Part shown: positions 1-53,503 of the stretch, one piece after another | Position numbering within the stretch: position 1 is the first letter of the stretch | Layout of the letters: every line of letters begins with the position of its first letter | Source of the DNA: a virus | Taxonomy: Duplodnaviria; Caudoviricetes | Virus record (IMG/VR): IMGVR_UViG_3300015370_000019 | Location: 1 to 53,503 of that record | Strand: one strand, 5' to 3' | DNA length: 53,503 nt | Made by a program: the position numbers and the translations under genes | The notes under the pieces: model-generated | Told to the model about the DNA's origin: nothing | Databases searched by the model: none | What the model saw: only the letters and a program-made list of their open reading frames with translations

Positions 1-46
1 CTTCGGGAGCAAGGGGTCGGGAGTTCGAATCTCCCCGCTCCGACCA
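1..46 (+). tRNA. 3' half of tRNA-Pro (anticodon CGG), also the attL core; the 5' part lies upstream of the window
   Basis: Anticodon loop TTCGGGA, then GCAAG stem strand, T-arm GGGAG-TTCGAAT-CTCCC, and an acceptor end CGCTCCGACCA. Confidence 0.88.
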
Positions 47-67
47 ATGTTTTCAAGGGGTTGGGAA

Positions 68-547
68 ATGCGCCCCGAAGCAGCGCCCAAGAAACCGCCC
101 AGGAAACTGGCCGCTGCAGCGGCCAGTCTGGTGCCGATTGGAGTGCTGGTCACGGCCGGGTTTGCCATCGTGCTGGCACCGCCGGAGCGGCCGTTGCGCT
201 CGGCGCCGAACGCCATCACGGAGGCCGGTGAGGCCATCACCGTGGTCGATGGCGACACGGTCGACATTGCCGGCGCGCGCTATCGCCTGCAGGGCTTTGA
301 CGCCCCGGAAATCTACCACGCCAAATGCGGGCAAGAGCGCGATCGCGGATTGCTGGCGGCGGCGCGGCTGATCGCGTTGCTGCGCGACGGCCAAGTCAGG
401 GTGCGGCGCAGTCACAAGTTGGAAAAGTGGGGGAGAGGATTGGCGCGCATCAGCGTCGCCGGGCGCGATGTCAGCGCATTGCTGATCGCGGAAGGGCACG
501 CGCGGGCCTATGACGGCAAAAGCCGGCGGCCGGGCTGGTGCCGATAG
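68..547 (+). CDS. Thermonuclease (SNase/ParB-like) family protein with N-terminal membrane anchor
   Basis: Motifs VVDGDT, RLQGFDAPE, EKWGRGLA, LIAEGHARAY; hydrophobic N-terminus; start codon uncertain. Confidence 0.85.
   Translation: MRPEAAPKKPPRKLAAAAASLVPIGVLVTAGFAIVLAPPERPLRSAPNAITEAGEAITVVDGDTVDIAGARYRLQGFDAPEIYHAKCGQERDRGLLAAARLIALLRDGQVRVRRSHKLEKWGRGLARISVAGRDVSALLIAEGHARAYDGKSRRPGWCR
85..107 (+). repeat. Putative integrase arm-type sites, left arm
   Basis: GCCCAAGAAAC (85-95) and GCCCAGGAAAC (97-107); the same 11-mer occurs in tandem near the right end. Confidence 0.7.
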
Positions 548-550
548 GAT

Positions 551-588
551 GGCCCCGCACCTCAACGGGAGAGAGCAGGTGCGGGGCT
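551..588. terminator. Hairpin between convergent nuclease and lysis genes
   Basis: Inverted repeat GGCCCCGCACCT...AGGTGCGGGGCT; weak U-tract. Confidence 0.45.
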
Positions 589-654
589 TACGCGGCGCGG
601 GTGTGCGGGGTGGACGCACCGGCGCCGAACACGCGGGATGACGGACCTGATGCG

Positions 655-747
655 TCAGATGATGGCGACTATGCCGGCGGCGATGGCGCAGGCAATCCAG
701 ATTTGCCGATAGAGCGGCTGCACACTAAACCACCGCAGCGGTTGCAT
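655..747 (-). CDS. 30-aa membrane peptide ending the lysis operon
   Basis: MQPLRWFSVQPLYRQIWIACAIAAGIVAII; its start overlaps the upstream stop (TGATG). Confidence 0.4.
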   Translation of the reverse strand: MQPLRWFSVQPLYRQIWIACAIAAGIVAII

Positions 748-1094
748 CACATCACACCGAACAGAATGCGGATGAGCGGCAGCGCGTCCGCGTGCGTCAT
801 CTTGCCTGCGACCACGGCTGCGAGCAATGCCATCGCTCCAAGCACCTGCGCCAGCCGGCTGATGGTCAGCCATGGGACTGCTGCAGGCTGGGCAGATGGC
901 AGCGTCAACTGCGCGGCGATGCGATCCGGCAGGTCGTGGATCTCGGTGCGCAGGGCTTGCGTTTCGCGGATGCCGGAGAGCATGATTTCCGTTTGCCGGC
1001 GGCTCTCCGCCTGCAGCCCGCCCAACAGGACGCCCAATGCCATCGGATCGTGCTGATGACCATTCCTCTCGTGGTTCATGGGCTGCAGCTCCAT
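747..1094 (-). CDS. Membrane protein in lysis cluster, holin candidate
   Basis: Coiled-coil N-terminus and hydrophobic C-terminal helices; follows the spanins. Confidence 0.55.
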   Translation of the reverse strand: MELQPMNHERNGHQHDPMALGVLLGGLQAESRRQTEIMLSGIRETQALRTEIHDLPDRIAAQLTLPSAQPAAVPWLTISRLAQVLGAMALLAAVVAGKMTHADALPLIRILFGVM

Positions 1095-1112
1095 AAAGCA
1101 TTTCTTCCCTCA

Positions 1113-1463
1113 TCATGGTTGGGTGGCTGCGCTGGCAGCCTGGTTGGCGATTGCCTGGCGATCTTTGACGGCGCCTTGCAAAGAGTGCAGCCGGCCACGC
1201 GCACGCAACCGGCCATTGCGTTCGCAATCGTGGGCAGCCTCAAGGTCTTCAACCGGGTACTTGTCCTTGCCCGGATGTAGACAGGTGATATCAGGCTCAG
1301 CCAGCAACAGGCGCGCGTCGATGTCAGGCAAGGCCAGCGGCTTGACCACGACGTTATTTGACGCGCAACCGCTCAGCAGGAATGAGGCAGCGGCTGCAAG
1401 GATCGGAAAGTGGGGAAGATGCCCGCTGCCGGCGCAGATCCTCAATCTCGTTTTTCTGCTCAT
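1113..1463 (-). CDS. o-spanin-like lipoprotein (Rz1-like)
   Basis: Lipobox LLSG-C after a hydrophobic stretch; overlaps the 3' end of the i-spanin gene; likely start MSRKT. Confidence 0.7.
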   Translation of the reverse strand: MSRKTRLRICAGSGHLPHFPILAAAASFLLSGCASNNVVVKPLALPDIDARLLLAEPDITCLHPGKDKYPVEDLEAAHDCERNGRLRARGRLHSLQGAVKDRQAIANQAASAATQP

Positions 1464-1737
1464 CGTTTTGCCTTTCCAGTTCCTCGAGCCGCTGGCGATC
1501 GGCCGCCGGTAATGTGCGGCCGGCCGCTTCGATGATGTCGGTGACGTGGCGCGATTGTTCCTTGATCTGCTTGCGCCAAAAGGCATCACGCTCTGAGCGG
1601 GCATCGCAGCGGGCGAGCTGCAGCACGATGAAGCCCAGCGCCACGATGACGATGACGCGCAGCGCCGGGCCGACCAGGCCGGCGCCGGCCGTGCGGATCT
1701 CGATCAGTTGACGTTCAAGAGTTTCATTCATGCTCAC
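1354..1737 (-). CDS. i-spanin-like protein (Rz-like)
   Basis: N-terminal TM helix, coiled-coil and C-terminal Cys residues; directly after the endolysin. Confidence 0.7.
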   Translation of the reverse strand: MSMNETLERQLIEIRTAGAGLVGPALRVIVIVALGFIVLQLARCDARSERDAFWRKQIKEQSRHVTDIIEAAGRTLPAADRQRLEELERQNDEQKNEIEDLRRQRASSPLSDPCSRCLIPAERLRVK

Positions 1738-3026
1738 TTGCCAAGGTTGGCGCCGGTGCGCGCGTCATCAACTCGGATATCTTCGACGGCCTGGCCGTCG
1801 AACCACAGGCGGGCGCCATAGATCACGCCAACGGTGCACACCAGGCTGACGATGCCGGCCGGCGTGAAGAGCCAGCTGAGCGCAGCCGACCAGGCCTCGC
1901 TGTTCTGCTTCACCTGATCGATCCAACCCGGGACCTCCGAGAGCGTCGCGGGGATCGTGAAGGCGGCGCCAAGGCCGCCGGCGCTGCCGAACATCGCAAA
2001 CAGCCCCTTACGCTGCACCTTGCGCGCGACGGCAACGGTGCGCGAACCGACTGCCGCCAGCTCATCGCCGGTGATCTGTTCGCGCGAGCCACGGTCGACG
2101 GCCTCAGCTGAGCGCATCGCGCCCCACGTCATCGGGCCAACGATGCCGTCGACTGTGAGGTTGTTGTCCCCTTGGAAGGCGCGCACCTGGCGTTGGGTTT
2201 CCTCGCCAAAGATGCCGTCGACCTTGCCCAGATGATAGCCCAGCTCGGCAAGGCGCTCCTGCATGGCGCGCACCTCGGTGCAATCGTCGCCCTTGCGCAG
2301 CACCATCCAGTTGGTGGCAACCTGCACGGCGGCGATTTCATCGCTGACCGCGGCGTCGCGCCATTCCGCCCACGCCTTGCGATACCATTTGCGGCGATCC
2401 TCGAGGCCGTTGGGTTTGGCGGTGCTGCGCGGGTTGCCCAAATTCACGCCCTTGGAAACGGCATCGCCCTGGTTGCGATCGGCATAGGCGTTGAGGTTGC
2501 GATGATCCCACTCAAGCACGAAGGCCTTGGTGCCGATCGACGCGTCCTCGAGCAACTCAGGCTTGGCCTCGAGGTCAACGCCGAGCTGGCTGCCGTATTG
2601 CAGCGATTGGCCCTTGCCGGTCACCTGGCCCGGTCCCCAGCCGCGATAGGCGAAGCCGTCGCCGGCGGCGGTGTTGCCGAGCCGGCGGGCCATGGATGGG
2701 TTGCCCAAGCCATAGACGCGCTCAGCCAGCTCATAGGGCTTGCCGGCAAGGCGGCCGGCCTCGCCCCACATGACGCGGGCAGAGTGCCGGCCTAGCCCAA
2801 AAATCTGCATGATGCGCTTTGACGAATAGCGCATGTCCTCGCGCACGATGCGCAGGCCATCGGTCTCGTGGCCGATCTGCGCGCAGAAATGGCACCAGCG
2901 CAACGGGCTTGCGAGCAGGCCGTGCTCGGCAAAAAACGGCTGCTCATGCAGAAGCGCGTCAATGTAGGTCTGGCGGGCGTTCGGGAACACCCGGCGGAGG
3001 CTGGCCTCCGTCAACTTGATCGTCAT
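1734..3026 (-). CDS. Endolysin: GH19 chitinase-like domain, peptidoglycan-binding domain and C-terminal TM helices
   Basis: GH19 motifs HFCAQIGHETDGL, LGNTAAGDGFAYRG and QVTGK; PG_binding_1 motif VDGIFGEET...FQ...LTVDGIVGPMTW. Confidence 0.9.
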   Translation of the reverse strand: MTIKLTEASLRRVFPNARQTYIDALLHEQPFFAEHGLLASPLRWCHFCAQIGHETDGLRIVREDMRYSSKRIMQIFGLGRHSARVMWGEAGRLAGKPYELAERVYGLGNPSMARRLGNTAAGDGFAYRGWGPGQVTGKGQSLQYGSQLGVDLEAKPELLEDASIGTKAFVLEWDHRNLNAYADRNQGDAVSKGVNLGNPRSTAKPNGLEDRRKWYRKAWAEWRDAAVSDEIAAVQVATNWMVLRKGDDCTEVRAMQERLAELGYHLGKVDGIFGEETQRQVRAFQGDNNLTVDGIVGPMTWGAMRSAEAVDRGSREQITGDELAAVGSRTVAVARKVQRKGLFAMFGSAGGLGAAFTIPATLSEVPGWIDQVKQNSEAWSAALSWLFTPAGIVSLVCTVGVIYGARLWFDGQAVEDIRVDDARTGANLGK

Positions 3027-3047
3027 CTTGTCACTCCCATTGAAGTT

Positions 3048-3452
3048 TCACGCGTCGGGCAGCTCTCTGGTGCGGCGATATTCCATGAAATCGGCAACCC
3101 AGCCGCGGCCGCCGAACAGGCGTACCGCAGCCCACATCAACGACCGTTTCCACAACGGTGAGCCGAGGCTCTTGAGCGCGTCGTAAAACAGCGCGTCCGC
3201 CATCCACCGCGGCGTAATGTGGGTCGAATAGAGATAGTCGTGCAGCACGGCGGCGGCGGCGGTGTCGAACTCGAAGCGCTCGAAAAACAGCCGCGCGATT
3301 TTGGGAATGGATGCGAGATCGGAGCGATAGCCGGCCGGCACCTCGATTGCGTAGCCCCAGCCTGTGACATAGGTGAGATTGGCGGCAAGCCGGGCATCGC
3401 GATCGCCCATCACCGGCTCGATCATGAGTGCGCTGAATTTCCCGGTGTGCAT
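3048..3452 (-). CDS. DUF1353-family protein
   Basis: Motifs VPAGYRSDLASIP, AAVLHDYLY, ADALF and WAAVRLFG. Confidence 0.85.
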   Translation of the reverse strand: MHTGKFSALMIEPVMGDRDARLAANLTYVTGWGYAIEVPAGYRSDLASIPKIARLFFERFEFDTAAAAVLHDYLYSTHITPRWMADALFYDALKSLGSPLWKRSLMWAAVRLFGGRGWVADFMEYRRTRELPDA

Positions 3453-3464
3453 GATCGTTACCCC

Positions 3465-4918
3465 TCAGATCAGTGCGAGCTGGCGTGCCGGCACACGCTC
3501 GATGGCGTGCACCAAGTCCGGCTGCGTTTCTGCCTCGCGCACGGCCGCCTCGATACGGCGGCAGGCAATGTCGAAGTAATCCTCGCCAAGCTCGCAGCCG
3601 ATGAAGCGCACGCCCTCGCGGACGGCGGCAATGCCGGTTGAGCCGGAACCCATGAACGGGTCGAGCACCTGGCCACGGGGCGGCGTCACCAGCCGGATCA
3701 GCCAGCGCATCAGATCGATGGGCTTGACGGTCGGGTGATGGTTTTTTGCCGGTGGGCAGCCGCGCTCCTGAAAGCTGCCGTTGAGGCTCGGCATGGCGAT
3801 GGCCTCGCAGCCGGCCATGCCGAATTCGCGCTCCTCGCGGCTGGCCTTGGCCGAATAGAAGAACCGCAGCGCCGGGCGATCGGCCGGCAGCACGCACTCG
3901 ACGACCTCAAGCGAACCGTCATGCAGCACGTTGGCCGGCCACCGGCCCTCGGAGTCGGTGGGCGGGCCGTTGTGGCCCAGCCCGCAGTTGCCATCGTGCC
4001 AGGTGTTGCCGCCGGCGGCCTTGCCACCCCAGCCAGTTGGCTTGTCGGCATCGACGCGGCAAGCATCGATGTTGATGGCGCCGGTGCCATGCTTCAAAAC
4101 GTTGCGGGAAACCGAACCCTCGGACAGCGGCTTGCGGGCAATGGCGATCGGCTCATGGGCTGGTTTCAGGGCGGTGCCCCAGCCGCTCCATTGTATAGCG
4201 TCATCGAAGACGGCAGCGCCTTTCGGGCGCCGCTCGTAATGTTGCCCCATCGACCGCTTCATATCGCTTTGAACCGGCTGGCCAGCACGCCCCCGCCATA
4301 CCCCCCCCGCTTGTCAATGTCTTTTGACACATCGAGCGATTTTGGAAACCCGGAGCCATAAAGCCACATCGCCTGGTCGCGCAGATGCATGCCGCTCAAG
4401 CGGATCGCCATCGTCATAAGGTCATAGGTGCGCGAACCGGCAAAGGCCGCCAGGTGGCCGCCGGGCTTCAGGCAGCGCTCAACCTCGCGCCAGGTGGCCG
4501 GCCCCGGCACGAAGCTATCCCAGCTCTTGCCCATGAAGCCCTTGGCCGTGCCCTTATAGTCATCGCCATTGAGCCAGTGCCGCAGCACTTCCACCATGTT
4601 GGGCTCGCTCGAGAGGCCATAGGGCGGATCGCAAACGGCGGCATGCACTGAGGCTTCAGACAGGCCCTGCAGCACCTCTCGGCAATCGCCGCGGTAAAGT
4701 GTGCATTGCCCGATCTGCTCGACGACGATCGCCGGCGATTTGCGCTTGGCGGCGGCCGGCTTCTTTGCCGTCGTCTTTTTGGCTGGCGCTGCCTTGGCGG
4801 CGGGCTTGCGGCCACGCTTGGCGGCCGGCTTTTTCGGTTCGCGCGTGCTCTTCTGGCCAGCGCTCTTCTGCCCCGCGCTCTTCCGGCCGGGGCTCTTCGA
4901 AACGGTCTTTGCGCTCAT
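3465..4918 (-). pseudogene. N6-adenine/N4-cytosine DNA methyltransferase (beta class), frameshifted at a G8 tract into ORFs 4259-4918 and 3465-4262
   Basis: Upstream part has catalytic DPPY and WLYGSGFPKS; downstream part has GWGTALKPAHEPI, HPTVKP and SAM-binding DPFMGSGSTG; one extra G at 4301-4308 fuses the two frames. Confidence 0.85.
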
Positions 4919-5916
4919 TGCTTGGCCTTGCCTTCGATGCCGGTGGTGTAGCCGCCCTTGGCGAATTTGTGCGCGGCCGTCTCGATGATGAACGGCACGC
5001 CGTCGACCTTGGGCCTGACGCCGGCATAGGTCATCGGCGCGCCGCCGCGGGCGGAAACGTTGCCCTCGATCGTCACCGAGGTGCTGTCGGCGCTCATGCC
5101 AAGCTCGCGGGCCTTGGCCTTGGCGGCGCGTTCGGCTTCATCCTTGTCGCCGTAGGGCTGGCGCAGCGTGTATTCGGCGCCGTCCTCGGCGTCGGCGTTG
5201 GCGGGCGCTTCCACCGTTTTGCGCTCGGCGTTTTCGGTGTCCTGATATTCGGCCTTGACCTTCTGCACCTTCTCGCGGGCGGCCAGGTGCACCTGGCAGG
5301 TGCCCTTGACGATCATCGGCGGCGTGATGATCAGCTGCGAAAGACCAGCGCCGGCCGGCGACTGGCCGGAGCCCTTCTCGGCCAAAATCATCTTGCCATC
5401 CTTGATGGCGAACAGCCCGCCGATGCGATCGCTGACGCGGCGGCCGAAGTGCAGAATGCTTTCGTTCTGCATGCCGGCCCAATCGTTGGGGAACTTGAGG
5501 CCGGAAAGCGCCGGCGCGATCTGCAGTTGCAACCCTTCCTCGCCGGCGAGCTCACCGAACACCGAGCCCACCGTGCCGCCATCCCAATGCCGCTCCTGGT
5601 GCTTTTTCAGGCCAGCCTTGAGGTCGGCGGCCTTGGCCGAGATGCGCACGCCATACGGCAGGCACTCGAGCGTCACGTCGGCGTCGGAAAAGGCGCCGAA
5701 GTATTCGAGGCCGGTCTCAATGTAGCCGCCCCAGACCTTGATGATGGCGCGCTTGTCTGGCACCTCGATGAAGTTGGGCGAACCATCGTTGAGCGATAAT
5801 TCGAGGCTGTCAGAGCGCGTGCCGGCGCGGTCGTTGACGGTCACGTCCTTCAACAGCGACAGGAACAGGCCCGAGACCGGCGTGCCGTTGATGGTGATGA
5901 TGAATTTAGGGTGCAT
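4915..5916 (-). CDS. Baseplate hub / late control protein (P2 gpD-like)
   Basis: Motifs VTVNDRAGTRSDSLELSLND and QNES; follows the gpX-like gene; likely start MHPKF. Confidence 0.85.
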   Translation of the reverse strand: MHPKFIITINGTPVSGLFLSLLKDVTVNDRAGTRSDSLELSLNDGSPNFIEVPDKRAIIKVWGGYIETGLEYFGAFSDADVTLECLPYGVRISAKAADLKAGLKKHQERHWDGGTVGSVFGELAGEEGLQLQIAPALSGLKFPNDWAGMQNESILHFGRRVSDRIGGLFAIKDGKMILAEKGSGQSPAGAGLSQLIITPPMIVKGTCQVHLAAREKVQKVKAEYQDTENAERKTVEAPANADAEDGAEYTLRQPYGDKDEAERAAKAKARELGMSADSTSVTIEGNVSARGGAPMTYAGVRPKVDGVPFIIETAAHKFAKGGYTTGIEGKAKQ

Positions 5917-6071
5917 TGGTTCTTTCTTGGTCCACACTCGGTTGCTCAACACGGCGCAAGCGCGTGTTGACGTGCAAGCCGGTGTGGAGCCGGCTACCTA
6001 CATCTGATGGCGAGTTGTCATGCGCCGGATGCCGCGAAGCGGTGGGCATCTGAAGGCGCAAAAAAGGACCG

Positions 6072-6299
6072 TTAATCCCAGAGCTTCTGCGAACTGGTGC
6101 GGGCAAACTGATCGCCGGGCGCCATGTCGGGCAGAGTGATGGTGGTGCCCGGCGGCAGGATCGGCATCGCAAGCGCGATGCGGCGGGCGCTGTTGGCTTC
6201 GAGCACGCGCTCGACGACGCCTTCCTGGCGGCCGGGATAAGCCTTGAGGCAGATGAGGTCGAGCATCTCGCTGCCCTCGGTGGTGTAGGTGCGCGGCAT
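6072..6299 (-). CDS. Tail protein X (P2 gpX-like, LysM-like)
   Basis: YTTEGSEMLDLIC...VLEAN...LPPGTTITLPD...LWD. Confidence 0.9.
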   Translation of the reverse strand: MPRTYTTEGSEMLDLICLKAYPGRQEGVVERVLEANSARRIALAMPILPPGTTITLPDMAPGDQFARTSSQKLWD

Positions 6300-6309
6300 G
6301 ATTTCCCAA

Positions 6310-6744
6310 TCAGAAAAGCGAGAGCGCGGCGCTCACCGGCCCGGTGTAGCGCAGCAGATCGATGCGGTAGGCGTTGCGGCGCGGCAACGCCTTGCGCGTG
6401 TGCTCGGTACGGTCCTCGCCGACACTCTGGATGACGTGCAGGCCCTTCACGTCGCCAGCCAACGTCACCAGCATCAACGGGATGCCGGCGATGGCGGCTG
6501 AGCGAACGCCCTCGAGCTGGCTGAGGCCGCCGAACTCTTCGGGGAACAACACGCCGGAAATGGTCAGGCTGTCGCTGTTCGGCCCGGTGAACTGCAGGGC
6601 GTTGAAGCGATCGACGACCTCGATCTCGGCCCAACTGGTGTCGAGATCGCGGCCGATGCCTTCGAACGCAAAGCCAAGCGCGCGAAACGTGAACGGGCCA
6701 AGCGCCATCGGTGACGGCCCCTGCGATTGGCGAAAGACGGCCAT
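6310..6744 (-). CDS. Tail protein (P2 gpU-like)
   Basis: MALGPFTF, LQFTGP and TISGVLFPEEFGG; follows the tape measure gene. Confidence 0.9.
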   Translation of the reverse strand: MAVFRQSQGPSPMALGPFTFRALGFAFEGIGRDLDTSWAEIEVVDRFNALQFTGPNSDSLTISGVLFPEEFGGLSQLEGVRSAAIAGIPLMLVTLAGDVKGLHVIQSVGEDRTEHTRKALPRRNAYRIDLLRYTGPVSAALSLF

Positions 6745-9614
6745 CAGATCCCCCCGTCAGAATAGGTTTCTCGCACCGCGCTGCGCACGCGCCGGCCAAC
6801 CTCATCACCGATCTTTTCGGGACTGGCGTTGGAGCCGTTGACGCTCACCTGCACGTGAATGTCGCCAATGCTGGCCGGCCCGGCGGCGGCCGGCGAGGCC
6901 AGCGTTGAAGCGGCCACCAGGCCGGCGGCCGCGGTGCGCTGCAGGCCGGATACGTTGAAGCGGCCGGCATTGTCGTTGGCGGCCTTGCGCGTGGCCTCGG
7001 CGGCGCGGTGCATGGCGCCGACCATCGGGCCGGCATCCATGCCCTTGGCGATTTCGCTGATGATGCCGGCACCGCTCAGGCCTCTGAGCGGGCCTTTCCT
7101 GGCCGGCGATTGCGGCACATGCGCCTTCACTTCGTTGGCGGCCGCCGTCATCGCCGCCGTGATCTGCGGAATGCCCTGCAGGATGCCGTTGGCGAGCGAC
7201 TGGATGATCTTCTGGCCGCTCGAGGTGAGGTCGACGGCATCGACGATGGCCTTGGCCTGGCCCATGGCCTGGCGCACCTTGCCGGGCACGGCGGCAGCCG
7301 AGGCGTCGAGGCGGGCAAGAGCCGCCTGCAGCTCGGCCGGGTCGACGTTGCGGCCAGTTGAAACCGGCGCGGCGCTTGGTGAAGCCGGTGCCGAGCGAGC
7401 ATCAGCAACGGCCTTGCCGGTCGGCGCGGCTGCGGCATCAGCTTTCTTCACCGCCTTTGCCGGCTCATCCTTCTTGTCGGTCGACAGGCCCAGCGCGCGG
7501 GTGAGCTGGTTGTTGGTGAGCAGGGCATAGGCCTCGCCCAGCAGCTTCAGCGGATAGGCGATATATTCGCCGACCTGCTTGCCCCAGCTGCGCCACTCTT
7601 CCTTAGAGGCATCAAGCGGCCCGGTGAGATCGGTGATCCAGCCCCAAACCGCGCCAAGCGCGCTGGCGATGCCCTCAGCGAGCGGCCGGGCCGGGCCGAG
7701 CCCTTCGAGGAAGCCTTGACCAATGCCGGTGAAGAACTCGCCCAAGCCCGACCAGTTGTTCCAGATGAAGGTGCCGGCGGCGGCGAGCGCGGTGACAACG
7801 GCACCAACTCCGGTAGCCACGAAGGCAAAGCGCAGCGCGGCGCCGACTCCGCGGAAGATGCCGGCAACTCCCGCCCACTTCGGCGTGATCAGCGCGGCCA
7901 TGGCGCCAAGCCGGGTGATGTTGCCGGCGGCGACTTCCATGTTCATGAGGCGCACCTGCAGGCGGGCGGCGCCGATCGCACCGGCGAGCAGCTGCCAGCC
8001 GCCGACAACGCCGGCAACGGCGAGCTGCGCCAGGCCGATGGTTGCCATGCGGCCCATGAAACCGATGGCGATGGCGGCGATGCGGGCTGAGGCGCCAATG
8101 ATGGTGAGAATGCCGCCAAGGCCGGACAGCAGCATACCCAGCGGGCCAAGAACGCCGAGCACCAAAAGGCTGTTCATGCCGAACCGCAGCAGCTGCGGAT
8201 TGGTCTCCTTCATCGCGATCATGCCGGCGCGTAGGCTTTCGGCAAAGGCAGAAATATCCTTGACCACACCGCTGGCCTCGATGGTAGCGGAGAGGCTATC
8301 GAGGGCCGACACAACCCGATCCATGTCAGCTGCAAAGCCACTCAGAAACACGTTCATGCGTTTCTCGGTGGCGCCCAGCGCTTCCTCGGTGATTTTTTGC
8401 AGCTTGGGCAGATATTGGTCGGTAAAGCCACGCGCCAGCGAGATCAGCTGCGGCGTGCGGCGCACCCCGGTAATGTCCTTCATCTGGCCGGCGGTGGCCT
8501 TGGCCAGCTTCTCAAAGACATAATCGAGGTTGAGGTTTTCCATGGCGCCGGCAAAGTGGGCGTCGATGGCAGAGGTGAGCGCCTCCATCGACGGCAGGTC
8601 GCCCTGGTCGATCTGCATGACGTCTTGCAACTTGGCGAGCAGCGCCTCACGCATAGCAGGAAGGTCGCCCTGCAGCCCCTTGTTGCCAAGCACGCCGCGC
8701 ACGGCATTGCCAACATCATCACCCTGCACGCCAAACCGCTGGCTGAGCTGCGCCAGGGCGCCTTGCGGGTCATAGGCCTTGGCCTTGCTGAAGCTCAGCG
8801 CCTTGTCCATCTCGAGGCCCAAGGACTTAAATGCGGCGCGGGCGGCTTTGGTTGGTGCAGCCAGGTTGAGCAGGATGGTGCGCAGCGCGGAACCGCCCTT
8901 CTCGCCCTTGAAGCCGTTGTCGGCCAGCACACCAAGCGATGCTACAAGCTGCTCGAGCGAAAGCCCCAAGGCGCGGGCCACCGGCACCGAATACTGCATG
9001 GCGAGCGTCTGCTCTTGCCAGGTGTGGTTGGCCGCCGTGGCGCCAACCGCCATAAGGTCGAGGATCTTGCGGGTGCGCCTGGCGTATTCTTCCGGGTCGT
9101 TGATCTTGCCATAGAACCCGGCGACGACGTCGGTGACGTCGGCGCCGACCTTGCCGACCGATTGCTGCGAAGCCAGAGCGCCGCGCGCCAGATCCTCGAG
9201 CGCCTTGCGCGTCACATCGATCGAGTTGCCAGCCGTGATGAACTCCTTGGCGCCTTCAACCAACTGCGATCTTGTCAGCGGGTAGACTTCCGCCAGGCGC
9301 ACGATTTCATCACGCAGCGCCTCCATCTGGCCGGCCTGAGCGTTGGCTGTGCCCTCAACGAACTTCGACGCCTTGTCGAAATCATAGGCGCGCTTGATGA
9401 AGAGCCCACCAAGCAGCGCCGCGCCAGTGGCAACGGTGCCGGTCCGAGATGCGGCGCGGTCGATGCGGCGCGTTTGCTTGCCGATAGCGGCGCCGGCGGC
9501 CGCGGCTGAGCCCTGCAGCGTCTGCAGCTTCTTTGCATCAGCCGCGATGCGCTTGGCCGGCCCGCTGAAGTTGTTGACCAGCGAGACGACCAGGCGTGCC
9601 GATAGATTGCCCAT
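6744..9614 (-). CDS. Tail tape measure protein
   Basis: 956 aa, Ala/Gly-rich; TP901-type LADNGFKGEKGGSALR motif; TM region and IWNNW motif. Confidence 0.93.
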   Translation of the reverse strand: MGNLSARLVVSLVNNFSGPAKRIAADAKKLQTLQGSAAAAGAAIGKQTRRIDRAASRTGTVATGAALLGGLFIKRAYDFDKASKFVEGTANAQAGQMEALRDEIVRLAEVYPLTRSQLVEGAKEFITAGNSIDVTRKALEDLARGALASQQSVGKVGADVTDVVAGFYGKINDPEEYARRTRKILDLMAVGATAANHTWQEQTLAMQYSVPVARALGLSLEQLVASLGVLADNGFKGEKGGSALRTILLNLAAPTKAARAAFKSLGLEMDKALSFSKAKAYDPQGALAQLSQRFGVQGDDVGNAVRGVLGNKGLQGDLPAMREALLAKLQDVMQIDQGDLPSMEALTSAIDAHFAGAMENLNLDYVFEKLAKATAGQMKDITGVRRTPQLISLARGFTDQYLPKLQKITEEALGATEKRMNVFLSGFAADMDRVVSALDSLSATIEASGVVKDISAFAESLRAGMIAMKETNPQLLRFGMNSLLVLGVLGPLGMLLSGLGGILTIIGASARIAAIAIGFMGRMATIGLAQLAVAGVVGGWQLLAGAIGAARLQVRLMNMEVAAGNITRLGAMAALITPKWAGVAGIFRGVGAALRFAFVATGVGAVVTALAAAGTFIWNNWSGLGEFFTGIGQGFLEGLGPARPLAEGIASALGAVWGWITDLTGPLDASKEEWRSWGKQVGEYIAYPLKLLGEAYALLTNNQLTRALGLSTDKKDEPAKAVKKADAAAAPTGKAVADARSAPASPSAAPVSTGRNVDPAELQAALARLDASAAAVPGKVRQAMGQAKAIVDAVDLTSSGQKIIQSLANGILQGIPQITAAMTAAANEVKAHVPQSPARKGPLRGLSGAGIISEIAKGMDAGPMVGAMHRAAEATRKAANDNAGRFNVSGLQRTAAAGLVAASTLASPAAAGPASIGDIHVQVSVNGSNASPEKIGDEVGRRVRSAVRETYSDGGI

Positions 9615-9618
9615 AGGC

Positions 9619-9789
9619 TCAACCGTCTCCGTTTGTAGAATTGGGAAGCAGGCGATCGAGCGCGGTAATGCACTCTGCCGCCTCCGATAACGGCAGAGCT
9701 CTCACGTCAGGGATCGGCGTGTGCGCGTGGTGGGAAATGGCGACGACTACATCCCACCAGTTTCTGAGGTCAGATCCCGCACGAAAGGG
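9619..9789 (-). CDS. Tail chaperone -1 frameshift extension (gpE'/gpGT-like)
   Basis: Slippery heptamer C CCT TTC at 9783-9789; the -1 frame reads ...RNWWDVVVAISHHAHTPIPDVRALPLSEA... to a stop at 9619. Confidence 0.75.
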   Translation of the reverse strand, partial: PFRAGSDLRNWWDVVVAISHHAHTPIPDVRALPLSEAAECITALDRLLPNSTNGDG

Positions 9790-10442
9790 GCAAGCCACGT
9801 CTCCAGCCGCACCAGGTCGCGCTGCACAAGGCGGTTGATCACCGGGATTGGCTCGCCGGTGATGCCGGCCACCATCGCAACGGAAACCTCCGCCTCGGTT
9901 TTGAAGCGCGAGGCCTGCATCATCACGTCGATGGTGGGCTCACGGCAGGTCAGCTTTTCATAGCGGACGCCGTCATAATCGAGCGGGCTGATGAGCAGAA
10001 AAGTGCGCTCGCTGTCGAGGCCGTCAATTTCGTCGTCGGTGAGATCATCAACGCCAGCGTCAGCCGGCTCTATCGCAAACGGGTCATCGCCGTCAAAGTC
10101 GTCATCAGCTGCAACTTCAGCTGCCGGCCGCGCCAGGCCATCGGCCTCGAGGGCGGCCTGGTTGAGGCCCTTGACCCATCGGCTGATTTTGCCCATGTCG
10201 CGAGACTTCAGCCGCGCCGATGTGCCAGGCGGCAGATCAGAAATCTGATCGATGAGCGCCGTGAGCACATGCTTGTCCTTGTGCTTTGCCGCCTCACGCT
10301 GTGCGTTGACAACCTGATAGGTGATCGGCTCGGTGATCGTCACCTCGGTGATCTTTTTGTCGCCGTGGTGAATTGTGCCGCGCAGCTTGAACGTCTTGCG
10401 CTCGAGCACGCGCTCGGTGCTCTTTTTCTTCGCTTCAGTCAT
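9747..10442 (-). CDS. Tail assembly chaperone with two tandem Mu gp41/P2 gpE-like domains
   Basis: Two similar blocks (KTFKL...EVTITEP...LKSRD and RTFLL...KLTCREP...LVQRD) joined by an acidic linker. Confidence 0.8.
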   Translation of the reverse strand: MTEAKKKSTERVLERKTFKLRGTIHHGDKKITEVTITEPITYQVVNAQREAAKHKDKHVLTALIDQISDLPPGTSARLKSRDMGKISRWVKGLNQAALEADGLARPAAEVAADDDFDGDDPFAIEPADAGVDDLTDDEIDGLDSERTFLLISPLDYDGVRYEKLTCREPTIDVMMQASRFKTEAEVSVAMVAGITGEPIPVINRLVQRDLVRLETWLAPFVRDLTSETGGM

Positions 10443-10455
10443 TGTCAGCCACCCC

Positions 10456-10487
10456 AAAAAAAGAGGCGGCCAGGTGCTGGCCGCCTT
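10456..10487 (-). terminator. Intrinsic terminator after the tail tube gene
   Basis: Minus strand AGGCGGCCAG-CAC-CTGGCCGCCT, then C and T7. Confidence 0.75.
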
Positions 10488-10521
10488 GTCAGTCTCCCGA
10501 TTTAACTTCGTAGCCGGCGGC

Positions 10522-11031
10522 TTACGCCGTCAGCAGTGCGCGGCGGATTTCCGAATACTGCGACTCGCCGCCGATCTCGATGTCGAACGGCGTCACCTTG
10601 ATGAGCGGGTTGCCGTCCATCTCGAGATTGTACTCGCGCACACAGAGCTCGTGAGAGGTCTCGCCCTTGTCGCCGGGCTTCCAGCTGCCGGGATCGATTT
10701 TCTTCATGAACCCGCGCAGGAAGCACACCGCCGAGTGCACGGTGCCGTCCTCGTCGACGTAGGCACCGGTCGCCATGTACTCTTTCAGCACGCCGGGCTT
10801 GAGGCCGAAAAGCTTGATGAGTTGCGGGTCGAAAACCGGCCCCTTGAACGTCATCTCCGGTTTCTCATAGCCCATGTGGATGTCGATCGGCATGATCATG
10901 CCGGCGTTGCGGATCTCTTCGACTTTGACTTCAGGCACCGGGATGGTGATCTCTTCAATCTGGCCGATCTTGTCGACGCGATCTGCGAAGAGATCGCAGT
11001 CGCGCAGCACGTAACGGAGGATTTTGCCCAT
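10522..11031 (-). CDS. Major tail tube protein (P2 FII-like)
   Basis: EEIRNAGM, IDPGSWKPGDK and IRRAL motifs; RBS AAGGAG; follows the sheath gene. Confidence 0.92.
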   Translation of the reverse strand: MGKILRYVLRDCDLFADRVDKIGQIEEITIPVPEVKVEEIRNAGMIMPIDIHMGYEKPEMTFKGPVFDPQLIKLFGLKPGVLKEYMATGAYVDEDGTVHSAVCFLRGFMKKIDPGSWKPGDKGETSHELCVREYNLEMDGNPLIKVTPFDIEIGGESQYSEIRRALLTA

Positions 11032-11182
11032 GTCAGGCTCCTTGTGGTTAGTCCAACACTCGGCCTGCCCAACACGCGCAAGCACGTGTTGGCGAGCAAA
11101 AGCCGGTGTTGGAGCCGCTTCGTTCAGGTGTTCACGTAGCTAGGCGCCCACACGACTTTAGGAAGTGTGGGGCCAGTCAAAG

Positions 11183-12634
11183 TCAGGCGGCTTCGCGGAT
11201 GGCGAGCGGGCCGTCAGCGATGTTGTTGGCGATCGCATCGATGAGTAGGTCGTAATAGGCGATATTGCGGTGAGTGATGATGCGAACGTCTTCCATCGGC
11301 GCATACGGTTCGAACTCGACCGACAGCGTCCAGCGGCCTTGCGCGGCCTCGGTTGAAGCGTTCTTTGCCGGGTCGAACCAGACCCGGCCGCCGATGATGT
11401 AGCCCTCGGCCTGCATGGTATCGAGGAACGACTGGCCGCTCTCCTTCATGAACTTCAGGTTGGCGAGCGTTGGCAGCTTGTCGACGAACTCGAAATAGGC
11501 TTCCTCGAGCGCTTCGTTGATGAAGTCGGCGCTGCGGCGCACGTTCAAGAACTTCCACAGCGTCACGCCGGTGGTCGAGCGGTTGCCCCAGGTGCGCCAG
11601 CCATCGCGGTTGATGACGGTGTTGACGCCGTTCTCGTTGAGGTAGTTGGTCTGCAGGCCATAGGTCATCGGCCGCGAAACGTCGTCGATGCCGTTGATGG
11701 TCTTGTTGGAAACCGAATGCGCGAAGCCGATGGTGCGGTCGACCTTGGCCTGCACGCCGGCAAAGCGGGCAGACAGAGGCTGCGGCACATAGGCGTCCAG
11801 CGTGGTGTCCCAAACCATGCCCTTGGGATCGACCACATAGATGCGATCCGAGCCGTACTTCTGCGCGTAGATGACGGCCGCTTCATCGGTCGAGTTCGGA
11901 CCATCGATGAACGCCACCGCGCGGTGTTCCTCGAGGATGCCAACCAGCTCATGCACAACCGGGTTGCCGACCGTGCCGATGGTGGCGGTGAGGGTTGCCA
12001 CGGTGCCGCCGCCAGGGTCCACAACAGTGAGCGTTGGCGCGACAGTGAAGCCATAGCCGGGCTTGCGGATGGCAACCGCCGTCAGCACGCCAGCGGTGAT
12101 GATCGGCAACAGCTCAGTGCCGGTGCCGTCGCCAGCAACGGTGATATAGGTTTCGTCGGTGAGATCGGCACCAGGCGCCGTGATCTGCACCGCCGTGATG
12201 CCGTCAGTGGCCAGCGAAGAGGTGTAGCCAGGCACCACCACCAGGCGGGCCTTGAGTTTGCGGCCAAACTTGCTCTCGATCTTGCGCAGAGCGTGCACGC
12301 CGGTCAGCGCGGTGACGTCGCCCACCAGGTTGGACAGCGTTTCCTGCAGGTCTGCGCCCTCTTCCACGCGGATGACATAGGTATAGGTGCCGATCTGGTC
12401 AAAGACGCCGTCGAGAGCGTCCTTGATGGTGCCGGCGCTGCCCAGCTTGTTGGCGGTTACGGCGTCCTGCGTGCCCTTGATCAGCACCGGCGTGTTGAGC
12501 GGGAACGCCACGGCGTCGGCATCGGGCGCGGTGCCGAAGATGAGAACGACAGCAGATTGCACCGTGCGGATGAGCACGGGCAACTCAGGGCTTTCGAAAA
12601 CCCGCGTGCCGTGGTGGAACGAAATGTCGGCCAT
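11183..12634 (-). CDS. Tail sheath protein (P2 FI-like)
   Basis: FHHGTRV, FPLNTPVLI, NYLNENGVNTVI and WRTWGNRS; RBS AAGGAGG. Confidence 0.95.
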   Translation of the reverse strand: MADISFHHGTRVFESPELPVLIRTVQSAVVLIFGTAPDADAVAFPLNTPVLIKGTQDAVTANKLGSAGTIKDALDGVFDQIGTYTYVIRVEEGADLQETLSNLVGDVTALTGVHALRKIESKFGRKLKARLVVVPGYTSSLATDGITAVQITAPGADLTDETYITVAGDGTGTELLPIITAGVLTAVAIRKPGYGFTVAPTLTVVDPGGGTVATLTATIGTVGNPVVHELVGILEEHRAVAFIDGPNSTDEAAVIYAQKYGSDRIYVVDPKGMVWDTTLDAYVPQPLSARFAGVQAKVDRTIGFAHSVSNKTINGIDDVSRPMTYGLQTNYLNENGVNTVINRDGWRTWGNRSTTGVTLWKFLNVRRSADFINEALEEAYFEFVDKLPTLANLKFMKESGQSFLDTMQAEGYIIGGRVWFDPAKNASTEAAQGRWTLSVEFEPYAPMEDVRIITHRNIAYYDLLIDAIANNIADGPLAIREAA

Positions 12635-12702
12635 GAGGTGCCTCCTTGTTGATGCCAACAGGCCGGCAAGGCCGGTGTTGAGCTTGGGGTGGTGTGGTTA
12701 CG

Positions 12703-12732
12703 AAAAAACCCGCCGGGCGGGTGCCAGGCGGG
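12703..12732 (-). terminator. Intrinsic terminator between the fibre module and the sheath gene
   Basis: Minus strand CCCGCCTGGC-ACCC-GCCCGGCGGG followed by T6. Confidence 0.7.
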
Positions 12733-12764
12733 CGCAGGATCGAACTCGTTAACTCGGTGGTGGA

Positions 12765-13397
12765 TCAGCCCATCAAAGATGCCAGCAGCGCCTGCGCGTT
12801 GGCCTCGGCGGCGCTCAGGATCGCCGCCAGATCGTCGGCGAAGGTGACCGGATCGGACAGCGCCTTAATGGCGGCGTGCGTGACGCGTCTTTGACCGGCG
12901 ATGACGCCGACCGCGTTCCAGTAGTTGGCGGCGCTGGCAAGATCGACGTTGGCCAGCACCTTGTCCGCCAGGTCTTCAAGGCCGGCGTCAAGGCCGGCCG
13001 GTTGCGTCACCGACAATTCGGCGAGCAGCATCTGGATGCGCGGATCATCGGCCGTCGTCGGCGTACCGGAAACATCGAAGACGGCTTTCGCAACGACCGC
13101 CGCTTCTCGTTTGTCCGACCAGGACAGCTGTTCGAAGCGCGGCGCGGCGCCGGCGATCAGCTGTCCAAGCTCATCGGCGCGGGCGGAAACCGCCGCGATC
13201 GCGCGCAGCTTCTCCTCGGTCATGCTCAACTCGACGACTTTCGCGTCGATGGCATCGAGGATCGCTTGGTCGATTATCGGAGGGCTGAACGCGCCGGCAT
13301 CCCACACGATTTGCGGCCCGAAACCGGCATCAACGACCGCAAAGTCGAAGCGCCCAAGCACAGTGCGCGCGGCTCTTGAATAGGTGTGGTGAAGCAT
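12765..13397 (-). CDS. Putative tail fibre assembly protein
   Basis: Follows the fibre gene; EQLSW..K..AA / LADKVL / IAGQRR pattern typical of fibre chaperones. Confidence 0.6.
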   Translation of the reverse strand: MLHHTYSRAARTVLGRFDFAVVDAGFGPQIVWDAGAFSPPIIDQAILDAIDAKVVELSMTEEKLRAIAAVSARADELGQLIAGAAPRFEQLSWSDKREAAVVAKAVFDVSGTPTTADDPRIQMLLAELSVTQPAGLDAGLEDLADKVLANVDLASAANYWNAVGVIAGQRRVTHAAIKALSDPVTFADDLAAILSAAEANAQALLASLMG

Positions 13398-13400
13398 GGC

Positions 13401-14741
13401 TTACAGCCCTCCGTTGCCAAGGTCGCCGGCTTCGATTTGCCAGCATGTCAGGCTTGGGTCTATCCACGACACATCGATGCCAGAGGTTGCGCAAAAAGTT
13501 CCAAGTGCGAGCTGCCACGCATCGGCGCCATTCCCCATTGCTGCGTCGGCCGTTGCTTGAACAGCCCAGCAATGGCGGTTGTAATTGATGTTGTTGGAGA
13601 CATTCTGGATGTTGAGGCCCAACAGGATGCTTTTCAGGGCAACATCGGTCGCGCCGTTATAGTAGGCGATGCCAGTAGAGCCACTAGCAATGTTGGAGGT
13701 GGAGTCGCCCATAATCATTTCGCAGGCCGCATTAATTACGAGTGAGGCGCTTGCAGAGAGTATCGGGATGGTGCCAAAGATCCGGTAATAAGCCCAGCTT
13801 CTCGCAGTGCGGGTCGCTGAAAACGTGGGATTGATTTGATCGACACTCAGGATGCGCGGTATCGCGAGGCCGTTCGCCTTGAAGCCGGCCAGCGCGTTGA
13901 CGTAGCCATCGGCGCCGATCTCCATCAATTTGTCGCCGGTCGTCACATCAACGATCGCCAGTCCGACAATTCCGTTGGCGGCATCGCCAAGCGTTTTCAA
14001 CTTGAACCGCTTGCCCGCGCCGGTGCCGCGGACAAACTCGATGGCGTCCTGTAGCGTCGCGGTGTTGTCGGCCTGCCAAATGGCGGGCGTCACAAGGGCC
14101 GGGCTGCTGAGAGCGGCCTTGCCCTCTTCGAGCGCGATGATGCGGTCCTCGGCCTCGCCCAGCGTGTCAAGGTCAACGCCGGCGTCGTTGACTACACCAG
14201 CGATCGCAGCGGCGATCAGTGCGTCGACTTCGGCCTGGCTGTAGGAATAGCCAATCTCGGGTGGTTGCGCGATCGCCACGGCCCATGTGGTGTGCGGTCC
14301 GGCAGGGCCATCGGTCGAGTTGGTGATGGTGGCCACCAGCACGCCGGTGTCGGGGTCATAGCTGACGAAGGTGCCGAGCATGATGGCCGATGGCGAGCTC
14401 GTGCTCACGAAGCTCAGGAAGCCGGCCGGAGAGAACGTGTTGCGGTCCACTTCGGCAACGAGAAAATCATTCTGCCCGGTGAAGGGCAGCGCTATTTCCT
14501 TTTCTGCCGTGCTGGCGAGCAGGGCGCCAAGGTGCGCCTTGCCCTCGATCTCTTCATAAGCCGGGCCAAGCACCTGGTTGATGCGCTCGAGGGCCAGCTT
14601 GATGAGATCGGCCTCGAGATGCTTGATTGCATCACGGCCGGCCTCGAGGCCGCGCAGCCGCAAAGCGATGTCGTCGAACCGCTTATCAAGCGAACCGCGG
14701 TCGGCGCGCTCATCAGGCTTGATTGAATATTCTGTCGTCAT
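13401..14741 (-). CDS. Putative tail fibre / receptor-binding protein
   Basis: DLDTLGEA and ALSSPALV fibre-type segment; lower-GC, beta-rich C-terminus; position in the tail module. Confidence 0.65.
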   Translation of the reverse strand: MTTEYSIKPDERADRGSLDKRFDDIALRLRGLEAGRDAIKHLEADLIKLALERINQVLGPAYEEIEGKAHLGALLASTAEKEIALPFTGQNDFLVAEVDRNTFSPAGFLSFVSTSSPSAIMLGTFVSYDPDTGVLVATITNSTDGPAGPHTTWAVAIAQPPEIGYSYSQAEVDALIAAAIAGVVNDAGVDLDTLGEAEDRIIALEEGKAALSSPALVTPAIWQADNTATLQDAIEFVRGTGAGKRFKLKTLGDAANGIVGLAIVDVTTGDKLMEIGADGYVNALAGFKANGLAIPRILSVDQINPTFSATRTARSWAYYRIFGTIPILSASASLVINAACEMIMGDSTSNIASGSTGIAYYNGATDVALKSILLGLNIQNVSNNINYNRHCWAVQATADAAMGNGADAWQLALGTFCATSGIDVSWIDPSLTCWQIEAGDLGNGGL

Positions 14742-14785
14742 CCCAGCACCCCGGTTGCCGTTTCAGCCGATCGCCTCGGCGGCGA

Positions 14786-15019
14786 TCAATCGGCGTCCTT
14801 TAGGTTCAGCGTCTCAGCCTTGCGGCGCAACTCGTGCGACTTCAGCTTGCCGGCCGCCTGGATCTCCTCGGCAACCTTGCCCTTCACCTTGTAGGTGTGG
14901 GCGGGCGAGAAACGCTGCTTGAATTTCTCGCTGTCATGGATCGCCGAAACGCGCACGTCATAGAGCGACTCGGCGTCGAACGTGGCGGCGGCGGATTTCT
15001 TGGTTGTGGCTTTGGTCAT
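14786..15019 (-). CDS. Small basic virion-module protein
   Basis: Codon-biased ORF starting MTKATTKK within the tail operon. Confidence 0.6.
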   Translation of the reverse strand: MTKATTKKSAAATFDAESLYDVRVSAIHDSEKFKQRFSPAHTYKVKGKVAEEIQAAGKLKSHELRRKAETLNLKDAD

Positions 15020-15106
15020 GGTCTTCGTTCCCTCATGAGAAAGGCCCGCGAGATGGATGCTCGCAGGCCCGGTCATTCAAAGTCAGCGATCAGAGCCGCT
15101 GGCGGT

Positions 15107-17440
15107 CTATGACGCCACCCAGCTCAGCTCCTCGGCGGCCCACATATCGAGGGCATCGAGGGTCGCGCCCTCGATCTTGATGGCGAAGTCATCGATTGCA
15201 CCGACAAGCGCCCACGTGCAGGTGCGCTCGCTCTGCTCGGCATCGAGCACGCGGTCCTGGACCGTGTCGGCTGCAATCCAAACGCCTGGTGCGGCCTGAT
15301 CCTCGATGTAGACGGTGCAGTCGTGATCGACATCATCGAACTGCGACAACACAAGCTTCATCTTGAACGTGTCGCTGGAGGCATCGAGAGCGATGGCGCT
15401 GCTCATCCAGGTGAACGCGATCTTTGGCCTGCTGATGTACTGTTGCGTCGTCGCCAGGTTCATGAACGGCATCAACTCGGTGGTGCCAGAGAACACCGCG
15501 CGGAACTCCAAGAGCGCCGGCAACGTTGGCAGCGGCTTGGCAACCGCATCGGTGTTGTAAGCTTCCAGCGTCACCCAATCGCCGCCGGCCGCCTTTACCT
15601 CGAACACCATCGAGGTGCCTTCCGGCTCATAGCCCTCGCCCAGCAGGTCGATGTTGGCGATGCCGCCGGGCAGGCTCAGAGCTGCCAGCGGCACCTGCAG
15701 ATAGGTCTTGTCGAACTTGGCGAAATAGGCATTGAACTTGAGATCCTGCGTCTGGCTGCCGCTGAGGAATGCACCATCGGCGCTCGCAAACCAGGTGCCG
15801 GCGTTGAAGCTCGCCTGGTCGGCCAGCGCCACCCAATGCGCGCCCTCGGAAATCAGCACGATCGCCACGCGGCGGCCGTTCTTCAGCAGCACCGGGTCGA
15901 ATGAAACGATGGTCTCAGCGGTGCCGTTGGCGGCAACCTTGATGTCATCGTAATCGAGCGTTGTCTCCGACAGGATGCCCTCGAGATCGGGCGTGCCCTG
16001 CTCGGTGGTGTCGGTGATCAGCACGCGCACGTCGCCGCCTGGCGCCTTGGTGACGAAATAGAGGCCGACCTGCGTGAGATAGCCATCCTGCGAGTTGAGG
16101 AAGGTCTGCGCGCGCAGCGAACCGCTCACCGCCACATCGCTGCGCACGAACGACCAATAGGGCTCGGTCCAGGCGTCGTGGCGATACCAGCGGCCGGCGG
16201 CGTCACGCTTCCACACACCCTGCCACTTGATATTGCGCTGCTGCTGGAACACCGTTTCCAGCTCACCGGCCTTTTCCTTGCGGAACACCAGCGGCGCCAC
16301 CGGGTAGTTGGAATTTGGCGGCTCGCCGTTCGGGCCAACCGACGTGCGCTTCAGGACGCGCAGCTTGGTGGCGCCTTTCCAGGTGACGTACTTGGAGCCG
16401 AAGCGCTTGCGAAAGCGCGTGTGATGGCGCTGCACCAGCGCCCAATTCTGCACGCCGAACTCGGTCAGCGAGGCCGAACTCGAGAACCCGGTCGACTGCA
16501 CGCGCACCTCGTGGGTGTGCGCGGGAATGACAAGGCCGGAGCCGAACGTTTTGACGGCCGCCTCGAACTGGTTGAAAAGCGCGATCTGCGCCACGTCTTC
16601 GGCGGCGGCCGGGAAGCTCAGCCCCTCGCTGATCTCTGCGTCAAAGCCGCTGCGGGCGGTGTCGCTATCACCGTAGTGGGCGAACGCCTCGGCGCCATAG
16701 TTGTTGTAAAGCGCCGGCAGATCGATGGCCTCGCGCAGCCGGGCGATGTCGAAAATCGCGTTTTCAAGCATGGAGTCGTCAGCAGACCGCGAGGCCGTCG
16801 AAGCCAGGCCGGCCATGTCGGTTGCCAGCGTATCGATGCGCGTGCCGGCTTTCTGCCGCCAGCCTTCGAGCTCAACCACTCTGGTGATGCTGTCGGCAAC
16901 GCTTTTCAGCCGGTTCGGCTCATAATTGCCCCACTCGGTAATGCCGGCCGCATCGAGCGTGATGTAACCCAGCACGCAATAGCTGGCGTCAAGCGCCGGC
17001 GGTTGCGGCGTGGCGCTTTCAACACCGCCGATGGCCTGCACATTGGCATAGCGGATGAGCTCGATCGGCACGCTCTTGGGCTCGGTCTCGCGCGTCTGCG
17101 CGTTCTTCATGTAGCTGCGCTGGATGACGCGGTTGGTTTTTTCTTCGCCGTGCGAAACAATCGCCACGATGCGCTTGGTGGCCAGCGGCAGCTGGGCGAA
17201 GAGATCGATTGGCACCGTCTCCTCGCGCGCATAGGCCGGGCCAGAGACGTAGAGACGGCCGGGCGCCACTTCGATCGCGGTGACAGATGTCTTGGTGATG
17301 CCGAAACCCCAATACTTGGTGCCGGGCTCGATGCCGTCGTTGACGATGTGATCGTCACGCTTCTGGGCGAAGTCCTGCAGGTCGACGATATCCTGCGCGT
17401 CGCCCTTCATGTTGTCTTCAAGCCGGATGCGCTTTTCCAT
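15107..17440 (-). CDS. Large baseplate/tail structural protein
   Basis: 777 aa; AQTFLNSQDGYLTQVGLYF and DLKF motifs seen in myovirus baseplate proteins; position. Confidence 0.7.
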   Translation of the reverse strand: MEKRIRLEDNMKGDAQDIVDLQDFAQKRDDHIVNDGIEPGTKYWGFGITKTSVTAIEVAPGRLYVSGPAYAREETVPIDLFAQLPLATKRIVAIVSHGEEKTNRVIQRSYMKNAQTRETEPKSVPIELIRYANVQAIGGVESATPQPPALDASYCVLGYITLDAAGITEWGNYEPNRLKSVADSITRVVELEGWRQKAGTRIDTLATDMAGLASTASRSADDSMLENAIFDIARLREAIDLPALYNNYGAEAFAHYGDSDTARSGFDAEISEGLSFPAAAEDVAQIALFNQFEAAVKTFGSGLVIPAHTHEVRVQSTGFSSSASLTEFGVQNWALVQRHHTRFRKRFGSKYVTWKGATKLRVLKRTSVGPNGEPPNSNYPVAPLVFRKEKAGELETVFQQQRNIKWQGVWKRDAAGRWYRHDAWTEPYWSFVRSDVAVSGSLRAQTFLNSQDGYLTQVGLYFVTKAPGGDVRVLITDTTEQGTPDLEGILSETTLDYDDIKVAANGTAETIVSFDPVLLKNGRRVAIVLISEGAHWVALADQASFNAGTWFASADGAFLSGSQTQDLKFNAYFAKFDKTYLQVPLAALSLPGGIANIDLLGEGYEPEGTSMVFEVKAAGGDWVTLEAYNTDAVAKPLPTLPALLEFRAVFSGTTELMPFMNLATTQQYISRPKIAFTWMSSAIALDASSDTFKMKLVLSQFDDVDHDCTVYIEDQAAPGVWIAADTVQDRVLDAEQSERTCTWALVGAIDDFAIKIEGATLDALDMWAAEELSWVAS

Positions 17441-17460
17441 GTTCTCTTCCTAGCCTCGTT

Positions 17461-18786
17461 TCAAAGGTTGCTCACAAGCGTGCCATTCCAGGTGGCAGAG
17501 CCATCAAGCGGGATGCCGTCTTCCCACGTCGCCGGCCGCACTGTTTCGGTGTCGATCAGAATTTTGTCGCGTTTGCTTTTTGACGCCAACACCGCGCGGC
17601 AGGCGTCCTCGACACGCTCGAGCATGCGGGCGTCGTCGGTCAGATAGGCGTGATCGATGAAGTCCTCGCCGTAGTAGAAATCTGACGCCGGCGCGGTCAG
17701 TGTGATGTCGGTGATGAGCTCGGCATGGTATGGCGGCATGCCCCAGCGGAAGCGCCCCCAATAGAAGCCATCGGCGCCCTCGCTCTGCGAAGAAACGCGG
17801 GCCTCATCGAACAGATAAAAGCGCTTGTAGAGCCGCAGGTTGGCGTCATCCGGCAGCCAATAGCCGTCGCCCCAATAGTCGCCGTCGACATAGAAGTCAT
17901 CGATGCTGGCGATGCCGGGCTCGGCAACGTAGTCGGGCGTCCAGTCAACAGGCGTCAGCGACGGCGTGATTGTGCGCACGAAGCCGTCAACGGAAGTGGC
18001 AACGGCGCTTTCGCGGCGATCGAAAGAGACCAGAGCGGCGGCGCGCGGCTCGAGGTCTTCTGCGGTCAGGTGATCGGTGCCGAAATAGCCACTGCCCCAA
18101 TAGAAGCAGTCGGGGCCGGCCTCGCCGGGCAACTCCACCTGCTCGCGGGTGACCACCTCGAGCGCGCTGACGGTTTCCACCGTCTCGAACCAGCGCAGCT
18201 TGGTCTCTTCGCCAGAGGCCTGAGGGCTGCCGCCCTGGTCCCACAAGTAGGCGTTGACGCCGATGAAGGCGGCGGCGTCATCTGGCTCCAGATAGTCGGT
18301 GTCAAAATAGTTGTGACCCCAATAGAAGTCCTCATCGCCATAGGCCGGCTTGACATCGCGGAAAGGGTAGAGCCGCAGCTGCGAGAACTGGTCAAGATAG
18401 GCCTGGCGCTCGGCCGGCGTCTCGGATTTACCCCAATAGGGCGATTGCGGCGGCACGATTGCCTTGATCAGCCGCGCATCTGCGAGGTTGAGATAGGCGG
18501 AAATTCCGGCCTCGGTGCCCTTGATCTGGTGCCAATAAAGGCTTTGCCGGCACACATAGCGCTTGCGCTCGATTGGCCAGTCCTGGCGCCAGAACTCGAT
18601 GGACATGGACCAGGCGAGGATCGGCAGCAAGTCCTCCGGGCACAGCTCGGCATTCCACAACACCTCAAGCGGAACCGGCACATCAATCAGCCGTTTCATG
18701 GCCGCCGATAGCGCAACCTCGAAAGGCGTGGCGTTATCGGGCAGCAAGTGGTCGCGGTAGAGCAACAGCGGCGTCAGATCGGTCAC
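17461..18786 (-). CDS. Tail protein I (P2 gpI-like) with aromatic repeats
   Basis: LLPDNATPFE, CPEDLLPILAW and HQIKGT; likely GTG start overlapping the gpJ stop. Confidence 0.88.
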   Translation of the reverse strand: MTDLTPLLLYRDHLLPDNATPFEVALSAAMKRLIDVPVPLEVLWNAELCPEDLLPILAWSMSIEFWRQDWPIERKRYVCRQSLYWHQIKGTEAGISAYLNLADARLIKAIVPPQSPYWGKSETPAERQAYLDQFSQLRLYPFRDVKPAYGDEDFYWGHNYFDTDYLEPDDAAAFIGVNAYLWDQGGSPQASGEETKLRWFETVETVSALEVVTREQVELPGEAGPDCFYWGSGYFGTDHLTAEDLEPRAAALVSFDRRESAVATSVDGFVRTITPSLTPVDWTPDYVAEPGIASIDDFYVDGDYWGDGYWLPDDANLRLYKRFYLFDEARVSSQSEGADGFYWGRFRWGMPPYHAELITDITLTAPASDFYYGEDFIDHAYLTDDARMLERVEDACRAVLASKSKRDKILIDTETVRPATWEDGIPLDGSATWNGTLVSNL

Positions 18787-19715
18787 GTGAGCACCTCGAT
18801 GGCCACGTTGACCGAGGTGCAATAGGCCGCCTCATCCTCTTGCGGCACCACATCGGCCGTGGGCGCATTCTTGATGACGTTCTCGACCGCATCGATCGAA
18901 CCGGCCGCCGTGATGCCTGAGAGATAGACCGGCACACCGACCTTGTGGCGGTTGTCGGCGTACTTCTGCAGCTTCCTGGCGGCCTCGGCGGCGATCAGTC
19001 CGGTATCGGGGCCGACCGGCACCTGCAGCCTCACGTCGATCGAATAGGGCACGATGGCGGCGGCGCGCACCGTCACGATGTCGGTCAGCGGCCGTCGCTC
19101 CTTTGGCAACAAGGCCTCGCGCACCTTGGTGATGATCCCAGCCGATGGCGTGCCATCGCCGCTGTCAACGAGCGGCAGCACGTGCACGTTGCCGTCGCCC
19201 TGGTTTGGCGTGTAGACCTTCACCGACTTGATGGATAGATCCGCACCCATGGCGAAGAACTCATAGGCGCCCTCGCTGCCGGCGCATGAATAGGCCTCAG
19301 GAGCCAGCCAGACGCGGTGCCGGTAGCGCTCATCGGACTCCCAAGTCACGACCTCTTTGTTGTTCACGATCGAGGTTGAGCTCATGCGTTTGACGCGGAA
19401 ATAGGCCCCAAGGTTTTCGAGGTTGAAGCCGCCAGCAAACGGCAGCATCACCTGGCGGGCGGCATCGTTGACGCGCTGGCGCAAAATCATCTCGCGATAG
19501 GCGGCCACCTCGAGCACCTTGACGATCGGGTCGCTTTCGAGAAAGTCGGTCTGGCCGGCCACCCAATCGAGGTCGTAGTCAAAGCCGGCCGCATCGGCGC
19601 GGGCCTTGAAATCTGCCATGAAGTCCTTGAGATAGGCTTCGAAATCGATGGCCTCGACCACTTCTGGCGTTGGCGATTGAGCCAAGTTGATCGTGCTGAA
19701 GCGTGATGAGGTCAA
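18783..19715 (-). CDS. Baseplate protein J
   Basis: LESDP, AYREMILRQRVNDAA, SCAGSEGAYEF and RPLTDIVTV. Confidence 0.95.
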   Translation of the reverse strand: MTSSRFSTINLAQSPTPEVVEAIDFEAYLKDFMADFKARADAAGFDYDLDWVAGQTDFLESDPIVKVLEVAAYREMILRQRVNDAARQVMLPFAGGFNLENLGAYFRVKRMSSTSIVNNKEVVTWESDERYRHRVWLAPEAYSCAGSEGAYEFFAMGADLSIKSVKVYTPNQGDGNVHVLPLVDSGDGTPSAGIITKVREALLPKERRPLTDIVTVRAAAIVPYSIDVRLQVPVGPDTGLIAAEAARKLQKYADNRHKVGVPVYLSGITAAGSIDAVENVIKNAPTADVVPQEDEAAYCTSVNVAIEVLT

Positions 19716-20077
19716 AGCGTTAGCCCCCAGCTGCGCGCAATGCGCGTGTTGCGATCGCCCTTGTGGCCGTCAGGCAGCTCATCGCCGGCCAGGCGCAGCT
19801 GCACCTGGCCGTCTGGCGACAAGGCCTCGAAACCGACGTCGGTGAGTTCGAAGCGTGGCTCCCACAGCGTGAGAGCGGTTGCAATCGTCACGTAGAACGC
19901 CAGCAAGGCCTGGTCGTTCATGTTGGCGTCGATGATCTTGGGCGCGTTCGAGCCGTAGCGCCGGCGCATGACGCGGGTGTTGATCGTCGTGGTGACAATG
20001 TCCTCGATCGATTGCTGGATGTGTTCCCAATCTCTCAGAACCCTGCCGGTGCGGCGATCAATTCCAACGCTGCCCAT
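19712..20077 (-). CDS. Baseplate protein W / gp25 family
   Basis: GIDRRTG, HIQQSIEDI, RVMRRRYGS and WEPR. Confidence 0.93.
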   Translation of the reverse strand: MGSVGIDRRTGRVLRDWEHIQQSIEDIVTTTINTRVMRRRYGSNAPKIIDANMNDQALLAFYVTIATALTLWEPRFELTDVGFEALSPDGQVQLRLAGDELPDGHKGDRNTRIARSWGLTL

Positions 20078-20088
20078 TGCTGCCCCGC

Positions 20089-20310
20089 TTAGCTGGCGTC
20101 GACTTCAGGTTTCTTTTTTGCCGGAACAGGCGCCGGTGCCGGTGCTTTCTTGGCGGGCGCCTTTTCCTCGCGGCGCAGTTCCGTGCCGAGCGGCGGCAGC
20201 ATGTACTTTGCCTGCTTGTCGAACAGCACCACCGGCTGCCCATCCTTGAAATAATCATTCATGATGAAGCCGTCGCCGTTCTTGAAGTAGGTGGTTTTCA
20301 TCTCAGCCAT
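20089..20310 (-). CDS. Hypothetical baseplate-region protein
   Basis: Small ORF with QAKY motif and Lys/Ala/Pro tail, in the operon. Confidence 0.6.
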   Translation of the reverse strand: MAEMKTTYFKNGDGFIMNDYFKDGQPVVLFDKQAKYMLPPLGTELRREEKAPAKKAPAPAPVPAKKKPEVDAS

Positions 20311-20331
20311 GGGAGTTGCCTTTCGTTGTTG

Positions 20332-20607
20332 TCAGTCAGACGTGAACACGACCGATGAGCCGCTGGTCGGGTGCCCGCAGCCGGCGCAGTGACCCTCACG
20401 GCACACCGGAATGCCGCTAATCGAAACAAAACTTGAGCCTTGAGCCATCGCATCAGGGCCGGGGATGTGCGGCGGAAAGCCGTGCGCGGCGTTGACGTCG
20501 CCAAGCACCATCCAATGCACACCCTCAACGCTCACAAAATTCTGGTTGAGCCCGATCTGCGCACCGGCCGCGGTGTCATTCGATCGTCGCGCCGCGCCGT
20601 GCATCAC
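20332..20607 (-). CDS. PAAR-like spike tip protein
   Basis: HGAAR, HGFPPH, GSSFVSISGIPVCREGH and CGH...GSSVV. Confidence 0.85.
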   Translation of the reverse strand: MMHGAARRSNDTAAGAQIGLNQNFVSVEGVHWMVLGDVNAAHGFPPHIPGPDAMAQGSSFVSISGIPVCREGHCAGCGHPTSGSSVVFTSD

Positions 20608-20978
20608 AGTGGCTCGCTGAGTTTGGCGGTGAGCTCGCCGGCATAGAGCGCATTGACGGCCGGCACCTTGCTGTCGATCGCGGCGAGCAGGCCAGCGTCA
20701 TCGAAGCTGAAGCTGTTGCCGCGATAATAGAGCTTGCCGCTGTCAGGCACCTGGCCGTCGAGGCCATCGAGCATGAAGATCACGGCCAGGCCGCGCACCG
20801 GGCTCTCCAGCGTCACCGTGACGTGGCGCTCAACCGTGGTTATTGGCGGCGCACCTTCGACCGGGCTTGGCTCTGATGTTTCGTGCAACGTCTCATCGGC
20901 TGAAACGCATTGCCAGCCGGCCGCCGGCAACGCCAGGTCCGCCTTGAGCTGCGCCAGTAGGTCTGCCGGGATCTGCAT
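20604..20978 (-). CDS. Hypothetical protein between the spike and PAAR genes
   Basis: ORF tightly packed with its neighbours. Confidence 0.55.
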   Translation of the reverse strand: MQIPADLLAQLKADLALPAAGWQCVSADETLHETSEPSPVEGAPPITTVERHVTVTLESPVRGLAVIFMLDGLDGQVPDSGKLYYRGNSFSFDDAGLLAAIDSKVPAVNALYAGELTAKLSEPL

Positions 20979-20980
20979 CG

Positions 20981-21457
20981 CTAAGCCATCGCAACGCCAG
21001 GCCGGCCACCGCCGGCACCGGACTTTTCAAATTCAACCTTGCCGGCCTCGACGCGGAACAGACCATCCGTCACCAGCAGCCTGGTTTGATCAATCTGCAG
21101 CACGAACTCGCCGCCCTTGTTGTGCGGCCGCGGCTCATCTTTCCAGTTGAGGCTGCCCTCGATCTCGGCGTCGGCGAGATCACCGCTCTCGGATTTGATG
21201 CTGACCTGCTCGCCGATACTCAGCGGGCAATAGACCTTGATCTTGCCGGCGCCCAATTCCTTCATCTTCAGCCATGGCGAAAGGTACGGCTCGCCGGTGG
21301 AGCCTTCTTTCTTCAGCTCGATACGATAGAGGCCCTTTTCATAGTCGGCCTCCACCACCTTGCCGGTGCGCTTGGCGTTCTGGCCACGGCGTTCGAGCTC
21401 TGCCAGCCGATAGAACAGCTCGGCAACCTGGTCCTCGAGCAGCGCTGGAATGCTCAC
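20981..21457 (-). CDS. Baseplate assembly protein V (central spike)
   Basis: RTGKVVEAD, SPWL and PLSIGEQV...SGDL OB-fold pattern. Confidence 0.88.
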   Translation of the reverse strand: MSIPALLEDQVAELFYRLAELERRGQNAKRTGKVVEADYEKGLYRIELKKEGSTGEPYLSPWLKMKELGAGKIKVYCPLSIGEQVSIKSESGDLADAEIEGSLNWKDEPRPHNKGGEFVLQIDQTRLLVTDGLFRVEAGKVEFEKSGAGGGRPGVAMA

Positions 21458-22224
21458 AGCTGCACCTCGTCAACATCGTTGCCATTGCCGGCGGCCGCCT
21501 CATCTAGACCGATCTCCGAGATTGGCGGCGCGGCCTCGTTTGCGGTTGCCGGTTCGATCTGCAGCGCCTTGGCCTCGAGGCTGGTGATGCCATAGGCGGC
21601 GCGCAGCCCCTGCCAGGCGTTGAAGTTCTGGCTGCCGGCGGCCAGGTCGCGCATCATCTGCACGGTTGGCGCCAGGTCGGCCTCGGTCTCGGCTTTTGCA
21701 AAGAAAGTTTCCCACAGCTCGCTGAGCGGTTCGCCGGGCACCGGGTCTTTGACCAGCTCAACCGGCACCATGAAGCGGTGGCCGGCATAGCGCACACCGG
21801 ATTTGGCCGAAGCGCCGGTTTCAAGTTTCGTCTCGCCGTTGATGAAGGCAAACCGGCGCCAGATTTCTGCCCACTCGCTGGCCGGGTCCATCAGCGCAAT
21901 GGTGATCTGGCGGTTGATGACTTCGAGGCTCATCTCCATGCCGGCGTCGGTCAACGGGATCTGCCAGCCGGCCTTGTTCTTCATTCTGGTTGTGATGGCC
22001 GTCTCGATCACCAGCTGATGCACGCCACGCTGGCTGAGCAGATCCCGGCGGGCCACTTCAAGCGTGGCCGCGTCGGTATAAACCGAGATGATCGGTGCCG
22101 GCTCTTCGCGTTCGCCCTCATCGAGCGGCCCGATCTCGGAGTCGCGCACTCGGTCCTCGGCCAATGTCCGATTGATCAGCGCTTTCACAGTTGAGAGGCG
22201 CAGCGCCAGGCGGGCCAGGCTCAT
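21454..22224 (-). CDS. Putative tail completion/terminator protein
   Basis: Position between the head-tail joining and spike genes; PIISVYTD motif. Confidence 0.55.
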   Translation of the reverse strand: MSLARLALRLSTVKALINRTLAEDRVRDSEIGPLDEGEREEPAPIISVYTDAATLEVARRDLLSQRGVHQLVIETAITTRMKNKAGWQIPLTDAGMEMSLEVINRQITIALMDPASEWAEIWRRFAFINGETKLETGASAKSGVRYAGHRFMVPVELVKDPVPGEPLSELWETFFAKAETEADLAPTVQMMRDLAAGSQNFNAWQGLRAAYGITSLEAKALQIEPATANEAAPPISEIGLDEAAAGNGNDVDEVQL

Positions 22225-22619
22225 GTCGCCCTCGAGAGTTTGAGCACAATCAGGCCCTCTTCATAGGGATCGGCCGTCTCAACAACATAGAGCTCGCCGC
22301 GATCGAGGGCCTCGATCCGGTCATCCTTGCGAAACGCGAACCCGGCCGGCAGCCGGCTTTTGGTGATCTCCGCCATCGCCTGGCCGAACAGCAGCTTTGT
22401 TGCCCACATGCGGGTGCCATCGCCGCCAAGGTCGCCCTCGCTGCGACCGCCCAAGTGCAGGCGCCCCGAAACCTCGAATTCAGGCCGGTCAGGGTCGGCG
22501 CCGGCCGCGGAGTATTCGCCGGCGGCCGGCGCATGTGGAAGCACGCGCAGCCGCTCAGCGAATTGATTGTCAACGGCCCCGTCCAGTCGGGCGAGGCGTG
22601 ATGCCCAAGCATCACTCAT
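22221..22619 (-). CDS. Putative head-tail joining protein
   Basis: Start MSDAW overlaps the capsid stop; ADPDRP and RKDDRI pattern. Confidence 0.55.
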   Translation of the reverse strand: MSDAWASRLARLDGAVDNQFAERLRVLPHAPAAGEYSAAGADPDRPEFEVSGRLHLGGRSEGDLGGDGTRMWATKLLFGQAMAEITKSRLPAGFAFRKDDRIEALDRGELYVVETADPYEEGLIVLKLSRAT

Positions 22620-23635
22620 GCAGCAACGCCTTTGCGCAGCACTGAAGGGCGTGTGCAGAGGCACAGAGGGTTGCTCTGCATCTCGAGGTGCCGGCCCTTG
22701 TTGTTGGGCATGGCATACTGCATCGCGTAGCGCGGCAGGCCGTCCGTGTTCACGGTTTCCTCGTAGTCTGCCGGGGCAAACCGCGTGATGAACAGCTCGG
22801 ATACGCCAACCGGCGCGAAGCGGGCTTCACCGGCGGCAATGAAGCCTGCGCCACCATTGGCGGCGGTGCCTTTCTTGCCGGTGCGGTAGCGTTCCCAAAC
22901 GATGCCGCCGAACTCGAACTTGTCGACAACCATCGAGCCGCGAAGCTCTGCGGCCTGTTGCGTGTTGAGGAATGTTTCACGCACCTTGGGGTGCTCGATC
23001 AGCGCTTTCCAGAAATCGTCGCCGACGAAAGCGTGGATGTGGTCATAGGGCTCATCCAGTTCATCCTCGATCGAGCGCACCAGGTCGAAGCACTTGCTGC
23101 GCACCTTGGTGGCGTCGACATCGAGTGCGAAGTTGACGTCGGCGGGCGCCGCAATCTCGAACTCGGTATAGAGGTTGTAAAGCGTGCGGCCGGATTTTGT
23201 GAGGATCACGCCCTTGAGGGCACCGATGCGGAAGTGCTCGACGGTCATGTCGATGGCGCGATAGTGGCGGGCGACCTTGCGGTCGACCAGGTTCTGCACC
23301 GTCTCGACGTCGCTTTCGGTGCCGAAGCGGCGCCGGCCCTGCACTTCATCGGCCATCACCGCGTCGTCGCGCTGGATGTGCGGGATGACGAACGAGCGCA
23401 GCTTGTCCTTGTCGTTCTTGATCGTCTCACCAGGCCCGCCGCGCTCGGTGGGCTCGATCAGGCTGAGGTTGCCGCCGCGCTCTTCGACCATCACGCTGAG
23501 GGTCGAGACGCCGTCCTCTTCGAACAGGCCGGAGCTGCCAATCTGGCCCGGCACATAGCCGATTTCAGTATTGACGCGAGCAGTCAGGGACGACAGCGAA
23601 AACGCATCGTCGTTGAAGATGTCAAGCGTGGGCAT
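22616..23635 (-). CDS. Major capsid protein (lambda gpE family)
   Basis: DIFNDDAFS, ADEVQG.R.FG, FAPADYEETVNT.GLP.Y and QSNPLCLCTRP. Confidence 0.95.
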   Translation of the reverse strand: MPTLDIFNDDAFSLSSLTARVNTEIGYVPGQIGSSGLFEEDGVSTLSVMVEERGGNLSLIEPTERGGPGETIKNDKDKLRSFVIPHIQRDDAVMADEVQGRRRFGTESDVETVQNLVDRKVARHYRAIDMTVEHFRIGALKGVILTKSGRTLYNLYTEFEIAAPADVNFALDVDATKVRSKCFDLVRSIEDELDEPYDHIHAFVGDDFWKALIEHPKVRETFLNTQQAAELRGSMVVDKFEFGGIVWERYRTGKKGTAANGGAGFIAAGEARFAPVGVSELFITRFAPADYEETVNTDGLPRYAMQYAMPNNKGRHLEMQSNPLCLCTRPSVLRKGVAA

Positions 23636-23732
23636 GGGGAGTGGCTCCTATGTTGGCGCGCAGGGGGAAGCGCCGGGCGGCCACTCTTGGCCCGCCCAGT
23701 GCGATCTGCTCTCTCTTTCAGTTGAGGTTGGG

Positions 23733-24104
23733 TTAGCGGACGATGATGCCGTTGGCGGCCAGGGAGGCGTGCACGGCGTCTTTTTCCGGGTCGGTGTCGG
23801 TGGCGGCGTTATAGATCAACTCGCCAACCTTGACTTCGCAGTCACGGGAGTGAATGACGCAAAGAGCGTCTGCGGCCGTTGCGTCGACGGTGGCGTAGAG
23901 AACCGCAACGGCCGTCTGAGAACCATCGACGGCGGCCGGGTCGTGCGGTGCATACTTGCCGCTGGCGGTGATCTTGCCGAGGATGGTGCAGGCCTCGACC
24001 ACGCCGGCGCCGCTGACAACCTTGGCTTGGTCACGCGAGCGATTGCCGGCGGCCTCGCTCAAGATGTATTCACCAGTCCGTTTCTTTTCAGTTTTCGCGG
24101 CCAT
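23733..24104 (-). CDS. Head decoration protein (lambda gpD-like)
   Basis: ILSEAAGNRSRD, LGKITASGKY and DGSQTAVAVL. Confidence 0.9.
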   Translation of the reverse strand: MAAKTEKKRTGEYILSEAAGNRSRDQAKVVSGAGVVEACTILGKITASGKYAPHDPAAVDGSQTAVAVLYATVDATAADALCVIHSRDCEVKVGELIYNAATDTDPEKDAVHASLAANGIIVR

Positions 24105-24166
24105 CTGCGGCCTCCTTTCAATTCAATCTAGTTGTTTGGTGGGGCTCTCTGTTGCGGTTCGGACGA

Positions 24167-25243
24167 TCAGGCCGCCGACTGCTTGCGCCGGCTGGCGTAG
24201 ATTGCAGAGGTGTTGATGGTGGCCTTTGCCGATGCCGGCGCGGGCGCACTGCCCAATTCGAGGCCAAGGATGGATGGCGCTTCGGCCTTTGCCGTTGGCT
24301 CTTCCTTCACCGGCGCAGGTGCCTTGTCTTCAGCGGGTGCGCGCGCGAGGGCCTTGATGGCGTCTTCAGCCGTCATCTCGGTTTCGTAGGCGAAATATTC
24401 AGCCAGGCCCGTGCGACCCTTGGCCTGCTCGCTGTTCATGATGGCGCCGATGCGCTTGCGCTCTTCAGAGCGCGCCTCGCCGGCGTCTGCGGTGGCGGGT
24501 GCTTCGGTTTCTTTCTTGGTCATGGTCATTTGACTCCTTGCTGCTTTGGGTTGGTCACTGGCTTTGGCCGTGGCCTTTGCCTTGTGGGCGGTTGGCTTGC
24601 TGGCAGATGGCTTGGCCGGCGGTTTACGACGCTTCGAGCCCCACGAATTGGCGGCCGCCAGCGCCACCAGGTTCTCAGGGGCGTGCTCATAGAGACGGTA
24701 ATCGAACGCGGTGGCCTCGGCGGCCGCTTCACTCTCGACTTGATCGGCAAACCCGCCATCGCGCGCCTCATCGGGCGTCAGCCAGGTTTCATCCTTCATC
24801 GCATCGCGCATTTCGGAGATTTCGGCTCCGGTGCGGGCGGCATAGATGCTGGCGAGCTGGTCGCCCAGCTTGTCGAGCACCTCGCTGCTCTTGTCGTGGT
24901 CCGCCGCGGTGCCCCACGTGATCGAGGACGGGTCATGGATCATCATCAGCGTGCCGGTGCGCATGATGATGGTGTCGCCACCCATGGCGATGATCGAAGC
25001 GGCTGAAGCGGCAATGCCCTCGATCACGACCGTGACGTTGCCGCCGTGGGCGGCAAGCGTGTTGTAAATCGCAACGCCGTCAAGGGCGATGCCACCGCCG
25101 CTGTTGATGCGCACGGTGACGTCGCTGTCACGGCCAAGCTCAACAAGCGCATTGAGGACGTCGCGCGGCGTGAAGCCCTCGCCCCAGAAGTCATCGCCAA
25201 CCGTGCCGTGCAACACGATTTCCCCGTCAACCAAAACATTCAT
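24167..25243 (-). CDS. ClpP-type head maturation protease with C-terminal scaffold region
   Basis: RINSGGG, IAASAAS, MMIHDP and ETWL. Confidence 0.93.
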   Translation of the reverse strand: MNVLVDGEIVLHGTVGDDFWGEGFTPRDVLNALVELGRDSDVTVRINSGGGIALDGVAIYNTLAAHGGNVTVVIEGIAASAASIIAMGGDTIIMRTGTLMMIHDPSSITWGTAADHDKSSEVLDKLGDQLASIYAARTGAEISEMRDAMKDETWLTPDEARDGGFADQVESEAAAEATAFDYRLYEHAPENLVALAAANSWGSKRRKPPAKPSASKPTAHKAKATAKASDQPKAARSQMTMTKKETEAPATADAGEARSEERKRIGAIMNSEQAKGRTGLAEYFAYETEMTAEDAIKALARAPAEDKAPAPVKEEPTAKAEAPSILGLELGSAPAPASAKATINTSAIYASRRKQSAA

Positions 25244-25260
25244 CTTGCAGCCCTCAGCTG

Positions 25261-25506
25261 TTAGCTAAAACGGCCACGCAGCGCATAGCGCCGGCGGCCG
25301 CTGGTTTTTTGCTTGCACTCGCGCTCAAGCTCGGAAATCAAAGTCCGCAGCTGCGGGATCGAGCCACGGTGGAACTTGACGCGGCGGCCGTCAGAACCTT
25401 CAATCTCTTCCTCTGCCGCACCTGCGCTCAACTTGAACAACACCGGCTTCAGCTGGCCGATCAGCGCACACGGGTCGGTGAAATCGAGGTTGTCCCAATC
25501 CATCAC
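25261..25506 (-). CDS. Head completion protein (lambda gpW-like)
   Basis: DGRRVKF...L..LISELE; 81 aa next to the portal gene. Confidence 0.7.
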   Translation of the reverse strand: MMDWDNLDFTDPCALIGQLKPVLFKLSAGAAEEEIEGSDGRRVKFHRGSIPQLRTLISELERECKQKTSGRRRYALRGRFS

Positions 25507-27197
25507 GCAGCCTCTTTCAACGTGCCATCCGGGTTATCGGCGAAGGCGCCGGTCGGCTGCCGGGCGGCATGCGGGTCGCCAAGGCCGAGTTTTTCGGCAA
25601 GGTGCTTCTCGCGGGCGCGATCGCGCATCACGGTTTCGATGTCGAGACCGATCTCGGCGCACTCATGCGTCAGCGACGTCACGCAGCTCGATAGGCGCTC
25701 GGTTGAGGCCTTTGCCGTTTTCAGATCGTCAGCGGTTGGCTTGGCCGGGCCTTGCCACTCGCATTGCGTTGCGGCAACACGGTTGCGCTTGAAGGCCTCA
25801 TAGCCGCCGGGAAACTCGATGGCGCCGCTGCGGATCTCTTCATCGAGCCAGGTGCGATAGATCGGGTTGAGGAACGGCACCGCAATCCGCTGCCGGCGGC
25901 GCATGGTGATGGCCCAGATGGCGGCCGTTGCCATGCGCACGCTCGAATAGGTCGCCCCCTCATAGTCACCCGTCAGGCTTTCGTAAGTGACGCCGATGCA
26001 GCGGGCGATTTCGCGCAACAAGTTGCGAACGAACGGCAGATAATTGTCACCGGGCGTGGCCGGCGATTTGATGTCGTATTTTTCGCCCGGAAACAGGTGT
26101 GCAACCTTGCCGTGAATGCCGAGGTCAAGCGATCGGCCCGACCACCAGTCGGCCTTGGCCGATAGATAGCCCTCGATCTCTTCAGGCAGCTCGCCCTCTT
26201 TGCTGTCAGCCAGGCCCTCGAACACCTCATCCGATAGCTCAGGGCTGGTCACTGTCGCCGTGACGATCGTCTGGATGAGCGCCGATGTCAGCGTTGCGTC
26301 GGTTAGCTGGTCGTGCTGGCGGACGACCTTGAGGATTGGTGCGAGCGGCGAGATCCCGCGCACCTGGTCGGGCGTACCGTCAAAAACGTGGATGACTTGC
26401 GGCCGGCCGTCAGCAGACCTTGCCATGATGTCGAGATCAAGTTCCATGCCGTTGATGCGGCGCCTGAAGCGGTAGGAAATCGGCAGACCGTTGCCATCGA
26501 TAAACACACCTTGAGCCAGGCGCGCCTGCTCGTTGGTTTCCTGCGATAGCCGGTGCGGCGAGACCATCAGCACCTTGGTTTTCGTGCGCGAGACGCTGCG
26601 AATGATCTGCGGCAGCAATGCCGTGGCCTCGCCAAACGCAAAGTGCTGGCGGATGGCAGCGTCGGTCAGCTCTGCAATGGTGCGGCGGCCGCGCGCATCG
26701 CACTCGAGCGGATCATTGCCCCAGGCTCGAAACCGGCGCTCGACGCGGCTTGACCATTCGGCGCGGTATTCATCGGTCCATCCCAGCACATCGATGTCAG
26801 GCGTAGCGTTGAGGCGCAGGCCGTTGCCGATCGTGTCGGCTGACGCCTGGTCGATGCCGCCGGAGAGCCACCCGGAATTGTGCAGCGCGTCGATGCTGCG
26901 AGCGGCAGCCCGCGTCCAGACAGCCCGCACTTCATCGGGCATGTCACGCAATGCGGGATTCCAGCTCGAGAGATAGCCGGCGCTGCCGTCACGCATGTAT
27001 TGGTTGCGCGGCCTGGTGGTGGTGACGGCCTTGCCGCCACCACCCCATGCACGCGCCACCATCCCGCGCATCGCGTTGGCGATACGCGAGCCGGCGCCTG
27101 TTGCTGCAGCGGCCACCCGGCGCACGTTGGCGCTATTCGGAGTCCTGCCAGCAAAGGCACCATCGATGACGGGAACGGATGTCGCCATTTGGCTCAC
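25503..27197 (-). CDS. Portal protein, lambda family
   Basis: QVRGISPLAP, LTGDYEGATYSSVR and WLDEEI. Confidence 0.95.
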   Translation of the reverse strand: MSQMATSVPVIDGAFAGRTPNSANVRRVAAAATGAGSRIANAMRGMVARAWGGGGKAVTTTRPRNQYMRDGSAGYLSSWNPALRDMPDEVRAVWTRAAARSIDALHNSGWLSGGIDQASADTIGNGLRLNATPDIDVLGWTDEYRAEWSSRVERRFRAWGNDPLECDARGRRTIAELTDAAIRQHFAFGEATALLPQIIRSVSRTKTKVLMVSPHRLSQETNEQARLAQGVFIDGNGLPISYRFRRRINGMELDLDIMARSADGRPQVIHVFDGTPDQVRGISPLAPILKVVRQHDQLTDATLTSALIQTIVTATVTSPELSDEVFEGLADSKEGELPEEIEGYLSAKADWWSGRSLDLGIHGKVAHLFPGEKYDIKSPATPGDNYLPFVRNLLREIARCIGVTYESLTGDYEGATYSSVRMATAAIWAITMRRRQRIAVPFLNPIYRTWLDEEIRSGAIEFPGGYEAFKRNRVAATQCEWQGPAKPTADDLKTAKASTERLSSCVTSLTHECAEIGLDIETVMRDRAREKHLAEKLGLGDPHAARQPTGAFADNPDGTLKEAA

Positions 27198-29234
27198 CTA
27201 TCGATTGAGTTGGTTGGCAACCTCGCGCCAGTTGCGGCGGCGCTTTTCAGGTTGCTTCACGCTTGGTGGCGGTTGGGTGACGGTCACCTCAACCACATCA
27301 TCGGAAACCGGCAGATCATGCTCATCATCGCCGGTGATCGCCTCCTTGAGCCCGCGGCCCTCCTTGATGCGCTGCGCGTTCAGGAGATAGCCGGCCGCCC
27401 AATTCAGCGCCTCGCAATCGAGGAAATGGTTTTCTTTCGATCTGGCCACCCATTGCACCTTGCCGCTGGGTTTCTTGACGCGCGACTCGGAGATGATCTG
27501 CGCGAAGTAACCTTCATCGATATTCTCCGGCAGCAGCCAGGCCCCCAAGGCTTCCACCGGGTATCTGATGCGCTCATGCACGCTGCTCTTGGCCCAATCG
27601 GTGTCGACCAGCAGCAGCTCTAGAGAATATTTCTTGAGCGCACCTTTGGTCGTCACCTCAATCTTCGATCGCCGTAGCGGCGTGCTCTGCGTGGCGCGGC
27701 CCTTGGTGGGCGAGCACACGCGCGCGTGCCGGCGGCAGAACTCATAGACGCGATTGACTGGCACCTGGTACGGCTTGCCAGGCCTGAAGCCGGAGTCGAT
27801 CAAACAACGGCGAATATTGTGGCCATGGATCGGCGTCTCGAGGAGGTCGGCCAGGTCTTCCCAAACCTCCTCCTCATGCGTTGGCCCCTGCAGCTCGCCG
27901 CGAGCGATCAGCCATGACGTCGCGCGCGGCCCCCAGGCGCGAATGCAATAAATCAGCCGGTCTTTCTGCACGTCGACCCCGGCGGTGAGGTGCACCGTGC
28001 CGGCCGGCAGATCGCCCAGCTGATAAGGCTGCCGGAGGCGGGCAATTTCAGCTTCTTCCGGCGCGTCACCGCCAGCCGGCGCCCATAGCTCACCGAACCC
28101 GGTATTGATAACCGTCTGCTGTTTCTCGGAGTCGCCTGAGGCCTTGGCCTCGAGATAGGCTGAAGCGCGCTCACCGAACGTCACGAACGGTGAGCACAAC
28201 CCGCTCACCCAGAATGAGATCGTGCTCGAGCGCGGCGGGTCACCGTGCACCGTGCCGTCAGGATCGACCGTCTGGCCTGGCGCCACATAGACGCCGCGGG
28301 CATTCATTGCCGCCTTGTGCCGCTCTTCAGCTATGCCGCCGCAGTGCGGGCAGGTGCAATGGGCGTGGGCCTTGGCCTCGGCCGGCGAGGCAAAGTTGAC
28401 GTTGAGCGTCTTGAAGCGTGGTATCCAGTAGTCGCCGCACTCGAGGCAGGGCCACGAATAGTGATACATTGTGCCTGTTTGGAAGAGCTGCCAAATCGGG
28501 CTTTCAATGTCATCGGCGTCCATGCGCTTCCAGAACTCCAGGCCAGAGACGTCGCATTTGACCACATCGACGATGCCCTTTTTTGGTGTCGATGTGACGC
28601 CATACTTGCGATCCCGAAAGGTGAAGCCACGGGCCTTGGTGAGCTCGAGCGGATCGCCCTCGCCCTTCACGTCAGCCATCATGCGATCGTATTCGTCAAC
28701 GATCACCAGGCCGGCCGTCGTGCCGGATAGCTGCGTTGCTGAACCTGCCCACGCAAACTTGAGAGGCACCCCGCCGATCATCTTGCGAAAGCGCTTGTTT
28801 TTCTTCCCCCTCGTTAGCTTCTCGCTCAGAGCTTTCGCCTGGTCGATCATGTCCATGACGCGCGGCTCGATCTCATCGACGATGAAATCTTGCGACGGCC
28901 CCACATAGAGCGTCGGTGTTGGCCGCTGGTCGAAGCGGTGGCCGATCACATCGAGCACGGCCTCGGACTTGCCCATCTGCGAGCCGCACACCAGGCACGA
29001 TGTTTCATAGTCGGCCAGATCGAAGGAGCGCTCGAACTCGATGACATAGGGCGTGAGCGCAGGGTCACGCTCACCAGGCCGGTCCATGCTTGGTGGGTAA
29101 ACACGATTGGCGAACGACCAGTCGTCAGGCGTCGTCCTCGTCGCCGGTCTGCAAAGGGTCGCGGCCCTTTCGTAAAGCCTCGCCAGCTTCTCGGAGGCGG
29201 TCTGAGATGCCGCTGAGAACTTTGTTGATTGCAT
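27198..29234 (-). CDS. Terminase large subunit (lambda gpA family)
   Basis: Walker A SQMGKSE, Walker B DEYD, TSTP, CPHC, GVDVQ, IDSG and NHFLDC. Confidence 0.96.
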   Translation of the reverse strand: MQSTKFSAASQTASEKLARLYERAATLCRPATRTTPDDWSFANRVYPPSMDRPGERDPALTPYVIEFERSFDLADYETSCLVCGSQMGKSEAVLDVIGHRFDQRPTPTLYVGPSQDFIVDEIEPRVMDMIDQAKALSEKLTRGKKNKRFRKMIGGVPLKFAWAGSATQLSGTTAGLVIVDEYDRMMADVKGEGDPLELTKARGFTFRDRKYGVTSTPKKGIVDVVKCDVSGLEFWKRMDADDIESPIWQLFQTGTMYHYSWPCLECGDYWIPRFKTLNVNFASPAEAKAHAHCTCPHCGGIAEERHKAAMNARGVYVAPGQTVDPDGTVHGDPPRSSTISFWVSGLCSPFVTFGERASAYLEAKASGDSEKQQTVINTGFGELWAPAGGDAPEEAEIARLRQPYQLGDLPAGTVHLTAGVDVQKDRLIYCIRAWGPRATSWLIARGELQGPTHEEEVWEDLADLLETPIHGHNIRRCLIDSGFRPGKPYQVPVNRVYEFCRRHARVCSPTKGRATQSTPLRRSKIEVTTKGALKKYSLELLLVDTDWAKSSVHERIRYPVEALGAWLLPENIDEGYFAQIISESRVKKPSGKVQWVARSKENHFLDCEALNWAAGYLLNAQRIKEGRGLKEAITGDDEHDLPVSDDVVEVTVTQPPPSVKQPEKRRRNWREVANQLNR

Positions 29235-29622
29235 CCTCAATCGCGCGCCGTTCCCCAACGTCATCAGTAACGCGAGCCGGCACCCCCGCTAGATCGGATC
29301 GAAGCGGCCCAACGATCGCATCAACGGCCGCCACCGCTGAAGCCATCGGCACCAGCCCCCTCTCTGTCTGCTCATTTTCAAGCCGGAGTTTGCGCGCCCG
29401 CTCGATTTTTACCGCCTCGTCAGCGGTGGTCGCGTCGTCGCGCCGCTCGATTTCGCTTTTCAGCTTCCAATCGATGTAGCTTTTCACACTCGCCGCGAGC
29501 GGATATTTGCTGCGGCCGTCCTTCGCGAAAATCCCTTGTGCCGCAAGCTGTTGCACGCGGCGGGCGCTCACACCTATGACGCTGCCCAGCTCGACCGCCG
29601 TCAGTGTCTTTGGGGCTGCCAT
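29125..29622 (-). CDS. Terminase small subunit (Nu1-like)
   Basis: N-terminal HTH ELGSVIGVSARRVQQL, Y.L..SV..YI.W and coiled-coil; overlaps terL. Confidence 0.88.
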   Translation of the reverse strand: MAAPKTLTAVELGSVIGVSARRVQQLAAQGIFAKDGRSKYPLAASVKSYIDWKLKSEIERRDDATTADEAVKIERARKLRLENEQTERGLVPMASAVAAVDAIVGPLRSDLAGVPARVTDDVGERRAIEDAINKVLSGISDRLREAGEALRKGRDPLQTGDEDDA

Positions 29623-29649
29623 TGCGAAACCGAAATCCAGGTTTTTTGA

Positions 29650-29725
29650 AACAAAAAATAGGCGAGTTTCAGGGCTCCAAGGCACCGCATGCGTTGGTCT
29701 GGTGGTACGGTCCCTAAATTCGGTG
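29650..29725 (-). other. Probable cos/packaging region
   Basis: Intergenic gap immediately upstream of terS, where lambda-type cos sites lie; exact site not identified. Confidence 0.35.
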
Positions 29726-29739
29726 AGGGCCTCGAGGTG

Positions 29740-30294
29740 TCAGCTGACCACGCCCTTGGTGGCCACCTTGATCTCATGGGCCAGGCGCTTGGGCAACTCT
29801 CTCGAGACGAACGTCTGGAACAGCTGCTGCGTCTGATAGCGCACCATCTCGCGCGGGATGTGCGGGCCAGCCACACGCTCAACAGGGAAGCGGGCCTTGG
29901 CGACGCGCCAATATACCTCATTGTTCCAGCGAGGCACGAAGAAAGCGGACTTGAACAGCGTGCTCTTGCCGTAGGGCTTGGCCTTGACACCCTTAGCTGT
30001 CTCACGTGCACCGAAGTGGTGCAGCGATAGTGGTCGACCGTACGAGCGTATCGTAAAGCTCGGCTCAGTGCCATAGGTGGCCCGCTTCTTCAGGTTGCCC
30101 AGCTGCACCAGCTTTCCCACAGTGAGGCCAACCTGCTTCGCCAGCGTCCGCTTAACTTGGGTGAACAGTTTTTTGCCGGTGTGGTTTACCGCGCGGGCGG
30201 CGGCCCGGTGGCCGCGGTCTTCGCCCAAGGCTTTCATGGCCTGCGCCATCATCGGAACGCCATCACCTTGCCAATAGATGCGCACCACTGCCAT
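29740..30294 (-). CDS. Minor tail protein Z-like
   Basis: AAARAVNHTG, FGARET..GV, F..AF and R.P.E...GP basic pattern of gpZ. Confidence 0.75.
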   Translation of the reverse strand: MAVVRIYWQGDGVPMMAQAMKALGEDRGHRAAARAVNHTGKKLFTQVKRTLAKQVGLTVGKLVQLGNLKKRATYGTEPSFTIRSYGRPLSLHHFGARETAKGVKAKPYGKSTLFKSAFFVPRWNNEVYWRVAKARFPVERVAGPHIPREMVRYQTQQLFQTFVSRELPKRLAHEIKVATKGVVS

Positions 30295-30497
30295 CAGTCA
30301 TTTACCTCGATGATGCGAAAGGTGGCGTCGCAGCTCTCGCACTTGCAGTGCTTGATTGTCAGGCCGGCGCGGTCCTGCAGCCAATAGACAAACTTTGCCA
30401 GCGCGTCAGCCCAGCCGCACCGCCGGCAGCACCAGTCATTGCTCATGCGGTTGAGAGCGATGCGCTCACCAACTGAAAAGCGCTCATCAATCTGCAT
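30294..30497 (-). CDS. Small Cys-rich (Zn-binding) protein, first late gene
   Basis: CRRC and CESC motifs; stop overlaps the gpZ start. Confidence 0.55.
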   Translation of the reverse strand: MQIDERFSVGERIALNRMSNDWCCRRCGWADALAKFVYWLQDRAGLTIKHCKCESCDATFRIIEVND

Positions 30498-30522
30498 GTT
30501 TGGGTTTCATTATCGGGCCTTG

Positions 30523-30558
30523 AAAACAAAAAACCCGGCGGGCCAATTGGCTGCCGGG
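30523..30558 (-). terminator. Late-leader terminator (tR'-like)
   Basis: Minus strand CCCGGCAGCCAATTGGCCCGCCGGG then TTTTTTGTTTT, just after the late promoter. Confidence 0.8.
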
Positions 30559-30582
30559 CGGTCGTTCTGCGACGTTATATGT

Positions 30583-30612
30583 TTCATATCCGCAAATCGC
30601 GTTAAGTGTCAA
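30583..30612 (-). promoter_or_regulatory. Putative late promoter (pR'-like)
   Basis: TTGACA (30612-30607) and TATGAA 18 bp downstream, ahead of the terminator and the whole morphogenesis operon. Confidence 0.6.
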
Positions 30613-30720
30613 CACTTTCTTTTAACGATGTGCGAAGTCACACTAATTCAGATCACTTGCAACCCAACGTCACCATCAGCATACTCGACTTAGTCCCACC
30701 AATCGCTGGCGAGAAACACC

Positions 30721-31059
30721 ATGCGGCATCAGAAACCAACTGCAATTCGGGCGGCGATCATCATCGTCGCAACGTCTATGCATGCGAGTGCTGCCAGCGC
30801 CGACTGCGTGGCTGGTCAAACTGGTCGCGCGTGCTTCGATGCCGGCTTTGCTCTAACGGCAGCGAAATGGTGTAAGAACATAAAAGCGCTGATAGAGCCA
30901 GATGAAATGCTTCGAGCCCAGCCGGACTATCAACGTGGGGGCAGGGCTTTTTTCACCAGAACGCAGCTTAAATCACATGACGAAGCCTGCTCATTCGCAC
31001 TGAAGTTTTTTGGCTCTTCGAGCGAGTTTGGCATCGCGATCGTCAGGCCGGCTGAATAG
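30721..31059 (+). CDS. Exported 4-Cys small protein (moron)
   Basis: Signal peptide ending ASA-D; four Cys; lower GC; opposite strand to the flanking operons. Confidence 0.7.
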   Translation: MRHQKPTAIRAAIIIVATSMHASAASADCVAGQTGRACFDAGFALTAAKWCKNIKALIEPDEMLRAQPDYQRGGRAFFTRTQLKSHDEACSFALKFFGSSSEFGIAIVRPAE

Positions 31060-31066
31060 GAACAGC

Positions 31067-31096
31067 TTGACAATAGGCCGAATATAGCCCCAATAT
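31067..31096 (+). promoter_or_regulatory. Promoter of the HTH gene, with operator TAGGCCGA-ATA-TAGCCCCA
   Basis: TTGACA at 31067 and CAATAT at 31091; ATG only 6 nt later, so probably leaderless. Confidence 0.7.
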
Positions 31097-31102
31097 CTTT
31101 GC

Positions 31103-31339
31103 ATGAAACAGCAAGGCAGACCAACCACCCACACTCAGACCACGTTCGCCAAGTGGATGGCGGAGATGGGCTTCACGAACGACCAGGCCGCGAACGCGCT
31201 TGGCCTTTCGCTCTCGCGGGTCAAGGATCTCAAGGCCGGGCGCTCAACGAACCCGGCAGCAGGTAGCGAACCGGACCAACGCACGCTGCTCGCCATGGCG
31301 GCAATCAAGGCCGGCGTTGAACCCTATGAGGCGGCGTGA
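31103..31339 (+). CDS. Small XRE-type HTH regulator
   Basis: FAKWMAEMGFTNDQAANALGLSLSRVKDLKAG...LLAMAAI. Confidence 0.85.
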   Translation: MKQQGRPTTHTQTTFAKWMAEMGFTNDQAANALGLSLSRVKDLKAGRSTNPAAGSEPDQRTLLAMAAIKAGVEPYEAA

Positions 31340-31674
31340 TGGACAGGATTTCTGAGCCTAACCGCAAGATTGCCAAAACCGGCGGTGAGCGTGCGGCGCG
31401 AGATAACCGCTCACGATTAGCCAACCCATACCGCAAAGGCACCCCACACTACGATGTGTGGCATGAGGCATGGGTTGCAGAAAGCGAGCGCCTCGAGACC
31501 GTTGTCAACGAAGCCGTCAGCGAGCTGGACCGCAGCGCCGCGGCCGGCAAGGTCTATGCAGCGATCATGGCCGGCATCACTAACACACGCCCCGACATTC
31601 CACCGGCAGAACGCATGCGGCTTGCCGATGCGATAGAACGCACCATGCTCGAGCGTGGCCTCATCGCCCTCTGA
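31336..31674 (+). CDS. Protein with Rmf/CrpP-like N-terminal motif
   Basis: G..AA......NPY......Y..W.EAW; overlaps the HTH stop. Confidence 0.6.
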   Translation: MMDRISEPNRKIAKTGGERAARDNRSRLANPYRKGTPHYDVWHEAWVAESERLETVVNEAVSELDRSAAAGKVYAAIMAGITNTRPDIPPAERMRLADAIERTMLERGLIAL

Positions 31675-31896
31675 GCCATGCTCCATGCGCGGGCCAAAAC
31701 CGGGTATGAGCGCAGCGCGAGTGTCTCCTTCCTGCTTTCGCACACCTCAAAACTGATGTTCGTTTATCACAGAACGAATTGTGTCCGCCGCAAGCAGGCA
31801 TGATGTGGGGTTAGTCCGCCATCCGATCACGCGGCTTCGGATCGTCTCCATACGGACACGGCCTGATTTTCAATTTTCTGCGACTCGCACCGCTGT

Positions 31897-31912
31897 TGCT
31901 CCACGTGGAACA
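31897..31912. other. parS-like site
   Basis: TGCTCCACGTGGAACA, one mismatch to TGTTCCACGTGGAACA; intergenic. Confidence 0.5.
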
Positions 31913-32106
31913 GCCGCAAAGGCCCGTATCATTGGAAACTTGCGAATTTGCGCAAATCGGCAAAGAGGCCAAAACGCATAGCTTTTTTGGCCGTAAAAAT
32001 GCGGAAATAACGCTCGATCACGCGAATATCACGCGATTGTGATCGGTTTTCTTGTGATGTTCTCTTATTGGACCTGTTTTTTCCTTGTCTGGCCCTCTCT
32101 GGCTTA

Positions 32107-32135
32107 TTGACTTAGGACTATTTTAGCCCTATATT
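32107..32135 (+). promoter_or_regulatory. Sigma70-type promoter with operator TAGGACTA-TTT-TAGCCCTA
   Basis: TTGACT-17 bp-TATATT; a near-perfect palindrome fills the spacer. Confidence 0.8.
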
Positions 32136-32140
32136 GGTAA

Positions 32141-32500
32141 GCAGAATGAGACGGCAAGCCATCCCCTGAAGCCGCAAGCTAGGCACAAGCGCCGAAGAGG
32201 TGAGGCCCGGAACCAACCGGCCCCAAGCGAAGCGAGAAAGTAAGGGACAATTGGATGCCCGAGTGAAGCGGAAGGCGAAAGCCCGGCCGATGCGAAAGCT
32301 TTGTCCTGGCCCGCTGCCTGAACGCTCACTTCAAGCTCACATGCCCAGCGACTTCGGATGCCCACCAGCAACCGGCGCGCTCACGGCGTCAGCGGCAGCT
32401 GCCCAGCGCGGGCAGCTATCGGTGGCGCTGTGCCACCAAACGAAAAGGCACCCGGTGCCCTGGTGTTTGCGCACCAGGCGGGTGCCTCACGGTCTGAACC
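32141..32500 (+). ncRNA. Candidate large structured RNA or leader, family unknown
   Basis: About 380 nt between the promoter and the next credible ATG; several helices, GAAA tetraloops, a possible pseudoknot and 11 AAGC copies. Confidence 0.55.
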
Positions 32501-32519
32501 CATATCAAGGATCTCAACC

Positions 32520-33524
32520 ATGAAGACACTTAGCACAGCACTGGCCGCTCTCGCAATCATCGCCTCCGGCTTTGGTATCGTGGCGGTTTCGACTTGGAAC
32601 AACCTTGAAATGCTGGCTGGCAAAAACATCACCATCGGTGAGTTCGGCCAGTTTTTCACGGATCTCAACTCTGTCACGGCCGTGCCCTTGGCCGTGGCGC
32701 TTTTCACCCCGGTGCTGATGGCGGCCGGGCACATGGCGCTGCGCCGCTGGCGCATCGTCATGGCTCTCTGCCTGATTGTGCCGGCCATTGGTGGCGTGGT
32801 CTTCGATCTCGCCACCTCGCTCGATCGCGTGGCCACCAATAACGATGCGATCAAGCACGAAAAGCGCAGCCACAACGCTGCGTTGGCCGCGGCAAGCGAA
32901 GCAATCACCCGTTGGGAGGATCGCCTCGCCACTGCCAAGGCCGGCATCGACAAGGAGTGCGGCGGCAAAGACCCCGCCAAGCTCACCGATGCCGGTTGGC
33001 CAAGCTGCCGCAATCACTGGCGGCAGGCAACGGCAGCGCAGTCTGCACTCGATGAAGCCCGCACTCAGCGCGCTTCGCTTGGTGCCGATGTGGTCGAGGA
33101 CTCCGGTGCCGTCATCGCCGCCGGCATGTTCAGTGGTCTTGGCGTCACCCCGGCGCTGTGGTCACGCTATAAGCCGGTGTTCCCGGTGATCTTCCTGCTT
33201 GGCGGCTCGTTTCTGGTGTCTTTCGGCTTTTCGCTGATGACGCCGGTGCGGGTCGCAACCGCTCAGCCGGCAACGGCTGCTGTGGCACGGCCGATGAAGA
33301 ACGTGACGCCAACTGCGGTGGCTCTTCCCACCCTCGAGGAGTCGGTTGTGGCGCTGGTGCGCGATGCCGGCAAGCTCAACAACGGTCAGCTCGCTGGCCT
33401 CATGGTTGAGCACCTTGGCTATGGCTCGGACGCCACCGCATCCCGCCGCGTCAAGGAACTCTGCGCCAACGGGCTGCTCAAAAAGCGGCAGGTTGGCAAA
33501 GAGGTCGAGATCGAGGTTGCCTGA
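32520..33524 (+). CDS. Multi-pass membrane protein with coiled-coil loop (Cys pair) and C-terminal winged HTH
   Basis: Three N-terminal hydrophobic helices, coiled-coil with ECGG...SC, a further TM helix, then LNNGQLA...SDATASRRVKELCANGLLKKRQVGK; RBS AAGGA. Confidence 0.75.
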   Translation: MKTLSTALAALAIIASGFGIVAVSTWNNLEMLAGKNITIGEFGQFFTDLNSVTAVPLAVALFTPVLMAAGHMALRRWRIVMALCLIVPAIGGVVFDLATSLDRVATNNDAIKHEKRSHNAALAAASEAITRWEDRLATAKAGIDKECGGKDPAKLTDAGWPSCRNHWRQATAAQSALDEARTQRASLGADVVEDSGAVIAAGMFSGLGVTPALWSRYKPVFPVIFLLGGSFLVSFGFSLMTPVRVATAQPATAAVARPMKNVTPTAVALPTLEESVVALVRDAGKLNNGQLAGLMVEHLGYGSDATASRRVKELCANGLLKKRQVGKEVEIEVA

Positions 33525-33561
33525 GCAGCCCAACACGACTTTAGAAAGTGTTGGCCATAAG

Positions 33562-33594
33562 AGGGTCGGTGCCCAGCGCACCGGCCCTTTTTTT
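33562..33594 (+). terminator. Intrinsic terminator closing the accessory transcript
   Basis: AGGGTCGGTGC-CCAGC-GCACCGGCCCT followed by a T-run. Confidence 0.85.
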
Positions 33595-33961
33595 GTCCTG
33601 AGCCCAGCCCCGGAATATTTCTTGGAATATTTGCCGCCGGTTTTGGGTGCTCATGGCGCCGGTCCTTTCGGCAATTCAGCCCAGTGCTGCCGTCAGTCGC
33701 GCGTCATGACCTTCGCGGCATGGATGCTTTCTGGTTTCCTTTACATTTTCAATTCCGCGCAATTGTATCGGCAATCCTTGCGCCAATTCCGCTTAGTTTT
33801 TAACGCTTGCGCCTCGTTTGCACATTTTCACACGTGAAAACGATAGCAATAACGGGCCTTTGACATTGTTGCATGTCATTCCGTCTTAATCTCTGGAAAT
33901 GTCGCCCAGCGCGCCTGCAACTGACGAAAACGTTGGCCGATCAACGCTGAAAACGACTTGG

Positions 33962-34378
33962 TTAGCTTTTCACTTCATCGTCGGCGCAGGCAACGCAGAA
34001 CCCCCCATCGCAATCATTGTGCAGCTTCTGAACTGGCCACCACTCGATGACAAATCCATCGAATGGCAGGCCGTATTGCTTGCGAAAGAAACGCCGCATC
34101 TTATCGAGGGTGACGAAGCCGTCCGCCCTGGCGAACTGGTGCGCGTCACCTGATGGCAGGCGCCAGCCATCGAGCACCAGGCAGTCCTCGGCAATCGTCA
34201 CCGGCCGCACCCGCCGGCAAACCACCTCACCGATCTTGCGGCATTCGCCGGTGCGTTGGCCGGTATAGAGCTGCAACGCATCGCCGGGCTGGCACCGGGC
34301 CGTGCGGCGAATGGTTTGCCGCTTGGCGCCGGCTTCCACCGCCGCTGCGAACTTGGGCATGAAATTGAGCGCCACCAT
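33962..34378 (-). CDS. ASCH-domain protein
   Basis: LNF...F...V..G.KRQTIR, PGDALQLYTG.R and FARADGF. Confidence 0.85.
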   Translation of the reverse strand: MVALNFMPKFAAAVEAGAKRQTIRRTARCQPGDALQLYTGQRTGECRKIGEVVCRRVRPVTIAEDCLVLDGWRLPSGDAHQFARADGFVTLDKMRRFFRKQYGLPFDGFVIEWWPVQKLHNDCDGGFCVACADDEVKS

Positions 34379-34650
34379 CAGCTGCCCCCGTTTCTGTGGA
34401 CCTGCGGCCACACCGTCAAAACCGGCTCAACAACCATGAGGTGCGGCAGCTCGAGCCAGGTGCAGGCCTGCGGCGTGGTGCCGATCAGACTAGGCACCAA
34501 ATGACCGGGCATGAGCCTCACCTCGAGATCATTGCGCCTGATGTGGTCACGCAGCCAGCCATTCATGAGGGCCAGCGTGGTGGGGCTAATGAGCTCGCCG
34601 GCATAAGCCTGGATCAGCGCATCGGCTATGATCTCGCCGTTGGTCTTCAT
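34378..34650 (-). CDS. Hypothetical protein
   Basis: Start/stop overlaps with both neighbours. Confidence 0.5.
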   Translation of the reverse strand: MKTNGEIIADALIQAYAGELISPTTLALMNGWLRDHIRRNDLEVRLMPGHLVPSLIGTTPQACTWLELPHLMVVEPVLTVWPQVHRNGGS

Positions 34651-34940
34651 CGCTTTTCAGCCCCCTTGATTGCCGCAAGGTAATCTGCCGGCGTCTGGTG
34701 GAGCCCGTCGCCGGCCTCTTGCGAAAGGTGCACACAGGCCATCTCGCAAACTTCGGAAATGCCCAACGGACTGGCGTAACTATCACGCATCAGGATCATC
34801 CCCCTCAGATGCCCAAAAATCGCAACCAGGTGAGCACGGCACGGCCGCTCTTTTTGACCCAACTGGAAGCGCGCCCATAGCTTGACCGCAGCGCGCCATT
34901 GGCGATCGAGATCAACGACACGGCCGCCCTTAATCTTCAT
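34647..34940 (-). CDS. Hypothetical protein
   Basis: Likely start MKIKGG; packed in the operon. Confidence 0.5.
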   Translation of the reverse strand: MKIKGGRVVDLDRQWRAAVKLWARFQLGQKERPCRAHLVAIFGHLRGMILMRDSYASPLGISEVCEMACVHLSQEAGDGLHQTPADYLAAIKGAEKR

Positions 34941-35130
34941 CGCCCTGGTCCTCGAGGTCATCAGCAAAGCCGGAACGCACCGGGTCGAACTCATCAGGCC
35001 AGCCGCAGCGCGTGCACTGCTCAGGCGCCCAGAACTCTGCGTCGTCAAGCTGCTCAGCGGTGGCGAGGTGCTCACCACACGCGTCGCACCACAGGCCGTG
35101 ATCATTGGTTGTCATGCCGTTGGTCTTCAT
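34930..35130 (-). CDS. Small acidic Zn-ribbon protein
   Basis: CDAC and CTRC motifs. Confidence 0.6.
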   Translation of the reverse strand: MKTNGMTTNDHGLWCDACGEHLATAEQLDDAEFWAPEQCTRCGWPDEFDPVRSGFADDLEDQGDED

Positions 35131-35477
35131 CGGCCACCCGCCCGAAACAGCAACCGACCGTGCAGCTCGATCTGCCGGTTGCGAGCCTCAACGTAACGGT
35201 TGCGGGCGGTGGTTGCCTCGAGTTCAAGCCGGCCTGCCAGCAGGTGTGCCTCATCAAGCTCGGCTGCCAGGTGCGGTGCGCGCGCCCGCAGCCTGGCGTT
35301 GTCATCGTCGCTGAGCGCGCGGCTCACCAGGCCGATCATGAACGATTGATATTCAACCTCAGGAACCGGCACCGCATTGAGCTGGCACCAGGCATGCAGC
35401 CGGCTGGCGATGGTGCGGGCGCGCTCTTCGGGCGTGCCGGCGATCGGGTCATTCCAGTTTTCGGGAAATCGCAGCAT
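35127..35477 (-). CDS. Hypothetical coiled-coil protein
   Basis: Start MLRFPE overlaps the upstream stop. Confidence 0.55.
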   Translation of the reverse strand: MLRFPENWNDPIAGTPEERARTIASRLHAWCQLNAVPVPEVEYQSFMIGLVSRALSDDDNARLRARAPHLAAELDEAHLLAGRLELEATTARNRYVEARNRQIELHGRLLFRAGGR

Positions 35478-36115
35478 CAAAACCGCCCCCTCTTTTCCAT
35501 GATCTCGCGCGCTTTGGCTTTCACCATGCGCTCGTGCTCCTCCCGCGTGAACACCTCGAAACGGCCTGAAAGCATCTCGCACTGCATCAGTGCGTCCTGC
35601 ATCAGCGGCGTCCACCACACCTCGAACGGCCCGAAATCAACGCCGTTCCTGAACCGGAACCGTAATTCATCGCCGTCCGTCTTCTCCTGGCGGCCGGTGA
35701 GGGCTTCATCGAGAGCCGTCTTGAGCCGCTCGGCACCGGCTTTCGAGTTGACGCCAATGACCGCGAGGCGCACCGCTCGGGTGGCCGGTTGCTGGTGGTC
35801 ATAGGTCGAGCCCAGCCGGCGCCAATCGGCCTGACGCTCAACGTGCAGTGGCCAGCAACCGCGGTTGTCGCCAAAGTAGCGCGGCGCCGGCCGCTCGAGC
35901 GCGATGAGGCCAACCCAATGGTGGTCGAGTTCATCCTCGGCCTGCCTTTCGTCATCCGATCGCCGCGGCCGCTTTGGCGTCTGATCTACATATTCGAACT
36001 CAGGGTTGCCGGTGCCATGCTCTCGAGGCTTCGGCGGCGGCGGTGCTACCTTATCGGCCGTCTTGAGCCCGTTTTCTTCGGCCAGTCTCTGCAACGTCAA
36101 TAATTCCGGATCCAT
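35477..36115 (-). CDS. Hypothetical protein
   Basis: 212-aa codon-biased ORF coupled to its neighbours. Confidence 0.6.
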   Translation of the reverse strand: MDPELLTLQRLAEENGLKTADKVAPPPPKPREHGTGNPEFEYVDQTPKRPRRSDDERQAEDELDHHWVGLIALERPAPRYFGDNRGCWPLHVERQADWRRLGSTYDHQQPATRAVRLAVIGVNSKAGAERLKTALDEALTGRQEKTDGDELRFRFRNGVDFGPFEVWWTPLMQDALMQCEMLSGRFEVFTREEHERMVKAKAREIMEKRGRF

Positions 36116-37050
36116 TAGATCACCCCCGCCCTTTCTCTAATCCGCCATGCCGCCTGCCGCTCCATCACCTCGCGCTCAATTTCCACTCTGACGCTGCCGC
36201 CAGGGCCGTTGGCGGCCGCCGTCACGATGTCGATAGCGTGGCTGTAGCGCTTGCGCGCCCATTCGTGGCTGCGCCCGCAGCGCTCGCCGAGCGTGCGCCA
36301 CGTGTAGCCCCACGATTTCCACACCACCAATTTCTGCTCCAGGTTAAGCCCGCCGGGCCGCCAGTCTTTCGGCCGGCGTGCCGGCGGGTAAAGCGACGTC
36401 AGCCAGCCCAGCGCTACGTCCCAATCGTCTCGATCGCGGCGGTTCGGCTCGAATGCGCGCGGCTCGAGCGGGGCGGCGTAGTCCCAGCGATCGCCAACGA
36501 TCTCGTGCACCGGCCAATTGATCTTGACGCCGAGCTGCACCTCGCGCACCACGCCGGGTGCGCGCGACGTCTTGAGACCGCGCAGCAGGCGGTGCTCGGC
36601 CTCGAGGCGGGAAATCGAGCCAGCCGGCGCGTAGCGATAGGGCCAATCGGTATCGGCAAGGCAGCCCGGAAGGTCGCCAACGACTTCAGGCGGCACAGCA
36701 AAGGCAGGCGACGGCTTGAGGCCGGCAACGGCTATCGGCTTCAGCGGCTGCCAGTGGGTCGGGTTGTCACGCAATGGGATGCGCTCAGGCGTCGGCCTCG
36801 AGCAGTCGATGTGGCGCCGCGCGCCGTTTTCCCACAGCCAGAAGCCCGGCACCGCCCAGCCGCGGCCAATGAGAATGGCGCGGGTGTTCTCGGCCAGCGA
36901 GCAGATGTCATATTCCTGATTTGTTGCGCCTTCGGATGCCCATTGGCCTTGCAGGCCAACATCCGGCGCCCCCGAAGCGTGACTCCTGGCCATCAGCGTA
37001 TTGCTCCCAAGACGGCCACGAGTGCGATTATCAATGCGTGCATGGCTCAC
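36115..37050 (-). CDS. DUF6362-like protein, candidate late regulator (Q-like position)
   Basis: C-terminal sigma-region-4-like HTH W..LGERCGRSHEWARKRY..AI; also ALGWL motif. Confidence 0.55.
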   Translation of the reverse strand: MSHARIDNRTRGRLGSNTLMARSHASGAPDVGLQGQWASEGATNQEYDICSLAENTRAILIGRGWAVPGFWLWENGARRHIDCSRPTPERIPLRDNPTHWQPLKPIAVAGLKPSPAFAVPPEVVGDLPGCLADTDWPYRYAPAGSISRLEAEHRLLRGLKTSRAPGVVREVQLGVKINWPVHEIVGDRWDYAAPLEPRAFEPNRRDRDDWDVALGWLTSLYPPARRPKDWRPGGLNLEQKLVVWKSWGYTWRTLGERCGRSHEWARKRYSHAIDIVTAAANGPGGSVRVEIEREVMERQAAWRIRERAGVI

Positions 37051-37790
37051 GCCTTCCCCGTTGAGCCGTAGCCCTGGTCGCCGCGCTCGGTCTCGGTGAG
37101 CTCATCAACCTCGAGCACCTCGAGGCGGTCGACGCGCTTGGGCACCAGCTGCGCGATGCGATCGCCGACGTTGACGCGAAACCGGGTGCTTGAGGTGTTG
37201 AGCAGCAGCGCAAACACCTCGCCGCGATAATCGCAATCGATGGTGCCGGGCGAGTTGAGCACGGTGATGCCGTCTTCCAGCGCCAGGCCGGAACGCGGCC
37301 GCACTTGGCACTCGAACCCTGGCGGCACTTCGATGGCAAAGCCGGTCGGAACCTTGCGGCGCTCGCCTGGCATGACCGTCAGCGAGGTGGCCGCGCAGAT
37401 GTCGAGGCCGGCGGCGCCGGCGCTCTTATAGGCCGGCAGCGGCAGCCCCTCGCCGTGGCTCAAGCGCTTGAACTTGAGCGCGGGCAGCTCATCGGTGATT
37501 TCGGCATCACCGGCGCCGGCTGTCACGGTTTCGCGGGCAACCACCGCCTCAGCCGGTGCCAGCCGCACCTCAGAGAGCGGCACCTTGATTGCTGCATTTT
37601 TGGGGTGGCTCCCATTAGGCCTCACGTGCGCCTCATTGGCGGTGAGCTTGACAACCTTTCCAAACCTCACCTCCGGGTCATCGAGGTGCTGCGCGTCAAA
37701 CGTGGTGGGGTTGCCCATCGCGTCAACGCAATAGACCACCTCATCACCATTTTTCAGTTTCTCAGCCATTGTCGGCGGTGTCCTTTCCAT
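37047..37790 (-). CDS. dut: Trimeric dUTPase with ~100-aa N-terminal extension
   Basis: All five motifs present: AGLD, RSGLA, GTIDCDYRGE, RIAQL and RGDQGYGSTG. Confidence 0.95.
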   Translation of the reverse strand: MERTPPTMAEKLKNGDEVVYCVDAMGNPTTFDAQHLDDPEVRFGKVVKLTANEAHVRPNGSHPKNAAIKVPLSEVRLAPAEAVVARETVTAGAGDAEITDELPALKFKRLSHGEGLPLPAYKSAGAAGLDICAATSLTVMPGERRKVPTGFAIEVPPGFECQVRPRSGLALEDGITVLNSPGTIDCDYRGEVFALLLNTSSTRFRVNVGDRIAQLVPKRVDRLEVLEVDELTETERGDQGYGSTGKA

Positions 37791-38076
37791 AGTTGCGCTG
37801 CCAAACCACGGGCTGCCTTTCGATTTTCCTGAGCCAGTTGGCCGGCACGCTCACAAAAGTGCCTTTAGGCCGGCCCTCAACGCGCACCTGCCTGATGCCG
37901 TTGATGCCTGGCCCCTGCACCTGGCCGGTGAGCACGGCGCAGCCGGTGCCTCGAGGCCAAACAGGGTTGCCCCCGGCGTCAGCTTCAAACTCCACGAAAT
38001 CGCCGTGTGTAGGCAGCGACGGCTCGCTGCCTCCTGAACCGTGCGCCGGAACCGGCCGGCCTTGTTCTTCACTCAT
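37762..38076 (-). CDS. Hypothetical protein
   Basis: Packed ORF in the operon. Confidence 0.5.
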   Translation of the reverse strand: MSEEQGRPVPAHGSGGSEPSLPTHGDFVEFEADAGGNPVWPRGTGCAVLTGQVQGPGINGIRQVRVEGRPKGTFVSVPANWLRKIERQPVVWQRNYGKDTADNG

Positions 38077-38353
38077 CTGGTTTCAGCTCCTTTGCTAGCA
38101 CCACCTTGCTGGTGGCCAGGTTTAGTGCTTTTCCGGCGCGCTGCAGCGCGGACTCAGCGTCACGCAAATAGCTTTCAAAGGCTGCCAGGCTGTCAAAGTC
38201 CGCCGGCCAAGCCAGAGCTCTTGAAACTTGTGCAGCCACGTTGGCAATCTCGCCGGCGGCCGATGCGGCCAGGTGGCGCGCGTCTTTGAGTTGGTCATAG
38301 GCAATGGTTGCCTGCGTCTCTGCAGAGGTTTTATCTGCGGTGGCTTCAGCCAT
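38069..38353 (-). CDS. Hypothetical helical protein
   Basis: Start MAEATADK with RBS GAGG. Confidence 0.55.
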   Translation of the reverse strand: MAEATADKTSAETQATIAYDQLKDARHLAASAAGEIANVAAQVSRALAWPADFDSLAAFESYLRDAESALQRAGKALNLATSKVVLAKELKPDE

Positions 38354-38894
38354 GATCTCGCCTCTCAACGTCAACCAGGTGCGTGATGTGCCAGGCACCG
38401 CTGCCCTTGGGCACAGCCTCGCGAATGAGCCAGGGTGCAACCTGGCTTTTCCATTCCTGCCACGGCACCCAACCGCCAACGCACATGCAGTTGATGTCAA
38501 AGGCGATCGGCTGGCCGTCTTGCAGCCCAGCGCCGATCCAGTGCGTGTGGCGGCAGCGCACCCGCATCGGCACGCCGGGCTCGGTCCACGGCCCCTCCCA
38601 CTGAATGCGCACCACGCCCCACGCCGGCACGGTGAACGGCTTGCCCCGGAGGCGCCAGACAAGGCCAAGCCGGGTGAGCACCTCCCACATCAGTATCGGG
38701 TTGGTGTAGCCCTTGGCTTCGAAATCGCCCATGTGCGGGCGTACTTCATCGAGCGTCAGGCCGGCGATCGCCGCGATTGCACCAGGACCGCAGTTGGCGC
38801 CCCACTCCTGGCTTGCGTGGCTGGCGTCATCGAGATCGAAGCGCGGCTTGGGCAAACCGATATATGGCTCAAGATACTCACCCGGTTGGATCAT
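38346..38894 (-). CDS. Phage protein with papain-like Cys/His/Asp arrangement
   Basis: NCGPGAIA...HWIG...FDIN. Confidence 0.55.
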   Translation of the reverse strand: MIQPGEYLEPYIGLPKPRFDLDDASHASQEWGANCGPGAIAAIAGLTLDEVRPHMGDFEAKGYTNPILMWEVLTRLGLVWRLRGKPFTVPAWGVVRIQWEGPWTEPGVPMRVRCRHTHWIGAGLQDGQPIAFDINCMCVGGWVPWQEWKSQVAPWLIREAVPKGSGAWHITHLVDVERRDHG

Positions 38895-39259
38895 GCCTCT
38901 GCCTCGCTGACAGCCGATGCCTTGCGGCGCTGCGTGGCGGTGGCCACCTCGCTGGCCGCGTCACGGGCGGCGCTGTAAGCCTCATCGAGATCGGTTGGCA
39001 ACTCCACCGCGCGCCGGTAGGTGTTGATAACGGCGTGCAGTTCGAGCTGCGCTGCCCGGTAGTCCTCATCCTGGCGCAGCTCCTTGACGACTTGCGCCAG
39101 CGCCTTCATGTCGTAGCCATCGGCCTTGGCCTCGGCCTTCACCTGCTTTAGGTCTTCCTGCAGGTCGCCGATCTCATCCAAGAGCCGCGACCACCGCTCA
39201 ACGACGCCCTTCAGCCGCTCGGCGGCGTTGTTGCCTAATTCGTCTGTAGTTTCATTCAT
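38891..39259 (-). CDS. GapR-like (DUF2312) DNA-binding protein
   Basis: AAERLKGVVER..RL..E...L.ED.K.V.AEAKADGYD.KAL..VV. Confidence 0.88.
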   Translation of the reverse strand: MNETTDELGNNAAERLKGVVERWSRLLDEIGDLQEDLKQVKAEAKADGYDMKALAQVVKELRQDEDYRAAQLELHAVINTYRRAVELPTDLDEAYSAARDAASEVATATQRRKASAVSEAEA

Positions 39260-39578
39260 CGTCGATGTCCCCCTCAGCTTCGACGCCGCCAAACAGCTCA
39301 TCGAGGTGCTTGCGGTAGGTTTCGACATCGCGGTGCGCTTGAAACTTGATGCACTCAAGCTGCACCGGCTGCCGGCTATCGATCACAAGCGAGCCGTCAT
39401 ATGCGATCTCGCGCACCACCGCCCGCAACCCGATTGGGTTGCGGGCGTCAGCGATGCCAATCTCAAACGGGCACACGCCGTCTGGCAGCCAATAGCCCAG
39501 CGGCTTCACCAGGCCGGTGTCTGGGCAATCGATCATCAGGAAGCCATATGGCTCCCGATCTGTGTCGAGGTCAGCCAT
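39252..39578 (-). CDS. Hypothetical protein
   Basis: Packed ORF in the operon. Confidence 0.5.
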   Translation of the reverse strand: MADLDTDREPYGFLMIDCPDTGLVKPLGYWLPDGVCPFEIGIADARNPIGLRAVVREIAYDGSLVIDSRQPVQLECIKFQAHRDVETYRKHLDELFGGVEAEGDIDDE

Positions 39579-40008
39579 TGTTGAAAACCTTGTCGATCTG
39601 CAGCTGCACGCTGGTCGTCATGGCGGCCAGGTCGCGGCGCATGACGCGCACCGCAACCGCCATGTTGTCAGGCCGGCGGCCGGCAACCGGCTCATCGATC
39701 GGCCTGATGGCGTTGACGGCAAGCTCGAGGCTGTTCGAAGCCTTCTCGAGCGCCTCACGCAGCTGGTTGAGTTGCGCGATCCTGTGCGCCGGGCCGGGTG
39801 CTGCCTCGATCGTCACGCCGCGCCGGATCGGCACGCCGTCAACGTAATCGGCAACCGAGTCGCGGGCGGCTGAAAGCAGCACCACGGCATCGGTGAGGCG
39901 CGGATCGGCGCCAACGGTTTCGGTGACTGCGATGGCTTCGCTGATGGCCAACTCGGCCATGTTCATGCGTTGGCGATCGATGCGGCGAGGGATTTCTTCA
40001 CTCGGCAT
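39571..40008 (-). CDS. Hypothetical phage protein
   Basis: Start MPSEEIPRR; AELAI..A...E..GADPRLTDAV.LL..AR..VADYVDG. Confidence 0.65.
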   Translation of the reverse strand: MPSEEIPRRIDRQRMNMAELAISEAIAVTETVGADPRLTDAVVLLSAARDSVADYVDGVPIRRGVTIEAAPGPAHRIAQLNQLREALEKASNSLELAVNAIRPIDEPVAGRRPDNMAVAVRVMRRDLAAMTTSVQLQIDKVFNNG

Positions 40009-40237
40009 TGGCAGTCCCCCTTTCCAATTCGGTGTTGACGTGGTGGCGCAGCACGTGCAGCTCATTGGTGATGCCGCGCACGTCGATGGCCATCTCAGAG
40101 CAGCCCTTGCCGCCAAGCATGATGTGGCGATTTCTGTCCTCGATGGCGTGCAACTCGGCCTTGGCGCGATCGAGTGCGGCGGTGGCGGCATCGATCGCGG
40201 CGGCGAGCGCGGTTAGCCGTTGGCGCTTGTCGCTCAT
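39998..40237 (-). CDS. Hypothetical protein
   Basis: Coupled to the helicase stop. Confidence 0.55.
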   Translation of the reverse strand: MSDKRQRLTALAAAIDAATAALDRAKAELHAIEDRNRHIMLGGKGCSEMAIDVRGITNELHVLRHHVNTELERGTANAE

Positions 40238-42015
40238 GCACCACCCCCGATCAGCTCGAGCTGGCGCGGGCCAAGCTCCATGGCCGGCAGCGGCCTTGAT
40301 GCAGCCGGCTTGAGGGCGGAGCCCTTGCCGGCCAGATACGCTTCAGCCAGCGCCTGAATGCGCGTGCGGTCTGATTTCTGATCGGCGGGCATGGCCAGCG
40401 GGTTGACGATGCCGTCCGATTGGCTGGCCTTGAGGCCGCACACGTCGAGGATCGCCGGGTCGCTGCCGCCATCGCTGACCAGATAGATGGCGTCGACCTC
40501 GTTGATCTGGCCCGGCCTGGCGAGGCGGGCAATGAACTGATCGTGCACCTTGGGCGACCAATCGAGTTCGCCAATGACGGCGGTGTGGGCTACGTGCTGC
40601 AGGCCATCGAGGCCGGCGCCTGATCGCAGCGAAAGAATGATGATGCGCGCTTCGCCCGAAAGGAACGCGCGCTTGCTCTTTTCCTTCTGGCCCGGCGACT
40701 CGGTGCCGGTGTAGAGCACCGGATTGAAGCGGGCCAGCCGGTTCAGCCAGATGTCGTAGACGTCGCGGTGCCAGCCCGCCAGCACCACCTGCTCGCCGGC
40801 CTCGAGCAGAATGCGCACGAACGCGGCAACGTGCGGCGCCTTGGCCACGCCGGTGGCGTGGCGCATGCGCATGTCGAACTCGCGGGCGGCTTGGCCGCGC
40901 TCGGTGAACGTGCCGGCCGTCACCTTGATGGCGAGATCGCGCATCAGCTGCTCGTCTTCCTCGAGCACCTCGGCGTCATAGGCGATTTCATGGGTGATGG
41001 TGTTGATGCGCTTCTTTTCGTTGCCGACGTCCTCGTTCGTACGGCCCAGCATGGCGTGCTCTTCGCGCAGATAGGTGCCCAGCGCCTGCGGGTCTTTGAC
41101 GATCCACTTCTTCCCCGGCCCCATCTCGCACCACTCGATGGTGAAATCCAGCCATGAGCCCAGCGCGTCAGGGTCGATGAACTGCATCACGTGCCAGATT
41201 TCTGATCCGTAGTTGTAAATGGGAGTCCCTGAGAGCCCCAGCACCGTCTTGGCGTTGGCCTTGAAGGCGGCGGCCGCCTGGCCCTTGGCGGTATGAGTGC
41301 CGTTCCTCAGCTCCTGGATTTCATCGAAGATCAGCGCCTGGAAGCCAGCGCTTTCGGCGTAGTCGATCCAGCCGGCCAGTTTCGAATAAGGGCAGATGTA
41401 GACGTCGGCTGGCGGCAGCTCATAGGGCGAGGCCTTCTTGAAGGCGTGCACGCTGAGGTGGGTGAACTCGTTGAGCTTCTCGGCCCACTGCGACACCAGG
41501 TGCGTTGGCGGCACGATCAGCGCCGGCAGCTGTTGGGGATCGGTGATGGTGGCAATGCCGGTCACGGTCTTGCCAAGGCCCATGTCATCGGTGCAGAGCA
41601 GGCGGCCCTTGCGGCGGCAAAGCTCGGCGGCCTGCGCCTGGTAGTCATAGGGGCGCTCGCCGTCGCGAAAGCCGACGATGCTGGATGGCTTCCAGTCTTT
41701 CGCAAGCAGCGTTTCAAGCTCGGCCTGGCCGGTCTCGAACAGCGTCTTACGCTGCTCGAGGTGGCCCAGGTCATCGGCGGCGATCAACAACGGGTAGCGC
41801 TCGATAAACCAGCGCAGGTCGGCATCGAGCTGCGGTCCACCGACCAACTCGAAGGGCGGCACGCCGGTCTTGGGGATGCGCGGGAAGATCGCCTTGAGGC
41901 GGATGCGCACGTGCGGTTCGAGATCGGTAATGCGCCAGCCGTTGCGCATGCGCTCGATGGCGCCATAGGTGCGGACGGCCACCCCGTCTCGGTTGAAGAG
42001 CGTGGCGCCGGTCAT
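40234..42015 (-). CDS. SNF2-family (SF2) helicase
   Basis: DDMGLGKT, FDEIQ, LSGTP, SGAGLDGL and QFIARLARPGQ. Confidence 0.93.
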   Translation of the reverse strand: MTGATLFNRDGVAVRTYGAIERMRNGWRITDLEPHVRIRLKAIFPRIPKTGVPPFELVGGPQLDADLRWFIERYPLLIAADDLGHLEQRKTLFETGQAELETLLAKDWKPSSIVGFRDGERPYDYQAQAAELCRRKGRLLCTDDMGLGKTVTGIATITDPQQLPALIVPPTHLVSQWAEKLNEFTHLSVHAFKKASPYELPPADVYICPYSKLAGWIDYAESAGFQALIFDEIQELRNGTHTAKGQAAAAFKANAKTVLGLSGTPIYNYGSEIWHVMQFIDPDALGSWLDFTIEWCEMGPGKKWIVKDPQALGTYLREEHAMLGRTNEDVGNEKKRINTITHEIAYDAEVLEEDEQLMRDLAIKVTAGTFTERGQAAREFDMRMRHATGVAKAPHVAAFVRILLEAGEQVVLAGWHRDVYDIWLNRLARFNPVLYTGTESPGQKEKSKRAFLSGEARIIILSLRSGAGLDGLQHVAHTAVIGELDWSPKVHDQFIARLARPGQINEVDAIYLVSDGGSDPAILDVCGLKASQSDGIVNPLAMPADQKSDRTRIQALAEAYLAGKGSALKPAASRPLPAMELGPRQLELIGGGA

Positions 42016-42557
42016 TCCGCCACCTCGAGGATTGGATAGTCGTCACTCATCATCCCGAGTGCTTCTGCCCGCGCCTTGACGTCGGCCTCAGCGCAGCCCA
42101 GCGCGGTGGCGATCTCCGCGTCGCTCATCGTCGTGTGTGCCCACATCGCCTTGAGTGCCGCGTCACGCGCCTCACACCACCAGCCGCGCGGCAGCGAAAC
42201 CGTTCCATCAACGAACCGGCGCACCGCTTCACGCACCCGCTCCAGGCGTGGCTGGGCGTCATCTGGCATGGCCGCGAAGCCATCGCAGACAATTCGCGAA
42301 ACGAAGCTGTGGTCGCGGTCGACGACGCGCACGATTTCGGCCTGCGAAAAGCCGTTTTCGGTGAGCGTCAGCACCAGTGCGCGGCGGGCGCGCGACTCCT
42401 GCTTGCCGCGTGCCATCGAGAACAGCGTGCTGCGCGAAACCCGAAACTCCGTGCAGGCGGCGGATGCCGCGAAGTCAATCAGCGTCTGCCGGCTGTTTTC
42501 GCCGTGCACCGCGCCATGGTGGCGGGCCGATTTGCGCATGTCACCCATCACAGCCAC
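42012..42557 (-). CDS. Two-HTH protein: DnaA-CTD-like N-terminus, GcrA-like C-terminus
   Basis: GFSQAEIVRVVDRDHS and W...RDAALKAMW....SDAEIATALG. Confidence 0.55.
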   Translation of the reverse strand: MAVMGDMRKSARHHGAVHGENSRQTLIDFAASAACTEFRVSRSTLFSMARGKQESRARRALVLTLTENGFSQAEIVRVVDRDHSFVSRIVCDGFAAMPDDAQPRLERVREAVRRFVDGTVSLPRGWWCEARDAALKAMWAHTTMSDAEIATALGCAEADVKARAEALGMMSDDYPILEVAE

Positions 42558-43015
42558 CCCCGCGCGATGTTGACGCTATCGACCAGAACGCGGCGGCGGC
42601 CGATGGTGTCGGGCAGCGCGAAGCTCTTGGCCGTCAGCACCACCAACTGGTTGATGCGCTCATCTTCCGCATAGCGGCGCAGCTGCCGGGTCAGATCCTT
42701 GGCGGTGCCCTTGATCTTCACCTCGATGCCGGCGCCGATCGAGGGCACGAAAAAATCGATGATGCCTATGCCAACGCCGGTGACTTTCATGTCGTGGCCA
42801 TTGATGTGCACGTTGAACTCGCCAGCCGACTCCGGTGGCGCATAGAGCTGCACCTCGCGCTGATGCTCGATGCCGTAGCTGTCGAGGCGGCGGGCGATCT
42901 CTTGCTGCAGGCGCTTTTCGTCTTCCAGCGGCAGGCGCACGTGGCGCAGCCGGTCGATCAGCCAGTTGAGCTGGCGGCAATCGTCAAGCGCGGTCTGGTT
43001 GATGGCCACGTTCAT
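42548..43015 (-). CDS. PD-(D/E)XK-type nuclease-like protein
   Basis: HQREV.L, GIIDFF, GIEVK and QLRRY. Confidence 0.65.
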   Translation of the reverse strand: MNVAINQTALDDCRQLNWLIDRLRHVRLPLEDEKRLQQEIARRLDSYGIEHQREVQLYAPPESAGEFNVHINGHDMKVTGVGIGIIDFFVPSIGAGIEVKIKGTAKDLTRQLRRYAEDERINQLVVLTAKSFALPDTIGRRRVLVDSVNIARGWL

Positions 43016-43671
43016 GATTTGGCACCTTTTGGGATCAGAATATCGATGACGTCGCTGATCGAACCGGCACCAGCCGCCGGTGCCTCATCCGGCCTGAAGC
43101 GTGCCATCAGGTTGTTGAAACGGCCGACGAACTGCTTGGCCACCTCATCGGCCGGCAGCGGCACGATGCTTGACGGGTGCGCGGCCGGCAGATGCGACCA
43201 CGGCGCGGTGCCGGCCATCAGATCGCGGCGCTCGGTTGCCAGCGCCACGTCATCGGCATGGCCGACGATGGCGGCAATGCGCGGCGGCAGCGGGTAGGCA
43301 AGCCCGAACGCGCCGAAGATCCGTGCATCGGCTTCCTTGACAAGCGCATCGAGGGCCGCCGATGCGCCACGTTCGCGCATCTCGAGTTTCACCGGCCGGG
43401 CGATGTCGGAAACGATCACCTCATGGGCATCGTGCAACAGGCCGTAGAGCGCCCACTCGGCGTCGAGGTCGAGCATCAGCGAAACCCAAACCGAGTGTTG
43501 CGCCACCGAGTAGGGCAGCCGGGTGGCGCCGTTAAAACGGTTGATCTGGCTCAACTGCCTGGCCAGATCGGCAACGCTCATCTCGAAACGCAGGGCGTCG
43601 GGATCGTTGCGCTCGGCGTTGAGCCAGTATTGGGTGCCATCGATCAGCTCGAGCCAGTTGCCGTGTGTCAT
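43012..43671 (-). CDS. HD-domain phosphohydrolase (YfbR-like 5'-deoxynucleotidase family)
   Basis: RFNG, YSVAQHSV, LLHDAHE, DI.RP.K and AD...LATERRDL. Confidence 0.88.
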   Translation of the reverse strand: MTHGNWLELIDGTQYWLNAERNDPDALRFEMSVADLARQLSQINRFNGATRLPYSVAQHSVWVSLMLDLDAEWALYGLLHDAHEVIVSDIARPVKLEMRERGASAALDALVKEADARIFGAFGLAYPLPPRIAAIVGHADDVALATERRDLMAGTAPWSHLPAAHPSSIVPLPADEVAKQFVGRFNNLMARFRPDEAPAAGAGSISDVIDILIPKGAKS

Positions 43672-44168
43672 TGACCGTCGATCTCCTCAAGTTTCGCTCT
43701 GAACCGCTTATCATTTTCGGCCCACCAGGCCAGTGTGTAAGGCGGCGCGGTGTATTCGCCGGCACCCAGGCGATAGGCGGCCTGCGGCGGCGTCTTTTGC
43801 TGAGCCGGCTTGGCGGCCTTCGGTGCCGGCACCGTGACCATGACCGGCGGTGCGGCGATAACTGGTTCGCTTTCCAGGCCGGCCAGTGCGGCGCGGACGG
43901 CGGCGACGTCGGCATCGACCGCGCGCTCCCTGGCGGCCCAGCGCAAATGATGCAACACCGTCGTGTGATCGCGGCGCAGCACCCGGCCGATATGAGGCAG
44001 CGACCAACCGGCTTCGCGGGCCAGCACGCAAACGACGCGGCGGGCACGCACGGCTTCGCGGTGGCGGCCCTCGCCAACGACAGCAAGCTGGCTCATGCCG
44101 AAAGCCCGCGCGGACGCCGCAACGATGTCACCAACGCGCAGCAACGGGGCTGAGATTTCGTCCCTCAT
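43668..44168 (-). CDS. DnaA C-terminal-domain-like HTH protein
   Basis: VRARR...LARE.G.SLPHIGRVL.RDHTTVLH. Confidence 0.85.
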   Translation of the reverse strand: MRDEISAPLLRVGDIVAASARAFGMSQLAVVGEGRHREAVRARRVVCVLAREAGWSLPHIGRVLRRDHTTVLHHLRWAARERAVDADVAAVRAALAGLESEPVIAAPPVMVTVPAPKAAKPAQQKTPPQAAYRLGAGEYTAPPYTLAWWAENDKRFRAKLEEIDGQ

Positions 44169-45103
44169 GGCGCGGCCTCCGAATTTGCATCGTCGCCGTA
44201 GAGCGCCATTGCATCGGCGAGCAGCTCGGCGTCGACCATGGTTGTCGATCCGCCGGCGAACAGCTTGAGGGCGATCCTGTTGCCGGTGGCCTCGAGGTGG
44301 CGGCGCCAGGCCCGGCGCTCATCGTCGCTGCGCAGGTGGCAGGGTTTCACCGTCGCCTTGCTGGCCGCCTTGCAGGCCTCAACCGCCTGCGCGATTGTGG
44401 GAAACACCGAGCGAGCACGCCGGATGCTGGCGGCGGCGGCCTGCAGGGTGGCGATCGAATAACCGGACAGATCGCTAACCAGGTCGGCCATGGCGGTGGC
44501 CTGCTTTGGCCGCACCTGCAGCACCCGCTCGAGCGGTGCGATGAAGTGCTCGGCAACCCGCATCTGCCAAGCACCCAAATTCAAATTGAAAATTTCACAC
44601 ACACGCTCACCTGCGCTGATCTCTTCGCGCGCAGTGTGTGAGAGAGATTGAGAAGTTTCTTGAGAAGTCTTATCCTGCTGACCCTGCGTCAGTGCCTTTA
44701 TGTCGTTAGGGTCAGTGCCTTCCACTGACCCTGCGTCAGTGCCTTTTGCAAGGTACTGACCGTCCGTCAGTGCCTTTTTGTCGTCAGGGTCAGTGCCTTT
44801 TTCGGCGTCTTCGGACACCTTGGGCCACGCCGGCCGGTACTCGTTTTGCTTCCATTTCTGACCCCTGAAGCCGTGCTGGAATTTCTTGAGCCAGCCGGCG
44901 GCGACAGCGAGGTTGATGTGTTCGCACACCGCACGCTCAGAGAGCCCCGTTTCGCACTGCAAATCTTTGGTAGTCGGATAGCAGCCTTCGCCAACGTCGT
45001 TCATGTGGCAGCTGATCGTCAGCAGCACGTGGCGCGTGGTAGGCTTCAGATCGCTCTCAAGGATGGCGTGGCGCCAGGTCCAGGCGCGGCGGCGGTCGCT
45101 CAT
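44165..45103 (-). CDS. Replication initiator (N-terminal wHTH, lambda O-like organisation)
   Basis: CYPT...L..ETGLSERAV..HI...GWL; iterons inside the gene. Confidence 0.85.
   Translation of the reverse strand: MSDRRRAWTWRHAILESDLKPTTRHVLLTISCHMNDVGEGCYPTTKDLQCETGLSERAVCEHINLAVAAGWLKKFQHGFRGQKWKQNEYRPAWPKVSEDAEKGTDPDDKKALTDGQYLAKGTDAGSVEGTDPNDIKALTQGQQDKTSQETSQSLSHTAREEISAGERVCEIFNLNLGAWQMRVAEHFIAPLERVLQVRPKQATAMADLVSDLSGYSIATLQAAAASIRRARSVFPTIAQAVEACKAASKATVKPCHLRSDDERRAWRRHLEATGNRIALKLFAGGSTTMVDAELLADAMALYGDDANSEAAP
44679..44799. repeat. Replication origin iterons
   Basis: Five GTCAGTGCCTT copies starting at 44688, 44711, 44735, 44766 and 44789; three are preceded by the inverted half CTGAC. 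Confidence 0.85.
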
Positions 45104-45399
45104 GGCGCACCCCCGGCAGCACGCACGGCAACGGCCTGGCGCAGCGCCTCGAGGTTGAGCGTGCAATCGCTGCCCATGTGCGGGCGCGTGACGATGCCGG
45201 CGTCCTGAAGCTCGAACAGCGCCGGCAGCATGAAGAACGTGGTGGCCGCCGGCCAGGTGCGCTTGAGCTCTTCAACGGAGGTAGAGGCAAGCCCCTTGGC
45301 GAGATCGCCGGCCAGCTTGACCAGCACCAGGCGCTGCGCCGGCGAGCCCTTGAACTGGAATGCGAGGGTCTGGGCCTCGTGCATCGTGTTGCCGCGCAT
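45100..45399 (-). CDS. Hypothetical wHTH-like protein
   Basis: QRLVLVKLA...L.ELQDAGIV; overlaps the rep start. Confidence 0.55.
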   Translation of the reverse strand: MRGNTMHEAQTLAFQFKGSPAQRLVLVKLAGDLAKGLASTSVEELKRTWPAATTFFMLPALFELQDAGIVTRPHMGSDCTLNLEALRQAVAVRAAGGAP

Positions 45400-45554
45400 G
45401 TTTCCAACTTTCCCACAAGCTGCGCAGCGAACCCCTTGTCCTTTGGCGAGAACGCAATTAATCTCCCCGCCAGGATCTGAAACTCGAGGGTCCGCCGGGC
45501 AGCCTTGTCCGCCCAAAAACTTGGTCCTGCTAGACCGACTAAGAACGTCTCTTC

Positions 45555-45588
45555 AAAGCCCCGCTGAGCGCGAACTCAGTGGGGCTTT
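45555..45588. terminator. Strong hairpin, probable terminator in the early operon
   Basis: AAAGCCCCGCTGAG-CGCGAA-CTCAGTGGGGCTTT right after the stop of 45594-45926. Confidence 0.6.
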
Positions 45589-45593
45589 CTCGT

Positions 45594-45926
45594 TCAACCT
45601 AAGCGGCTGGCCTGATGCGATTGCAGCGCCTTGTGGCCCTCGTTGCGCACGTCCGCCAGCTGCGCCCGCAACGCCGGCAGATCGTGCGGCGTGACGCCGA
45701 ACGGGCTTGGCCGTTCGTTGTGGCTTTGCACGCTGTTGATGCGATCAATCAGGCGTTGCTCGCGGCAGGCGAGCAGATACAGCTGGCGCAGCACCACACG
45801 CTGCCGGCGGCGGCCCTTCCAGGTCTTGCGTGGGTCTGGCAGCACAGTTTTGTGCATGCGCCGCTTGCGCGCGTCTTTGCTATGGCCGGCCTTCAAAGAT
45901 AGATACCGGCGCCGCTTCATCGGCAT
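45594..45926 (-). CDS. Basic hypothetical protein
   Basis: Arg/Lys-rich ORF with RBS GGAGG. Confidence 0.6.
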   Translation of the reverse strand: MPMKRRRYLSLKAGHSKDARKRRMHKTVLPDPRKTWKGRRRQRVVLRQLYLLACREQRLIDRINSVQSHNERPSPFGVTPHDLPALRAQLADVRNEGHKALQSHQASRLG

Positions 45927-45964
45927 GGATAACCCCTCCCGTATTTCCTAAGCCACCCCTGGCT

Positions 45965-46507
45965 TCAGGCTGCTTTCAATTGCACCGGCCGGCAAAGGCC
46001 TATCTTGCGCCGCTCGACCAGCGTCAGCTTGCGGCGCGGCGGTGGCGGCGGCTGATCGAACGCATAGACGGTCGGGCGCTCGCCACCCGGCATGCGCTTC
46101 TGGCCGCGCCAGACGCGGCGGCCCATCTCGGCCATGATGACGTTGTTGGGGAGCTGCTCGAGGTTCTCGGACAAGCAGTGCTCGCCGTAGAGTAGCCAGG
46201 TTTCGTGGGCCGTAGCCGTCTTGACTTCGGCCGCATCGAGCCAGTCAAGGAAGCGCCCGGCAGCGGATGCCGCATCGAGCAACAGATAAGGCGAGCGGCC
46301 GCCGTTGTGCAGGTCTGCGGTCGGCGGCAAGGCGGCAGCGGTTTTTTTCGGAGTCGGTGGAGGCAGTTGCTTGGGATTGGGCCGGCGGGCGTCAACGCCA
46401 GCCTGGCGGCTCTTGCCACCGGCGCGCAGGCGCACACACCAGCCAAACAGGGCAGAGGTCGCGAGCATGGCGCCAGCGCCACCTCCAACCGCGATCAAGT
46501 CTAACAT
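45965..46507 (-). CDS. Membrane-anchored protein with C-terminal wHTH-like domain
   Basis: Hydrophobic N-terminus, Pro-rich linker, then FLDWL...Y.EHC....L..L. Confidence 0.55.
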   Translation of the reverse strand: MLDLIAVGGGAGAMLATSALFGWCVRLRAGGKSRQAGVDARRPNPKQLPPPTPKKTAAALPPTADLHNGGRSPYLLLDAASAAGRFLDWLDAAEVKTATAHETWLLYGEHCLSENLEQLPNNVIMAEMGRRVWRGQKRMPGGERPTVYAFDQPPPPPRRKLTLVERRKIGLCRPVQLKAA

Positions 46508-46745
46508 CGGCCACCCCCAGCCAGGTTGAATTGCACCCCTGGCCGGGCGGCGCCGTCACGTCATGCAGGTAACATAACAGGCGCCACCGTTGGCCAGGGA
46601 CTAGGAGATACGCCACGCCACTTGAACTCGCTTTTTTGGTCAACACTGCGCAGGCGCGTGTTGAGCAGGCTACTTACCGTCGTCGCGAATGCCGCGCCTG
46701 GTTTCAAATCATACCCAACACCGGCCTGCCCAATGTTGGGCAAAC

Positions 46746-46850
46746 AAAAAAATTCGCGCTCCCGAAAGGTGGCCGCCGGTGACTGCCGGCGGTCAAAGTC
46801 CAGGGAGGAAACGCAACAACGCTAACGAATGATTAACCCTCGCACTGCCC
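46746..46850 (-). ncRNA. suhB / alpha-r8 (MmgR-like) small RNA
   Basis: Minus strand GTTTCCTCCCTGGACTTTG followed by the hairpin GACCGCCGG-CAGTCA-CCGGCGGCC; matches the family UUUCCUCCCU decamer, GACUU and terminal hairpin; 5' end uncertain. Confidence 0.7.
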
Positions 46851-46863
46851 AATGGCTGGCAGA

Positions 46864-47118
46864 CTACGAACCGGCGGCGTGATGCCTGGCTAAAGGAGCA
46901 CCATCGAACTTTGCGCCGGCGGAACTCACGTCCGTGTCCCGCCGGCGCATAAACTCTCTAATCTTGTCAAGGCGCCGCGTAGTCAGCGATTTTTCACGTC
47001 GAATGCGGCTGACCATGTGGTTGTCACAGGCGACCTCGCGGCCGAAAGCGGTTTCCGACATTCCGTGTCGGTCACAAAATGCCTCGATCTCTTTGAGCAG
47101 TTTTTCGGCCGTGTTCAT
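46864..47118 (-). CDS. cro: Cro-like HTH regulator
   Basis: LL.EIEAFC.RHGMSETAFGR...D...V.R.R; divergent from cI. Confidence 0.85.
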   Translation of the reverse strand: MNTAEKLLKEIEAFCDRHGMSETAFGREVACDNHMVSRIRREKSLTTRRLDKIREFMRRRDTDVSSAGAKFDGAPLARHHAAGS

Positions 47119-47124
47119 GGGCTC

Positions 47125-47199
47125 ATATACAGTTGTGATTTGTCACACTTGTCAATGTGAAATATCCCTTGTGAAATCTCACCGCGATTGGGCCATAAC
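47125..47199. promoter_or_regulatory. OR-like region: three operators and divergent promoters
   Basis: TGTGATTTGTCACA (47134), TGTGAAATATCCCT (47156) and TGTGAAATCTCACC (47170); TTGACA on the minus strand at 47155-47150. Confidence 0.85.
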
Positions 47200-47205
47200 G
47201 TTCGC

Positions 47206-47823
47206 ATGAAAGATTGGCGAGACCGGCTCAGGCGCATCATTGATGAGCGCGGGCTAAACATGAAACAGCTTTCGCTCTCGGCCGGCTTGGGAGAGACTGC
47301 CGTGCGAGACATGCTAACTAAGGTTGCTTCACCGCGTATCGACACGGTGATGGCGATCGCTGACGAATTGGGCCTGACACTCACCGAACTGATGGAAGGA
47401 CGCAAGCTTGTGCGCCGCGAGGTGCCGATCATCGGCACAATTGAAACCGCTGAGACTTGGGTGCCAGCGGATGTGAGCCATCTGCAGCACATCACTATCG
47501 ATGTTGATATTTCCGGCGGCGCCATGCTGGCGGTAAAGCTCAACACCAACGCCATGGCGCCGGCCTACCGCGCCGGCGACGTGCTTATCGGCGCCAAACT
47601 GCCGGAACCGGCGCAACGCTTGAGCGAGATCATCGGCGTCGACTGCATTATCGAGACGGTTGACGGCCAGCGGCTCGTCAAATTCGTGGCCCGCAGCCCA
47701 GCGCGCCAGCGGGTAACGCTGAAAAGCTTCAACCCGACAACCCCGGATCTTGAAAGCGTGGCGTTGGCATGGGCGGCGCCCATCAGCGTCATCATTCGCG
47801 GCAAGCCAACCGGTAACAACTAG
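47206..47823 (+). CDS. cI: CI-like repressor (XRE HTH plus degenerate S24 domain)
   Basis: HTH LSLSAGLGETAVRDML...PRIDT..AIA; S24-like AM.P.YRAGD...G..LVK...L.SFNP; flanked by operators. Confidence 0.9.
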   Translation: MKDWRDRLRRIIDERGLNMKQLSLSAGLGETAVRDMLTKVASPRIDTVMAIADELGLTLTELMEGRKLVRREVPIIGTIETAETWVPADVSHLQHITIDVDISGGAMLAVKLNTNAMAPAYRAGDVLIGAKLPEPAQRLSEIIGVDCIIETVDGQRLVKFVARSPARQRVTLKSFNPTTPDLESVALAWAAPISVIIRGKPTGNN

Positions 47824-47874
47824 CCCCACACCACAACCCATACAACGCGGCACCCTATCGGCGTGTCGTGTTGA

Positions 47875-47924
47875 TGTGATGTTTCACTTTGCTGATTGAC
47901 ACGATGTGAAAAATCACATATCGT
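47875..47924 (+). promoter_or_regulatory. OL/PL-like promoter with two operators
   Basis: TTGACA-17 bp-TATCGT (47896-47924); TGTGATGTTTCACT (47875) and TGTGAAAAATCACA (47905). Confidence 0.88.
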
Positions 47925-47987
47925 TAACGGCACCAAACATCGCTCTTCGTTCTGCGTTGGCACCACTCAACCCATGAGGCCACCACA

Positions 47988-48236
47988 ATGACCATCACCA
48001 CCGCAGCCAGACAGACGTATGTTGCACGGCATCTCCGCGAGATGTCACCAGCCGAACTGATCAAAGTCATCGCCAGGGCATGCGACGAACTCGAGCAACG
48101 CAACATCGCCAAGGCGGTGCGCGAACACACGGGCCGCATCGCCCTCGAGTGCGACGATCTCGAAACCATCGTTGAAGCCGTCAACACGGCGCCGGCAGAA
48201 ATCACCGGCCGTCAAGCCCAAGGCCAGCACGCATGA
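47988..48236 (+). CDS. Hypothetical early protein
   Basis: First ORF after PL; RBS GAGG. Confidence 0.6.
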   Translation: MTITTAARQTYVARHLREMSPAELIKVIARACDELEQRNIAKAVREHTGRIALECDDLETIVEAVNTAPAEITGRQAQGQHA

Positions 48237-48607
48237 GCCGGCCAGAAGCAATCAACCTCGTTGAGCAGATCCGCGAAGCCTCAGAAGCGCTTCGCGGCAT
48301 CGGCTGCACCGAGCCTCTCAGAGACGTTCTCGAACAGGAAATCACCGCGCTCGATCGGCCGGCTGGCAAGCAGCCGCCGGCCGCCTTCGTTTTCCAGCGC
48401 ACGCTCGATGCCTATCTCGCGGCGTGGCCTGAAAGCCCGCGCGACTCGGTGATCTATGGGCTGGTCAGGACACTCGCCAACTACGTCAGCGCAAACTGGT
48501 CAGGGGATGCTGCAATCGCACAATCGAAAACCGTGGCCGGCTCGATCGAGCGCAGCGTCAGGCGCCACGTCGACGCGGCAGCGTTGCAACCAGATGAGGT
48601 GCACTGA
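48233..48607 (+). CDS. Hypothetical early protein
   Basis: ATGA overlap with the upstream gene. Confidence 0.6.
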   Translation: MSRPEAINLVEQIREASEALRGIGCTEPLRDVLEQEITALDRPAGKQPPAAFVFQRTLDAYLAAWPESPRDSVIYGLVRTLANYVSANWSGDAAIAQSKTVAGSIERSVRRHVDAAALQPDEVH

Positions 48608-48936
48608 TGGGCAGCGCAGCCGACCGCAATGAGTGGACGTGCAGCGGCTTCGAAGCACTGCGCGCCGGCCAGCCGATGAGCGCGTGCCCGCACCCTGAAG
48701 GCAGCGTGGCGCGCCAGGAATGGATGTCGGGTTGGGAAACGGCAGCGCTTGGCGCCGCAACCGATGCCGCGCAATCGGCAACGATCGTGGCGGCCATGCC
48801 CTACATCATCGAGGCGCTCGATCAGGCGGATTTTCTCGCCAAGACGCTGCAAGGCAAGAAGCTGACGCCGCGCGATCGCCAGAACATCGTGGCAGCGGTG
48901 CACGCCTTGCAGGCGGCGCGCGCAAAGGTCACCTGA
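48607..48936 (+). CDS. Protein with ribosome-modulation-factor (Rmf)-like motif
   Basis: GFEA...G.PMSACPH......RQEWMSGW. Confidence 0.65.
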   Translation: MGSAADRNEWTCSGFEALRAGQPMSACPHPEGSVARQEWMSGWETAALGAATDAAQSATIVAAMPYIIEALDQADFLAKTLQGKKLTPRDRQNIVAAVHALQAARAKVT

Positions 48937-48937
48937 G

Positions 48938-49297
48938 ATGGCCGGGATTGATGACAGCGCGGCGCAGGGCGGCGCCAGTTTCGGGGCAGCCGCTGCATCG
49001 ATCCCGGCCTCACCGATTGCCGAACAGATCGCCTGCGTGGCCAGCGAGATCGCCATGCGCGAGAGGGTCTATCCGAAGTGGGTCAATTCGAAACGCATGA
49101 CGGCCGAAAAGGCTGCGGCCGAACTCGAAACGATGCAGGCGGTGCGGCGCACGCTTCAATGGCTGCAGGCCAACGAGGCCCGCATCAAATCCAAGGTCGA
49201 AATCATCACGCGCGTTGAGAGTGAAGCAGCGTTCCGGGCGGCCCTCGCGGCCTTCCCAGATGCGGAACTGAACTACATTCAGGAAACGGGAGAGTGA
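48938..49297 (+). CDS. Hypothetical phage protein
   Basis: EQIACV..EIAMRERVYPKWV...RM....A..E...M.AV..TL. Confidence 0.7.
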   Translation: MAGIDDSAAQGGASFGAAAASIPASPIAEQIACVASEIAMRERVYPKWVNSKRMTAEKAAAELETMQAVRRTLQWLQANEARIKSKVEIITRVESEAAFRAALAAFPDAELNYIQETGE

Positions 49298-51216
49298 CGA
49301 TGACGGAAGCAACCGAGAGCCCGCGCTTGCGCGAAGTGGCCTTTGCCGATCTGGTGACGCCAGATGAAATCAACGCGCGCGAGTCGGCCTCGAGCCGCAA
49401 GAGCATCGAGGAACTCGCCAACGCGATCCACGCCAAGGGGCTGATCAACCCGCTGGTGGTGCGGCCCGGCGATGGCGGCAAATTCGAGGTGGCCGATGGC
49501 CGGCGGCGCTTCAAGGCCATGCAACTGCTCATTCGCAGCAAACGCATGAACCGCAAGGACGTGGTGCCAGTCATCGTGCGCAACGAGGATGACGCCGAGG
49601 CACTCGAAACCTCGCTGATGGCCAACACGTACCGCGAGGACATGCACCCGGTCGATCATTTCTCGACGTTCGCCAGGCTGATCGAGCGCGGCCGTTCGGA
49701 AGCCGACATTGCCGCCACCTATTGCCTCGATGAGCGCACCGTCAAGCAGCGCCTGGCGCTCGGCAAGCTGGCCCCTGAAATCCGCGACGCCTGGCGCAAG
49801 GACAAAATCGACGCCGAGGCAGCCCAGGCCTTCACCATCCACCCCAGCCACGATGTGCAGCTGGCCGCATTCGAATCGATCAAGCGGCAGCGCTGCGGCT
49901 ATTCACGCCAAACCGTGCGCCGCGAGCTCGCCGGCAAGAAGGTGCCGGCCGGCCAGGTGTCGGCGGCCATGCTCGAAAATTACGTTGCCGCCGGCGGCAC
50001 CATTACCGACTCGCTGTTCGATGATGAGCGGTTCCTCGATGACGGTGCCCTGCTGAAGACGCTCAAGGCAGATGAGCGCGCACAGCAGATCAGCGAGGCG
50101 CGCGCGTGGCTCGCCGGTCATGGTTGGAGTTGGGTGGCGGAAGCCGCCGAGCTGCCAGATGAGTGGCGCTGGCAGTGGGAACGCATCCGCGTTGATCATA
50201 CGCTTTCCAGCGACGAGCTCGCCGCCATCAACGCATTGGAAGACCAGGCTGAGGCCTGCGACAGCGAAGCCAAGGCCGATGCGCTGCAGGCCAAGGCCGA
50301 TCGCCTGCTCATGCAGTCTGAAATCGACCAGTTCACGCCGGAAATGCGCGCCAGGTGCGGCGCGGTGATCTCGGTGCAGAGCTGGAATGGCAGAGTTGAT
50401 ATTGCCGTTGGCATCGTCAAGCCCAGCACCGATGGCACGGCCGATCTCGAAACCATCATTGACGCGGCCGGGCGGCAACCGGAGCCGGGCGCTGACGAAC
50501 CCGCCGACGTTGAAGCGGGCGAGAGCGAAGGCGCCAGCGGCGATCAGGACGAAAGCGAGGCCGGTGTGCTGATCTCAACGGCGCTTCTGCGCGACATCAC
50601 GGCCGCGCAGACCGATGCGGCGCGTGCCGTCATCGCCAACGGCAGCGGCCATCTGGCGCTGTGCGTGGCCGTGGCGGCGCTCGAGGCCGCAAGCTATGGC
50701 TCGCCGGCCAAGCTGCAGATCACCCATGAAGCGGCGGTGCCGCGTTCACGTGGCGGCAACTTTGCCTCGGTTCTTGGCACGCTCACCGGGATGGCGCATG
50801 CCGACGTGCTCGAGCACTTCACCAACCAGGTGGCGGAAAGCCTCAACCTCGAGGCCTTCAGCAACAAGGCGCCGCGCACGGCGAGCGAGGCCCTGGTGGC
50901 GGCACTCGACGGCGCGGCGTACTTGCGCGAAATGCGCGAGCGCTTTGCGGTTGAGGATTATTTCAAGCGCGCCCAGCGCGATCTGATTTTTGACGCCATC
51001 GGTGAAATGGAGGAGGCCGGCGTCACCGGGCCGATCCCTGAAACCGCCATCGACTGGAAGAAAGCGGCGCTTGTTGAGTTCGCGGCCAGGCATGCCAGCG
51101 CCTGCGGCTGGCTGCCGGTGGAGTTGCGCCACCCGGACTATGCGCTCGAGGTCCGCGAACGACGCCTCACCGGCAAGGATGCGGCGGCAGAACAGTCAGG
51201 CGAGGTGGCGGCATGA
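49294..51216 (+). CDS. Long ParB/Spo0J-family protein
   Basis: N.R, ELA..I...GL..PL.VR, DGRRRF.A (arginine patch), N..REDMHP and an HTH. Confidence 0.88.
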   Translation: MTMTEATESPRLREVAFADLVTPDEINARESASSRKSIEELANAIHAKGLINPLVVRPGDGGKFEVADGRRRFKAMQLLIRSKRMNRKDVVPVIVRNEDDAEALETSLMANTYREDMHPVDHFSTFARLIERGRSEADIAATYCLDERTVKQRLALGKLAPEIRDAWRKDKIDAEAAQAFTIHPSHDVQLAAFESIKRQRCGYSRQTVRRELAGKKVPAGQVSAAMLENYVAAGGTITDSLFDDERFLDDGALLKTLKADERAQQISEARAWLAGHGWSWVAEAAELPDEWRWQWERIRVDHTLSSDELAAINALEDQAEACDSEAKADALQAKADRLLMQSEIDQFTPEMRARCGAVISVQSWNGRVDIAVGIVKPSTDGTADLETIIDAAGRQPEPGADEPADVEAGESEGASGDQDESEAGVLISTALLRDITAAQTDAARAVIANGSGHLALCVAVAALEAASYGSPAKLQITHEAAVPRSRGGNFASVLGTLTGMAHADVLEHFTNQVAESLNLEAFSNKAPRTASEALVAALDGAAYLREMRERFAVEDYFKRAQRDLIFDAIGEMEEAGVTGPIPETAIDWKKAALVEFAARHASACGWLPVELRHPDYALEVRERRLTGKDAAAEQSGEVAA

Positions 51217-51509
51217 AATCAGAACCGCAATTCGCGCCGGTCATTGGCGGTGAAAACCACGGCCGATCATTCGCGATAGTTGACCGCCAGGTTGGGCAGG
51301 TAATCATTGTCCCCATGAACGGTGAGCACGAAACAGCTAGGGGTGTTGGCCAACCCAACGACCACTGTGAGACGCTGCGGCTTGGCACAATTCATACCGG
51401 CGACCAGCAACAGCATTTTTGGGTGCCGTATCTGATCCCTGCAGAAGATGAGATTGAGCACGTGCTCAAATGGGCAGCACGACCGATCACCGGAGGGCGC
51501 CCTGAATGA
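51213..51509 (+). CDS. Hypothetical protein
   Basis: ATGA overlaps at both ends; lower GC. Confidence 0.5.
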   Translation: MKSEPQFAPVIGGENHGRSFAIVDRQVGQVIIVPMNGEHETARGVGQPNDHCETLRLGTIHTGDQQQHFWVPYLIPAEDEIEHVLKWAARPITGGRPE

Positions 51510-51778
51510 CCAGCATCGAACCAAGCGGCGCATGCGCGTTGAGCCTGCACAGCGAGCTGCAACAGCGGCTGCCGATGTGGGTGGTCTACGACAGGCCGAC
51601 CGACTTTCCCGAAAACGTCATTGCCCGGATGTGGCTGACGCTGCCGCGCTGCGAACCGACCAGCGTGGCGGTGATCGGCGGCACGGTCGATGCTGTCAGA
51701 GACGCGCTGCCGCCGGGACTGGTGCGCCTCGATCGCAACCCCGGCGATGAACCGCAGATTGTCGAGGTGTGGTTATGA
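51506..51778 (+). CDS. Hypothetical phage protein
   Basis: WVVYDRP.DFP...IAR.W...R..LPPGL....R.P.D.P.IVEVWL. Confidence 0.7.
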   Translation: MTSIEPSGACALSLHSELQQRLPMWVVYDRPTDFPENVIARMWLTLPRCEPTSVAVIGGTVDAVRDALPPGLVRLDRNPGDEPQIVEVWL

Positions 51779-52044
51779 GCGACAAGCAAATCAGCGATGC
51801 GGTGAAGGCGCGCTTGCTGCGCGAGGCGGAGCAACGTGCACTCGATGCCGTGGCCTGCGTGCCGGTCAACGAGGCCATCGTCGTGCTCGCCCGTGTGCTG
51901 GCGAGGCACATGGTGACGGCCTGCCGTCGCAACGAACCTTTTGCCGTGCTGTCCATGGTCACCGGGCTCATCGCCAGCTCGTTCGTGGCCGCCTATCAAG
52001 AAAAGCAGCGGCGCGACCAGGAGCGCCGGCAGGGCATGAACTGA
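51775..52044 (+). CDS. Hypothetical protein
   Basis: Overlapping start and stop codons. Confidence 0.55.
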   Translation: MSDKQISDAVKARLLREAEQRALDAVACVPVNEAIVVLARVLARHMVTACRRNEPFAVLSMVTGLIASSFVAAYQEKQRRDQERRQGMN

Positions 52045-52466
52045 TGCCGCAGATTGCGCCCCGCTATACTCTGCAAGAGGCGGTGGAAAAGTTTTTTCCA
52101 CAGGCAGCCCGCGTGACGCCGCGCGGGTTGGCGGCGGCGGTGCGCAAAGGCCGGTTGCGGGCGGAAAAGGTTTGCGGGCAGTATCTCGTGACCGAGCAGG
52201 CGCTGGCCGATTTCCTCAACGCCTGCACCTATCACCCCGATGCGTTGCAGGAACGTCAACCATGCCACGGCCAACCAAACCACCCCGGCTCTACCTCAGG
52301 GCCGGCCGCCAAGGCCGTGCCGCCAAATGGGCCATCCTCGATGGATCAAAAGAGATTGGCACGGGTGCGGGCGCAGACGACATTGCGGCGGCTGAGCGGG
52401 CGCTCGAAACCTACCTCGCCGGCAAGCGGCAACCGCCAACCTCAGGGTGCCTCAGCGAAATCCTGA
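52044..52466 (+). CDS. Excisionase-like protein
   Basis: TLQEA...T..GL....RKGRL..EKV.G.YLVT...L..F MerR-like wHTH; overlaps the integrase start. Confidence 0.7.
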   Translation: MPQIAPRYTLQEAVEKFFPQAARVTPRGLAAAVRKGRLRAEKVCGQYLVTEQALADFLNACTYHPDALQERQPCHGQPNHPGSTSGPAAKAVPPNGPSSMDQKRLARVRAQTTLRRLSGRSKPTSPASGNRQPQGASAKS

Positions 52467-53419
52467 TCGACGACGTGATCACGCTTTATCTCGAGGAAGT
52501 GGCCGAAAAATCGCCATCGCGGGAGTGGCTGTGCCACACGGCGGCGCCGGCACTCGAATGGTGGGGCGGCAAGACGCTGAGCGAAGTGCGCGGCAAAAGC
52601 TGCCGTGATTATGTCACCTGGCGCACGGAGCAAACCATCCGCCACACCGGGCGCCGGGTTTCCGAACAGACCGCGCGCCATGACCTGAAGACGCTGCGCG
52701 CGGCCATCAACCACTTCCACGCCGAGCATGGGCCGCTCAACAGCGTGCCCAAGGTGTCGCTGCCGGCGCGGGCGCCGCAACGCACCGACTACTGGCTGAC
52801 ACGCGATGCCGTGGCGGCGCGGCTGCGGGCAGCCAGGGCGCGCGAAGAAACCAGCCATGTCGCCCGCATGATCCTCATCGGCATTTACACCGGCACGCGG
52901 CCAGGTGCCGTCCTCAAGCTGCAATGGCTGCCCTCGGCTGCCGGCGGCTGGGTCGATCTCGAGCGCGGCGTCATCCACCGCCAGGCGAGCGGCGCCCGGC
53001 AGACGCGCAAGAAAGCCACGCCGGTGCGCATCCATCGGCGCTTGATCGGTTTTCTGAGGCGTTGGCGGGAGCGCGATCTGGCACGCGGCATCGTCAATGT
53101 GATCAGCTATCGCGGCCGGCCGGTCAACAAGCTGCGGCGTTCATGGGCCGGCGTGCGCGCGGCCGCCGGGCAAGGCGATCGCACGGACGGCCCGCACATC
53201 CTCAGGCACACGGCGGCAACGTGGCTGATGCAGGCCGGTGTCGACACCGCCGAAGCCGCCGACTTTCTCGGCATGACGCCGCAAACGCTGTGGAACGAAT
53301 ACGGCCACCACCACCCCGACTTTCAGGACGCGGCCGCCAACGCCGTTGCCAAGCGCCCAGGAAACGCCCAGGAAACCACTGGCGGGAAGGTGATAAAAGT
53401 CGCGTTCAACCGCAGCTAG
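52262..53419 (+). CDS. int: Tyrosine integrase
   Basis: YTGTRPG (R), HILRHT (HxxR), FLGM and NEYGHH (Y); adjacent to attR. Confidence 0.95.
   Translation: MPRPTKPPRLYLRAGRQGRAAKWAILDGSKEIGTGAGADDIAAAERALETYLAGKRQPPTSGCLSEILIDDVITLYLEEVAEKSPSREWLCHTAAPALEWWGGKTLSEVRGKSCRDYVTWRTEQTIRHTGRRVSEQTARHDLKTLRAAINHFHAEHGPLNSVPKVSLPARAPQRTDYWLTRDAVAARLRAARAREETSHVARMILIGIYTGTRPGAVLKLQWLPSAAGGWVDLERGVIHRQASGARQTRKKATPVRIHRRLIGFLRRWRERDLARGIVNVISYRGRPVNKLRRSWAGVRAAAGQGDRTDGPHILRHTAATWLMQAGVDTAEAADFLGMTPQTLWNEYGHHHPDFQDAAANAVAKRPGNAQETTGGKVIKVAFNRS
53355..53376 (+). repeat. Putative integrase arm-type sites, right arm
   Basis: Two tandem GCCCAGGAAAC copies inside the integrase 3' end, about 80 bp from attR. 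Confidence 0.7.
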
Positions 53420-53457
53420 TCGCCTGATATTTCAACAAGTTAGCTGGCGGTCGCTAT

Positions 53458-53503
53458 CTTCGGGAGCAAGGGGTCGGGAGTTCGAATCTCCCCGCTCCGA
53501 CCA
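53458..53503 (+). repeat. attR core, a duplicated tRNA-Pro 3' fragment
   Basis: Identical to 1-46; the preceding bases (GCTAT) cannot form the anticodon stem, so this is the displaced copy. Confidence 0.95.

Follow-up and report, generated by a model that had tools for sequence, protein, structure and literature searches.

A recurring two-domain structured RNA upstream of a prophage membrane-protein operon: a candidate cis-acting leader

What lies in the approximately 380 nt that separate a near-consensus promoter from the start codon of a membrane-protein gene in the genome of a tailed phage? The locus is found in a stretch of 53,503 nt from a virus of the Caudoviricetes (IMG/VR record IMGVR_UViG_3300015370_000019), all of which was analysed and is referred to here as the window. 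An initial annotation had proposed a structured RNA of about 380 nt, linked to a membrane protein with a helix-turn-helix. We find a fold that recurs in related phages and probably represents a new regulatory RNA of prophages. We give about even chances to the full reading, in which positions 32148-32331 are an uncatalogued two-domain structured RNA that serves as the cis-acting, factor-binding leader of a prophage membrane-protein operon.

Prophages of alpha- and gammaproteobacteria and metagenomes yielded the element in seven distinct sequences (the window, L001, L002, L006, which is identical to L007 and L086, L081, L082 and L085) and in two diverged relatives, L096 and L103, which have the same architecture and the hairpin GGCGAAGCUAUGCC. 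The conserved unit spans about 190 of the 380 nt, and the RNA as originally drawn stands in this part but not in 32338-32445, which is modular and is swapped in relatives. The proposal that the + strand encodes a structured non-coding element is borne out, and the element is conserved. It is made up of two domains, D1 and D2, with the following parts:
32148..32155, + strand: 5' motif GAGACGGC, 12 nt after the -10 and near the predicted 5' end of the RNA.
32153..32259, + strand: D1, a long irregular stem closed by helix P1 and carrying two capping hairpins.
32153-56 with 32256-59, + strand: P1 (GGCA/UGCC), which encloses P1b, P1c and P1d and then a junction with P2 and P3.
D1 junction, + strand: P2 (CGCC-GAAGA-GGUG) and P3 (GGCC.GG-AACCAA-CCGGCC).
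32257..32291, + strand: 35-nt core, with no difference between the window, L001 and L002.
32261..32331, + strand: D2, a hairpin of helices P4a, P4b and P5.
32261-65 with 32327-31, + strand: P4a (GAGUG/CACUU).
32268-70 with 32323-25 and 32274-76 with 32316-18, + strand: P4b (GCG/CGC) and P5 (GGC/GCC).
32277-32315, within the P5 loop: lineage-specific D2 extension hairpin of ~39 nt, with the apex GCGAAAGC at 32292-99.

The 5' motif, whose GGC opens P1, is invariant in all seven sequences and becomes UAGACGG in L103 and AAGACGA in L096, so that (N)AGACG is found 8-13 nt downstream of the -10 in all nine loci. The 22-nt centre of the core, CCCGAG.GAAGCGGA.GGCGAA, is likewise invariant in the seven sequences save at two positions. 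The 3' strand of D1 is purine-rich, the sequences of P3 and P1d differ from lineage to lineage, and in short forms of D2 the loop GAAGCUAU replaces the extension hairpin. Invariant bases lie mostly within loops and junctions, and a conserved fold with covarying helices and invariant loop and junction nucleotides is what is generically expected of a riboswitch aptamer. All the helix arms listed in the initial annotation occur where it placed them, although its GGGACAA/TTGTCCT helix is kept in no relative, the GGGA pairing instead with UCCC in P1c. The pairing of GAGTGAAGCG with CGCTCACTT (32261-70 with 32323-31), on the other hand, is the conserved, covarying helix P4 rather than a crossing or alternative pairing.

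When the seven sequences were folded separately by MFE, all gave one shared topology. The variable pair in P4a is UA in two sequences, CG, GC, GU and UG in one each and unpaired in one; one pair in P1 is CG in five sequences and AU in two; and L001 and L002 show a compensatory difference, CGGC/GCCG versus CGCC/GGCG. A covariance model built from four sequences recovered the three that had been left out at 82.8, 69.2 and 54.4 bits, compared with 19.7 bits for the best unrelated sequence, and gave no match in 74 other phage and bacterial loci (647,151 bases). In the alignment 85.8% of cells are paired versus 77.2% in shuffles, and 13 pairs change on both sides versus 5.8 in shuffles, neither value being reached in any of 500 shuffles, while slid controls had 31-53% paired and at most five pairs that change on both sides. 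The sample comprises the seven sequences and two relatives, about six lineages; the covariation of the helices is suggestive rather than statistically proven, since the alignment used for counting had been fitted to the model, the structure derives from a single member and relatedness is ignored by the shuffle control. Read from the other strand, the G.U pairs in several helices would become C.A mismatches, which indicates that the folded form is the + strand RNA. By single-sequence folding, the difference from shuffles is modest and similar on the two strands (z -2.70 on the + strand, -2.39 on the - strand).

Further relatives were sought in several ways. When viral contigs were scanned with the core, in exact and degenerate form, no true relatives beyond L001 and L002 came up, L089 and L090 being chance coding matches. 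Four of eight genome-contig matches (L083, L084, L087, L088) were chance or unrelated, L100 and L101, one sequence found twice, were probably chance as well, and the L102 match is the contig of L096. The model R1 found no element in the 150 further genomes searched from the order of the Hyphomicrobium MAG, locus searches by single protein in viral and genome contigs yielded no relative, and the window DNA had no similar sequence among GenBank phages or plasmids. Within the window the element is single-copy.

No catalogued family accounts for the element. A cmscan of the whole window against Rfam 15 gave no gathering-level matches, the outcome that the initial annotation had anticipated for a novel RNA; at E up to 10, three matches in 31900-32700 scored 12-15 bits against cut-offs of 50-62, and at E up to 1 no match overlapped the leaders of L081, L091, L093 or L094. 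Literature searches with 15-nt core strings and with motif and prophage terms found no description of it. The element is therefore absent from Rfam 15 and, as far as these literature searches go, from print. Two resemblances to known sites were considered and dropped: a boxA-like reading of GAACGCTCACTT, because this stretch is the 3' strand of P4, and a hairpin whose reverse complement resembles what we take to be the XerC arm of dif.

The region upstream of the element contains the following features:
31103..31339, + strand: small HTH-like gene of 78 aa, a candidate regulator of the promoter.
32017..32036, + strand: two direct copies of ATCACGCGA 11 nt apart, then GTGAT, a candidate operator-like site.
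32107..32135, + strand: sigma-70-type promoter, TTGACT-17 nt-TATATT, with 10 of 12 consensus positions matched.
32113-32120 and 32124-32131, + strand: TAGGACTA and TAGCCCTA, an imperfect palindrome inside the promoter.

This promoter, described earlier as near-consensus, is the sole promoter match in 31500-33900, where 0.4 would be expected. The 17-nt spacer is found in the promoters of all nine loci. In seven of the nine the promoter also has a palindrome (inverted-repeat score of at least 7, a value reached by 3.4% of random 29-mers), whose sequence differs phage by phage. The candidate operator-like site lies about 70-90 nt upstream of the -35, in a region that is kept in L001 and L002. The 78-aa protein matches HTH_3 at E 0.012 and 16 bits, under the cut-off of 23; in L081, L082, L085 and L096 an analogous HTH-like gene adjoins the promoter and is divergent from it, and that of L096 is the only one to pass the Pfam cut-off. 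A promoter with an operator-like palindrome near a small HTH-like gene is consistent with the regulatory setting first suggested, and it is from the palindromes only that we infer a promoter repressed by an HTH protein.

Downstream of the element the + strand carries a spacer and a membrane-protein gene:
32338..32445, + strand: variable spacer with modular hairpins.
32397-404 with 32410-17, + strand: P6 (AGCTGCCC/GGGCAGCT).
32421-26 with 32432-37, + strand: P7 (GGTGGC/GCCACC).
32447..32486, + strand: double hairpin adjoining the RBS, with outer stem GGCACCCG/CGGGTGCC and inner hairpin CTGGTG-TTTGCG-CACCAG.
32507..32511, + strand: Shine-Dalgarno AAGGA, 8 nt before the ATG at 32520.
32520..33524, + strand: membrane protein gene, 334 aa.
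33559..33591, + strand: intrinsic-terminator-like hairpin of 14 pairs with a T run, which ends the operon.

The start codon at 32520 agrees with the homologue alignment, all homologues beginning at this methionine. In the 334-aa protein a long coiled coil with two conserved Cys lies between two sets of transmembrane helices, and a winged helix forms the C-terminus at residues ~270-334. DUF7343 is matched by 9 of 15 members of its family, and the L081 protein aligns across the winged helix (wHTH) with 96.8% probability. A multi-pass membrane protein gene, usually winged-helix-ended, follows the element in all nine loci, which supports the earlier link of the RNA to a membrane-HTH gene, the winged helix being present in the window's family. 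Searches of PADLOC, PHROGs and Foldseek gave only winged-helix and generic helical matches for this partner protein, with nothing at E below 0.01 in Foldseek against PDB, and in Atlas it falls only in viral hypothetical clusters. The layout of the operon is thus the leader, zero to three small variable ORFs, the membrane-anchored coiled-coil/winged-helix gene and a terminator.

Behind the element the leader is built of hairpin cassettes that can be exchanged, up to a conserved hairpin just ahead of the RBS. In place of the spacer, L001 and L004 have a 366-nt cassette with a small membrane ORF, and one contig of run X1 has a 506-nt stretch. The RBS-side double hairpin, directly preceded in the window by AAACGAAAAGG, is kept before the membrane gene in L001, L002, L004, L006, L081 and L085, its inner stem changing from CTGGTG/CACCAG to CCGGTG/CACCGG among relatives, and the inner hairpin recurs before each small ORF in L001 and L006. 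Both ends of the 35-nt core, 32257 and 32291, are exact branch points of the assembly graph in two groundwater metagenome runs, which like all the runs examined are of DNA; there the depth of the core is 5-20 times that of its flanks. The invariant RNA core and the conserved RBS hairpin bracket a site of small-ORF cassette exchange between co-occurring phages. No terminator was found after D2 in any locus, and in L082 only ~48 nt, free of terminators, separate D2 from the first start codon. Across loci the distance from the element to the start codon runs from ~48 to ~500 nt, with whole cistrons between in some. A generic riboswitch expression platform, that is, a terminator or an anti-SD or SD-sequestering helix, was not found, and the distance to the gene is not fixed; a spacing of 48-500 nt with intervening cistrons is atypical for RBS-occluding riboswitches. 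Duplex energies between the leader and the translation start region are within ~1.5 sd of shuffled targets in seven of seven loci.

Could the conservation be that of a protein or of a DNA site? Open frames are present, and translation of ORF 32200-32523 (107 aa) or of an extension of the downstream gene from 32358 would make it protein-coding. However, the GC content of the ORF by codon position is of the non-coding type (GC1/2/3 0.68/0.60/0.62 versus 0.65/0.49/0.75 in the downstream gene), it has no match in Pfam or PHROG, homologues of the region differ through 1- and 2-nt indels that break the frame, and homologues of the downstream protein start at 32520. In codon-position composition, frame-preserving variation and family matches alike, the ORF fails as a protein-coding sequence; the initial view that no convincing ORF follows the promoter for about 380 nt agrees with this, and we consider translation extremely improbable. 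A coding reading of the conserved core was also rejected: its variable positions are 9 nt apart, but the frame has no start codon and runs into a stop. Conservation at the DNA level, as operators, replication-origin iterons or a recombination site, would suit a partner protein with a DNA-binding winged helix and an invariant core that is a recombination junction between variants. It would also suit the AAGC repeats singled out in the initial annotation. AAGC does occur 11 times in 32139-32336, the top count of any 198-nt span in the window and one reached by none of 2000 dinucleotide shuffles (mean 3.65), and the five copies of TGCCC in 32256-32460 were likewise reached by none of 2000. The over-representation of AAGC is thus real in the window but not a family feature, relatives having 2-5 copies; what they have in common instead is purine richness (57-65%). 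Moreover, direct or tandem repeats are absent (TRF on 31900-32600 at a minimum score of 30 gave no arrays), and the compensatory changes and G.U pairs are in keeping with folding of the + strand as a single strand. We therefore regard a DNA-level explanation as very unlikely.

Granted a structured RNA, its role may be other than that of a leader acting in cis. It could be released from the leader as a stable RNA, by cleavage for instance at the hairpins that follow it, and work in trans in immunity or regulation, on the models of P4 CI, P1/P7 c4 and Brt. The dedicated near-consensus promoter and fixed 5' end, a compact fold independent of downstream sequence and the identity of the 35-nt core among co-occurring phage variants, expected of a trans-acting specificity or immunity determinant, all suggest this, and the Brt RNAs, abundant and ~200 nt long upstream of an HTH gene, are a precedent (PMC5387305). 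Yet D2 is followed by no terminator or recognisable processing site, the leader is no better matched to translation starts than to shuffles, the window holds a single copy and Rfam gives no C4 match, so that we see a trans-acting RNA as possible but unlikely. More doubtful still is a processive antitermination RNA of the HK022 put type, in which the nascent leader would bind its own RNA polymerase and allow read-through of hairpins or terminators. The element does lie directly downstream of an early-type, operator-controlled promoter in nine of nine loci, strong hairpins stand between the cistrons throughout the operon, and the apex of these hairpins occurs on terminator-like hairpins of other phages. 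But U tails are missing from the hairpins that lie between leader and gene, which hence leave no terminator to overcome before the membrane gene, the strong terminator at the operon end is presumably obeyed, and put RNAs are ~70 nt with two simple stem-loops. We are similarly sceptical that the RNA is an antitoxin or direct partner of a toxic membrane protein, whether type I/III-like or OLE/OapA-like. The strict link to a multi-pass membrane protein gene in all nine loci, and a promoter and terminator of its own that make the unit resemble a moron or defence cassette, would be in keeping with such a role. Against it, the tandem repeats of type III antitoxins and antisense complementarity are absent, PADLOC matches are at the winged-helix level only, and toxicity of the protein, for which Foldseek found nothing at E below 0.01, is purely hypothetical. 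The sponge, antitoxin and OLE-like ribonucleoprotein offered in the initial annotation are unsupported.

A cis-acting, factor-binding leader is the role that we consider most likely, and the short terminator-free gap between D2 and the start codon in L082, together with the lack of a terminator after D2 in every locus, speaks for action in cis. The element would form the 5' end of a transcript, with a predicted start, from the operator-bearing sigma-70 promoter, and its invariant internal loops and junction may bind a hypothetical factor. Candidates are a protein, for example the winged helix that the operon itself encodes or one from the host, and a small ligand. Binding would set the post-initiation level of expression of the downstream membrane-protein operon, and the hairpin cassettes, including the RBS-side double hairpin, may be modules for processing or stability and for translation initiation. 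A more specific version, to which we give only a small probability, is that the RNA and the membrane-anchored winged-helix protein are one unit, the winged helix or the whole protein binding the invariant loops of its own leader. If so, phages would have a ribonucleoprotein switch through which a signal from the membrane or envelope, such as superinfection or envelope stress, controls the operon's expression; we know of no described RNA-plus-membrane-protein switch in phages. As a leader, the element would add a further, uncatalogued fold to the structured leader RNAs of phages, of which nut, put, c4 and CI are each a distinct control of transcription or immunity. Its genetic partner is clear: the downstream genes encode a family of membrane-anchored winged-helix proteins that is specific to phages and has no assigned function. 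The regulatory setting is clear too, an operator-bearing promoter next to a small HTH-like gene. This setting may be an entry point to the role of the membrane protein in lysogens, be it exclusion, defence or induction sensing.

Several known systems resemble parts of this arrangement. HK022 put is a cis-acting structured RNA just downstream of early phage promoters that acts on terminators. The position after an early-type promoter is shared, while put, compared here by description, is much smaller, and no terminators lie between the present leader and its gene. The immunity RNAs P1/P7 c4 and P4 CI come from the untranslated leader of an operon and act by antisense pairing within the same transcript; they too are prophage RNAs from the leader of the operon that they control, but the leader described here lacks antisense complementarity and has no C4 match by cmscan. 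OLE RNA, ~600 nt, found in Firmicutes and present in Rfam, likewise combines RNA structure with genetic linkage to a membrane protein, OapA, but the Rfam search gave no OLE match and OapA is unrelated to the protein partner here. T7 RNase III processing hairpins and T4-type PeSL cassettes are irregular intercistronic hairpins that flank exchangeable small ORFs. They recall the CCGGTG-loop-CACCGG hairpin before each ORF in L001 and L006 and the variation of cassettes between variants; the stems here are shorter than typical RNase III substrates, and cleavage is putative. A further comparison is with the Brt RNAs of Bartonella henselae, which are 194-203 nt long and highly expressed, have extensive predicted structure and are reported as restricted to Bartonella (PMC5387305). 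Each is found 10-18 nt upstream of a poorly expressed HTH (Trp) gene in a plastic, prophage-bearing region, and its authors propose a dual role as a leader, riboswitch- or terminator-like, and as an sRNA (PMC5387305). The Trp proteins are small soluble XRE proteins, unlike the membrane-anchored winged helices here, the two being compared by description only; what the systems have in common is a structured RNA of ~200 nt directly upstream of a gene for a DNA-binding protein, in a prophage setting that for Brt is a horizontally acquired region of an alphaproteobacterium (PMC5387305).

The element (window ~32148-32331, plus strand), a candidate structured RNA with domains D1 (32153-32259) and D2 (32261-32331), opens the leader of a plus-strand island between two minus-strand gene blocks in a 53.5-kb virus record with a G+C of 63%. 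The island runs from a small HTH-like gene through a 112-aa ORF, a gap of ~430 nt, a promoter, the 380-nt leader and the 334-aa gene to a terminator-like hairpin.

Features of the window around the leader
~50 to 30497, minus strand: structural genes
29740-30294, minus strand: tail-completion/Neck1 protein gene, among the structural genes
31103-31339, plus strand: small HTH-like gene (HTH_3 E 0.012, below cut-off)
32107-32135, plus strand: promoter TTGACT-17-TATATT, 10/12 positions matching
32447-32486, plus strand: AAACGAAAAGG then double hairpin, ~20 nt 5' of the Shine-Dalgarno
32520-33524, plus strand: 334-aa gene
33559-33591, plus strand: strong terminator-like hairpin after the 334-aa gene
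33962 onward, minus strand: further gene block
37047-37790, minus strand: dUTPase gene

The promoter is the sole site of its kind in 31500-33900. On its 5' side, at 32017-32036 and 31940-31992, are two copies of ATCACGCGA with 11-nt spacing, a hairpin (GGCCAAAA/TTTTGGCC) and a palindrome of 12 nt (TTGCGAATTTGC/GCAAATCGGCAA); these probably serve the neighbouring HTH operon as operators and terminator.

The protein encoded downstream of the leader is rare. A word-indexed search with it returned four clusters, itself included, and 33 homologues were found at E up to 1e-3 among 1.84 billion representatives. The loci encoding it yielded L001, L002, L006/L007 and L004, which is truncated on the 5' side. 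By blastn, L002 is collinear with the window and L001 has a 366-nt cassette with a small membrane ORF in place of window 32345-32434. The L006 protein is 41% identical to that of the window, yet its promoter-plus-leader is the same, followed by a 75-aa ORF, a 28-aa membrane ORF and then the homologue. With the invariant core (35 nt, 32257-32291) as query, a scan of a single genome from each species gave eight stretches, four of them genuine: L081 (gammaproteobacterial MAG), L082 (Hyphomicrobium MAG), L085 (proteobacterial MAG) and L086, identical to L006. Searching with the apex hairpin of D2 added L103 and found the L096 contig again; these two are diverged relatives that keep the long-range helix P1 near the 5' end and whose D2 ends in UGGCGAAGCUAUGCCA. 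The main family therefore has seven distinct sequences, plus two outliers, and represents about five lineages, since L001 and L002 form one close pair and L081 and L085 another.

Two other kinds of sequence came to light. At L088:5935-6013 (Solirubrobacterales MAG) a palindromic unit with a CCCGAGGGAAGCGGACGGCGAA-like sequence, in two copies close together, scores 19.7 bits with R1, our covariance model of the element, and looks like a repeated extragenic palindrome, not the leader. Intergenic GCG-AAU-GGC-GAAGCUAU-GCC-CGC in an unrelated, lower-GC phage (L100:10948-10967, L101:6306-6325) corresponds to the P4b/P5 apex of D2 without the remainder, a pattern for which about one match is expected by chance.

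Our results show a non-coding 5' element that is conserved, covaries, is coupled to its promoter and is genetically tied to the operon of a membrane (winged-helix) protein. A TTGNNN-17-TA.A.T promoter precedes it in all nine loci, with (N)AGACG 8-13 nt 3' of the -10. The promoter contains an inverted repeat scoring at least 7 in seven of the nine, compared with 3.4% of random 29-mers. The palindrome differs in sequence from phage to phage, and to judge from sequence these palindromes may be operators of phage-specific repressors. A small divergent gene adjoins the promoter upstream in L081, L082, L085 and L096; of the four products, only that of L096 is above the HTH_3 cut-off of Pfam, the others having sub-threshold HTH matches or none.

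Trained on L081, L085, L006 and L082 only, R1 gave the left-out window 82.8, L001 69.2 and L002 54.4 bits, and everything else at most 19.7 bits, with no match over 647 kb of other loci. For seven related sequences, in an alignment fitted to the model and with the structure of one member, 85.8% of cells were paired against 77.2% in shuffles and 13 pairs were changed on both sides against 5.8, values reached by none of 500 shuffles in either case; slid controls paired only 31-53% of cells. The 3' strand of P4 in L002 is mis-assigned in this alignment, its true partner lying behind an extra insert. P2, P4a and P5 contain G.U pairs, which speak for the plus-strand RNA as the folded form. Folding energy by itself is unimpressive and without strand specificity (z = -2.70 on the plus and -2.39 on the minus strand). 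Overall, we consider it very probable that the RNA element is real.

MFE folding of each half separately, alongside whole-length folds, gave one topology across all seven sequences.

Conserved parts of the fold
D1, P1: GGC(C/A) with (G/U)GCC ~100 nt downstream, the 5' arm directly 3' of an invariant GAGAC
D2, P4a: GAG-N-G with C-N'-CUY, N/N' being U-A, C-G, G-C, G.U or C.A
D2, P4b: GCG/CGC, after an AA bulge following P4a
D2, internal loop beyond P4b: GA-N on the 5' side, N-GAA on the 3' side
D2, P5: GGC/GCC, short forms closed by GAAGCUAU

A C-G pair of P1 becomes A-U in the window and L082. Nested within P1 are P1b, P1c (UCCC/GGGA in the window, CCUC/GAGG in L081) and P1d (GCUAGG/CCAAGC, CGCUGAG/CUCAGCG, CCCC/GGGG, CCCG/CGGG), all lineage-specific in sequence. 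The D1 junction bears P2, with a GAAGA loop in five sequences, and P3 (GGCCGG/CCGGCC, GGGUGG/CCACCC, GCCCGG/CCGGGC), which L001 and L002 have in weak form and L082 lacks. In the window, L001 and L002, P5 has a 36-38-nt extension hairpin, placed within the loop by Infernal. The GAGTGAAGCG/CGCTCACTT pairing, which the initial annotation took for a crossing or alternative one, is actually P4, the conserved helix of D2, and the GGGACAA/TTGTCCT helix proposed there is kept in no relative. Two further hairpins of the initial annotation, P6 and P7, occur as listed and are partly common to L001, L002 and L006, with different stem sequences. The 11 AAGC copies it counted are over-represented (0/2000 shuffles reach this), a count not common to the relatives (2-5 copies); its five TGCCC copies, in 205 nt, are likewise in excess (0/2000). 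Purine richness of 57-65% is common to the window leader and its relatives. TGCCCAGCG occurs twice in the leader (32341-32349, 32399-32408), and this together with the fivefold TGCCC may reflect a past duplication of cassettes.

D2 is followed by modular hairpins, including P6 and P7. The AAACGAAAAGG/double-hairpin module precedes the membrane gene in L001, L002, L004, L006, L081 and L085, its stem changing from CTGGTG/CACCAG to CCGGTG/CACCGG across loci, and the inner hairpin is repeated 5' of each small ORF in L001 and L006. A U tail is missing from all of these hairpins, modular and double alike. The assembly graphs of two metagenome runs from groundwater fork precisely at the core edges, 32257 and 32291, and one contig of run X1 has 506 other letters in place of window 32292-32515; cassettes are thus exchanged in the segment from the core to the translation start region. 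Core depth is 5-20 times that of the flanks in two runs; with the X1 contig, this indicates that several core-sharing phage variants co-occur in the same groundwater samples.

The apex CYGGTG-TTWGCG-CACCRG (window 32460-32477) has exact matches in 72 viral contigs (loci L010-L080). Grouped by flanks, the 74 matches fall into 54 contexts; the stem extends by at least 4 bp in 35, with a T-rich tail in the TTWGCG orientation in 26 of these and solely in the opposite orientation in 5, so that the apex is usually the tip of an intrinsic-terminator-like hairpin in unrelated phages. The TTAGCG loop also sits on other nearby stems in L022 and L058, and no Rfam family covers the apex hairpin in 16 loci searched. 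Of 401 proteobacterial genomes, 3 contain it and none contains a control pattern, a comparison that does not establish an excess in phages over bacteria.

Downstream cargo varies by locus, but every locus has a multi-pass membrane protein 3' of the element, encoded in the window by the membrane-HTH gene of the initial annotation; the L103 protein has transmembrane helices and no evident winged helix. Members of the window protein family have a C-terminal winged helix (DUF7343 in 9/15, HTH_24 in 8/15), a domain shared by the L081 protein (hhalign probability 96.8%), and the large L082 ORF is only weakly similar (probability 23%). In the AlphaFold model of the window protein (mean pLDDT 76), the membrane segments are helical, residues 79-146 and 161-187 make up a long helical hairpin, and a winged helix occupies residues 272-333. 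Foldseek against PDB gave no match with E below 0.01, and domain-level matches were to ArsR/MecI-type winged helices only.

A coding or DNA-level explanation of the conservation is unlikely. The leader is non-coding and, as initially proposed, has no convincing ORF: that at 32200-32523 is flat by codon position (GC1/2/3 0.68/0.60/0.62), unlike genuine window genes (GC2 0.45-0.52, GC3 0.75-0.83), matches nothing in Pfam or PHROG, and is separated from the relatives by 1- and 2-nt indels. There is roughly an even chance that the element acts as a cis-acting leader that would bind a factor. Its invariant bases in loops and junctions, the lack of a terminator between element and coding part at any locus, and L082, where it can only be the 5' UTR of the first gene, speak for this. 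We rank second a stable RNA that is processed or acts in trans (Brt-, c4- or CI-like). Behind it we place antitermination of the put type and a role as antitoxin or as partner in a ribonucleoprotein. Tests of the leader for antisense pairing and for repeats were both negative and do not tell these RNA-level models apart.

As the initial annotation expected, cmscan against Rfam 15 gave no match for the whole window at gathering level, the leader region at E up to 10 or four relatives at E up to 1. Neither did the core strings match in the searchable literature, nor the window DNA in GenBank phages and PLSDB plasmids. We class the element as a new family of a known kind of RNA, the structured phage leader RNA, with an unusual partner protein. 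The closest described arrangement is Brt/Trp of Bartonella, a likeness in gene arrangement.
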